Shown: one piece after another, positions 1 to 64,000 of the stretch
Layout of the letters: each line of letters begins with the position of its first letter
How positions within the stretch are numbered: the stretch's first letter is position 1
Assembly: GCF_964194025.1 (NCBI RefSeq)
Contig: NC_134475.1
Coordinates: 10,168,001-10,232,000, forward strand
Direction: 5' to 3'
Length of the DNA stretch: 64,000 nucleotides
Source: Convolutriloba macropyga
Lineage: Eukaryota
Position numbers and translations under genes: made by a program
The notes under the pieces: generated by a model
Database searches by the model: none
Seen by the model: the letters and a program-made list of their open reading frames with translations, nothing else
Told to the model about the DNA's origin: nothing

Positions 1-670
1 GTACCGGATTCCTACAAATGTCACCAGGCCATCAAGAATCTGAAATACGGGCAAAGGATAATCGAGAAAGCCACCTTCTGTCCGTTAACCTCATTTACTG
101 GAGGAGCTGGTCCATCAGCATCAAAAGCTATACAGAGGTTGGCTTCTAGGATCAGGGATAAGAAAAAAGATTCTTATTCAGACGTGATCACGTACATAAG
201 GACAATGATAAGTTTCGCGCGTTTTCGTTGCTCCATACTCTGCCGCCGGTGCTAGGACAATAGATCGAAAAACAACAGATCGAAAGCAAAAATTGGGACA
301 ATAGATCGAAAATAAATTACTCAAGTAGAGTATTGGCCAATCAGATTTGAGCGCTCATTTATTGTACAGTATATAACATGTTCTGTTGTGATATTTTGTT
401 CGGTTGTGATAGATTCATATCAAGTCCCACGGGCCGCTAAGGCATGGCCATGGCTCACGATGCATGATCGAAATGTGGTAATTATATTGCAGCTCACAAA
501 TAATGCTTAATTTCAACCAATAAGAACAGATTAATTTTCGATCTATTTTCCCAAATTTTCTGTTTTCGATCTGTTATCCGGTCACCTCTGCCGCCGTTGC
601 GCACGCTCCATGCGCCGGCGCCATGCAGAAGTGTCAATAGGAACCATTAAAGAGGAAGGGAGGATGTCCC
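1..670 (+). mobile_element. 3' remnant of a CRE-like (restriction-like endonuclease) non-LTR retrotransposon, interrupted by a MITE
   Basis: Frame 1 reads KYGQRIIEKATFCPL..TGGAGPSA...QRLASRIRDKKKDSYSDVITYIRTMISFA..SILCRR and resumes after 595 (..IKEEGRM); resembles the C-terminal RLE region of CRE-clade elements as recalled. Confidence 0.72.
248..586. mobile_element. MITE with GGTG..CACC termini and 9-bp TSD (MULE- or Merlin-like)
   Basis: TIR ggtgctaggacaatagatcgaaaa / ttttcgatctgttatccggtcacc; perfect TSD tctgccgcc at 239-247 and 587-595. Confidence 0.88.
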
Positions 671-969
671 AAATGTTTCTATTTTTTTAAATCCTGATTC
701 AAAATCACTGTACACTTGTATTTTGATTGCTATTTATCATATCTATCTTGATTATAGTTCTGATGCTTTAATTTCTCCATCTTTCGCTTTTGACGCTTTA
801 GTTTTTTACTACTGTCAGGTTTTATGATATACATAGGAGTTGACTGGCTGCCGCCGAGTTGACCGACTACCCTTTTAGGGGAGGGGCTTTCTTTTAATTG
901 ACCTTTTTGTTTAAAAAAATGAAAGCAGTAATATCTAAGAAATTTGAGACATTTTTCAGGTTGTTCTTG

Positions 970-1243
970 ATGTTTTCCGAAGAGTACAGCAGTCATTCAG
1001 GAGCCAATGGCCCTTACCATATGGATGATGCTGCTCCTCCAGTCAATAGATATGAATCGAAAGGTCACCGTGATAGAGGTGACAGAGGAAATCGAGATAG
1101 AGGTGAAAGGGGAGATCGTGACGGTGGCAATGTGTATCAAGCCTCCACTCAAATTCCAGAACCCGTAAAGAACTTCCTCTTGGTGTTCCAGCACGCGCTA
1201 AGAGAGCACAATGTCAATCAAATTCAAAATATTTATGAAACAG
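970..1243 (+). CDS. EIF3L: eIF3 subunit L, coding exon 1 of 8 (joined CDS 1725 nt, 574 aa)
   Basis: ATG 970 after acceptor ttttcag(959); encodes IPEPVKNFL..NQIQNIYET, matching the eIF3L N-terminal region; donor cag|gtacgt, phase 1 fits the next exon. Confidence 0.88.
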
Positions 1244-1637
1244 GTACGTAAGTTTGAGTCCGCAATTAAGCTCTGCGAATTGCTGAGAAAAAACAAAAAT
1301 GTGTGAGAAAATGAGCGTCTGTGGCTTTTTAATTGCTCTCAAACTAATTTTATAGCAGTTATACTAGTGCTGCTGTTCTTTTGCAGTTTTTTGCACCCCT
1401 GGCTTTTCGTCTGATAAAATTTTTTGTCGGCCATTTGACTTTTCGTCCTCACCCCACTCTCCGCCAACTCTCGCCTCTAAAATAGTAGCGTCCTTAAGCC
1501 GCAGCTGGCTACTACCGAAAGAAACCACTTGCCGGTCATTTGAGAGCAATTTGCCCGTCGTTAGTTGGTTGTTTCTACATCTACATCAAATTGTGAATTG
1601 TTTTCCGGGAGAGTACTTGAAAGACCTGGGTGTTAAC

Positions 1638-2089
1638 CAGGGATTTGGAAAAATTAATTGGAATTGCAATAATTGCCAATTAATTGATTGCAATAATTGA
1701 TTGGTCACCCTAATTTTATTGCAATAATTGATTGGAAATACACAATTAAGTGCCCAATAATTGGAAAAAATTAAAAATTCTCCCACTTCGGAAACCTGAA
1801 ACTTGACGAAAAGTTCCCAGATTAAGATTTTCTGTCGCAGATCGTATGTAGTTCGTCTTAGAAAGTTTCCAGTTGAAGTATAGAATGATGCAGATAATGT
1901 AACTATTTGCGTTACTTTTCGTAAATCAAGGCTAAATTGTGTTAAAAATTATTGATCGATGGTGAAATTTAATTGATCAATGATTGCAATTATTGCAATA
2001 TTTGATTTTTGGTTTTGCCAATTAATTTAATTGATTGTTCCTCTTTTTGTCTAGCGAAATAATTGCAATTAATTTTTCCAAAATCCCTG
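1638..2089. mobile_element. hAT-like MITE
   Basis: TIR cagggatttggaaaaattaatt / aattaatttttccaaaatccctg; 8-bp TSD gtgttaac / gtgttagc; subterminal AATTG arrays. Confidence 0.85.
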
Positions 2090-2551
2090 GTGTTAGCTTG
2101 GATCAGACACGTTGATGAAAAATTGAAGAAAGCTGCAAGAACTCTGTAGATTTTCCTGCCTATTGTAACTTACGCGTCACCGTGCCTTCACTTAACCAAG
2201 CAATCTGTATGCATTCCAAAAAGAGTCCTAAAATGGGTGCTAAATGATTACTCATCCTCATATTGAAATTGCTAGTTACATCCATATATAAAAGGGCAAT
2301 GGTCTACAAGCTCGAATTGCCGAAAATCAGAATGGAAAAATAACGTACCGAATTCTGCTTTCGAACATGCAGAGTTGTGAATTATCTACCCTCATGTGTA
2401 TTTTCTTCTAGCCTCTAGGACTTAAGAAACGAATTTCAACTCAATTTTTTTAACGTCTAAATACAACAAAGATAACTCGTGCATGTGGGTGTGTGCCTGC
2501 AACTACCAAACGTGCCGGGACTCTTGGAGCCTATTGGGAGAGATACCTTCA

Positions 2552-4369
2552 AGAGGAAAGCTTCAGAACTGAAGAAGGAATAACATGTGATAACGGAGGA
2601 GCAAGTGAAGAGTGCTATCAAAGCCATGATCAACTCGAAAGCCATTGCTCTCGACGGCATAAGTACCCTCCACCTGAAACATTTCAGGCCCAAGATCAGA
2701 AGCTACCTGGCTTGTTTGATTAGTATGTCCTTGAGCACTGGAAGGATCCCCGCTATCTGGAAGACTTCGATGATCATTCCTCTCCAGAAACCGGCCTCCG
2801 AACCCAGCAGTTATAGGCCGGTCAGCATCATCTCTCCGATTGCAAGACTTGCAGAGAAAATAGTACAAGAACAAATCGTGGAGAATGCAGAACTTCCAGG
2901 CGAGCAGCACGGATTTAGAAAGGGATATTCGACATCAACAGCCTTAACTTCAATCACAGAAAAAAATCATCATCGGTTTTAACCAAAAAACGCCGCCTAA
3001 AAACAATCGCAACAGCACCAGACCTTAAAAGGGCGTTCGACGCAGTTGACATCACCCAGCTCCTGAAAATAATACTTGACTCAGACCTCAGAAACAGTAT
3101 CAAGAGATGGCTAACAAGTTATCTTCGAGGAAGTGAGCAACGCACGGAGTTTCATGGATTTTTATCCAAAGCAGCCAAGCTCCGCACAGGTGTGCCACAG
3201 GGAAGCGTTATCTCCCCGATCCTTTTCTCCTGGTACATCGCTGACTTCCCGAAGCCGCCAAAAGACGTGATGCTAATTATGTACGCCGACGACATCACGA
3301 TTGTAAGCCAAGACACCAACATCGAGACAGCAGAAAAAAGAATCAACGAATACCTGGAAACAATCGAGCCCTACCTAAAAGAGAAGCAACTGATCATCTC
3401 TATCGACAAATGCCACAACATGCTGTTCAGCACATGGAAAAAAGAATGGAAACGCAAGCTGAACATCTCCTTAAACAACATCCCAATCGAGACGAAAGAC
3501 AAGTTGAAGCTGCTCGGAGTTACTCTGGACCACGCCCTTACATTCCATGAACATATCAAAGACGACAACGACAAATGCATCAAATCCAACAACGCAATTA
3601 AATCAATAACCCATCCGAATCAAGCGATGAAGAAGAAAGAAGCTCTCACAGTATACAAAGCCATCACCCGATCAAATATTAATTATGCTTGTGGAGTCTG
3701 GACCCCAAATGTCGCAAACAGCCATTGGCAGAAACTAGAAGCTAGACAAAACGACGCTTTACGGTGTGCAACCGGATGTCTGCGAATGACTGGAATTGAC
3801 CATCTCAGAAACGAGACACAATGCATCCCCATTAAGGACCATTAGGATGCTCGCAACCCAGTATGCTCGCTCTGTCAAGAACCATCTGCGCCCATGTCAC
3901 GACGTCGTATTCAATAGTCCAGATCCTCCCCGAAATATGCAAAGGAGTCTGAAGCGGTACTACGTCTCCGAATGCGACCAACTGCAGTTAGACAGCGATA
4001 CAACAAGTCTCAAGGAGATACACACCGGATACGTCAAACAAGCAATCAATAACTTCCAGCCAAACAAAGTCCTAAACGACCCCCCTCCCCTCGATTCACT
4101 CTAAGTAGATAGAAAAGAGCAAAAGCTGGACCGGAAAGAGCAAGTCCGCCTAGCCCAACTGAGAAGCGGATTATGTAGCAGCTTGAACGACTACCGGCAC
4201 CGCATTGGAATCGCAGACTCCCCCCTATGTAGGAAATGCCAAAACGAAGCCGAATCAGTGAACCACTATCTGTCCTGCAACTACGCAGAAAGCGCCGAGC
4301 TGCTTTGGAAAGACCCTGAAAAAGCCGCTGCGTTAACCCGATCCCTCTGAGGGCCTTCACAACAACAAC
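2552..4369 (+). mobile_element. 5'-truncated, frameshifted LINE (RT + C-terminal CCHC) in eIF3L intron 1
   Basis: SYRPVS, QHGFR, PQGSVISPILF, YADD; LAQLRSG..CRKC-X8-H-X3-C; (CAA)n tail; perfect 13-bp TSD agagataccttca at 2539-2551 and 4370-4382. Confidence 0.93.
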
Positions 4370-5371
4370 AGAGATACCTTCAGCTTGCTGAAAATCTTCA
4401 AAAAAAATTCTTTGCACCTGATATGCCCGTTAAATTATTTTGAAGTTGCCTTGAAAAATTATCAAATTGTTGGCTTGAATTTTCATTTATCTGCTGTTTA
4501 AAAAAAACAAAAAAATACTGAAAAGTTGCTAAAATTCGTGAAGCTTCCCTTCAAAACTAATTGTGTGCGCCGGTTGCCCCTAAGTCAAAGAGCGCGATAA
4601 TTATCGAAAATTATATTTTTCAAAAATTCGAAATTTTCTGTCAGTTGGCATTCCAATACTTGTACCCCATCAGGCAGCAAAAAATTTTGCCTTCCAATGC
4701 CCTTTCTGTACTCAATTGAGAGTGTGCGACATTTTGATCAAAAACTTTGAAAGTAATCTTTTCCCCTTCGTGCCGTAATATGGTTTAACGATATGGCTGG
4801 TTTTACTGTTGTGTTGCTTTTGGTGATTCTCTATTTGTTTCCCTCTTTTCTACGTGTTTACGTCTTTCCCTCGCTTTATACACTATTGGTCATCCTGATC
4901 TTCCGGTCGTTTATTTTTCCCACCCCCTTCCTTAAGTGATCACGTAGAGGGAAACTTAGAGTGGTCACGTAGAGACTCGTTCATTTACATGCTCTCGAAG
5001 GTTGTACTGAGATTTCGATTATACCATTGACGACTGCAATAGTCTTCAATCTGGATAAAACTAGCGTGCCCTAATATTGAAAAAAATGTTATGGTGTTTC
5101 TGGGTGCGGTTTCAGTATACCAGTATCAAATATAATAATTTTGACATCACTTTTTAAAGTTTAAAGTAAGCTTTTGACTGTTGCAGTTTTATTGCAAGGG
5201 TGCAAAATCACAATCTAGGAAAGTTTGTAAAAGGCCTCTAAGTTTCTAAGTGGAAAAGTTTAAATTTACTCCCCCAAACTATAATTCTCCCCATTATCAA
5301 TTGACACGCCTCCACAGATTGTCAAGGTAACAAAGTAAGCCAAAGTAATTTCAGGTTAATTCTTGATTTAG

Positions 5372-5457
5372 GATTTGATCGTTTGACTGAGCAACATTTC
5401 AAAAGTCGCCCATGGCCAGCAGTAGATGATGTGCAAGATCTTGTTGGCAATGACCAG
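5372..5457 (+). CDS. EIF3L: eIF3L exon 2
   Basis: tttag|GA..CAG|gtgagt; encodes GFDRLTEQHFKSRPWPAVDDVQDLVGNDQ (cf. LTERFFKNTPWP..VGND). Confidence 0.92.
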
Positions 5458-5580
5458 GTGAGTATCTTCGGTCTGAAAAAAAACATTATCTCGCCTAGGC
5501 TGCTTAAAAATTCCAATTATCACAGATAAGATGGTAAATAGGTATAGCAAGTTGATAACGAGAAATTATATTAATATTAT

Positions 5581-6112
5581 TAATAGCCGCCCTCATCTTC
5601 TCAGCCGGCTATTATTGCGCTCGTATTTTTTTTTTTACTTCGTCAAACTTTTTTTCGCTTTACCATTTTGCCGCTTTTTCGACATTTTGCGTGAAATCTT
5701 TTTGACTTCTCTAGGCTAGTATCTCTCTTCTCTCATTCTGCTAAAAGTGAATTTGAACATCAGTTGCTAAGCAAAGCAATTCAAAATGAACAGAGTCGGT
5801 ATAAAAAATTGAAGTCAGAAATAGAAACGGGATAAACCCATAAAGCCCAATTTTAGATGCCCGCTATTTGAACGTCGTTCCTATAAGTCTTAGTTACCAC
5901 CTCTAATGCTTATTGGTGTTGATAGTAGCCCCTGTAGTCTCTCTCTCTAAGAAACAGAAGTATGTTCAACTACGAAATGCCATCAAAATAAATCGGACTT
6001 AAAAAATATTTTTGTACAAAACTCTTTTTTTTTTCAATATATTCTATTCGTTCAATCCCAATCATGCTTATTGGAATCAACGGCGGCTATTTTCCGGCAA
6101 TCGCCGGGTATG
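5581..6112 (+). mobile_element. Helentron-associated element (HINE/DINE-1-like), family A
   Basis: 5' aatagccgc with nearby inverted ggctatt; 3' gcggctatt plus hairpin ccggc..gccgg; T-rich flanks, no TSD; near-identical to 9675-10211. Confidence 0.8.
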
Positions 6113-6417
6113 TTTAATTATAAAAACTTGTTCTCGTTGACCTTACCGTGAGTGACTTATAATTAGAGAAATTTTGTGTGCCTCATTTCTGCACGCCTGT
6201 CGCTTTTTTTTGGAAGCCTCGATTTTTAAAGCCTTGCATCATTTAACACCGCTTTTACGTAACCGTTTTAATATTTCGCTTCGATTCTAAAATGGTCTCG
6301 ATGAGAGTAATCAAGTCTTTTTACGCAAAATTTTGAGGGGCCTTTTTCTTCTAGTAGATTTTTTCGACTTCACTTCTCGAGAGACGTGTTCAAACTTCTT
6401 GATTATTGCCTGATCTA

Positions 6418-6964
6418 TACTGAACAGCAAAAATAATTAAGCACCCCCTAGTTCTACGAAGTACGATTTTCAATTTTTTAGGCAATATTGCTCCAACATA
6501 AAATCAAATTCCGAGTTCTGTGAAATTTCCTCTTGTGTCCTCTCGTGTTCTATGAAATTCAGATATAACGCAACGTTCACTTACCAGAAATGCCAATGTA
6601 AATTTGACGAACCGCATTAAAGTTTCACAGTAAACAGAAAGTTGTCACAAGATCGCAATTTACTCACATCTTTTCTCTCTAATATTCAACACATGTGCAA
6701 ACTTGGCAATAGTTGAACAATCCTGGAACATTTCAGATCCTGTGACAACTTTCTTTGAACTGTGACACATGGATGGAGCTCATCAACTTTACATAGGGAT
6801 TTTGGCGATTAAACGTTGTTTTATCGGAATTTCATAGGATAGAGGACTAGTGTAGGGGATGAATGGTGTAAAAATTGTTTCCAAAATTTGATTTTAAGTT
6901 GGAGTAACATTTCTTCATTCATTGCCTAAAACTATGGGATGCTAACCTACTCTGCCGTTCAGTA
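6418..6964. mobile_element. Fold-back MITE with TA TSD (Tc1/mariner-like)
   Basis: TA|tactgaacagca ... tgccgttcagta|TA; imperfect inverted symmetry continues internally (ctatgaaattc / gaatttcatag). Confidence 0.75.
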
Positions 6965-8615
6965 TAAATTGCGCTTTCAAAAATTAGTCTGTTGCTGAAA
7001 CTGAAACAAAGGTGTTGCTGAAACTGAAACAAAGGTAGTAGAGGAATTTGGAAGGGACCTGATATATGAGTGGTTAATGCGTGCGTGCAACGTGCAAATC
7101 CCGGGTTTGGACCCCTGCCTAGTCAGGTTTTATTTAGGTTAAAACCCCCTGTGGATTAAATTGCCCCGCCTGTCGTTCGGGAACAATTTTTCCGACTCGG
7201 TTTATTTTTCACAATTGTCCTTCCTTACTAATTCCTTATGTGTGCTATTTATATATATTGGTGCTTTCCTCTCCACTTGTTAGTTATTTTTGTGACTGGG
7301 CCATCTTTACACTGTCTGGAGGGGAACAGCTTGAAGTGCATCATCCGGCTAAGTGCTACTCATCATCCCTTATGTTCCGACCTGCATCCATCGTTGCCGG
7401 ATGTTGTACACGGTCCTTTTTTTGTATATTGTCCACCAATAGTTTAGGTATTAAAATTAGGGTCAAGTGCGTCAAAGGTGAAAGGTATTAGCTGAAATTT
7501 TCACATAGACATTTCGCCCCAATTTTAACCCTCTCGGTTAATTGCTCTAATTTTTTGAGAGACGAGAAAGCACTTAAATGCAATTGGAATTATAGTTATC
7601 AGCGTAGAAATAGAAAAACAAACAGTTGTTCATTGTCCAATTGCAATTCTAACTCAGTACGATATCAGCAAATTTTGAATTCATTCTGTCTTTCAAAGAC
7701 AGTGAAATATTGGTAGTTGAAGGCCACGATTTTATGCAAAAATAGTCGTCAAAATTTTAAATCTTGGAATTAGGAGAACGAAAAGTTTAATCCTCAGCTA
7801 TCCTACCTGTGACAAAATCTTTCTAGCAATGCGCGCCGCCATCAGAACCAAATCTTATTCAAAATTTTCAGCGTCTAAAGCTGCAATGCAATTCATTACA
7901 GGAGCCCTCAAGCCGACACTTTGATATTTTTAACAAAAATTTTTGAAATTTGTCATATGAAAAGTTAAACAAGAACACATTGTTATCTCTGCCGATCCTT
8001 ACATGATAACAGCTCTTTAGAACTGAGACTTCTGTCTTGTCGACGGCATACCTTTGCTCCAGAAGTATTTATTAATTAATTGAGTTAAAAAATTGGCTAT
8101 ATCTAGAAGCAAAACCAGGTTAACTGAAAAAAAATTGATGAGATGCGTGATAACTTAGTCTAAGTGCTCTAAAGCAATAATTGTCTTCTGGTCAGCTAGT
8201 AATTATGCTGCCCCTGTTGGTCTTTTAATGCGATTTTCTCTGTGATCATTTTTTTCGTTCGATCTTTTGACTTAGAACAAGATATGATGAGGCTCGAGGG
8301 CATGTAAATTAAGTATACGTTTTATCGAAGCTGAAATTAGCTACTACCAAAACGACGTCCCTTCTAGCCCCTCGAGTCGTTTGAGGACGATTCGCCCGGC
8401 GTAGTTACTACTTTTAGTCAATTATTTTCAAATTAGGAATCACTATGCACAATTGAGTTTTAATTATATCGAACAATTCACTATATGTACGAGATCATTT
8501 AACCGAAATAATGTAAAGAGGTAGAGGTATCGAAAAACAAATCACATCTTTTAAAACTTGGGGACTTGAGGTAAAAAAGGAGTTGTGAAGTATTAGGAGA
8601 AGGTCTTGTGTTCAG

Positions 8616-8842
8616 ATCTTTCTGATGCTGTACAAGGAGCTGTACTACCGCCACATTTATGCCTCAGTAACCAATGGTCCCACTACCACCCAGAGGTTCG
8701 ACTCCTACTACAACTACTGTGCCCTGTTCAACCTAATTCTGCAACCAGAAGATGAGCCCATAAGATTGGAACTGCCAAACTTGTGGCTCTGGGATATCAT
8801 AGATGAGTTCATTTACCAGTTCCAGACTTTTGCCCAATTTAG
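8616..8842 (+). CDS. EIF3L: eIF3L exon 3
   Basis: ttcag|ATC..AG|gtaac; IFLMLYKELYYRHIYA..RFDSYYNYC..LELPNLWLWDIIDEFIYQFQ, hallmark eIF3L sequence. Confidence 0.96.
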
Positions 8843-9674
8843 GTAACAATTTCATCACTGCGTACAGTACTATTCATGTGAGCAATGCAAGACCTGAAAG
8901 ATCTTTTTAATAGCCGCACAGCGATAGCTGGGGCTATTATTGGCCTTCTCTTGGTTTTTTAATAGCCGCACAGCGATAGCTGGGGCTATTATTGGCCTTC
9001 TCTTGGTTTTTTTACAATTCAAAGAATTTGAATTGTATTGGGGCGCTGTCTTTTTTTACGACTCGAAGATCGAAGAGGAGTATTGGTTTTCTCTCGGTCT
9101 TTTTTTTACAGGAAGTAGATTTGTTCACGCGGCATTTTGACCTAAAAGCAAAAGTGAGAAAAGCTGTCTTGGTGAACAGATTTTCGCTAAGCGAGAGAAG
9201 TTTTTTGATCATGCGCTTCGTTTAGTGAATGACTTTTTGACTTTGAAAAGTAGTTTTTGACTGAATGGCGCATATAGATAACCGTTTTTTGGACTAAGTG
9301 GCCCAATTTTTTTGCTTTTAATTTGGTTTCTTATAGAAATAAAGTTTATTCGATACTATACTGAAATGTCAACCTCGGAAATTGATTCCACAGTGTTTTG
9401 CAGAGCCTGAAAATGCGTTTCAAGTTAAAAATTGGCACATATTTCTTGATTTTTTAGTAAATTCTTGGCTTTTTTCTATTAATTTCTTCATTTTTGGATC
9501 TTTTAACCGTCTTTTTGTCAAAAATCAGTTAATATGGCAACTTCTCTTTGATAGTTCTTGTACTCAACGCCTCTGTCTACCTCGATGTAATTTTGTTTTA
9601 TAAAATTTACATATGCTAATCCGATTTTGGTAGTTTTTTTCCGATTTTCGTCAGTTTTTTGTTTATATTTTGGT

Positions 9675-10211
9675 TAATAGCCGCCCTCATCTTCTCAGCC
9701 GGCTATTATAGCGCTCCTATTTTTTTTTTACTTCGTCGAATAAAAAAATGTTTCGCTTTACCTCATTTTGCCGCCTTTTCAACATTTTGCGTGAAATCTT
9801 TTTGACTTCTCTAGGCTAGTTTCTCTCTTCTCTCATTCTGCTAAAAGTGATTTTGAACATCAGTTGCTCAGCAAAGCAATTCAAAATGAACAGTCAGTAT
9901 AAAAAATTGAAGTCAGAAATAGAAACGGGATAAACCCATGAAGCCCAATTTTAGATGCCCGCTATTTGAACGTCGGTCCTATAAGTATTAGTTACCTCTC
10001 TCTAATGCTGATTGTTCTTGATAGTAGCCCCTGTAGCCTCTCTCTAAGAAACAGAAGTATGTTCAACTACGAAATGCCATCAAAATAAATTGGACTTAAA
10101 AAAATGTTTTTGTACGAAAATCTTTTTTTTTCAATATCTTCTGTTATTTCAATCCCAGTCATGCTTATTGGAATCAACGGCGGCTATTTTCCGGCAATCT
10201 GCCGGGTATGT
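9675..10211 (+). mobile_element. HINE family A copy, nested in a longer family-A mosaic (8908-12151)
   Basis: Same termini and interior as 5581-6112. Confidence 0.8.
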
Positions 10212-12611
10212 TTGTAATTGCTAGAAATAGTCTTATTGTGCAACATGAGGGACTTTAATTTCGTTTCAATAAAAATTCAATCATTTTTTGGCGTTAGGTT
10301 TTTGAAAAACAGTTAAAACTTCATAAATGCAGTCTTAAAAGTTTTTTTGACCATTTTTTTTGCAAAATGTTTCGATTTTCGTATTTATGATTTCTGCTTT
10401 TTCTTTGAATAGTTCTTTGTATCGGATGATTAGTTATCTTTTATATGTCTTGAATGCTGAACAATGAAATGTAATCGTTTTTCTTGAATTTTTTATTGAT
10501 TTTTAACTTTCAGAAATCAAGAATGTGTTTTTGTTACGGTGTTCCTTACATTGTGCCCATATTCTTCACATTCTAGTCAATATCATTCTATCTTTGTCCT
10601 GGCATTGACATTTATTTTCGGTATATTGATTTTTTCAGTTGTTAAAAATGATTGATTTCAGCTTTTTCTTACATTTTCGTCATTTCTTTGGTTTGCGTTT
10701 GATTTCATTCAACATAAGGCAAAACTGAGAGTTTGATAGCAAGCCTTTTCCACGATTTCCACTTAAGACTATTTACTGCAACTTTCTTTCGGCCTTGGTA
10801 TTAATTTAAACGGATTTTTGCCTTTGAATATTCTTCTGCTGCTTATGTCTTTTCTATTATCAATTTAAGTAGTATTCAATCATATTGTCTAGCATATGTA
10901 CAACAAGGAACAAGTGTGTTGTTATTTGTCTTAATTGAAGTGATTAGAAGTGTAATTTTAGGTGTTTTCTGATTCTTAAATTTGAGCTTTCTGTTTTGAA
11001 AAGATTCAACTTAGTTTCTAAGATTATTATCTGCCGTTTGCTTTCGCGATCTTTTTCAGATTAGAATTATGAATTATTTGAGAGCAATTGATAACCTTGT
11101 CTGTTTTTTCAGTCTCACTTTTTTGACCTCTTTAATTATTTTGGTTTTAACGTTACCAAACGTTTTCAATGATATAAAATTTTGCTGCATTTTGTTTCTC
11201 TTGGTGACAGGGGTTTAAGTTTCACCATTTTTAGAGCAGACCTGGAGAGGTAGTGAGTTGATGGTTTAATACAAAAGGTAGTGGCTTCTGCTGCAATTAC
11301 GGTTTTGTTAGTAAAGTTTTGACGCTTCGAGTCGCTTCCGGAATTCTTCCGGCTATGTTTTTTTTAAGATCTGTTCACACATTTTCATGATTTTTGAAGT
11401 CAAATTGGAGTAGTGATTTTGGTCACGCCGAAACAGGAAGCGGAGCGAAAAAGCGAGCGGTTTTGCAGCGTGAAATTTTTTCGCTCTAATTTTAAAGCAG
11501 GGTGAGAAAACGGTGTTTGAACAAAAATTCGCTTTCTCGCTAGTGGTTGTTTGTTCACATGATTTTTTCTGTTTTTTCAATTTTTTGGATCGGATTTTTT
11601 TTCTAAATGGTTTTTCCAATCGATTCATAGTCCTTTCTAGGTCTAGTTTTCTGTATAGTCAATGGAAATTCTTTGAATTGTACGTCAGGACTTGTCCTGC
11701 TATGTTTTTTCATTTCGTCATGATTTTTGTTACTACCATATGACGTCACAGCCACTTTTTGTTGATTCGTTCATGCAATTTCAACTGAATTGCATGTGTG
11801 ACTTCATTTTTCGCTCTTAGTGGAACGAGGTTTTTGTTCATGCGAGTGATTAAATTTTTGGTCACACTTGACTTACCTCACTCTCAAAAATGACTTCCTC
11901 AATTTGAAATTGACTTTTATTTACTTTAATTCAAAGAGATAAGGTCAAATGGGTGTTTGTGTCACTCTAAATAAAGGTTATTTGAGATCAGCTAATAGAG
12001 GCAGCAATAACTTATACAGATTTTTAATCAAAATATAACAGATCAGCCTTCAATGAAAAGACGATTTTTTTTGGTCTGTCTTTTTTACTGTTTTTTAGAC
12101 TGCCGATCTACGAATCTATTGCGGCTATTTTCTGGCAATCTGCCAGCTATGTTATGTAATTTTTGATATACTGCTGAAAATGCTGGCATAAAAACTATGA
12201 AAAGTTATGAGAGCTAAACCTGATAAGCTACAAAATTGTTTGGATCATTTCCGTTTATGCTCCCCCATTACGTTATGCATCGTATTACAAAACATTTCGT
12301 ATTACAAAATGGATAAATGGATACGTAATTAATGGATGAATCGTATTTTCCTGTGCTCAATTTTGATTAATACAAAATATGGAGTGCCCCATTTTAGATT
12401 TAAAATATTGGGATTTTCACATTATAGTCCACAACGTAGTGGGAGTCTAAGGTATACCCCCATTACCTAATAGGAGGCTATAGTTTTCTGGCGGTTGGGG
12501 CTATGATGGGCAATACCAAAGATATGTATACTGCTGAAACGAGCTGAAACCAGCGACACGTGAAGGTTGACAGCTGTCTGGGTCTGTATATATGTTAATC
12601 ATTTGGTTTAG

Positions 12612-12925
12612 AACTCGTATGAGCAATAAATCGAAGGACGATCTGGCGAAATTAGAGAAACACCAGGGCGTGTGGAACATCCACTCCGTGTTAAACGTAA
12701 TGTATTCTTTGATTGCCAAGAGTCGAATCAATGAACAGCTCAGTGCGTACAATTCGGGCGAGCCACAGGATAAGATAGACGAAATTGCGGGTACATTCGG
12801 TGGTCATCCGCTGTACAAGTTCCTCGGTTTCTTTGCTCTGGTTGGCTTGTGTAGATTGCAGTGTTTGATTGGGGACTATTACTTGGCAGTGACAGTGTTA
12901 GACAACATTCAGCTACACAGGAAAG
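12612..12925 (+). CDS. EIF3L: eIF3L exon 4
   Basis: tttag|A..G|gtaaat; VWNIHSVLNVMYSLI..LYKFLGFFALVGLCRLQCLIGDYY. Confidence 0.95.
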
Positions 12926-13665
12926 GTAAATTCACATAACCATCATATCTATTTTGTTGTTAATTGCTCTCGAATAAATGCTGCCCCCTTTTGTTGTTCC
13001 AGGCTAATTTGTCCGACGTGGGTTGGTAATATCAGGGTGAAACATAGGTTTCCTTGTCATCGGGGTCGAAATTGAAGTTTTGATCAAAATTATAATGAAG
13101 ATTTCTGGCTGTGATTCTATGGACCTAACTGCGAGGGCGGAGATTTGTGTTTCCTGTTATAGCTGTTTTTATCACTAAAGCAATGTAAACATGAAGTGGG
13201 TTTTTGTAGTAATGGTATGAGCCCGTGCTATTAATTTATTGAGAATTATTAATTGCTTTCAAGCGATTATTGTAAACGTGTTGGTCTTTATGCAAAATTT
13301 TTGCTGGACTGTTTTGATTTTTCGAGTGACTTTTACACCCTTGACGTTTTTGTTTATCGTGATCTAAATTTCTCTCTCATTCAGTGCCAGCAGCTGAGCT
13401 CAAGTGGCGGCAGTTAACTACTAAAAGTCAAATGAAAAGTGCGGCGAAGTTGTTGTAATTTTTTTACTTCAATTTTTTTAGTGGTTATAGTGGTATATAT
13501 AATAACCTCAACCCTCCACCCCCACCACCCTTCAAATGACGTGATTTTAGTTACCCCCCCCCCCTCCGACTGAAGCAGGCTGCAATAGATTCGAGATCCC
13601 ACTAGTCGTTCGTTAGTTGTTCGGTCAATTCTTCGTACGTTAGTGGGTTATATTTTGTGTTATAG

Positions 13666-13819
13666 GCATGTCCTGGTCCCCAGTGCCCAGCTGTCAAATC
13701 ACAATGTATTATTATGTGGGCTTTGCCTATCTCATGATGAGGAGATACAGTGATGCAATCAAATGCTTCACAGACATACTCCTCTACATACAGAGAACTA
13801 AAAACGTCTTTCATGTTAG
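13666..13819 (+). CDS. EIF3L: eIF3L exon 5
   Basis: tatag|GC..AG|gtgagc; [40 protein letters not shown]. Confidence 0.95.
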
Positions 13820-14167
13820 GTGAGCATGTTTAGCAGTGCTTGTGATGACGTGTGAAGTACGACACAATTATTGGCTGTGTGAGATACGTGGGCCATTTTC
13901 AAACTCTAGGTTTTTTTTCGGAAATGTAAATTTAATCAAATTATGATTAAACACGTGGAGACGGTTAAATAATTAAACACTCACTAGAAATAATTTAACG
14001 GTAATTGTTTTCTTCCAACTCAAAGTTGTGGTAACCAAATTTAACTTCTAAGAAAAATCGTTTTTTTATTTTTGTATCAAGAAGGTTCATAGAAATAGAT
14101 GCCAAGGAGTTTTAATTGCTCTCAAACGAAGTTTGTAGCAATTATGTTAGTCCTGTTGGTATTTTTT

Positions 14168-14685
14168 TAATAGCCGCGAAGCGATAGCTGAGGCTATTAT
14201 TGGCCTTCTCTTGGTTTTTTTTTATTTATTTCGGCGTCATGATTTTTGTTACGACCATATGACGTCACAACCACTTCAAATCTGCTTTTTATTCAATCTT
14301 GCAATTTCAACTGATTTGCGTGCGTGGCGTCATTTTTCACTCTTAGTGGAGCGGATTTTTTTGGTTCATTTGCGTGATTAAATTTTTGGTCACACTTGAC
14401 TCACCTAACTCTTAAAAATGACTTCCTCACTCTAAAATTGACTTTTCTTTGCTTTAATTCAAAGAGATAAGGTCAAATGAGTGCTTGTCACTCTAATTGA
14501 AGGTTATTTAAGACCAGCAAATAGAAACAGCAATAAACTGTATAGATTTTTAATCAAAATTTAACATCTCAGCGTTTAATGAAAAGAATGTTTCTTTTTT
14601 TTTGGGTCTGTCTTTTTACCGTCTTTTTGAAACTATAGATCTATGAAGCTATTGCGGCTATTTTCAGGCAATTTGCCAGCTATGT
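14168..14685 (+). mobile_element. HINE family A copy inserted in a T-run of a family-B element
   Basis: aatagccgcgaagcgatagctgaggctatt ... gcggctattttcaggcaatttgccagctatg; interior matches ~11715-12151. Confidence 0.78.
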
Positions 14686-15139
14686 TTATGCGATTTCTCT
14701 CTTGACCGATTTTTCGTGACCCATTTGAATTTTCGTCCTTAAAAACTTGATAAACAGGTAGCGCCCAGCGAGCATTAAGTTTCATTAGACTCCCTTAGCC
14801 GCTTTTAGTAGTCCTTCCAGTGGTTAGTGTGATGAAGTTTCCGGGAAGGCCGTAGTTTTAGGTTAAAAGGTCATTTTTAGGAGTTTTGGAACCAAAAATG
14901 TTGCAATTTTTTGTGTTTTATTGTCATTTTTCGATTTTTTGTTGGACCAGTCTAAAATTGAGGCTAAATAAAGTTGATAAAGATCATTTGCAAGACATAA
15001 ATACTTTTTATGACTTTTTTAAAGAACTATATGTTTTGGTCATCCAAACAAAAACAGGCAAGTTTATTTTAATTTTCACAATTTTTAAAATTTTTTGAAA
15101 ATTTTTGTCATTTTTTTAGTTTTTTAGCCTTAGGTGTCA

Positions 15140-15850
15140 AGGAAGATCCTCTAAGGTTTGATAATAGCTCCTGCACGGTTTCTAGTGGTAATGGAATGGT
15201 TTTCAACATTTTAACATCACGAATTTTAGCATTTTTTGTGACCAAACTTGCAATTTTTCTCGCATTATCATTTCAGACCCAGGAACCAGAAAACCGCCTC
15301 AAGGGTTTGATAATAAGTTACTGAAAAATTTTTATTGGTCATGGAATAGTTTTTAACTCTTTGATTAAACTTGCAATTTCAAGTTTTTTTGAATATTTTT
15401 TGTCATTTTCAGGTTTCTACAGACTCAAGAGCGAAGAAACCTCCTCTAGGGTTTGATAAAAGGTTACTGCATAGTTTCTAGATGTAATGGAATGTTTTTC
15501 AAGATTTTAATGTCATGAATTTAAGCAATTTTTTTTGAACTGCCATTTTTTCAAGTTTTTCGGATTTTTCCGGCACCAGGGGCCATGGACCTCGTACGAG
15601 CTTTGATCATAAGCTGCTGCATTTTTTCTGGATTTAATGGAATGGTTATCATTATTTTAATGACTCGAGTTTTAGCTTTTTTTAAAATAAAATTTAAATT
15701 TTCAATTTTTCGAAAAATTATGTTCCAAGTTTATCGACCTTAATGAACCTGTGAAACTATTTAACGCTTGAAATAAGGATACTGGATAGTCTCTTGAGAC
15801 AATGAAATGGTTCTGAAGATATTAATTTCCTGAATTTTAGCAGGATTTTA
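15140..15850 (+). repeat. Degenerate ~150-160-bp tandem repeat inside a HINE; related units at ~37460-37850
   Basis: Recurring gtttgataa..ctgca..tttctag..aatggaatggtt at ~15150, 15300, 15445, 15600 and 15770. Confidence 0.62.
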
Positions 15851-16125
15851 AAATTTGCATTTTTAAAAAAAGTTTTAAATATTTTTGTCCTTTTCTGAAT
15901 TTAACGATCATTACTGGCCAACGATATTTTTGAAGTCTTGCAGATGGGTTGCATGACAGAACCTCAGAGACAAAAAAAATGGTTTTTTAACATTTTTTTA
16001 AATGCGAAATATGGAAACTTTTTAGTTTTGGCGGTTTCACGTATTTTTCTATATGATTTAATTACTAACATGACTGGAAAAAAGTTGCAGAGACGAATCT
16101 CATCATGAAAGAAATTTCTAGATCG

Positions 16126-16151
16126 CTCTCTCTCTCTCTCTCTCTCTCTCT
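16126..16151. repeat. (CT)n microsatellite
   Basis: About 13 CT units. Confidence 0.9.
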
Positions 16152-18939
16152 GTTGGTTGGGCTTTTTTTTCCATTTCCTTTTCGTTCACGTTTTGTCTCG
16201 CACACTATCTCTCTCTTTCCGTATTTCTTTTGTCCATTCCGGCTGCTGTTTTGTGGCGTGATGTCATCATCAATTACCCTAAGCTCACGCACCTTCAACT
16301 AAGTTGAAGCCAACTTCACTAAACTGTGACTGGCTCCTGACAATGTCAACCGCTCGCCGGTTGTTTGAGAGCAATTCGCCCGACGTTATCCGGTCATGGT
16401 TGCATATTTCTAGTGAAGCTGTTAGTATCAGCGAAACAATTGCTATTCTAAAATTGACATCTATTGGTTTTTGTGCGCAGTTATGAAAGTGCTGATTCTT
16501 TATCAGTCATTTCATTGTTTTTTGCGGGCTATGCGTGGCGTTTCAAGTTGGAAAATTGTATCTGACAGATTTGATTTTCATTTGAGTAAATTTTCTGTCT
16601 CAAAATTGGGTTTTGTCAAAATTGGGTAACATTAATTCGGTGTCAGTGACGTAATTTCAGATGACTGTTGTACCATGTGTTATATTAGACAAATATATAC
16701 AAGCTGCTATATTCAGCTACTGTATTTGTTTAGTTATTATCTTCTTGTTATTATTTAACTATGTTGCTACTTTTCCTGAATGTTTTGGTTATCATTCAAA
16801 CATTTTTCAAAATGGGGGAATAAAAAATTAGCAGCAATTTGAATAAGGGGAACACTTTGAAGAGGGGGAAATTGTAGTAAATTTGGTAAGGTTAAATGGA
16901 GTTGTGTTTGCCATGAATAATTCTTTGCAGTTTCAAACCTAAAAGTTAACGAATTAAAGTATTTGATGAAAAATTAAACAAAAATCAGTTTGATTTTTTT
17001 CTCAAAGTTTTGTTGAAAATTTTTAATCCGTCTTTGTTTGCTGCTGATTCAAAACTATTTTATGAACCAATGTTGTTCTTGCTTTTCTGTATTGAACAGA
17101 TATGTTGGAAAATAGAAGATTTCAGTCAATTGAGAGCTCTCAAAATATCAGTCAACTTAAAAATTTAAAACTAAAAGCCAAAAAATTTTTGTTCTGATTT
17201 CTCGTGTTGTTTTTGCAAACACTTCTTTCCAAAATTGTTTTACTCCTTTACAATTCTTTTCCAAAATCGGTTTTAAATGAATATCAAATCAACCAAATTA
17301 ATTACTGAAAGTTATAGATGGAAATCTTATTTTTTTATTTGTATTGCCTATATTGTCAAAGCAGATGGTGTGACCTAACCTCCTCTAGTATAAACTATAC
17401 AGAAGTTGAGAGTTGAAGTTTTTGGGGATCTCCATGGTGCAGAACTTGAAACAAAAGTTTATAATTTTGAAAATTACCAGAAAGTTATTTTTCAATTGCC
17501 TTTTTTTTATAAATTGCTCTTCGAAATTGTTTTCCACACTGTGGGCGTTACTTGAAATTGAAAAATGAAATAGTGTATTGATTGTGAAATACCTTTTATA
17601 TAACTGGGGAGTTTCTTTTGAAAGATGAAAACAGTATTTCTTTTCTTATTGAGTTCTGTTAAAAATTATTTAAGTTTCTGTTTCTTTAATAAATACTCCG
17701 AAGAGTAGAAGGGCTAAAACGTAGAATTTTTTGTAACCAATATTTCACATGCTACGACAAGATAGGAGCTTTATAAGAGATAATCGCTTAAATGAGAGCC
17801 TTTAAGGACACACTCTGACGTGCCTTTACCTTAGACACAAGTGGAAGCAGAGTGCAAAAAGTGTCAGAAATCCTAGAAAGTGAGAAAACAACTTATTAGC
17901 TACAAATTGCCGTTCTAAACTTTTTCAAAACCAGGAGTGTGTTTATCAAATCTAGCTGTTAGCACATTTGCGAGATTTTAGTTAACGAATCGGCTCATCA
18001 TGCTCATGAAACGTGACTAAATTTTGTGGAAAGACCTCAAAATAGTTTATTTCAAATTTTAGTTTCATTTTTGCGATTGCCAATGTAATTGGCTAAAGAA
18101 AGGCAAACCGTGTATTGTAGAGAAAGAAGCAAGACTTAAGTGAACGGGGGCGAACCTGGAGTATAATTCAGTTGAGAAAAAAGTTTAAAAACTGCGCTTT
18201 TTTGGTTGTACGTATGGGTGTGCGTTTGTGTGTACTGTGTGTGGTATTTGTGTCTAAAAGAGAAAGTAAAAAATTAAGTTGATAGAGTTGTTTGCTTTAA
18301 ATGTCAGAGACAAATAGGGGCAGAGTTGAAAACCATGAAATCATAAAAATTAGAAAAATTATTTAATTTTTTTTGCAAATTGCGGCTTCTATTTTTCCAA
18401 AACCAAAATTACGGTTTTAAAGTCTTGCTGGTTACACATCTGCTAGATATAATAAAATCAATTGTTTCATTATGCTCATAAACCATAAAATTGACAAAGT
18501 TCAAAAAGTTGTTTCAAAGTTCTGTCATTTCAATTACCGTTACAATTGCCTCATAAAATCCACACCGTTAGAAAAAACAAGGAAGACCTAAATGAACGGT
18601 GACAAACCTTGAGTAAAGATCAGTTGCCGAAGAGAAAATTTTAAAATCTTTTGTGTTGGGGTTTGTGTTTGTGTTTGATGGGTGCGGTGTGTTTGTGTGT
18701 AGTGTTTTTCTGTGCTTGTGTCCTAAAATTGTACTACACTTATCTTTCTAGAATGTGCTGAAGAGTTTCCGTTTTTGTCTGCCAAAAAATACCGTATTTT
18801 TAGTTCAAACGGTACAAGTAATTTTACTCCTATGCATATAAGCTGCTTTTGGATACTTCCAACGGTTTCTCTGTGTTTGCTTGGTATTTTGATCTTGTAA
18901 AAATGAATAGAACTCTTGTTTGAAAATGTAGTCTTTCAG

Positions 18940-19106
18940 GTCCTACCAGCAAGACATGATAGGGAAGCAGACTGACCAGATGTACTATCTGCTCCAGATC
19001 TGCCTCACTCTCCACCCACAGTCCATAGATGAGAGTGTCACCCGGGCACTCAATGAGAAACTAGGCAGTGGAGAGCGCATTCAGCGATTGCAACGAGGAG
19101 GAACGG
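18940..19106 (+). CDS. EIF3L: eIF3L exon 6
   Basis: tttcag|G..G|gttagt; [33 protein letters not shown]. Confidence 0.93.
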
Positions 19107-20047
19107 GTTAGTTTGAAACATTTAGAATCTTGAAATTTGCTTGACCGTTGGCGTTCTACGGGTTTTTTCGTCCTTGATATTTTAAGTCTTTCCCGATATA
19201 AATTCTCATTTGCCATTCAAACCAGCTGAACTCAAGTAGTTGAAGCAGGCTACAATAAAAATCAGACTGCGCTTCTGGCTCGAGAGCAATTCAGACAACA
19301 TTATTTGGTTTAATAATAGCTGAGCGGAGATGTGGTTTTCTACGACTCGAAGAACAGTAATCGTGATCTCGGGTTTTTAAATCTGGTAAGTGTCAGGAAA
19401 ACACAATGTAAAATTATGCCGGATGTACAAACAAGTGTTTAGGTCCAAACAGAGCAAAAGAGGGTGATTTGTTTACCTGCCGTATTTTTGAAAGAGCGAG
19501 AAAAGAGGTGTAAAAAAGTTTCACCAGGCGAGCAATTTTTATTTTTGACTTATCTATGCTAGTTTGTTTCTTCGCTCCTTCAGCTCAAAGTAATGTTTTG
19601 CAGCCATCGATCAGCAGAGTAATCTAAAATGAACCGAGTCAATGTCGAAAAAAAGCCCAGTTTTAGATGCCCGGCGTTTGAACTTTGTTCTAGTCTCAAC
19701 TAACAGTTCTAATAGTTTTTTTGCTACTAATCCCCGTTTCTTCAGATTAAGAAAAAGATGTATGCCAATTACGAAATCCTATCAAAATGCCCTGTTTTGA
19801 AATTTTATCGAAAACAATCATGTTTTTGTCTTCATTCTAATCGGCGTCAAGGGAATAAATATCGGCTATTTTCTGGATCGATCTGCCTTGGTATCTTTCT
19901 TATGAAATTTTTGTCTAAGCAGAAGGATGAAATTATGTCCGTTTTTGCACGGCTTTTTGGCTATTCTCTATTTGTTCCCTGCGCGTTTCATATACTGTTC
20001 CCTGTTCATTTGTTAGTTTTAAACTATTCAATAGTAATTAATATTTT

Positions 20048-20403
20048 AATTGCTCTCGAACGAAATTTGAAGCAATTTTGTAAACGTTTTGTAAACTTTT
20101 ATGCAAATTTTTTGCTTGACTGTTTTTGCGCCTTTGTTGTAGAATACTCTTTGACTTCTTGTTCATTTTTGAGTGTTATAAACTGCTCTCATTCCGAAAT
20201 AAAATTTTGCTAATATAAAAGTGATTGTGAGCGAAAGATTTAAAGCCATTGTAGCTTAGTCGTTAAGATGTCAGACGGAGGTCCGGAGTTCGAAACCCCC
20301 GTGGAGTCATTTTTTTCCACCCATAAATTATTTCAAAGCTACGCCCGCTATAATAAATTGGCCCTCCTGTCGTTCTAGGGCAATTCATCAGACGTTAGTC
20401 AGT
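20048..20403 (+). mobile_element. HINE family B copy with tRNA-like cassette (20245-20309)
   Basis: 5' aattgctctcgaacg..agcaatt; degenerate 3' subTIR and hairpin; A-box-like tagcttagtcg, B-box gttcgaaacc, then a T run. Confidence 0.75.
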
Positions 20404-21150
20404 TCATATTTGTTACTATAAAGAGACACGTGGATGTGTTTCTAATTTTATTGCGGTTTTGGTTTTTCGCTATTCAATTTTTCTTTGTAGAGATAAGGCA
20501 CTAATTTATCAAAAATGTTAACATTTGGTGTCTCTGGGGTGCGGAGAGTTTGTTAGAAACTTGACAGATTTCAGTTTTTGAGTAGAAGTCTTGAGGTAAT
20601 TCATTTACTAAATGAAAACTTTGAAATAGTTTGCTTAGAATTTTCAGTCCAACTTCTTTGAGAAGTGTTCAGAAAGATAAATTTTGATTTAATAATTGAC
20701 TTGTCCTCCGTTTTGGTTAAAGGTAAATTGTCAGTCGATTGAAATAATTATTTTATAGTGGCATTGTGAGAAATTGTCTGGGGTGAGTCAAACTTTTTTG
20801 TCGGCTTTTTTACTTGTGATGTCGAGCTTACTTCAAATGAGCTTTTATTCGCTCAATCATGTAGGTTTTTAAGGTTTTTACTCAGTTGTTGATGTGACGT
20901 TTTTTCATATTTATTGGAGCGTACTTTTGTTCATTTTGAGAATTTTTTTGTCAGTGGGTACTTTCACTCTCAAAATGACTTTTACTGTCTCTACAATAAT
21001 TTGCTAGCTTTATTGGGATTGTGTTGAGGTCAAATAAGATTATCTCACTCAGACTGAAGCTTAATTGCGGGTAGATTTGGAGCACATCAGTCTAATTCAA
21101 ATTAATACATCACAAGAACTTGTAAATAAACAGTTCTTTTAATAGCATTT

Positions 21151-23497
21151 TTGTTCCGACCCTTCTTGAGGGGGGAGGAACTATATACTCAAATGTTTTT
21201 TTGTTTATGACCGATCGATATATTCATCGTAGACCGATCGATATATTCATCATAGAGTTGCGAGTGCTGTCATTAAAAAGCCCGACCAGCGTAGAATATC
21301 GAATTAAATCATTTTGATGAATTTCGTTTTCTAAAGCGAGTTATCGTGGTTTAAATTTTTGTGAATATAGACCGATTTGCGTTATTCACATTTTCCGGAA
21401 TTGTTGTCTAAAATTTCATCAATTTTGATAAAATATGCAAAAATTGTAAACAATAGTACTGTTCATTTTATTTTAAAGACAAAAAGTACTGTGACTATTT
21501 TGATTTAGTTTTTTGGCTAAAATTTTGGCCAAATATTTCGAAATTCGGCCTTTCATCGAAAATTGTCCAAAATAAGCTTCTTCAGTCCACTTTGATTAAA
21601 ATTGTAGGAATTCACATCCAAAATCAACTGTAAACTACGAAGGGAGCTAGTCCTACTTCACTTCCATTGAGAGTAGTCTGGAATTAAAATTTTGCCTATT
21701 GCTAACTTTACTCTATGATTATCAAAAACAGCAATTATTTTTAGTCTTTTAACTAACAAATTATCTAGATCTAAATCATTCGAAACAATTGAGTGTTGCT
21801 AATGAACGAACAGCAGTAGCAAGGACGATTTTGGTCAAATTTGGAGTGTGAAAATCCAAAAAAAAAATCTGATTGTAATCAGTCGTTCTTTTTAAAAGTT
21901 TGATCTTTTTTATGTTAATTAAAGAACAGAACAATTCAAATCAACGCTTACTGTTGATAGGTCCAATTGGCTTCCTAAGCAGTTTCAAATTAATATTTCT
22001 AGTTTCTTTACTCGAAAGATTATGATCGTTTTGACTTTTAAAATTTTTAACATTTTTTAATAAAGATTGGCTTATTGAACATTGCCAGTATTGTTCTTTT
22101 AATTGGCTCAACTTGTAGTTTAGTGTTGGCAAAGAAAGAATGCTTCTTCCTCTTCTTTCTACTGAATTAAAACTTAATATTCTTTGGAGTTTTACGCGTT
22201 AAATTATGGATTTCTGGCTTTGATACTACTAGATTTCACATTTTTTTTATTTTGTAGGCATTGGCCCACTTTTCACGTTTTTCGTTTTGTCACATTAGCA
22301 CATTATTGACAGTTCACATATTACTTCATTGGCGTTCAAAATAGGGCACAATTGGACTTATAAACGTCTTTAAAGACATAGATTATGGTTTTAACGGCTT
22401 CGACACCCCTTTCTCGAAGAATTTAATTGAGTTTTTTTACATTTGTCTTCAACTGTCGTTTTTACTTTGTATTTTTAGTCATATGAAATTTCCTGGTTAA
22501 TGACAGGTCTCATTTGCTGTTTATGGAGGAATAAATGAGCCTATTCTCTTGTTTGAGTAGATAGCTGATGGCTTTCAAGACTTTGAAAACAATTGTTTTC
22601 AAAAATTAAATTCTTTTTACTTCGCTTTTTTGTTCTTCTTTGTCCATTTGTTACCTAGTCTCGTTAATTACAGGTCACATGACATTATTGTTGCCGAGGA
22701 AAGATGCAAGTTTGCAAAATCTAATGTTTTTAATGAATTCGTTTTGAATTTACTGGCTTCGACTGTTTTTTTCTAAAAAAGTAAACTAATTTTTTGTCTA
22801 TATTTGACGTTCTTTTTGCACGAATAATTGAACCTATTTAAGTATTTCTTTTTGCAGCTAATGGCTTTCATGACTTTGAAAATAATTGTTTTCGAAAAAT
22901 ACAAAAGTATTACTTAATTTTGTCCGTTTTTCTCTTTTTTTGTCTACTTATTACCTGTTCTCATTAAAGAGAGGTCGCATACCACGATATTGGCGTTCGA
23001 GGAAGACTCAATTGAACATATTTTGAGGGGGAAAATATGGTTTTACGGCTTCGACAGCGTTTTCCCGCAAGTTTTTTAATTTATTTTTCGGTTATCGCAA
23101 TTTGTTCTTTTTGTAACCGCATAAAAAATTGAATGACAGGTCTTAATGCCCTCCTATAGATGCGTATGTGACCATAGACATGTTGGATGTTTTCATTTGC
23201 TATCTAGTGTTTTTCATTACTTTGAAATTATCTGTTTTTAATAATATAAGCCAATTTTTTTTAAACCTTGTAAAGTTATTTTGTTTAGTTTCAGTTTTAT
23301 CTGACGCTATTTTGACCTTGTTGTTTTTAGAACTAAGTTATTTGCGTTGGAGGCGATCTTTTTGTTCATACACATTTTTTTCTTTTTAAAATTTTTTTGT
23401 GGGTTTCTATCTGTTACTCATTTGATACACATTTATGCCAAAAATGCGGATGAGCGGGGTCGGAATTTTATGCCCGAACGCACATTACCGAACCTCT
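21151..23497 (+). mobile_element. Long HINE-like element, family C
   Basis: 5' ttgttccgaccc..ggggggaggaac; 3' gagcggggtcggaa..gcacattaccga; non-coding with internal degenerate repeats. Confidence 0.72.
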
Positions 23498-23792
23498 TTT
23501 TTCTATTGATGTTATTTGACTATGGATCTACATAGCTAGCGCAACACTTTCTGGCAATCTGCCAGCTGTTGTTTTTATTAAGATGAAAACCAGTGTTGTG
23601 TTCCATAATATCACCTACAATGAGGAGAACAGATAGCTGATAAAACAGTTTCATTCTGCATTTTCTCACTGATTTCAGTAATCCAGTGAATATATGACCG
23701 CTGTTCAGATTTTGATTGTCGTGTGTTGAGATTTTTCAATTGAGAAAAGGTTCCGTTGTCATTAAAAAATAGCTTCTGATGTAATGTTATAG

Positions 23793-23938
23793 GTGGTCAG
23801 AATGCAGATGAGGACTTTATGGGTGAAATGGAGCAGCTGTTCTTGTTTGCCTGTCCCAAATTCATCTCTCCTTCCGTGTCTGACAACTTCACAGAGAAGA
23901 GGGACACATACAAAGACATGCTCAATCTGCAAACAAGG
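23793..23938 (+). CDS. EIF3L: eIF3L exon 7
   Basis: tatag|GT..AGG|gttaat; MEQLFLFACPKFISP (cf. YEELFSYSCPKFLSP). Confidence 0.92.
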
Positions 23939-23984
23939 GTTAATGACAACATTTCATGCGCATATCGGGTTTCGACGTGAATGA

Positions 23985-24330
23985 AGTCACTGAGAAAATG
24001 AAGTCACTGAGAAAATCTGATATTAATCAAGAAACGCGAAGTGTTTTGAGATGTAAGTAAGAATTTCGAAGTGACTTAGCAGAGTTACGTAACCTTGCTT
24101 AAAACACGCACGTTTTAAAATGACAAAAGTCAGCGCCAGAATTTAAAATTGCAGAAGTTCCTAGATACATAGCCAGAAGTTGACTTCCATGAACTTTCGT
24201 CATTAAAACGTGCAAGTTACGTAATTAAAGCAAGGATAGGTGACTCTGCAGAAGCTACTTCGAAATTCTTGCTCAGCATCTCGAACCGCTACGCCGTTCC
24301 CGATAAACTCAAGAAGTTCTGTGACCTCAA
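23985..24330. repeat. Imperfect ~350-bp palindrome (probable fold-back MITE)
   Basis: aagaatttcgaagt / acttcgaaattctt; gcacgtttta..atgac / gtcattaaaacgtgc; ccttgctt / aagcaagg. Confidence 0.65.
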
Positions 24331-24520
24331 GGACAGTCACATACTTGAACCGTGCACTTAGCAAATTTTTTCAAATCTGCTACCGTATAGAGTAAAATCA
24401 TTCTATTATTGGACGCTGTAGAATTAGTAGTGAGAAAGAGGGTCTACCCCACATAAAAAGGATTCCTCCCGCCCGTCCTTAATCTGTGAGGTAAACCCCC
24501 CTTCTCGCTACTGATATGGG

Positions 24521-25149
24521 GGATCTTTTCCGTTTGTGCCCCCCAGCTTAATGGGTGCATATTATTTGCACCCCCAGACTCACGTGCCATATTTTTACAT
24601 AATGAATTACCAGGTAATGACACGTGCTCTGATATTATTGTTATTGCACCTAGAGTTGATTAACTGTATTCAGTAAAAACATAGTTTGTTTCATAATCTG
24701 AGCCGGATCATTTCCGTTCCTGCCCCCCCCCCCCCCCATAATGTGCTATCAGAAACGGAAAAGATCCGCAGAGCCATGCTGAGTAAAACTAGTTGAAACC
24801 TTCTTCGAGACTGTTTACCTGTCCCCCCATTCGATCTGAGACAATCCTGGCCAGTGCGACTATCTGCTCTTTAGTAGTAGCAAGAGGCACCACTTCGTTC
24901 TTCACCTATAACAAATTGTAACTCTAAACAAGCACGTGTAAGTTTTAAAATGCCAGATAATTGGCTGTAACAGGTTTTACCGGTCTTTTCCGTTTGTGCC
25001 CCCCCACAGCCTAGTGGATGCATATCATTTGCACCCCCAGACTCACGTGCCATATTTTTACATAATGAATTACCAGGTAATGACACGTGCTCTGTAACTT
25101 GGGGGGGGGGGGGGGGGTAACGTATGGGGGGCACAAACGGAAAAGATCC
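24521..25149. mobile_element. Composite MITE with GGATCTTTTCCGTTTGTGCCCCCC TIRs, internal duplication and nested mini-copy
   Basis: TIRs at both ends; flanks gatatggg / gatatgtc; 24521-24631 repeated at ~24982-25093; mini-element ~24705-24767. Confidence 0.72.
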
Positions 25150-25830
25150 GATATGTCATTGTGAAACTTGCACGTGCGTGTTTCAACTCTTATTTCATCG
25201 CTAAGACTAGTAAATTGACATCGAAATTCACCTTTAGACCGGTAATTGAGAAATTTTACCATTATTTCCAGTCTTTCTGTTTTTAAAGGTTTGGTGGACT
25301 ACATTACTTAAAAAGAACCTAAATTCTCTCTTTATCAATTTTTAAGCAGAAGTCTTGGAGCTGGATTGTTGAGTCCCAGGTTTTCTACCATGCTGTTTTC
25401 TCAAGTGACAACACAGTAGGACAACAAAAAGCTATCCATTTTTGTAACCATGCATTTGGAAGGAACGGGAACGCTGGAACTGTTTTCCTTCTCCCTGTGA
25501 ACACAATTTTGGTTTCCAGAATTTTGTATAATGTGAATCATAACACAACAATGGTATAAAAGTGTCGGGTTTCCCATTATAGCCACCTTCCCGAAAAATT
25601 ATGAAATTATAACCCCCTGTATGGTACTGTAATATTTACCCTGATTGATGGCGGGGGACTATATGTTATCTGACCACTGGGGATAATGGTGGTAAAGACC
25701 CACATTGTCGTCAAATTTGGTGGGTCTTAATCAATCTCTCGGGGAGGGGGGATCTATCGGGGGGTAGTCTAGAAACAATTATTGTTGATTTTTATCATGA
25801 GTAAACAAGACCATTTTATGTATTGTACAG

Positions 25831-26187
25831 GTCTTCATGGACGAAGTGAGAGAACAGTCAAAGATTGCTGTGATCAGAAGCTTCCTCAAATTGTACAGTA
25901 GCATATCGATCCAGAAGCTGGCAGGTTTCATGAGCATCTCTGAGAATGAACTGAGAACGTACCTGATGACGTTCAAGCACAAAATGAAGAATCTTGTGTG
26001 GAGTGGGGGGTCTTCAAGTTTGGACGGACAGTTCAAGATAGCCTCGGACATTGACTTCTATGTCGATGGTGACATGATCCATATTGCAGATACAAAAGTG
26101 GCTGCTAAATACGGAGAGTACTTCATCACCCAAATCCAAAAGTGCGACGAAATCAAAAAGAGACTCAAGTCTATGTCCGTTCAATAG
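25831..26187 (+). CDS. EIF3L: eIF3L exon 8 (PCI C-terminus, stop)
   Basis: tacag|GTC; VFMDEV..IRSFLKLY..FKHKMKNLVW..DFYVDGDMIHIADTKV; TAG 26185-26187; exon lengths sum to a multiple of 3. Confidence 0.96.
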   Translation, partial: VFMDEVREQSKIAVIRSFLKLYSSISIQKLAGFMSISENELRTYLMTFKHKMKNLVWSGGSSSLDGQFKIASDIDFYVDGDMIHIADTKVAAKYGEYFITQIQKCDEIKKRLKSMSVQ

Positions 26188-26208
26188 TAAATGCTCCTCG
26201 TTTAATAA

Positions 26209-26541
26209 GGTGCTAGGACAATAGATCGAAATAAGGTAGATAGAGAGCCAAAATTGCGACAGCAGATTCAAAATAAAATTATTAAATTTTTAATTGGTCA
26301 ATCAGATTTGACCACTCACAAATCCAACGGCGTATAAAGCTGTGGGTCGTAATGATTTGTTCTGTCGGAATAGATTTGTACCGCGGGCCGCTGAAACATC
26401 GCCATAACTTGTAAATCTTGGTCGAATTTGTTAATAGCAGGTTTAAGCGTGCAAATATCGCGTAATTACAGCCAAAAATAATAATGTAATTTTTGATCAA
26501 CTGACCAAATTTTATAGTTTTCGATCTATTGTCCGTTCACC
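26209..26541. mobile_element. MITE, same TIR family as 248-586, immediately after the eIF3L stop
   Basis: ggtgctaggacaatagatcgaaa ... tttcgatctattgtccgttcacc; flanks gtttaataa / gtttaatgt (7/9). Confidence 0.82.
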
Positions 26542-27292
26542 GTTTAATGTACCAAAACAATAGTTCTTGCAATAGTCTCTCCTTGACTCCTTCAGTTTTC
26601 AATTGTAATGCTTGAGCTAAAGTAATAGTGATAATAACGGGATGTTTCCTCGGACTGTTTTGTTGTATTTACAATTGGGAATTGGAGTCGCTATGATCAC
26701 TTTGATGTTGTTTTGGCTAATAATTAAAATTGCTCGATAGCCTCTTTCCTGGCCAAAAGAGATTGGACATTAATGGCGGGCAGTTTTCTTAGGTGAGATT
26801 GCCCTGGGCTGCTCAGAGGAGCTTTCAAAGAGGGTTTAGAGAACTCTGTCGGGAACAATGTGTCGGTGTAAAATCAATAGGTACTTGATCCTGTTCTTGA
26901 GCAATTGCGAATTTTTCGCTGGGATGACGAGATTGATATCAAAGCGTAAGAATAACTAATTTCCTCGATAAATGGAACCGTATGAGTTAAATATGAGCAT
27001 AAATAGCTTATACATTGAGGTGAAAGAGGCCATTCTCCACGATTAGCTTAATTTAACAAATGGGCACAATGGTTTCAACATTAGTCGTCAGAAAAGAGGG
27101 GGTTTGTCGCGCCGTTTTAGACACATTTCTCCCAAAACCCCACGTCCACCGAGATTCGAATCTCGGTGTTAGCGGATGTTCTGGTAGAAATGTGTCAAAA
27201 AGTGTGCGACAGAGCGCGTCTTTTCGCATTAGTGCGTACATCAACCAATACAGTGGCTAAAAAGTGATTGATGCGCTTTTCAGGTGTGCTTT

Positions 27293-28198
27293 ATGACTAT
27301 AGCCACTATTAGTAACAACAGAAGCAGAAGCATGCAGTCCAAGTCTGTGGCGGTGCACGTGATCAACTGCCTGTGCACTGTTTTGCTGACGTCATACCCC
27401 ATCTCCTTAGCCTTCTTGCTGCTCCTCTCTCTTGTTACGTCATCACAGGCATTGGAAGTCATGTGGGCTGTAAACTGCGGAGGACATCATCACATTGACG
27501 AGAATGGAATCCAGTACCTAGAGGACCCACTACGCACGGGCATCGCGTCTGACTATGGCAAAGCTCTGTCTATACAGAGGGTGTCGAGGCACGACGCTAT
27601 TTTGTATCAAACTGAGAGATATCATACCAATTCGTTCTCTTATGAAGTTAATCTGCCAGATGGTGACTTTGTGCTGGTTATGAAGTTTGCTGAAGTTTAT
27701 TTCACGTCTTCTCGACAGAAAGTCTTCAATATTATGCTCAATGACCAGCACGTAGTTGTTCGGGACCTAGACATATTCGATAAAGTTGGGCTAGGTCGGG
27801 CCCATGATGAGATTATACCCTTTACAATTAGAAATGGCAAATTGGTTGTTATCAACGAGGCGTCCACGTTTAACAACGTGCTCAGAGTGACCTTTGTCAA
27901 GACACATTACGACAACCCGAAAATCAACGCTCTATATATCATTCGTGGACGCGCTGATGATGTTCCGAAGCTGCCGCCATTGTTCTCGGATGACATGCAA
28001 CAGCAGCAGGCCAGACGCAAAGTTGACCCCTTCGATGATTCTGATCTGGCAGCGGACAAACAGAAGACCAAGTTTAATAAGAGATCAGGCGCACTGGTTG
28101 AGGATCCATATGCTGACCAGGATGCCAATTTCTTCTGGCCCATTTTCTGCTCTGTGGTTGCATTTATCCCAATTCTGATTTGTCTGTGTAAAATGTAA
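27293..28198 (+). CDS. MLEC: Malectin (ER carbohydrate-binding membrane protein), single coding exon, 301 aa
   Basis: Hydrophobic leader, AVNCGG, ASDYG, ILYQTERY, KFAEVYF, DLDIF..AHDE, YDNPK and a C-terminal TM segment ending AFIPILICLCKM; the start could alternatively be the second Met. Confidence 0.95.
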   Translation: MTIATISNNRSRSMQSKSVAVHVINCLCTVLLTSYPISLAFLLLLSLVTSSQALEVMWAVNCGGHHHIDENGIQYLEDPLRTGIASDYGKALSIQRVSRHDAILYQTERYHTNSFSYEVNLPDGDFVLVMKFAEVYFTSSRQKVFNIMLNDQHVVVRDLDIFDKVGLGRAHDEIIPFTIRNGKLVVINEASTFNNVLRVTFVKTHYDNPKINALYIIRGRADDVPKLPPLFSDDMQQQQARRKVDPFDDSDLAADKQKTKFNKRSGALVEDPYADQDANFFWPIFCSVVAFIPILICLCKM

Positions 28199-29715
28199 CA
28201 AAGTGCTGCCGATAGTTGCCGTGTAACAATGGAATTGGGAACAACTTGAAACTGTGATAAAATATTTAATACTGAGATCTGACAATGATATTAAGGTTTC
28301 GTCGAATTGGCGTGCTTATAGCTATACAATCTGTTTATATGTTGTTTCATTTCGTATTCTGTATAAAGTTGTTCTAGTATTTGTTTCCTTCGGCTGCTGA
28401 TAATGCTACTGTATTAATGGGACTGTTATTCGCGACATCAGTCGTTGTTGTGCGTTATATATAGACCATTATTTGGCTTTGATCTTGGTGTTCATTTTTT
28501 GCATTGGATTAACCTAAATTTTTCTCGGCCATTACTTCAAGCTGCATTTGCCAATTTACTATTATATTCGTTTTTGCTCCCTACAATTTAGGCAATAAAA
28601 TGTAAAAAAAAATTATGTACTGCACGTTTTTTATTGAGGCATAGAGAAAGTAAACTTACGCCGACAATATCTGTAGTACCAATATGTTCTGTATATATAT
28701 TCTTCCGATATATTAAGGAAACAGCTTAACCCAGAAGGACAAAAGCCAAGTCGGAAAAGTGTTTGAGAAAATATACGAATTTTATATGCTGTCCGGTTTT
28801 CATCTTCCGAACTTCAGAAGATCATCCGAACTTCAGCCTAACATCATAGCTAAGCATCAGTCATGCCTTTATCAGAAAAAAGTGGAGATTTTATATCGAG
28901 TCTAAAAGTTTTCAAGGTTTAATGGTGGTTTATGTGACACAAAGGTTTTACGAACTTGAAATTTTGTCTTTTGTGGCCATTTATTAAATACCCACTCCAT
29001 TAAAAACGATGCACCAATCGATGTCTTGCGATAGTTTAGCAAACCTTCTCAAGATTAATATGTATCCACAGCCTGCGTTTTATGCCATGTCTTGCTTTTA
29101 GTTAGCTTACGTTGGACATACATTTTTTAACCTCAGCATCTGCTTATGAATATGCGCCAACCTTTTCAAATTTAGATGAAAGATTTTGTTTAAAGCTATT
29201 TACTTCTCAAAAACATCCTACAAGCAGCGTCCAAATTAATCTTTTCAACTAACATGAATTAGCAGCTCGACAATTTGAAAGTTCTAGAACTTTAAAAGAG
29301 TTAAAGTGGCAAAGACCACAACAAAAAAGAAAGTAGTTTTTAACAGCCGGGAAGTGTAGTGAAACTTTTATTGATAACACGAGGGCGGTTTTTGTCACCA
29401 AAGTCCTTTTCGAGTTTGCTAAAATAAGTGAACCAATTCGTTTTGCGGTTAAAGCAAATAGTAGTGGTTATGGATTCAAAGGACAGTTGTAAATTGCGCT
29501 GTAATTTACTCTAAGTGCTTTGCATCTTACCGACAAGATTTTAAACTCAAGGGTTGGGGACAAATATTTTTTTCGTCAAAGGGCAGATATTTCAATTTTT
29601 TAGAGTCCCAATAATTTAATTTAGTTCTATTTTAAATGAAGGAGCCAGCTGATCAGAAGAAATTTATAAATTTGAAAAAGAATAGTCGTTTTTAATATTT
29701 ATTTTTCTATATATA

Positions 29716-32156
29716 CAAGGAGGCTCGGTAATGTGCGATCACACAAAGTTCCGACCCCGCTCATCCACAATTTTGGCATAATTGTCTACCAAATGAGGAA
29801 GAGATGGAAAAACACAAAGTAATTTTCAAAAAAAAACTGGTGTATGAACGAAAAGATAGCCTCCAAAGCAAATAACTCAGTGGAGTAAAAAATGATGCAT
29901 TAGATTGATGAGATATGCCGATATTAAGAAAGCGAGCGACGACGAACGGCAAAATCAAACAACAACATACATTAATTACATCAAAAAATTTATGTCCGTT
30001 TTAAAAAACAAAACTTAATAACAAAGTCAAAATAGCGTCAGATAAAACTGAAAATAAACAAAATAACTTGTTATTCACCAGAAAAAATGGTTATTCACCA
30101 GTTCATAATAAAGCTTGGTAACAATTAGACAGAAAAGAACAGAAACTTTAAAGTTAGAAAATTCGCTGAATTAAAAAAAAACAAGTATTGAAAACCATTA
30201 GGAATCAACTAAAATATCCCATAGGTTTACAGTTACCAATGCTTGCTTCTATAGATGGGAATTAAGAACTCTTGGTATTCAATTTTTTATGGAGTTAAAA
30301 AAAAGAACAACAAATAGTCAACAAACTAAAAATCAATTAAAACCTGAAAGAAAATGCTTTGGAAGCCGTAAAGCCATACTTTGGGCCCCAAAATATGTTC
30401 GATTGCACCTTCGTCGAACACCAATAATGTATCATGTGGCCGCTCATTAATGAAAATAGGCAACAATTAGACAAAAAAATGCTAAATTATGTAATACTTT
30501 ATTATAATTTATTTCCAAAGACATAAAAGCCATTAATTACAAAATGAAAAAATTGAACAGGTTCGTCAATTCTTCCAAAGGAAACCCCTGAGACCTGCAA
30601 TTATACAGAATATGTCTTACGCCTACAAAAAGAACGTCAATTATGACAAAAAATCGAAAATTCATTTACTTTTGTGAAAAATCCGTGTGGAAGCCAGTAA
30701 AGTCATAACGAATTCTCTTAAAACATTAGATTTTGTGACACTAATCCTTTTTGACACATTCCCTTGAAATTTATTATGTCACCTCTCATTAATGAAACTA
30801 GGTAACAATTAGACCCAAAAGAAAAAAGTAAGATTATGTAATACTTATTTTTATCGAAAAAAATTTATTTCCAAAGACATGAAAGCCATTAATTACAAAA
30901 TGAAAAAATTGAATAGGTTCGTTTATTCTTCCAAAGGAAGCCCTCTAGACCTGCAATTATCCAGAACAAGTCTGACGTCTACAAAAAGAACGTCAAATAT
31001 GACAAAAATCAAAAATTAATTTACTTTTTGTGTGAGAAACCCGTGTCGAAGCCAGTAAATTCATAACGAATTCTTTAAACATTAGATTTTGTGACACCAA
31101 TCCCTTTTGACACCTTCCCTTGACAAAACTTATGTCATATTTAACCTTTAATTAACGAGACCAGGTAACAAACAGACAATAAAAGGAACAAAATTGCGAT
31201 GTTGAAATGTTTTTTTTTTCATTTTGGAAATCAATTGTTTTCAAAGTCATGAAAGTCATTATCTATTAAATACGACAAAAAAGGCAAAGTAAAAACTACA
31301 GTTTAAGACAAAATTAAAAAATTCAATTAAATTTTTCGAGAAAGTACTGTCGAAGCGGTAAATAACCACAATCTATATCGTTGAGGATTTAAATATTATC
31401 AATTGTGCGTTATTTTGAACGCGAAAAATATGATATATGAACTGACAATAACGTGATAATTTGACAAAACTAGAAAACTTGAAAAATGGGCCAATAACTA
31501 AAAATCAAAAAAATTGTGAAATCTAGTAGTATCAAAGCCAGAACACCATAACTTAAGGCGTAAAACCGCCATAAAGTCTAAATTTGAATTCAGCAGAAAG
31601 AAGGAGCACTCTGTGATTGCTGCCACTAAGCTACAAGTTGACCAAATTAAGAGGAAAATGGAGGCAAAGTTCAATAAGCAATTTTTTATTTAAAAATGTC
31701 AAAACGACCATAAGCTTTCAAGCAATCAACTAGATGCATTAATTTCAAGCTAATTAGGAAGCCAATAGGACCTATCACTAGTGAGCTTTGATTTGAAATG
31801 TTTTGTTATTTAATTAAAACAATATATTTTGTATTTAAACGTAAAATCAACAACAGTTTCTTGAAAAGTTTTATTCAATTTTATCAAAATTGGGAAATTT
31901 TAGTCAAAAGTTCCGAAAAAAGTGAATGAAATCAACGGAATTCACTCTATTTTTTCAAAAGTTTAAACCTCGATATCTCCCTGTCAAAAATGAAAATCAA
32001 AAAAATCTTTTTAATTCCATATTCTAGGCTGGACAAGCTTTCTAATGATACCAGTCTCAACTCTCTACGATGAATGAATCGATCAGCCAAAATTGACTGA
32101 ACAAAAAAACCCATTTGAGAATATTGTTCCTCCCCCCTGAAGAGGGCTCGGAACAA
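29716..32156 (-). mobile_element. HINE-like family C copy (reverse); partial duplicate at 33421-34458
   Basis: Reverse complements of both family-C termini (caaggaggctcggtaatgtgcg..gttccgacccc; gttcctcccccc..cggaacaa). Confidence 0.72.
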
Positions 32157-35100
32157 AAAACATTAAAAGCTGTTTGGCAGTATTGGTTTTATTTTCATCT
32201 TATTTCATCGTAGTGTTCTATGTATATAATAAGATCTATTATCGGCCTTCTCTTGTTTGAATTGTAATGGGCGGTGTCTTTTAAGATCTGTTCACACATT
32301 CATGATTTTTGAAGTCAAATTGAAGTGATGATTTTGGATACGCCACAACACGAAGTGGAGCGGAAAAGCAAGTGGTTTTGCAAAATGAATTTTCTTTGCT
32401 GTGATGTTCAAGTAGAGTGAAAACGGTGTTTGAATGTTAAATTTGTTTCGATTTTTAATGGGTTTCCCAAATGCGTCCATTCTAGTTTGAGTTTTTTGTG
32501 CGTGATGTCATTTTCACTCTTAGTGGAGCAAGTTTGTTCATTCGCTTGATTGAAATTTTGGTCACATGTGACTTACCACACTATCAAAAATGATTTCCGC
32601 ACTCTGAAATTGACTTCTTTTCTTTAATTCAAAGAGATAAGGGCAAGTGTGTGTGTCACTCTAATTGATTAATATTTGAGGGCAACAATTATTTTTACAT
32701 ATTCTTAATCAAAATATGACATATCAGCAATTAGCAAAAAAGATAGAAATTTTTTTTCGGTCTGTTTTTTTGAAATCTTTTTGATGCCACAGATCCACGA
32801 AGCTATCGCGGCTATTTCCTGGCGATCTGGCAGCTATGTTACGGCCCTTGGCCCTTATTAGATACAGCACTGTGAAATAAAGTGCCTGTTTCTCTTTCTA
32901 GAGAGATCCGTCGGTTCTAATTTTTTAAACGAGTGCTGTGGCCTCTGTTTATTGTCGCCTTTTGACTCCTCCGTGTCGAGATCTTGATTATAAAGTAGTC
33001 TTTGTCCATATTTTAAAGAAATGTGAGTATTTTTATGGCTGTCATTTTTTTCCGATGTTTTTTTACTCTATAGCTATACCTGAAAATGGTTGTGCGTGTA
33101 TCATCGGTAATAAGCAAATTGACAGAATTTTCTAAAACCATTATTCTGCCCGATAAGAGCTTCGCTAAAATTCGTTTCTTTGACCTTACAAACTTGGCGT
33201 GAGCACAGGCTAATCGTGTTTCATAGAAGAGAGTTTTCTGAACATTGCTGCAATGGATATGAGCTTTTGGAGGATAACAATAAAATTATTTTTCGAAAAA
33301 CTAGTGAATCATTATCAAAGTATTTGCGTTGAAAAATTAAAGCTATAAATCTGGTGGGCTGGCATTTTGACGTATGCAAACTTGTGGTGGGGTTATTAGG
33401 TCAATTTAAGCAATGTAAGTGTCATATTCAACCTTTATTTAACGAGACCAGGTAACAAACAGACAATAAAAGGAACAAATTTGCGATGTTGAAATGTTTT
33501 TTTTTTCATTTTGGAAATCAATTGTTTTCAAAGTCATGAAAGCCATTATCTATCTTCTAGTATCAGAACATAGGCTAATCTACTCTTCCGGGAAAAGCCA
33601 ATCAGACCGGGTCATTGTACAGGAAATTAAATACGACTAAAAAGACAAAGTAAAAACGACAGTTAAAGACAAAATTAAAAAATTCAATTAAATTTTTCGA
33701 GAAAGTACTGTCGAAGCGGTAAATAGCCACAATCTATATCTTTGAGGATTTAAATATTATCAATTGTGCGTTGTTTTTAACACGAAAAATGTGATATATG
33801 AACTGACAATAACGTGATAATATGACAAAACTAGAAAACATGAAAAATGGGCAAATACCTAAAAATTAAAAAAAATTGTGAAATCTAGTAGTATCAAAGC
33901 CAGAACACCATAACTTAAGGCGTAAAACCGCAATAAAGTCTAAATTTGAATTCAGCAGAAAGAAGGAGCACTCTTTGATTGCTGACACTCAGCTACAAGT
34001 TGACCAAATTAAGAGAAAAATGGAAGCAAAGTTCATTAAGCCATTTTTTATTTAAAAATCAAATACTTTAGAAGTCAAAACGACCATAAGCTTTCAAGCA
34101 ATCAACTAGATGCATTATTTTCAAGCTAATTAGCCAATAGGACCTATCACTAGTGAGCTTTGATTTGAAATGTTTTGTTATTTAATTAAAACAATATATT
34201 TTGTATTTAAACGTAAAATCAACAACAGTTTCTTGAAAAATTTTATTCAATTTTATCAAAATTGGGAAATTTTAGTCAAAATCTCTCTGTCAAAAATGAA
34301 AATCAAATAATCCTAATTCCATATTCTAGGCTGGACAAGCTTTCTAATGATACCAGTCTCAACTCTCTACGATGAATATATCGATCGGCCAAAATTGACT
34401 GAACAAAAAAACCCATTTGAGTTTTTAGTTCCTCCCCCCTCAAGAGGGGTCGGAACAAAAAACATTAAAAGCTGTTTGGCAAAATTGGTTTTTTTTTCAT
34501 TTTATTTCATCGTAGTGTTCTATGTGTATGATAAGATCTATTATCGGCCTTCTCTTGTTTGAATTGTAATGGGCGCTGTCTTTTAAGATCTGTTCACACA
34601 TTCATGATTTTTGTTGTCAAATTGAAGTGACGATTTTGGATACGCCACAACACGAAGTGGAGCGGAAAAGCAAGTGGTTTTGCAAAATGAATTTTCTTCG
34701 CTGTAATTTTCATGTAGAGTGAAAACGGTGTTTGAACAAAAATTCGCTTTCTTGCTATCGGTATTTTGTTTACATGTGGCATTTTTACATTGATTTTTGC
34801 TTTGTTTCGATTTTTAATGGGTTTTCCAATTGCGTCCATTCTAGTTTGAGTTTCTTGTGCGTGATGTCATTTTCACTCTTAGTGGAGCAAGTTTTTTTGT
34901 TCATTCTCGTGATTGAAATTTTGGTCACATGTGACTTACCACACTATCAAAAATGACTTCCGCACTCTGAAATTGACTTCTTTTCTTTAATTCAAAGAGA
35001 TAAGGGCAAATAAGTGTGTGTCACTCTAATTGATCATTATTTGAGGGCAACAATTATTTATACATATTCTTAATCAAAATATGACATGCCAGCAATTAAC

Positions 35101-35782
35101 AAAAAAGATAGAAATTTCTTTTTCGGTCTGTTTTTTTTTTAAAATCTTTTGATGCCACAGATCCACGAAGCTATCGCGGCTATTTCCTGGCGATCTGGCA
35201 GCTATGTTACGGCCCTTGGCTCTTATTAGATACAGCACTGTGAAATAAAGTGCCTGTTTCTCTTTCTAGAGAGATCCGTCGGTTCTGATTTTTTAAACGA
35301 GTGCTGTGGCCTCTGTTTATTGTCGCCTTTTGACTCCTCCGTGTCGAGATCTTGATTATAAAGTAGTCTTTGTCCATATTTTAAAGAAATGTGAGTATTT
35401 TTATGGCTGTCATTTTTTTTCCGATGTTTTTTTTACTCTATAGCTATATCTGAAAATGGTTGTGCGTGTATCATCGGTAATAAGCAAATTGACAGAATTT
35501 TCTAAAACCATTATTCTGCCCAATAAGAGCTTCGCTAAAATTCGTTTCTTTGACCTTACAAACTTGGCGTGAGCACAGGCTAATCGTGTTTCATAGAAGA
35601 GTTTTTTGAACATTGCTGCAATGGATATGAGCTTTTGGAGGATAACAATCAAATTATTTTTCGAAAAACTAGTGAATCATTATCAAAGTATTTGCGTTGA
35701 AAAATTAAAGCTATAAATCTGGTGGGTTGACGTATGCAATCTTGTGGTGGGGTTATTAGGTCAATTTAAGCAATGTAAGTGT
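31133..35782. repeat. ~2.3-kb tandem duplication (31133-33420 / 33421-35782)
   Basis: Both units begin gtcatatt(t/c)aacctt and end ggtcaatttaagcaatgtaagt; high identity with unit-specific indels. Confidence 0.9.
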
Positions 35783-35900
35783 GGCATATGCATTAATTGC
35801 TTAGTATGCATTACAATATTGCGGTTTTTAGACGTTTTTAGTTTTTCTAAAACGGCGATATAGGGTTGTAGCTTTTTTTCAGGTTTTTTTAAATCTAAAA

Positions 35901-36158
35901 ATGGCCTCTGGAATGGGAATGAATCAACAAGACGTTGAGATCAAAGTTTTCAAAGAGTTCCTCCAGTCGTACAACAGACTGACCCAAATATGCTTTCAAC
36001 AGTGTGTAAACGACTTTACAAGTCGCAAAGTGGCAAAAGAGGAATCGGACTGTGCCAAAAGGTGTGTTGACAAGTATTTGAACACTACGCAGAGACTATC
36101 CCAGAGGTTCCAAGAGTACAATTCTGCAATGAATGAGTCAATTCTACCTCAGAAGTGA
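35901..36158 (+). CDS. TIMM9: Mitochondrial small Tim chaperone Tim9, 85 aa
   Basis: Twin CX3C (CFQQC, CAKRC); FKEFLQSYNRLT..DFTSR..KYL..TQRLSQRFQEY matches Tim9; AATAAA at 36214. Confidence 0.95.
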   Translation: MASGMGMNQQDVEIKVFKEFLQSYNRLTQICFQQCVNDFTSRKVAKEESDCAKRCVDKYLNTTQRLSQRFQEYNSAMNESILPQK

Positions 36159-36408
36159 TTTTCATATTCGATAATTCTGATAGAAATCACTTATATTGGC
36201 TGAGCATATCAAGAATAAACGAATGGGCTGTTCAAGACATTGATGACGTTGCGTTCAGTGATGGAAAATTGATATATCTGGGAAAAGTTGTTTTGGTATG
36301 ACATTTTGAGACTGATCAAATTTAATTTTTAAGCACTAGTATATTTTAATTAGGGTCAGGTAAAGGTGTGAGTTGGAAGCTGCGAAAAAATTGATAGTTG
36401 ATTTGTCG

Positions 36409-39280
36409 TTAATAGACGCGAAGCGATAGCGATGAAATTGAATTGTATTGGAGCGCTGTTTTTACAATTCGAAGAGGAGCTATGGTAATCTTTTTTGAGC
36501 AGATGCTAATGATTAAGGTGTGCCGTTTTTGGCTCACGTTTCATTAAGTTAACTGTGGTATGAGGTATTTCTAACCCCTAATTAGATTCTTCGAAGGAAA
36601 CAGAAATCGCAGCAAATGGAACATTTAAGAGCTCGACCTAAAGAATTATAGACAGAAAATAAAGATTTTTGAATTAGGATCTATTCCACTGCTTAACGAT
36701 GTTTTTAAAAATATTTGGATGCAAATTTTGATTTAGTAGCTCTACCTGAAATTGCCAACAGTCTTTTACTTATTGTTGTTGCAGGGTCTAACTTTTTTAT
36801 TTATTATAAATCTGTGGCGTTTTGTTTTATGGAATTTCTCATTTTATCCTCCTTATTGTAAAACGTTGCCTTCATAATATTTACTTTGTCTACTTGGTTA
36901 TTAATCGTCAGCTGTTCACCAGGTTTCTAATTTTAACAGATTTTTATTTTTGGCTGTAATGGTTTTTTCAGGCTTCATTTTTAATTTCCGCGTTAGCAAT
37001 TCCAGGCGGCTATTATTGCGCTCCTGTTTTTTACAATTCAAAGAATTTGAATTGTATTGGGGCGCTGTGTTTTTTTAAGATGTGTTCACACATTTTTCAA
37101 TGACTTTGATCTTTCAAAACGGGATAAACAGGTAAAGCCCAGCGGGCATTAGGTTCATTAGAGACCCAAAGTGGACCCTGGTGGGATGGCCTCAATATAA
37201 TGTTAAAAGGTCATTTTTAGGAGTTTTTGGACTCAAAATGGTGCATTTTTTTATTTTTTAAGTTTTTTGTTTGATTAGTCTTAGGCTCAAGTTTTAAAGA
37301 GTTGATGAAGGCCTTTTGCGAGACAAAATTACTCGTGACCATTTTATGAGCTATATATTTTGGTACTACAAACACAAACACGCAAAATGATACCAATTTT
37401 TGCAATTTTTTTTAAGTTATTGAAAATGTTTGTCATGAGTTTTGAAGCTTCAGCGGCCAGGGAATCTCCTTTAAGATTTGATATTAGGGCGCTGTGTAGT
37501 TTCTAGTAACAATCGATTGGTTTTCAAGATTTTAATGTCTCGAATTTGAGCATTTTGATAAAATCTGCAATTTTTTTAAGGTTTCCTTGAGTTTTTGTCA
37601 ATTTTTAATATTTATCCATTCTCAAGTGCCAGGAAACCTATTCTACGGTCTGGAAAAAAGTTTCTGGGTGGTTGCTAGTTTCAATGAATTTGTTTTCAAC
37701 AATTTAACCTGTCATTTTAAAAATTTATTGCCTATCGATCTTTGAACCGATTAATTTTTTAAGACTTGAAATTGGGTTACTGGATAGCCTCTAGAGACAC
37801 AGAAATGATTCTTAAGGTATTAATCTTACAATTTTCAGCAACATTTCTTTAAAATTTGTTTAATTTTTTAAATGTTTTTGGTCATTTTCGAGCTAATCGA
37901 TCTTCAAGGGCAATGAATTTTTTCAGGCCTTGCATATATAATACTGCAGCAATTTCGGAATCAAAAATTGGTTTCGAACATATTTTTGAAATTGGTTTAT
38001 TTAAGGGGATCAAATTTTGCTTTAGGGGTAAAAGCTTCAAATTTTTAGCATTGATTTATTTTGTTTAGTTTGTTTGATTGTTTGTTTCTCAATTTTTTTT
38101 AGATGATTTTGTTTGTGTTTTGGCTGGCATTGCTCAATTGATCTGCTGATCAGGTGGACTATTTCTAAGTTTTTCATTCAATTCTTTGAATTGTTTTTCC
38201 GGACTTGTCCTGCTAAGTTTTTTACAATTCAAAGAATTTGAATTGTATTGGGGCGCTGTCTTTTTTTTTAAGATCTGTTCACATATTTTCATGATTTTTG
38301 AAGTCAAATTGGAGTGGTGATTTTGGTCACGCCGAAACAGGAAATGGGGCGAAAAAGCGAGTGGTTTTGCGGCGTGAATTTTATTCGCTGTAATCTTAAA
38401 GTAGAGTGAGAAAACGGTGTTTGAACAAAATTTCAGTTTCTCGGTAGTGGTTTTTTGTTCACATGCGGCAATTTCACTCTGATTTTTACTGTTTTTTTAT
38501 TTTTTGGATGGGATTTTTTTCTAAATAGTTTTTCCAATCCATTACAGCTCATTCTGGACCTAGTTTTTTGTTAGAATCAAAATTACATATCTCACTAGTG
38601 GATTTTTGTTCTCCCTAGCAGCATTTTGACATTGATTTTCTGCTTTTTTTTGTGTTTTTTTCATCTGATTTTTTTAGAAATGGTTTTCCCAATTCACTCA
38701 TTGTCCGTTCTAGGTCTAGTTGTTTGCTAAGTCAATGAAAAATCTTTGAATTGTACGTCAGGACTTGTCCTGCTTTTTTTTACTTCGTCTAACAGATTTT
38801 TGTTTCGTCTTACCCTGACTTGGAATTGACTTTTTCAATGACTTCAGTGACTTCTACTGCTTTGCAGTTAAATTTTCTGTTCGCGACGTCATTTCTGCTT
38901 TTAGGTTAATTGCGTGACTTACCTCACTCGAAAAAATGACTGCTGAACTCACTTATGGAACTTCAAATTTTTTGAACATTTACTAATTAAAGGTCAATAG
39001 TGTGCATCTAAGTAGTGCCAAATTATATGCCCTAATTCCTGAGTAACAAAGTCTGGAGTTTTAATATCGAATATTAATGCTGAAAAAGCTGCATTAGGGC
39101 TTTTTATTTGTAGAGCAAATGTGTCTCATAAAAATGACAGTCTGAATCTAACCCAAAAAGTCTAGTGGTCTATTAAAAAGCTGGTGGTCGATCTGTCAAT
39201 CTTATTTATTTAGCTGTTTCAATTCATGATAGGCCACAAGCGTCTATCGCGGCTATTTTCCGGCAATCTGCCGGCTATGC
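36409..39280 (+). mobile_element. Long HINE family A mosaic downstream of TIMM9
   Basis: taatagacgcgaagcgatagc ... gcggctattttccggcaatctgccggctatg; modules shared with 9010, 11360 and 14750. Confidence 0.68.
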
Positions 39281-40830
39281 TTTGCCTTGAAGCCGTGCAA
39301 CATAAAGTAAGCATTATCAAATCTTATGATGAGTCTAAAACAGTGTTCATGATAAGCTTTAACATTAATGAGTCATATTTGGTTAGAAATTGAGCTAATA
39401 GTTCGAAGGTTACGAATCAGTGTTAACCTATTTCTTGGATCTGTAAAAATTTGTTAGTCTTATTCAGCTATTTTTTAATGCTTGAAAACTGAGGTAAAAA
39501 CCACCACAAACTAGTCATTTTTCGTGCTCACAAAGTTTGAGGCAACTCTTCCAATTACAATTTTTTCTTGCCCCCAACAGTTAAAAATTAAACCTTAAAC
39601 TATGCAAAAATCCTTATCCAAAATTTTGGATGAAACAAAGCATTTATCAAATTGCTTTATACTCGATTTATACTCTTTTATTAATTTGATTGATGTTATG
39701 ACAAATGTTGCATTCTACGTTTTCCCGATCGTGTTTTTCAGAAAAATAACAAGCGTCTGAATGACTTAACATGCTTTCACCTGAAAACTTTAACATTTTT
39801 ACAGAGGATTTCTAATAGACTGTCCTTTTTTTATCTCTTTTTACCCAAATTTTTCTAATTCTAGAATATTCTTTCACGTCTTTCTTTCAAGTCATTCATG
39901 ATTGTCTTCTTGATTTCCGCGTGAGCTAAATGCCCAAGCTTTCAAAATTTGGGCAGCTAACCTAATTTTCCACTTTATCTAATAAAAATGAAATCAGCTG
40001 GCGTTTGGGAGAAAGTTTATTACGTTTGCTTGTTCATTCGTGTGAGAGAAAAAGTTTTGATCCAAAATTTGTTGTTGACAAATGACCTTTTGCTTTGGTC
40101 AATTGGAAAACTCAAGAAAGGAGGGCCAATTTCCAATAAGTTTAGTCGAAAGTGCGTACTTGAAAGCATTGATGCCTGCAGCAATACTTTGAAATCGCAT
40201 AAATTAGAAATTCAAGCTTTTCTAGTCAAGTAATATCAGATCCTGCCTTTTTTCTGTTTTCAAATCTTTGCAAGGCATGATAGCTATCGCAGTCGTTTTT
40301 TGGTTAACTAGAAGCTGTGTTATTTTTTAAGGGAATGCATTATTGGCGTAAATGCTGCTAATCATAGTATTTGTTTTGGTGATTTCTCTTACTAACGTGT
40401 AAACTTTATAACTAACTTGTCTCATTTTGCAAGTGTTATTTATTGCGACGATCACAATGACTTGCTTCAATGAAATTTAGTGTACCCCTTTCACACTTAC
40501 CGCCTCAATATTTAGTTTAATGCTGCTCTGCAATGTATGCTTACGTTCTTTAGAAGAAAATTTTTTGAAAATTTTATGCGAGCTTGGTTTTTTGATTTTA
40601 TAGTTTGCATAATTTCTGACATTCCGGATTCCGAGTAACTGTTCTAACGCAAGTATGTATTCTCCAATTTATTACCGTTCAGATTATTCTTATATATAAC
40701 TGAAAACAAAGAGTACCGACTACGTTTGGAGGTGCTCTCATGCGAGTTTTGGGTTGTTCGCAAACGATGCTTGTAGCAATAATATTAGTTTTGTTCTCTT
40801 TTGCATGCGATTTTTCGTCTGACCTTTTTT

Positions 40831-41194
40831 AATTGCTCTCGTATGAGAGGCATTTATTGTAAACGTGTGTCTTTTCTATGCAAAATTTTCGCTTGACCGT
40901 TCTTGCGCTTTTCTTCTAGAATAATCTTTGACTTCTCAAGTGACTTTTTGACACACTTTTTGATTTTCGAGTGATTTCAATTGCTCTCAATCCGAATTTA
41001 AGTTTTTAGTTCAAACAAAACCGATTGTTAGAGATATGATAAAGCCCTGATAGTCGAGTGGTTAATGCCTTTGTCGATGTGAAGGAATCGGACTCAGGAG
41101 GTCGGGGTTTAAACCCTACCATCCTCTGATGTTTTTCCACCCATAAAGAAAAATGTACGCCCTGCCTGTCATTCGAGAGCATCTTTTAGTCGGT
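40831..41194 (+). mobile_element. HINE family B copy with tRNA-like cassette (~41044-41125)
   Basis: aattgctctcg ... ttcgagagca..tagtcgg; tagtcgagtggttaa and ggtttaaaccc. Confidence 0.72.
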
Positions 41195-41685
41195 TTGTTA
41201 ACTTTTCTTCTAAGTACGCGATTCACCGAAACTTTTGAGGAGACAATTTCATAGTGTAAAGGGCGGTTCTTGATCATTTTAGCCTGACCCCACCCCCCCC
41301 CCCCCCCCCACCCTTAACCCTCCCTTCACCCCGCACTCCCCCGTCCATCCTCCTGGAGCTGGTGATTTGAACCCCCCCCCCCCTCGTCCAGTCCTCCAAA
41401 CCGTACCCCCATCGCTTGACCGTACCCCCATCGCTGTCACGTGGTAGATGTCTGTCACCTATTATACCAGACGCTTAATATTTTCCGAATCTTACCGACA
41501 GCTTTGAAATGAAATGAAAGCACAAGATCAAGGTTTATTTGAGCATTGCGAAAATATTATCGAAGCATATGAGACTTTTTGAATACGCATTTTGTCTGAT
41601 ATTCACACCTGCAGCGTCGACTCATTTGAATAATTGGTATTTGGTAAATAATTGGTCAAAAGTTTGTGCTGTTAAACTGAATTGA

Positions 41686-41976
41686 TCAGAGGGACTGCAA
41701 TCTCATTCGCTTAGACATAGATTGTAGTCGCATTCGTTTCTGAAGAGATTGAAGTCTCATTCTCTTTTGGAGTGACTGGAGTCTCATTCTCTTTTGCAGA
41801 GATTGAAGTCGCATCCGTTTGTCCTCTTCGGAGGTCTGTTGTTGGTCTGCTGTTTGGTCTTGATCGTTGTCTTCTGTTTCAGGAGGCATCTCGTAGCTCC
41901 CACAGAATGCCCTCTTTAGTGACTGGAGTCGCATCCTCTTCTCTGGTTCCCAGACATCTGCTATTTCGTCCCCTCT
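41686..41976 (-). CDS. Putative neuropeptide precursor, exon 3 (6 MRLQS peptides, stop)
   Basis: tttcag|AGA; paralogous to exon 2 then five tandem KR-MRLQS(L/M) units; TGA; AATAAA on - strand at 41539-41534. Confidence 0.88.
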   Translation of the reverse strand, partial: RGDEIADVWEPEKRMRLQSLKRAFCGSYEMPPETEDNDQDQTADQQQTSEEDKRMRLQSLQKRMRLQSLQKRMRLQSLQKRMRLQSMSKRMRLQSL

Positions 41977-42794
41977 CTGAAATCGAACCGAGAAATTTTT
42001 GGCCGAACTGAGAGATTTTATTTTAAGGCTATGTCGAATGTAGGTTAATTGAACGTATGAAGTGGGTGTTTTAAATTTATCAGCCAATCAAAGTCCTTAA
42101 ATTCTATATTTTTGTTCGTCTTTTTGTTGGTTCCTTCAATGTTTGGCAACACTATGCAATGCTGAATAAATGAACTACCTCCACCTCAAGGTGAGGTTGG
42201 CGATTGATCATAAATAATCCTTGAAATTAGGATTAGTCTCTAAATCAGAGCTCAGACAAGAGACCCTTATATTTTAGACACCAATTAAGTCTATGGGGGC
42301 AAAAGGCTAAGATATTGCGGTCGTCCTAGACTATATGGTCTGAATAAGGATTAGTTATCCTCGTTGAATTTTCCTCTAAGTTTGACTTCTTGACAACTTT
42401 GAGTTGCGTTTCTTGTTGATAGCAAAGCCAATATTCCAAACTGGCAGCTCGACGAGATAGCCCCATTTGAAGTTTTTTGTTTTTATTTGTTGGTTTTTAT
42501 TTATTTTTGGTTTTATTTATTTTGTGGTGAAATATTGACAGCGGAATTTTTTTGTCATGAAGTGTTCGGCGATATCTTTAGCGTGAGAAATGAAAGTGTT
42601 ATCAATCAAAATTTTCCGAAAAACAATCCATCTGTGAAAGAAAATTTTCTCATTTTTATATTGAAATTGTTTGGTGGTTACTACTCTTCACACACACTAA
42701 CCTATAACAGATACACATCGTTTTTGTGTCGTTTGGTCATGTCTATGTGGTTGTCCATGCCTTTGGCTGTACATGTGAGCGAACGTGTATCTCT

Positions 42795-43006
42795 NNNNNN
42801 NNNNNNNNNNNNNNNNNNNNNNNNNNNNNNNNNNNNNNNNNNNNNNNNNNNNNNNNNNNNNNNNNNNNNNNNNNNNNNNNNNNNNNNNNNNNNNNNNNNN
42901 NNNNNNNNNNNNNNNNNNNNNNNNNNNNNNNNNNNNNNNNNNNNNNNNNNNNNNNNNNNNNNNNNNNNNNNNNNNNNNNNNNNNNNNNNNNNNNNNNNNN
43001 NNNNNN
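42795..43006. other. Assembly gap (212 N) within intron 2 of the peptide gene
   Basis: N run; CT/GT-like flanks suggest a collapsed simple repeat. Confidence 0.98.
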
Positions 43007-44128
43007 CTGTTTGTGTGCATGTATGACTCAAATATTTGCACGCATGAATGCGTAATTAGATTGAAGAATCTTCCATTTCGAGTCTAGGGTAGACTTTTTC
43101 AAGAACAGTTGTCGGAAAAATGGTTGTATTTTTCATTAACCGTGATTTGCCTATAGTCGAGAGTAGATTTTTAGATGTAAAGCACATTTTTATGGCGCTT
43201 TTTATAACGTTTTTCATCTGGATGATTTTAGGAGTGTTCTCTTTTTGGTGTATATTAATCCATTTCTCAACAGCAATCTTAATAAATTATGAGACTAATT
43301 TAGTATTTCCTTCGTTTAAAAGTTTCCGTTTATTGTTGGTTTTTTCTTTGTTGAAGAAGTTTTACCAAATTTTCCATTTAATTTTATAATATCAGGGAAA
43401 TTTTCGACATCTATTTAATAATGCGTTTTATACACTAAGCTTGCGTTTAATGATGCGTACCCATGTTTGAGTAGGTTTTTAATTACGCAACTAATCCGGC
43501 AGTCTACCATGAAGCTTATGTTTTCGTATTACGAACATCGTGATGTTGTAACCTTAATTTTTGACAGCGGTACTTTCACAGGCTTAATTTCAAATTTTTG
43601 TGTGTGCTTGTGCTTAAACGGGCAGCAAACAGGTGTATAATGTAATCTGAATTAGACTGCTTTTTTCTCTAGTTTGGAGTTGTTCTATAAAAAAAATTCC
43701 TTGTCGTTGTCGAGCGAAAATAATTATTTCCTGATTTTACTGACTGGTGGAAATAAAACAAGCTGATACCTAATAACAATTGCTAGCAAATAAGGCGGGG
43801 GATATTTGATATGGAAAATTTTGTCAGTTATTTTAAAGTTGCATTGCGTTTTATAATAGGTAGAAGGGTTTCAATGGATATTTTAAGTTGCTCTCGAAAG
43901 AACATTGATGCAAATATTGTAGACTAATAATGCGTCCGTTATGCCAATTTTTTTCCCAGAGCGTTTTGACTGTTGTCACGGTTGACGTCTTAATTTTTGC
44001 GTGATTTAAATCCCAATGGTAGAAGAGGGCCCATCTGTCGTTCAAGAGCAGTTCGTCTGACATTAGTCTAAAATTTTTCTACGTATCGTTTTTCTTCCAA
44101 AGACCTGGAAAAGAAATTTTGAGACTAC

Positions 44129-44335
44129 CTTAAGGGATTGAAGCCGCATTCTCTTCTGGAGAGATTGAAGTCGCATCCGTTTTTCTTCTGAGGTCTGCTC
44201 CTGATCTGCTGTTTGGTCCTGATCGTTTTCTTCTGTTTCAGGAGGCATCTCGTAACTCCCACAGAATGCCCGCTTTAGTGACTGGAGTCGCATCCTCTTC
44301 TCTGGTTCCCAAACGTCCGCTGTATCGTCATCTCT
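44129..44335 (-). CDS. Putative neuropeptide precursor, exon 2 (3 MRLQSL peptides)
   Basis: tttcag|AGA..AAG|gtagtc; 207 nt, phase 0-0; RDDDTADVWEPEKR-MRLQSL-KR-AFCGSYEM..EEKR-MRLQSLQ-KR-MRLQSL-K. Confidence 0.87.
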
Positions 44336-44795
44336 CTGAAATTTTTACAATTACTGTACTTCTAAATAACCTTGGATCGGCTTTGGTACTTTTTTTTCTG
44401 GTGCATCAAAGGATAAAATCGACTATCAAAATTTTTTTTTAATAAAAACGTTGTTTACGTTTTTTCTTTGATTATGTGCCAATGAAGTAAACGTTCCTGT
44501 CTCTAAATGATCGAATAAAATGCGTCGTTTGGAGGCTCAGTGACTGAAATGAACATCGCCTTGACTCGGGTAATTTTGTTCGATAGTGACCCCCCGTACT
44601 TTTATAGGTTTCACATTAGGCAGAGTTCCTTTTATAGGGTTTACCTGTTACAGATAAATCAACAGTAAAATTTCTTCTGGTCATGGATCTATATTTTTAG
44701 GTGATGGACAGCGCGTGAGTCCCATGCTCTAAAATTTTATCAGACGTCTTGAAAACCAGAAATTGGGTGTGGTCTGAAACATTTTTGATCATTAC

Positions 44796-45158
44796 CTTTT
44801 TGAGAGATTGGAGTCTAATCCGTTTCTTCATAGACTGAAGTCGCATGCGTTTGTTGAGAGCACCGTCCTGGTACATTGTGGGTTCCCCGATGTCACGTGA
44901 GTACATTTGGATCCGGATGCGTTTGTCGTTGGCAGCGTCTGGATCTTCTGTGGTTGCCAGTCTCTCCTCGTCCTCCATAGCCTCTCTTTGCACTTTCTCG
45001 TTCTCAGTAAACGCCATGTCGTACAGCTTCTCGTCTACGCTCTTGGGAACGGTGTACTTGGGACTCCAGTCCACATCCGATTCAGCCGCGACCAAATAGG
45101 CAGCAATGTAAATTAAACAGAAGGCAGTTGTTGTTGAAATCGGAATCCTTGCCATCAT
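44796..45158 (-). CDS. Putative neuropeptide precursor, exon 1 (signal peptide, acidic pro-region, first peptides)
   Basis: MMARIPISTTTAFCLIYIAAYLVAA-ESD signal-like N-terminus; KR-IRIQMYS-R, KR-MRLQSM-KKR-IRLQSL-KK; donor AAG|gtaat, phase 0. Confidence 0.88.
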
Positions 45159-45929
45159 TCGCTTCCCGGTTAATTCTCTTCTCGAGAAAACAGATAGCGA
45201 GAGGTACGTTGGCAACTGGACGTTGGTGGGTCTTTGCGAATTATGAGAAATTTGGGCTAATTATTTTCGGAAATTGGGGAAAGAAAGGAAAAGGTAGTGA
45301 AAGCGTTGATTGAAAGGTGCGATTGTTGTGAACCAAATAAGGCTGGAGTGGGATTGTTTGTTTGTTTGTTTGTTTGATTGTTGGGTAGGCAAAGAGGAAT
45401 GAAGAAGAATAGGATAATAATGATGGAGAAGAAGGTCTAGCTGGACAAAGGGAGAGAGGGGGCGATAGATGGATGCAAGGAAGGAAATCAATTAGCAGGC
45501 TGTATATGCTCAAATAGATAGGACAATTAAGGCATTGTTAGCAGACTGTGATTGGTGAAACAAAGCGTATAATTAAGAGGAAGGGTACAGGAACAGCACC
45601 ACAACAACAATCACAGGGCCAGGTAGCTTTCACTATTCTGCTAGGTTATGGACTCTATTGGTGATGTTTCCTCTTCCCTGTTTTTTACTACCCCTTTGGT
45701 CAACTAGTGTCTGTTGCAACATTAGTCGAATGGTCATCGAAATTGAGACTTAAAACTTGATTTGAGCTGACTACCTTCTTCCAAGTTTTTCGAACAATAT
45801 GATTCTAGGAAGCACAGAATCAGTATAACAGAAAGAGGAAAAATGATTATTTTTATGATTATTTATTTTAAGAATGTTCGTATTTTGAACGTTAGCTCGC
45901 GCTTCCGACGAGAAACGTACTATTAATTT

Positions 45930-47302
45930 GTCAGTTTTAAAAGTTCTGGAGCAATTGTCTTTACTTTTATAAACACCCCCCCCCCCCCCCAGAGATCACC
46001 CGCAATGTTTTGTTCGTTATCGTTTGGGCTCTTCCCCTATAATCTATGTATGTTAATGTACAAAGTGTTAAAATAAGTGGTTTCAAGGTTTTCTTCTGGA
46101 AGCTTTCTGGAATGTTTCTTGGTCAAATAAAACTGCAGAACACGGTCAACTAAAGTGAAACGAAAAAAAAACTTTTATATTTTAAATAAATGAAATTCGG
46201 TTTGAATGTGAACTACGGAGTGGGTACATAAAGGGAACTACTCCTCCCGAAATGATTGAAAAGGTGAAAATTTTTCAAATTACTAAATTCCAATGGACTA
46301 GCCAAACAATGAACAGGTAATAAAAATGACAAGACTTGAATCGCAGACAAGACTTGAGTTTTTTCATGTAAGAAAACCCTAACAGTACACTTCTGAGTCT
46401 GAAGAAAGAAGTGTATAAACAAACGACGATGATGATGATGATAACTCGTGGAAGAACAAACGGCTCCAAATGAGAGAAACGCCATTCGATATGCAAAATT
46501 TTTGAGAACTTTGAGAAAATTTGAAGGTAAACAAGGAGGTTCGTTAATTACGTTGGCACATAATGTTCAAACCCGTACATCCACATTCTTGGCTGAAGTA
46601 TCTACTATTTAAACTAGAGATTGACTACCTTCAAAATAAAGACCAGTTACATTTTTTTCTCAAATTTTGATAGATTCGTTTTTTTAAAAAATAGAGATGT
46701 GTATGTCAAACAGGATGTGTATGACAAAGTCGGTTGCAGCATAGCAAACATAAGGGCCAAATAGCACAGTCGGCAGTGTATATGGTTATCAAGCGGGAGG
46801 TCAGTGGTTCGAATCGCGGTGGGGGTAAATGTTCTTCCACCCCCTGTCGTTCGAGAGCAATTCTTCCGACATTAGTCGGTTAATTGCTCTTTAACGAAGT
46901 TCATAGCAATTATTGTAAACGTGTCTTTTTAATGCAAAATTTTTGCTTGACGGTTTTAACTTTTCGAGTGACTTTTACGCCCTTGAGTTTTTGCGTTTTG
47001 CGTGATCTAAAATTTCTTAATCACTATTACAATTTCAAGTAGCTGAACTCTATTGGCGGCAATTTAATACTAAAAGTCAAATGAAAAGTGCGCCAAAACT
47101 GGTGCCATTTTTCACTTTAAATTTTAATAGTGGTATATGTTAACCTCTAATGTGGTTGTTTGAAGCCCACTATTGAACTTCTTAGTCCCATTTAGGCTTC
47201 CCCTCCCTCCCTTCCTCCCCCCCCCCCCCCGACTGAAGCAGGCTGCAATTGATTAGAGCTCCCACTAGTCGTTTGACAGCAATTCTTCCGACGTTTAGTC
47301 GG
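45930..47302 (+). mobile_element. Two head-to-tail HINE family B units upstream of the peptide gene; homologous to 59530-60377
   Basis: tRNA-like 46755-46828 (tagcacagtcgg; ggttcgaatc), junction ttcgagagcaattcttccgacattagtcgg-tt-aattgctct; ~530-bp extra segment at ~46222-46750. Confidence 0.75.
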
Positions 47303-50300
47303 TTATGTTTATTAGTGAGATCAAATTTAAGGCGCGATCCAGAAAGATTAACAAAACTTCGAAAACAATTATCTTTTGGTCAGTAAAATTAGCTAGTAAA
47401 TGGATTAACTAACTAATTTTAAAGATTCCATCAGAAGGATGATCAGACAAGTTATTATTGATACTAGAGAAGTCAACAAAAAAACATTCAACTAGGCGCC
47501 AAAAATTCACTATTTGATGTGAAATAAAAGTCAAAAAACAAAAAATAAATCAGTAGGAAGCAGCAACCCGACACAAAAATTGGGAAACTATTTTTCTAAA
47601 AATTTGGACGTTTGAAGCAAAGTTTTTTAAAAATTGCTATCAATCGGACTCATTCAGGATTTTCACTTGCGTACATAGCAAGCCTATCCGGCTTGTCAAC
47701 AATTAGCCACATGGAAAGACATCAAAATCTTGCGAAATCAAATATTTACAACAGTATTTGGATTCTAATATGCTTCATTTTTTGCCTATAACGATTTTAC
47801 TCAGATAAAAGAGTGAGGTAACAAAAATAGCCACAAGAACGGTCAGAACTCAATATTCACTAACATTTTGTCAAAATGATTTGTCATTCAAATTACTATT
47901 AGATATGAACTCAAATTGTCAATAAGGTTCATTTATGAAACTGTAGCCATCAATAGAGTTTTAATTACTCAGATTGTTAAAACTGCACAAAAATCTAACA
48001 ATTATAGCCGAAATTCAAAAGCTCAATTTTTACGGAAGCAAATAGTTTCAAAGTAATCGATAGCGTAGAGTAATAACTGAAAAAATTGTATTGTTTGATT
48101 TGGAACTCATCAGAACTTCAATGAAAAGCTGTCAGTTTTGACACTCAATAACTTTAGAACATAAAGAACAAAAAACTGGGAAAATTTCACAAATTTTAGT
48201 ATTTTATGAAAACAGTCTCAAAGTCAGAAAATCATTAGTTATTCGCCGTCCGTTTCAAACAACAGTATCAATGCACCATTACAAAACATGGTTTGCCTTG
48301 AGTTTAGTTTGCCAGAATGTAAGGCGAAAAATAGCAAACTGGAGTCAAATAGCCGCACGTGAAAAAAATTCTCTAAAAACTCAACAATCTATATTCAAAT
48401 CCAAATCTGTTTTAAAAAAATTCAATGAGACAAAAAATAGCCTGTTTATTGCTTCACTGTTACTAGAGCACGGAAATGTTTAAAATATTAACATAACCGA
48501 GCGGAAATTTACAAAAATGGACCCAAATTGGCCATAAATGTTAACAAATTCACGTTTCATATCAGATATTCCCAAAATCTTAAACCTCGATATATCCACG
48601 AAACTTCTTTGAAAAAAACTGTCTACTCTATAATTGATTGACCGGCTTGACTTGCTTATTTTCTCTACTCTGGCGCTTGATACCACTCACTAATCTTTAC
48701 GAAAGAAAACAAGAAGTCAAATGGCCGCACGTGATAAAAATTCTAAAAACTGAAAATGCTATTTTCAAATACAAATGTGTTTTTTTAAAAAATACGTTGA
48801 AAGCAAAAATACCCTTGTTACTGCATCAGTGCTACTAAAGCATGAAAATGTTCAAAATAGTAACGTAATTGAGCGGAAATTTAAAAAAAAAATTGACCGA
48901 AAATGGCCATAAATGTTTACAAAATAGTAGCACTGGCGAAACAAAATAGATCCAAAAAGAATATGCTTTACTTGCTTAAATTCCAAAACTCTGAGCTTGA
49001 TGGGCTTTCTCTTGATACCACTCACAACTCTCTACGATAAATAATATAGCGATCGGACGAATTGACTGAACAAAAAACAGTTGAGCTTATAGTTCCTTGA
49101 TCCACCGCCCTCACCCTGATCCACCGCCCTCGGTGCTCGTTAAAATTTTCCACTAACCTTTTCCTTAAAATTTTTAAATAATCAAGTGTGTTGTTTGCAG
49201 GGTGGGTTTTATCAATTTTGAAAGTTTATTCCACGAGCACATATAGCTAAAGTTTAAGTGTATATGTGTGTGTGAAACTGTCGACTGTGTTCTAAGATTT
49301 TGTTTTTGAAGTCAGCATTGACAGAATTGACAACCACATTCAAACTCTGAAGTTTGCGCTAATTAGGAAGAAAGTAGTGTTTTATTTTTCGACAGAAACT
49401 GCGTGTTGCATTCCAGCTCATTGTTAATGTAATTAAATTACGCAAAGTTTTTGAATCGGAGTAAAAAGACGTTGAAATATAACTGGAATGGTGATTGATG
49501 AGCTTTGATCTCAATATATTTTTTTGAAAAATTTAATTCCTTACAAAATCTATTGTTTTTGCATGTAGCAATTTTTTTCAATTTTTTAAAAAATTGGTCA
49601 TCTACAAATTACAAAAAGGTAATGAATGTGGCGGATCTCTTAGTAAACGGTAAGAAGTTTTTTCAATGATCTGAAATTTTGGTAAACACTTCTACTGTTA
49701 TAAAGTTGTGGCAGAGTTTTTAGATTGGTTATAGAATTCTGAAGCGTCTAACCATAATTTTTTTTCGTTTACATGACAATATGCCCAATGCCAAAATACC
49801 CAATGTACCATTATACCCAATTTATTACCTTTGATCTTTTCGTTCAATAATCCGATTACAAATCAGCGGTATGTTTTTTTCTAATAATTAAGCTGATAAT
49901 TTAATTCCATATTTGGTTGTGATTGTTTCATATCAAGTCCCTCGGGCCGCTAAGACTCGGCCATGGCCCACGAAGCATGGCCAAACGCACTAGCTAAATG
50001 TTATGCTAAATAATCATTCTGGTAATTTCAAGATAAAGTATTGGGTATAATTGGGTATTTTGTCCTCACACCTTTTTACCTAATGAAACAAAATGCAATC
50101 TGCATTCTAGATCTTGTCCTTGGTAAAATTTGGCGTCCTTATTTTGGACACGGACCTGCTGACGTTGGGAATAAGGCCGGCCTGATAAGAAATTTCGATG
50201 TTGACAAAAAGCAACCAGTCAGTTCCTGGTGCAAGAACCTACCTTGAACTGTTAAAATGGCGGCGATAAAGCAGAAAAATAATTGAAGCTGGGTTTTAGT

Positions 50301-52370
50301 TGGGTTGGAAGTGATATTTTTGTCAATACAGTCTGGGTTGTTTGAACGTTCCCGTCCGATTAGTCGGCGCTTTGAGGGGGGAAGTAATAGAAAATCGTCT
50401 TATGTTGTCACTGGTAAATATCTGTATGCCTACTGGGTGCTCAAAACAAATTTACATAAAAGCAATTCTAAAAAGTGGCCCTTGTAGTGGTGAGTTGTCT
50501 CGCTTTCATTTTTATTGAAGAAGAATCTCACACGAGAGGGGTAGCATAAGTGATGTATAGCCACACCTCCGCTCACTATTCTATCAAGTTTTGATGTTCC
50601 TCCTGCTAGACAAAATACAGTCCAAATCCTCCTTGATATTTTGTATCCGGTTCTATATCTTTTCCCCCCTACATCATTTAACCCCGCGGACTATTCCCAA
50701 TTCATACGTTGTTCTAATTTTGGGTATAAAACCCGAAACTTAATGCCATATTTGTCTCTAATTTTGATTGCTAATTTTGCAAATTATTTTAAGAATTTCA
50801 ATCGGGGTGAAATAATGATAGAGGGTCGAATTAATCAAGGTTAAATGGCGGGTGAATCAATGCGGATTAAATAAAAGGGCGTGTGAGATTAATAAGGGTG
50901 GAAAGGCGGGAGATCTTGGTATCCATGTCCTGTGAAAGTTGGATCTCCTGTCTGTAAAGAGGGGGCGGGGGGGGGGGGGGTAGAATTAGGAGCGCAATCA
51001 GTCCACCTGTGCACAAAGTAGCTTCCCTTTTCCAATATGGAGGAAATTGGGCGGTTATCTTGTGTTTACCCAAAGTGCCTTTGTCAGCCCTAGTATGGGG
51101 GTTCGTCTGTGTGCTCAATAAAACAACAGAAAAGTGATTAGAATTAACGGATACTTTGTCTCTGAAAATAGCTTAGATGCAATTCAACCTATGAGTATAG
51201 TATGATCAGGTTTTCAAAACGAAAAGTTGCAGGTTTTACGCGCCTTGGGTTTTCATCTTAAAAAATACTTTGATCCCAAAAGAAGATTTTCAATACAATG
51301 ACAAATTCTACAACGAAGATATTAAATTAAAGCAAATATCACAGTTCTTGAGTTTAAGGAATGATCACGTTAAACTAGTGTAAGCTTAAGTCTAAATGGT
51401 ATGCTGGCTCTCCATAAGCTATTTTGTGACGGTTGGAACTTTTGACTTGCCCTGGTCCAACTATTTGTTATGTGCCCTATGCAACTGCTGTTCAAGTGCA
51501 TAATTTTGTGCATAAATATTTTTTAAAAATAGCCTTTATTTTTGTTAGGTAGAAAGTTATCGGAATGAAAAAAGTAATAACACGATTCAGCTGCTCTAAC
51601 CAAAAGTGTATCTTCAGATAGTTAGTTTCGAATTTGAGCCTAAATTGTATCTTATTTGCGATTATTTTGCTGGTATTCTAAAGAAGGGACACTCAAAAAT
51701 GTTTGAAGGATGATGGCCTTTTAGAAATATTTAGTTCCCACAGTTTAATAAATTTATATCTCTGAAGAGTGATTACTTTTTGTTGATTTACTCAAGAATA
51801 CTACAATTATCATTGAGAACTTAATCACTGACAAACTATCTTTCTTGACACCTCAAAAGCAGCGGATAACCCATTCAGCGACCCATTGTCGATTTATCCA
51901 GATATATTTTCGTAGTTTCTTGTTATCTCTGAGGCAGTTCTTTGCAAGTTGTGAGAAATATATGAGAATGGTTTTGACAGGGCTTGAAGAGCGGATTATG
52001 CGTCTGTTTTTGACGTTTTCCCAATCGATTCTGCTAAATAAAAGAGATCAATGTGTGCAGAATGCTTATTGCGTTCATTCCTTTAACCCAATTAACGATG
52101 ATTTAGGTTATTCGATGATTTTAATGAATTTGTTTGTATTTGTATTTTTGAAAGTGCTCGCGTTTGTGTTTTTGAATGAGCATTTGAGTTTTTCAGGAAG
52201 GAATATTTTGTGAAAGCAAGCTTTTAAAGACAATTTTGGGTTCACTGTACATAACTAATTTTGAAAAATGACCGTTGTACACAAAGCCGCTTTCTGTAAA
52301 GCGACACAGTTGGTCGTTTCGGTCGTTGGCGGAAAAGATTTTTTAGAGCAGCATGTACTCACTGGAATTA

Positions 52371-55300
52371 TTGTTCCGACCCCCACCTAAGTGGGGAGGG
52401 AGGAACTATATACTCAACTGGGTTTTTTTTGTTCAGTCAGATTTGGCCGACCGATATATTCATCGTAGAGAATTGTGAGTGGTATCATTAAAAAGCCCGT
52501 CCAGCGTAGACTCTGGAATTAAAAAGATTTTTTCGATTTTCGTTTTTTACAGGGAGTTATCGAGGTTTAAAGTTTTGTGAACATTCGACTGTTTTTGTTC
52601 ACATTTTCAGTAATTTTTGCTAAAATTTGGCACAATTTCGCTAATATAATATAAAGTAAGTTAAAATTTTGTTGTTGTTGTTACCGTTAGAGATAGAAGA
52701 GCGTTGCTGAATTGTTTGATTGAAATTTTTTTGGCTAAAAATTTTGAGAAAATTTTCAAAATTCAAACTTTTTTCATCAAAAATGGCACAAAATAAGCTT
52801 TTTTGGTCCACTTTGTTAACGTTTACCAGAATTAGTGACCTAGAAACCTTAACACAGACTCCTTAACCTCAAAAAGAGCACTTATTGCAACAAGGTGCCG
52901 TGTGAAAGTCTTCTGGAATTAAAAATTTGCCGTTTTTGCAGATTTAACTCGATAATTATGCAAAATGCATATTTTTTCAATATTTGAAGAATTCCACTCA
53001 ACAATTGGTCTAATTCGCAAATAATTGGAACACTAGGTTGGTTTGCTGGGCGCGCGACAAAATCAGGGAGAGGTTAGATACTATCATGGGCTCTTTGAAT
53101 CAGAAACTTTTTGGTTTTTGTTTTGATGCTGCCTTTTTTCAAAATATTTTGCTTTTGTTTTTAACGTTAATTACTGACAATATTTTCATTCACGGCTCTG
53201 TTAATGACAGCTCCAATTTACGTAAATTTGAGGCCAAATGTAGATACAGTTTGTTTTCAGAGAACCAAAGGGTTTTTATGGCTTTGAGGAAGAGTTTTAG
53301 TAAAATTTAACTGAATTATTGTCTTTTGCCTTTAATTGTTATTATTTTAGCAGTCTGATTTCTAAATTTAGCCACTCAAAGATCTAAATTTTTTTCTCAA
53401 AAGGTGCAAGTGAACCTTTTCTATTCCTTGGGTTGTTACCTAATGTCTCTTATGTTATTGAATGTATTTCTTTTAAGGAAAATTCTGTGATTTTTTGAAC
53501 TTGTCAATTTTTTATAATATTTTAGACAACATTTTGCTTATCCTCAGTAAGTACAGGTCAACTTTTCCTCCCTATAGAATAAAAACTAATTTTTCGGCCG
53601 ATTGTTTTAACAGAAGATTTTCTTGCTTTTGTTACTACGAGTTTTCATACAAAATTTTCTGATTTTTGTGCAAAATTGCCCATTCTTGCTGTTGTTTTTG
53701 TTTATTTTGTGAATTGTCACACTATATAACAATCTAACTGAAAAAATTTTTACAACAGTTGAAATTGAACGTAATTTTTGTTTTCATTACTATGGTTTGA
53801 AGGGCTACGACACTTCTCTTGCAGAAATTGGAGTTTTTTTTTATTTTTGCCCTGTATTTGTTGTTAATTTTTGTTGTCATATGCAAAATATTGTGTAATT
53901 AAAGGTCTCAGTGGCCAACTCTATATAAACAAGAGAACTTAAATAAATGATATTGGTAAAAAACTAATGGCTGGTTTGACTTACAAATTATTTTTCTAAA
54001 AAAAGTGTAATAGTATTCTTCAACTTGTCCCTTTTTGTTCTCGTTTGCCGTTTTCTTGGTATTTTATAATATTGTACCATTTTCGTAAATTAGATTCATT
54101 ATTTAGAGCTTTTTTAAATGTTTCTTGTACCAAACAATGATTTTTCTGTTGTTTAAACTTTTTAAATGATGTCTTCAGGACTTAGACGATTTGTTTCAGC
54201 AGAATTTTGTGAAGTTTAGATCCATTTCAGTTTTCGTGGTTCTTTTTGTTGTCTTTTTGTGATAGTCGTTTTACAAGAAGGTGTTACGCTAATCAAAGGA
54301 GACGCAAATGAAGATGTTATATTCGCGTGGTTAATATCTTATGGTTAATCGCGGTTAAATTTAATGGCTTCAAAACTGTGGTTTCGTAAAGTTGTTTGTG
54401 AAACTTATTAGTTCAGCTTGTATTTAATGTTATTTATTAGCCTTATGATTTAGCCTCATTAATAACAGTCGCAATTAGTATTCCGAGTAATTGCAAGACA
54501 AACTGTCTACTCTTTTAGTCGAAAGCTTTTTTTGGCTCTAAATTTTGAAAATAATTATTTTTAATAAAAAAAGAGATAGATTTTTGAGATCTGCCAATTT
54601 TATTTCTGTTTATTGTGGCTAAGCATCTCTATATACAATTCACATCATTTATCTTTTCAAATACATTTTGCTCTTCATCACGGTTTTATTTTCCTCAAAT
54701 GGTCTTTTTTCTTGAAATAACCAGTTTTCACAAAACCGATTTTCGGGATTTTTGCAAACTTTCCTCCTTTCTGTAGGTTTTTGTTTTTTTCTTCACAGTA
54801 TCACAATGAAGGGTGTCCTTTGACTTACAAATTTCGTAAACTGCAAAAAATGCAAACGAAGATTTTTTTTGTTTTTAGTGATCAGCTTAATATTTAATTG
54901 TTTGGGGGGGGGCATTGTTTTCGCGCATAATTTTTCGTGCAAATTTTTCGTTTTTACCTGTATTTGTCGTTCTTTTTGTAGTCTTATGAGAAAGGCCTCA
55001 GTCGCTCTCTATTGAGGTATAAATGACTCTCTCAATGATTTCAATTGATGCGTAATGTTTCTAATCAGTTCGAATTCAATTCTTTTTTTAAAAAAAAGCT
55101 GTGTTTTCATAAATTTTTGCCGCTTTTGCTCATTTCTAGTCGACTTCTTGCCAAGTCGCATTGAGGAAAAGTCCCATTTTTTGTTCCCAATAAGTACCGG
55201 TTAATCGTCTTAGTATAATTTTTATCTTATTCCTTTTTGATTTGGTTATTAGTGGTTTTCAAAAAAATGGACAAGGAGTTTTGGTCGTAATTAATATTTG

Positions 55301-55530
55301 TAACTATTTGATTTTTATTGCCCTTTTTTTCTGGTAGACATATTTTGGATAGTCACAGGTCTCATAGGCCCTCTAGAGTAGATTGTTTTATTCTTTTAGT
55401 AGTTTGTTGAACGATATGTTGATATGTTAATTTTTTTTATCTCTTCCTCATTTGGTAGACAATTAAGTGAAAAATGTAGATGAGCGGGGTCGGAACTTAA
55501 TGTGCAAACGCACATTACCGAGCCTCCTTG
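52371..55530 (+). mobile_element. HINE-like family C copy, ~3.1 kb
   Basis: ttgttccgacccc ... gggtcggaac + hairpin aatgtgc-aaac-gcacatt + accgagcctccttg. Confidence 0.74.
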
Positions 55531-56698
55531 TTCCGTTTAAATTTGTATACAGTTTGTATTTTTGTTGGAAATAAGTTATGTCTGCTATTTTTGAGTTCAA
55601 AAAATAATAGGAAAATTGTAATGTTGAATCAAGTATTCGCTCTCATGAAGCAATTAGAGATTTTGTCAATAACCCGATATATTTTTTGTAAATGATTATT
55701 GCAGATATCAAAATTCTATCTTTTAGTACCGGTGGCATTATGAAAGCATTCCTGGTTGATATCATAATTCAAAAAATTATAAAAATAAAACTTCATATGT
55801 CGTCTATGAAAAGCTGTCATCTTAGGACTTTGGAAGTTCTAAAAAATTTTTTTAAGAAATCCTAAAATCGGCTGAAACTAAACGCAAACTATAGTAAAAA
55901 AAAATCTGGAATTTTCCAGTGACCTCGTATTTATGGAAAAGTTGTAGTCATAGAATTTCATACAGAATTTTTTTTGGCAACCTGAAACTGAGAGATCACA
56001 ATTTTGGGATATTTCGGAAATTCCTTGTTCTACAGTCAAATGTTTCTTAAGCAGAACAAATGTTGCCACAGCAAACTTTTTCAATCTCAAATCTCTATTT
56101 TGCTGCTTCTTTGTCGTTATTGATATGAGCGAAGTTTAGAATTATTTAACAGCTGTCAGTAAAATAAAGAAAATAATAGGAAATTTGCCGGAACTAGCCG
56201 AACTTGAAGTAGAAATGGTCGTTTCTGAGTAATGACTATTTGGCGTGGCTGTGAACAGGAGAATTAAAAAATTTTTAATAGCAAAATCAGATTTACTCAA
56301 TATTCAATTTCTCGACGAGACCACGCTCATAGAACATTAATCGTTCAGAAATTGATTCAGATTTTCAGTTCTCCTCTTGGTCCCAGCCACACCAAATACA
56401 CATTACTTTTCTGTGGTTGACTTTCTGTCAAGGAAAAATTGCAATGATAATAATAGCTGTTATTGATAGGTAATTTCTATGATAAATTTCTTGATGATAA
56501 TTAAAATTTTAGGATTTGAAAAGTGAAAGAATTAGTCCAATGTCAAATCAGAAATTCAATCTTTGTAATTCGTTTGTCACTCGTTTCTGTAAGCTTCATA
56601 AACTATTAACTGAACAAAGTGCGCTTATTTGAGGATATTTGCAATTACCGTGTCAACAGAAAACGTTTCTGATTTCACATTCCATTTTTAGAAGTAAC

Positions 56699-57700
56699 AT
56701 GTGCCGACTGTATTTAGAGGCTGGCAAAATACTCCATAAAAACGCACACGGAACTGGCCCCGAAACTCAATTAAGGGCTCTACTGGAAAATGACAAGACT
56801 TGTATTTTCAAGAAACGACAGTGTCTCCGTGCACTCGTCACAATTGTGAAGAATAATGAGACGCAGTTGGCGAAACAACTGCTGAAAGCAGAATCAGTCG
56901 AAAAAAGCGACGTTAAACACAAAACTGAAAAGTATTTCACCCACGCTGTTATCTTACAAGACTTTTGCAATCGGAATTTTAAAAAGCGCCTTCAAAAACG
57001 CTGTCCATTTCACGATGTTGAACACGCTCTGCAGGAGTTCGCATTTGCGAATCGTAAAGGCAGTGGAGTCGAGAAAAGTGGCGAAAATGGTGGGGATTTT
57101 ACAAATTTTGGATTGGCTCAAAATACTAATGACGAATTCTCCTCAAATTTTGCAGACCCTGCTTCCTTGGAAAGCGGACATAGTGGCCTCGAAACTATTA
57201 AAGAATTCGATTATCTTCGATTTGTCAGCTCTAGTTTTAGAACTTCTGGTTATTCTGCAAATATTCGCCGAGCATCGCCGCCTTCGTCATTCGAGGTCGA
57301 AGTCGAAAACTTGGATCCGAGCACAGAAGCTATTAGTCTAGTAGAGAATAAATTATGCCTAGAGAGGAAATATTTATCGAGTCAGGAAAGTAATGACTGT
57401 TTAATACGCGCTATGAAGGCACTAACTCCCGAACAGTTCATAGTAGACCCGGTGCTACCCAACTTGTTCATGTTTGCTCGTCGAAGCAGGGTGAAAAAGA
57501 GCCCGATGTTCAAACAAGGTTTGTTCTATTCGCAAGATAGAGCCAGTGCCATGGCAGCGCATGTGCTTGGTGTTGAGGAGGGTGGAGTAGCTATGGATGC
57601 ATGTGCTGCTCCAGGCAGTAAAACTTCCTGCATTTTAGACTGCTACCTTAAAGGAACGGGGAAGTTGTACGCCGTGGAAAAGGATGCATCTCGGTTTCAG
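56699..57700 (+). CDS. NSUN5: rRNA m5C methyltransferase NSUN5/Rcm1, exon 1 of 3 (joined 505 aa)
   Basis: LYLEAGKIL N-terminus, FIVDPVLPNLFMF, QDRASAMAAHVL, SAM-binding motif DACAAPGSKT, AVEKD..RF; donor CAG|gtatc. Confidence 0.9.
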
Positions 57701-58374
57701 GTATCGCTTGTTTTTGCTCGTAGTTTGTGATTTCTATTTCGGATTCCATGTTCCTCGAATCTACCAGAATTAATAATGGAATAGTTAAAAAAAAAGAGGA
57801 ATTGAGAGTCGAAATTGGATTCATTTTATCCTGTACTATTTTATTTTGCTTTGACATTCTTTTCTTGAAATTAAAGCATAACGAATAATTTTACGGCCGC
57901 TTTTATTTTGACGTCACTTGAGTTGAGTTAAAGGTAATAGCGAAAATCAAAAATAAATTCTTTTGCTTTCATAAAATTTGGTTTTATGAACAGGCTGATG
58001 CGTTAAAGCCTCTCAAAAACGTATAGTTGATTACTGATTTTTTTTGAAAAAAATCTCATCAACATCAGAAAAATAATAGCGCCAGTCAATTAAGGAAACA
58101 ATAAAGAAGCAATGAAAAAATATTTATTTTAACTTTATATTTTTAGATTTTGAAGATCAGTTGGAGGAAATTTTGTGAGATTTAGTTGATTATGAAGGAA
58201 TAATTTCTTGCATTTTTAGATTGTTCTCCATATGCGATTCAAAAGATTCAAGATATGATCGGTAATGAAGATTTTAAGTTTTATTATCTTGAGGAAAATA
58301 TTAATCCTACTAAAAACTAACTAGCAAGAGATATCCGTCTCAATCGTTGTTGTGAATTTATGTCTTTTGTTCAG

Positions 58375-58573
58375 ACTCTGCAGAGACTGCTCTCCCGGTT
58401 TTCCAATGTGGCTTTCCTCAACGAAGACTTCACCAGCCTTGATCCGAGATCGTACGCTGATGTCACTCATATTCTTGTGGATCCTTCCTGTTCGGGTTCA
58501 GGCATGATCGGCTACAAGTCACACCAGGCAGACACAGAGCCACTGCACCAGGCCAGACTCATGGCCTTACAGA
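58375..58573 (+). CDS. NSUN5: NSUN5 exon 2
   Basis: ttcag|ACT..A|gttagt; EDF..DP..HILVDPSCSGSGM (motif IV Cys, NSUN5-type DPSCSGSG). Confidence 0.93.
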
Positions 58574-58833
58574 GTTAGTAGTAGCTTGGCGACTTTGACA
58601 ATTACGATTAGCTTCACATTATTGAATAATTGCTTGTTAAAAGTTAACTTTAAAAACGATGAGTTTGGTAGATTTGAGGGATATGTTGTATGTATAATAT
58701 TTGCTCGTGTGTTAAGAAAAGTATCATCTAGTGCATAAAAATGATTTGGTAAAAGCACCCCTATACATTTTTTGTGCGTAATGACAGCAGGCAGGAAATT
58801 CTGATCACAGGGACTGAAAACAAAGCCACATGT

Positions 58834-60377
58834 ATTTGCTCTCGAACAAAATTTGAAGCAATGATTGTAAATGTGATTTTTTTGCACAATTTTTGCTTGA
58901 CGGTTTTCTTCTAGAACATTCTTTTGATTTCACTTCTCGTGTGACTTTTTCACGCTTCACTTTTTCAGTGATTTGAATTGCGCGCATTCAGCAATTAAGT
59001 CTGTTTCTAAAATAAAACCGATTGTGAAAGCTGACCGGGTATAGCCCGTGTAGCGTTAATGGTGAATGGCCAAAAGTCTCATCCAGGAGGGCGTTATTTC
59101 GAACCCCTCACTTGTCAGAAGATTTCTTGTAAATTTTGTGCCTCGCCAGTCGTTCAAGAGCACGTCATTAATTGCTCTTGAACGAAGTTCATAGCAATTA
59201 TTGTAAACGTGTGTGTCTTTTTACGATTCGAAGAGGAGTATTGAGATTCTACTGGTTTTTTTTAGCAGAAAGCAAGTTTGTTCATGACTTGAATTTTGAC
59301 TTCTTTCTATTCGAGCATTTACCTCCGTTTTTGATTGTTGACTTCTGTTCTCGAACATTGGACTTTAACAGTAGCTTCGTTTGTAATGTATAGTAATTAG
59401 GAACTGCTGGTAATGTTCAAGGTGAAGAGGTCATTTTGAGAATTTTTTGTTCCTATATAAGTCACCCCTAATTATCTAAACTACACCGCACAACCCACCC
59501 CCCCCCCACCACCTATCTATCCCTTAATTGTTCAGTTTTGAAAGTTCTGGTGCAGTTGTCTTTACTTTTATAAACAACCCCCCCCCCAAGAGATCACCCG
59601 CAATGTTTTGTTCGTAATCGTTTGGGCTCTTCCCCTGTAATCTATGTATGTTAATGTACAGATTGTTAAAATAAGTGGTTTCAAGGTTTTCTTCTGGAAT
59701 CTTTCTGGAATGTTTCTTGGTCAAATAAAACTGCAGAACACGGTCAAATAAAGTGAAACGAAAAAAACCGTTTTATGTTAAATGAATGAAATTCGGTTTG
59801 AATGTGAACTACGGAGTGGAAATTCGGTTTGAATGTGAACATTATGGCCAAATAGCACAGTCGGCAATGTATATGAAAATGGTTATGAAGCGGGAGGTCA
59901 GTGGTTGGAATCCAGGTGGGGGTAAATGTTTTTCCACCCCCTGTCGTTCGAGAGCAATTCTTCCGACATTAGTCGGTTAATTGCTCTTTAACGAAGTTCA
60001 TAGCAATTATTGTAAACGTGTGTCTTTTTTAATGCAAAATTTTTGCTTGACGGTTTCGACTTTTCGAGTGACTTTTACGCCCTTAACTTTTTGCGTTTTG
60101 CGTTATCTAAAATTTCTTAATCACAATTTCAAGCTGCTGAACTCAATTGGCGGCAATTTAATACTAAAAGTCAAATGAAAAGTGAGCCGAAACTGGTGCC
60201 ATTTTTCACTTTAAGTCTTAAAAGTGGTATATCTTAACCTCTAATGTGGTTATTTGAAGCCAACTATTGAACTTCTTAGTCCCATTTAGGCTCCTCCTCC
60301 CCCCTACCCGGACTGAAGCAAGCTGCAATTGATTAGAGCTTCCACGTTCGAGAGCAATTCTTCCGACGTTTAGTGGG
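58834..60377 (+). mobile_element. Three tandem HINE family B units in NSUN5 intron 2
   Basis: Unit starts at ~58834, 59170 and 59979 (attgctct-like); 3' ends at ~59163, 59976 and 60377; tRNA-like cassettes at 59044 and 59846. Confidence 0.78.
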
Positions 60378-60435
60378 TTATGTTTGTCGTTGTCCAACGT
60401 TAGTGGGTTTATATTTATTGTAGACCTCATTTTAG

Positions 60436-60752
60436 AATTTCAAGCGCAGCTGCTACTGCACGCTCTATCATTCCCTGGTGTCCAAGTGGTAGTCTACAGC
60501 ACATGCAGCATCAAGTCAGAGGAGAACGAGCAGGTTGTTCAGTATGTCCTCAGGCAGACTAACGAGTGGTGCCTGGAGACAATTCCAAAACACTATAGCT
60601 CATCCAGGGGCCAGGAAATTTTCACAGAAGTAGCCCCACATTGCATCAGATTTTGGCCAGCGAAAGACTTCACCCACGGATTTTTCATTTGTAAATTTGT
60701 GAGAACTGAAAGTTATATGTCTAATACTATAGGTCAGAAAAATTCAATATAA
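60436..60752 (+). CDS. NSUN5: NSUN5 exon 3 (stop)
   Basis: tttag|AA; FQAQLLLHALSFP..VVYSTCSIKSEENEQVV (motif VI Cys)..THGFFICKFVR. Confidence 0.93.
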
Positions 60753-63041
60753 TTGTTCTTTTTCCCCAGCTGAAAAAAGTAATGAAAAGAGCTGAAAGAG
60801 ATCACACTTTTCCATACTTAGATGTATTTAGAGCGTCTTGGTCGCTCTATTTTTACCTGACCTAACCTTGTTGAATTTTGGAAGCATTCGAAATCTTGAA
60901 CACTGAGCAGCTGAGGAAATGGAGTCCAGTTAGTACAACTTTTTTATTAGCTACAAAGCGATAGGTGAGGCTATTATTTGCCTTCTCGTGGTTTTTTTAT
61001 ATTCCAAAGTATCTGGATTAAACTGGTGCGCCGTGTTTTTTAAAGATCTGTTCAAACTTCTTTCGGCCTTTTCACGTCAGTGAGAAGTCAAATAAGAGTG
61101 ATGATTTTATTCACGCTGGAGTAGTAAAGGGAGCGAGAAAGCGAGTAGGTTTGTAGGCTGATTTTTTCCAATTGCTATTAATTTGATACACATGTCTTAT
61201 AATTGAGCCTACTTGCAATTTCTTGAAGTTAGCAAAGGGCAGCAAATGTTTTAAATGAATTTGACACCATTTGTTAGCATAGAAGTTTAGTGATCATTTG
61301 ATTTTTGCCCTTTTAATTATTATTTCTGTTGTCTTAGCACTTACTATGGTTAATTACGGGACTTATTTGTTGCTAATGAGGATTAAATGAATCTAATTAA
61401 TGGTTCGAGACCATGGTTTCCCTGACTTTGACACTATTTGTACTATTTGATACTATTTGAATGAGTTTTGGCAGTATTTGTTGTACTTTTTGTTATCTTT
61501 TCATTTGATCTTTTTAGGGACAGCTCTCATTGGTTGCTAATAGGAGTTATTCTAATTGATTTAATTGTTTCAGTTCAAGGCTAATGCTTTCTATGACTTT
61601 GCCACTGATTGATTCCAGAAGTATCGAAGTTTTGAGTTCTGTGATATTTGATTGTCCACTTTGTTATGCCCGTGGTTTCATTAATGACAGGTCTCATCTG
61701 CTGTTAAGGGTGCCTAAATTATTGCAATAAACTGAGTTCATAGCTTTTTTTTCTATGACACGCTGTTCGTTTTCAACAAATTTGAGAATTGTTCGAGTTT
61801 TTCTAGCAATTATTTACATATTGCTTTTTTTGCACTTTATTTAATTAACTACAAGCCTTATCGGTTGCTAATGAGGGTTTGACTAACAGAAATTAATGTT
61901 TCAGTATAGCTTTTGCTTTCCTTGACTTGACTTTTCCACTGTTTTTTCAGAAAGTATTAGTGGATTATGAGTTTTTGCAGCAATTGGTTTTATTTTTGTT
62001 GTCTTATCATTTAGTCTCATTGAAGAACAGATTCATTGGTGCTAATGAAGAATAAGTGAATCTTTAGTGACTTGAGTGGTTTACAGTTTTTAAACTTTTC
62101 AAATTAAATTTTTTTTTATTCTTGCATTTTGCTGTCTTTCTTGCTGTCTTTCTTTGTGATCTTTTCGGCTAATCTACAAAATATTGGTTCTTATTGGCCT
62201 CCTAGCTCGATGCAATTTTATTCACTTTATCGAATCCACTTTTCAATTTACGTTTTAATTGGCCGACTTTTGCTTATTTTCTAATGTTTAAAGGATTTTG
62301 TTATTTTGGTCTCTATTTTCTAGTTCCACTGTCTTTTTTTCAAGACAGAACTTCTAAAAAAAATGTTTTATGACTTCTAAATTTTTATGATAGGTTTTGG
62401 TTAACGATTTTGGCATGTAGTTTTGAGGTTCTCTCACGTTGATGTCTCTTACTTCCAAATATATGTTGCTTTTGCCTATTTCTCTAGTTCTCCTAGCGCG
62501 AAGTTCTCCTATTGTGTATTCGTTCTAGGGATCTGTAGAGTCAAAATCACATTGTTTTTTCTCATTTTCAAAATTACGATTGTTTTTTGTGAGTCTTAAA
62601 ACACTAGATCTCGGAGAACAAAATTTTTGGTTTCCGTTTAGAATTTGTCCGTTTTTACGCAAACAGGGTCATGGGTTTTGTTGACTGTCATAGTTTGACG
62701 TTGCTGAAAAAAATGCTAATTTTGAAGTCGATAGTTTTTTCTATTCTTTGGATTGTATTTCAAGACCTGTGCTACTGTTTTTTTATCTTGCCATAAAGCG
62801 TAAATGGTCAGACGTGACGTCACTCTAGAAAATGGTTTCGCGCAACGAAATTTTTGTCTCATTTTTTGTCCCAAAATATGTTCCCATGTTTTTAATATTT
62901 TTCTGTTGCGATCTCTGACTACCAAAGAAAGACAAGAGCTTGAATAATCTTCTTAAAAATTTTATTTTAAATTAGTTTTATATACATTTATTGACGAGCG
63001 GCCTATCAAAAGCGCCAGTAGGAGCACAGTAGTTGCTGGAA

Positions 63042-64000
63042 AGCCTTTTGCTCGAGCAATTGAAAAACTTGTTTCAATCAAAGATTGGTAAACAAAGCGA
63101 AGTGTGGTTTATCAATTGGCTTCTCTATCTCTATTTGACATTTTTGATGGTCTGTCTCTTCTATAGTTTGATAAGGCAGTGATCATTTTTTGCCTGCAAG
63201 ACCAGTGCGTTTAAAGAGGAGCTTGCAATGGATTTTAAGATAGATGTTGCTTTTATCTGTGACCCAAATGGCTGACAAATATTTAAAAGATTACTCCTGG
63301 AGCTTTATTGCTTTGTTTTCAAGAAAGGTTGTCTTTTCCTGTTTTTCTGTTCATTATTAGTATGACGATTTGTTGAATTGACTTTGACGTTCCCTGAACA
63401 AAAACTTTTTAACACAATATTTGAAACCTTAGTGTCCTGAATTTAATCAGATTTTTGACAATCAAATAGTGGTAACTTTATTAGACAATATCTCTCCATG
63501 ATAACAAATCGAAAAATTGTTCTTTTTTCAATGGTATCAAACTGCAATTGTACGCTAAAAAGTTTTTGAGTACAAAGTTCATTTATGTATAAATTTTGTT
63601 CGTGTGTCTGTTAGAGTTTTGAAATACTCCATAACTTTAATTAACGAATGATTGTTGTGTATATTCGTTGATGAAAATGCTGAAGAAAATGAAATTAAAC
63701 CGTTTTGATAGATGAAAATGAAAACGAGCAATTTGAAAACGAGCCTTTTCCTCGAGCAATTGAAAAACGTGTTTCAATCAAAGATTGGTAAACAAAGCGA
63801 AGTGTGGTTTATCAATTGGCTTCTCTATCTCTATTTGACATTTTTGATGGTCTGTCTCTTCTATAGTCTGATAAGGCAGTGATCATTTTTTGCCTGCAAG
63901 ACCAGTGCGTTTAAAGAGGAGCTTGCAATGGATTTTAAGATAGATGCTGCTTTTATCTTTGACACAAATGGCTGACAAATATTTAAAAGATTACTCCTGG
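63042..64000. repeat. Direct repeat, 700-bp period, running off the window end
   Basis: 63042-63300 is nearly identical to 63742-64000. Confidence 0.88.

Follow-up and report, generated by a model that had tools for sequence, protein, structure and literature searches.

The acoel Convolutriloba macropyga possesses a gene whose product is probably a secretory prepropeptide of the kind that gives rise to multi-copy neuropeptides or peptide hormones. This product would be processed into short peptides that share the core RLQS and act on a receptor. The gene lies on the minus strand of a 64,000-nt stretch of contig NC_134475.1 (assembly GCF_964194025.1, positions 10,168,001-10,232,000), hereafter the window, and all coordinates below are positions in the window. 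The precursor and its relatives likely constitute a new acoel multi-copy (neuro)peptide family, and it is the peptide units and their cleavage sites, not the spacers or the DNA, that are under selection.

The gene is composed of three exons. Exon 1 (44796..45158, 363 nt, 121 codons) contains the start codon, a signal-type leader, an acidic pro-region with a conserved DEKLY(D/N)M motif and, in this order, the divergent unit KR-IRIQMYS-R, MRLQSM and IRLQSL; its ATG at 45158 is the first in-frame ATG downstream of the upstream stop, and its last codon is the K of a KR site. Exon 2 (44129..44335, 207 nt, 69 codons) is a phase-0/0 cassette with the layout R-DDDTADVWEPE-KR-MRLQSL-KR-acidic spacer-KR-MRLQSLQ-KR-MRLQSL-K, while exon 3 (41686..41976, 291 nt, 96 codons plus TGA) is a duplicate of this cassette followed by a run of abutting units with a 27-nt period, namely three of MRLQSLQ, one of MRLQSMS and a terminal MRLQSL-stop. 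Both introns, intron 1 (44336..44795, 460 nt) and intron 2 (41977..44128, 2152 nt as assembled), are of the GT..AG type and of phase 0, and both interrupt a cleavage site between its K and its R, with the donors AAG/GTAATG and AAG/GTAGTC and the same acceptor, ATTTCAG/AGA. The exons sum to 861 nt with all junctions in phase 0, and an AATAAA polyadenylation-signal hexamer (41534..41539, minus strand) lies 146 nt 3' of the stop codon. The first-pass annotation of this DNA had proposed three minus-strand exons joined in frame into about 286 aa, and the three-exon gene is real: the GT..AG phase-0 joins give a product of 286 aa identical at every residue to RefSeq XP_075252206.1 (P0002; gene LOC142344442), which is labelled "uncharacterized protein". 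No tRNA genes were found within the window.

Intron 2 holds an assembly gap (42795..43006, 212 N, estimated length), separated by 1122 nt from the donor of exon 2 and by 818 nt from the acceptor of exon 3. Because the gap is entirely intronic, no reading frame crosses it and the gene model is independent of its length or frame; a further 207-nt phase-0/0 cassette exon may sit inside it. An exon-2-like ORF from another assembly (P0008) was considered as a third cassette and set aside, because the residues read through on either side of it, KFQ upstream and MSDELL downstream, agree with the flanks of exon 2 in the window, so that it is most simply read as an allelic or strain copy of exon 2.

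The protein begins with a predicted signal peptide (45084..45158, minus strand, residues 1-25, MMARIPISTTTAFCLIYIAAYLVAA/ES), recognized heuristically by a basic n-region, a hydrophobic core and a V-x-A motif (V-A-A/E) ahead of the putative cut. The best Kyte-Doolittle 12-mer of the leader scores 2.41, the maximum 19-mer elsewhere in the protein is -0.53, and a Kyte-Doolittle scan of the 286 residues found no other hydrophobic stretch or membrane segment beyond the leader. The mature protein contains 20% D+E and 20% K+R, and the whole is a low-complexity protein with processing sites. There are eleven units of the form (M/I)RLQS(L/M) and one divergent IRIQMYS, each with a KR in front and, except for the last, a (K/R)-R behind; they comprise MRLQSL and MRLQSLQ (four each) and MRLQSM, MRLQSMS, IRLQSL and IRIQMYS (one each). 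Five copies abut in exon 3 and the remaining units are spaced by acidic stretches, while within the unit the Q-S-L/M half is conserved and only residue 7 varies. Moreover, the pattern [MILVY]R[LIV]Q[SAM][LMIYF], looked for in all six frames, has 12 matches in the window, all inside the three exons, against a mean of 0.7 in shuffled sequence. The unit counts given in the first-pass annotation are thus reproduced exactly in the spliced protein, and its description of a hydrophobic signal-like leader, acidic spacers and KR-flanked units agrees with the heuristic leader test and with the listing of units and sites.

Relatives of the precursor were sought with a profile run exhaustively against 1.84 billion proteins, and the matches belong to the RLQS precursor family only. 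They consist of fragments of the C. macropyga gene in a different assembly, a syntenic orthologue without introns from another genome (P0003), marine metatranscriptome contigs with an uninterrupted ORF and one metagenome contig. The taxonomic spread of the family is narrow. The head-to-head pairing of the gene with an RsmB/NSUN methyltransferase gene is preserved in another genome (L001-L003), which supports orthology. The intronless P0003 and the transcript-derived P0004 run uninterrupted through the KR sites that are split by introns in C. macropyga. Uninterrupted ORFs with UTR-like flanks in apparently two marine metatranscriptome samples, in addition to a MERC entry, suggest that the relatives are transcribed. 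The 302 aa recorded for P0006 are an artefact, the gene having been called with TGA decoded as Trp; under the standard code the protein has 216 aa and ends in LRLQSL-stop. Three orthologues have a common layout: a signal peptide, DEKLYNM, an acidic region and KR-[IV]R[IV]QM[YF][SN]R in the N-terminal part, and two units, a spacer, one unit, a spacer and two to three units ending at the stop in the C-terminal part. Signal-type leaders equivalent to that of C. macropyga occur in P0003, P0004 and P0006, and the unit variants in orthologues include LRLQSL and YRLQSL. The neuropeptide-type precursor architecture that had been proposed for this gene therefore holds, since the orthologues keep the units and KR sites while the spacers diverge.

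A C-terminal Gly as amidation signal is frequent among convertase-processed peptide precursors but not obligatory. The C. macropyga protein has no G-[KR][KR] site, whereas such sites number two, two and three in P0004, P0003 and P0006, one, one and three of them, respectively, standing after peptide units; among the orthologue copies of this kind are MRLQSLG-KR, MRLQSMG-KR and LRLQAMG-KR. From these Gly-KR copies amidation is predicted to be optional across the RLQS family and absent only in the C. macropyga protein; the peptides had been called non-amidated, which is correct for this species and incorrect for the family.

The 84% identity of the unit and KR columns between species, as compared with 32% in the remaining mature columns, shows where the constraint lies. 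Comparison of the 11 units with one another gives a pS of 0.75 and a pN of 0.06; Arg is encoded by CGA, AGA and CGG, and the third-position Leu by four different codons. Exons 2 and 3 differ from each other with dS 0.79 and dN 0.04 (dN/dS about 0.05), and the introns flanking them have no common sequence beyond ATTTCAG. The earlier view that silent-site variation places the constraint on the peptide and not on the DNA is borne out by the pS and pN values and by the conservation pattern among orthologues. Peptide dosage in the C. macropyga lineage would have been raised by duplication of the phase-0 cassette exon and, by a second route, through 27-nt unit duplications within the last exon.

These data also bear on the reading that the gene is a prediction artefact, or that it encodes an intracellular repeat protein in which the KR-MRLQSLQ period is a basic helical repeat and the leader is not a signal peptide. 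In its favor, the RefSeq name is merely that of an uncharacterized protein, and the exact C. macropyga sequence was represented by one genomic contig only and by no transcript in the collections searched. However, the hydrophobic N-terminal leader is preserved in four independent sequences, the inter-unit spacing is variable with acidic, non-conserved spacers, the ORF is intact in the intronless orthologue and in transcript-like contigs, and the dN/dS of about 0.05 between the duplicated exons argues against it as well, so that this reading is highly improbable.

As a secreted, processed precursor, the protein would enter the ER by means of its 25-residue leader, which would then be removed. 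In the regulated secretory pathway, prohormone convertases of the subtilisin/kexin type would cleave after the KR, KKR and QKR sites, and an enzyme of the carboxypeptidase E/D type would remove the basic residues. The expected products in C. macropyga are MRLQSL x4, MRLQSLQ x4, MRLQSM x1, MRLQSMS x1 and IRLQSL x1, together with an IRIQMYS-type peptide released by a monobasic cut and acidic spacer peptides; the calculated monoisotopic masses are about 746.41 Da for MRLQSL and about 874.47 Da for MRLQSLQ. Alternative cleavage after the second Arg of KR-M-R could give different products, of the LQSL type. The bioactive part would be the conserved N-terminal core (M/L/I)-R-L-Q-S-(L/M), acting on a putative receptor, with the seventh residue free to be none, Q, S, N or G, of which G, found in the other species, would yield an amide. 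What the sequences establish is the exon and repeat layout, the pattern of conservation, purifying selection, synteny and a narrow taxonomic distribution; that the protein is secreted and processed, expressed in neurons or endocrine cells and active through a receptor is predicted from them.

No described family matched the precursor in Pfam, among solved structures or in the literature searched. No Pfam family reached its gathering score for P0002, P0003, P0004 or P0006 (tachykinin, allatostatin, FARP, TRH and PBAN included), and matches at E values up to 1, such as Enterochelin_N and Guanylin, were sub-threshold noise only. A profile search of the PDB gave no solved-structure match and only weak ferritin noise. 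The nearest protein-language-model neighbours (scores 0.82-0.86, to be taken as a lead only) are all multi-copy neuropeptide precursors, namely tachykinin, prothoracicostatic peptide, allatostatin A, pro-TRH, PBAN and FLP-1. Classical bilaterian precursors (tachykinin, allatostatin A, myoinhibitory/prothoracicostatic peptide, FMRFamide-like peptides and pro-TRH) resemble the RLQS precursor in overall preprohormone architecture, but they have no sequence or motif similarity to it and possess conserved amidated C-termini in place of an N-terminal core with a free C-terminus. Literature searches on the unit motifs MRLQSL, RLQSM, IRIQMY and LRLQSL found nothing relevant, and for RLQSL the matches listed were SARS-CoV-2 papers only. 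Thiel, Franz-Wachtel, Aguilera and Hejnol (2018, PMC6188537; preprint 10.1101/265579) applied motif searches and LC-MS/MS to C. macropyga and reported neither the RLQS precursor, which is absent from their precursor list for this species, nor its peptides; in the text of their supplements, patchy for some species such as Hofstenia and Isodiametra and apparently complete for C. macropyga, the motifs RLQS, MRLQ, LQSL and IRIQ occurred only by chance, within GPCRs or other unrelated candidates. A 2026 review draws on that catalogue alone, the one survey of acoel neuropeptides, and does not include the RLQS precursor. Other orphan xenacoelomorph precursors of the catalogue (MxGFG, SSxxxF, AWDF, LWDY, FxxxFamide and species-specific candidates such as SYQFLIPE of C. 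macropyga) share with the RLQS precursor a signal peptide, acidic spacers, KR-flanked paracopies, lineage restriction and a mixture of amidated and non-amidated paracopies, but their peptide motifs are unrelated.

The first-pass annotation had likewise matched the peptides to no known family, as Pfam, the literature and the 2018 list confirm, but it omitted a near neighbour, the acoel MR(F) peptides of Isodiametra pulchra and Childia submaculatum (e.g. MRFIPE, MRFAPH and MRFSPH), which begin Met-Arg-Phe-x-Pro (Thiel et al. 2018). Both families are acoel-restricted and have KR- or RR-flanked copies abutting at the C-terminal end of the precursor, although in the RLQS precursor only the five copies in exon 3 do so, with the final copy ending at the stop codon; in both, the peptides have 6-7 residues and are recognized by Met-Arg-hydrophobic at the N-terminus and not by the C-terminus, and in both, as Thiel et al. 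noted for MR(F), amidated and non-amidated copies are mixed between species. Moreover, that study lists no MR(F) precursor from C. macropyga, so MR(F) and RLQS could be mutually exclusive. It is thus conceivable, albeit unlikely, that the RLQS precursor is the convolutid form of the MR(F) precursor, in which MRFxP drifted to MRLQS. Against this, RLQS units have L for F and S for P and have only M-R in common with the defining MRFxP motif, and the RLQS hexapeptide is wholly conserved across species, whereas in MRF peptides the C-terminal part varies both among the copies of a precursor and from species to species. By eye, the Childia MRF precursor lacks both DEKLYNM and the [IV]R[IV]QM[YF]SR unit, elements which, like the acidic spacers between units, are additional in the RLQS precursor. 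The profile search of 1.84 billion proteins also returned no MRF-type protein, in a library that may not include the MRF transcriptomes.

A secreted multi-copy precursor might still serve something other than neurons. By architecture alone, neuropeptides are indistinguishable from other convertase-processed multi-copy peptides, and the precursor might originate in gland, epidermal or digestive cells as a source of pheromone, defence, symbiont-directed or prey-directed peptides; the RLQS peptides are short, cationic and, in C. macropyga, unamidated, and Thiel et al. 2018 did not report them from their peptide extract. However, the six-residue core is tightly conserved although the species are only about 40-50% identical overall, a pattern more in keeping with recognition by a receptor than with rapidly evolving peptides for defence or for use on prey, and the amidation signals in orthologues are typical of signalling peptides of the regulated pathway. 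A non-neuronal role of this kind is therefore considered rather improbable, and a neuropeptide or peptide hormone is the preferred interpretation. Against this interpretation stand the missing amidation of the C. macropyga peptides, amidation being the most frequent hallmark among invertebrate neuropeptides, and the fact that the motif searches and LC-MS/MS of Thiel et al. 2018 on this species listed neither precursor nor peptides.

Orphan multi-copy peptide precursors are found in most newly sequenced invertebrate genomes, and in this respect the RLQS family leaves concepts unchanged. Acoels belong to a lineage that is frequently regarded as the sister group of the remaining bilaterians and, to our knowledge, are without most conserved bilaterian neuropeptide precursors and dependent on lineage-specific multi-copy peptides. 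The catalogue of Thiel et al. 2018 (PMC6188537) contains four acoel-only peptide types, and the RLQS family would add one more ligand to this short list, one that is multi-species and syntenic, with a clear core motif and copy growth by exon duplication. It would also be a second example of peptides defined by N-terminal Met-Arg with optional amidation. Tentatively, RLQS, perhaps with MRF, may represent an acoel-specific "N-terminal Met-Arg" peptidergic system, whose receptor would recognize the core at the N-terminus and accept C-termini that are free, extended or amidated; if true, this would be the inverse of the usual C-terminal-amide logic in bilaterian neuropeptides. The RLQS peptide offers a concrete ligand for receptor deorphanisation and a cell-population marker in a model photosymbiotic acoel.

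The RLQS peptide precursor gene lies on the minus strand of the window in three exons, at 45158-44796 (363 nt, donor AAG/GTAATG), 44335-44129 (207 nt, acceptor ATTTCAG/AGA, donor AAG/GTAGTC) and 41976-41686 (291 nt, acceptor ATTTCAG/AGA), and the first-pass annotation's claim that they join in frame into about 286 aa is borne out by the GT/AG sites, by phase 0 at every junction and by RefSeq. The CDS (861 nt) opens at ATG 45158, with no other in-frame ATG between it and the in-frame stop upstream, and its TGA is followed 146 nt further on by an AATAAA hexamer. Because the 286-aa product is identical to RefSeq XP_075252206.1, an uncharacterized protein of Convolutriloba macropyga, the window DNA is from an acoel (Xenacoelomorpha) and the gene model was already in RefSeq, so that novelty is limited to its reading. 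At 41290-41390, 150-250 nt past the AATAAA, the DNA read on the minus strand is G-rich and has long homopolymer runs of about 11 and about 18 G.

Introns 1 and 2 each interrupt a K/R cleavage site (AAG/AGA), and intron 2 contains an assembly gap of 212 N (42795-43006), 1122 nt past the exon 2 donor and 818 nt ahead of the exon 3 acceptor. No reading frame crosses the gap, so its length and phase are irrelevant to the gene model. For each of the ORFs matching exons 1, 2 and 3 (P0001, P0008 and P0007) the record names one ENA contig of 189,896 bp, and these contig metadata suggest linkage of all three in an independent assembly. Exon 2, a symmetric cassette (phase 0/0), has a duplicate in exon 3, so an additional copy hidden in the gap would keep the frame, and 11 units are therefore a minimum. 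The same gene occurs in a second assembly, or haplotype, of a very similar genome (P0001, P0008 and P0010, on ENA contigs of 189,896 and 178,832 bp), in which exon 1 is about 97% identical to that of the window, exon 2 has RGDET for RDDDT and the exon 3 ORF is apparently identical, a string mismatch being presumably due to the TTG start residue.

The predicted signal-type leader (residues 1-25: basic n-region, core AFCLIYIAAYLVAA, V-A-A/E) is the sole hydrophobic stretch of the precursor, and the mature part contains 20% D+E and 20% K+R. Divided at its dibasic sites, the precursor yields MRLQSL and MRLQSLQ (four each), MRLQSM, MRLQSMS and IRLQSL (one each), together with IRIQMYS-R-DIGEP... and acidic spacers, among them two copies of AFCGSYEMPPETE..., so the leader, spacers and unit counts proposed earlier hold. 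All 12 matches in a six-frame motif scan of the whole window fall inside the three exons, against 0.7 in shuffled sequence.

Constraint at the peptide level, which had been read from silent codon variation, is confirmed among the 11 units by 0.75 synonymous and 0.06 non-synonymous differences per site; the Arg codons in use are CGA, AGA and CGG, and Leu has four. Exon 2 and codons 1-70 of exon 3 are copies of one cassette (dS 0.79, dN 0.04), and their similarity ends at the ATTTCAG acceptor. The flanking introns do not align, so the cassette duplication is old, and purifying selection acts on both copies including their spacers. The spacer AFCGSYEMPPETE(E/D)NDQDQTADQ(E/Q)QTSEE (44184-44290 and 41825-41931, minus strand), with one Cys per copy, has stayed near-identical in the two cassettes although their dS is about 0.8, whereas other species do not conserve it; it may represent a second product confined to this lineage or help in processing.

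Relatives were sought with a word index and, exhaustively, with an HMM run against 1.84 billion representative proteins, and both searches returned the RLQS family alone (seven HMM hits). They include P0003, a single-exon ORF of 173 aa from another genome (ENA ERZ25071366, ERZ25878734), P0004 (223 aa) and P0009 (224 aa) from two JGI samples, whose contigs, with an uninterrupted ORF and UTR-like flanks, seem to be assembled from marine metatranscriptomes, P0005, a MERC fragment (run ERR1712226), and P0006 from a metagenome contig, which ends at LRLQSL-stop in the standard code. The public gene call for P0006 (locus L004, 327-1235) takes four TGA as Trp and thus assumes a wrong genetic code, adding 86 spurious residues after that stop. 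We infer that the relatives belong to other acoels.

In the window an RsmB/F (NSUN-type) RNA methyltransferase gene (56639-60752, plus strand) stands head-to-head with the peptide gene, and an RsmB/NSUN-type gene (4364-5387, minus strand, locus L001) stands likewise with P0003; this common pairing supports the orthology of P0003. The product of the first large exon (56.7-57.7 kb) is 50% identical to that in L001, and the distance to the peptide gene is about 11.5 kb in the window and about 0.6 kb in the P0003 genome. Four proteins have a common plan: a signal peptide, DEKLY(N/D)M, an acidic region, KR-[IV]R[IV]QM[YF][SN]R and two units, then a spacer, one unit, a spacer and two or three units up to the stop. 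The cassette duplication and extra 27-nt units in exon 3 set C. macropyga apart from this plan. The KR sites split by its introns are uninterrupted in the intronless P0003 and transcript-like P0004, which supports both splice junctions. Between species the unit and KR columns are 84% identical and other mature columns 32%, in support of the earlier proposal of a convertase-processed multi-copy precursor. The closest protein-language-model neighbours, a lead only, are all multi-copy neuropeptide precursors (scores 0.82-0.86).

Such a precursor would enter the ER and lose its signal peptide, a prohormone convertase would cleave after KR, a carboxypeptidase would remove the basic residues, and the short cationic peptides would be stored, released and act on a receptor. 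Their secretory role may be non-neuronal. When carboxypeptidase trimming exposes a C-terminal Gly, the peptide becomes an amide. The claim that the peptides are non-amidated stands for the C. macropyga precursor, in which no G-[KR][KR] site was found, but not for the family, since orthologues have MRLQSLG-KR (three copies in P0006), MRLQSMG-KR (P0004) and LRLQAMG-KR (P0003). Residue 7 is free (none, Q, S, N or G) and it is the N-terminal hexapeptide that is conserved; only some orthologue copies have Gly-KR, so amidation is optional across the family.

Elsewhere in the window, plus-strand ORFs at 12592-12939 and 25837-26187 match Pfam Paf67, presumably eIF3 subunit L, and another at 898-1251 resembles an N-terminal exon of this gene, which, if so, spans about 25 kb (898-26187) with very long introns; retrotransposon-type reverse transcriptase ORFs (2587-3845, plus strand, RVT_1 match on 3192-3845) probably sit within its first long intron. 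A 304-aa ORF (27284-28198, plus strand) contains a complete Malectin domain (E 6e-42) and a hydrophobic C-terminal tail and resembles a malectin gene of one exon.

In Pfam the precursor stays below the threshold of every family, the PDB search gave no match, and a literature search found no paper containing MRLQSL, RLQSM, LRLQSL or IRIQMY. Thiel et al. 2018 (PMC6188537) examined 13 transcriptomes of xenacoelomorphs, C. macropyga among them, and used LC-MS/MS, and their list for this species (SS, AWD, SSxxxF, PSFamide, LWD, LYDIMamide and MxGF precursors and 15 further candidates) does not include the RLQS precursor; a September 2026 review (PMC13551398) still relies on that catalogue ("four MCPs exclusive to Acoela"). 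The earlier statement that no known family matches thus holds in Pfam, PDB and the literature searched, except that the MR(F)/MRF peptides (I. pulchra, C. submaculatum), whose amidation varies with the species (PMC6188537), are a near neighbour and the nearest known family. Compared by motif and description, the two share a Met-Arg-hydrophobic N-terminal anchor, peptide length, abutting terminal copies and variable amidation, and they might be one family; however, this is rather unlikely, as the RLQS units lack the MRFxP motif and their entire core is conserved. RLQS most probably represents a multi-copy peptide family that is confined to acoels and had not been described before. The precursor belongs to a well-known kind and is unsurprising in that respect, and the family is of use in acoel neurobiology and in deorphanising receptors.
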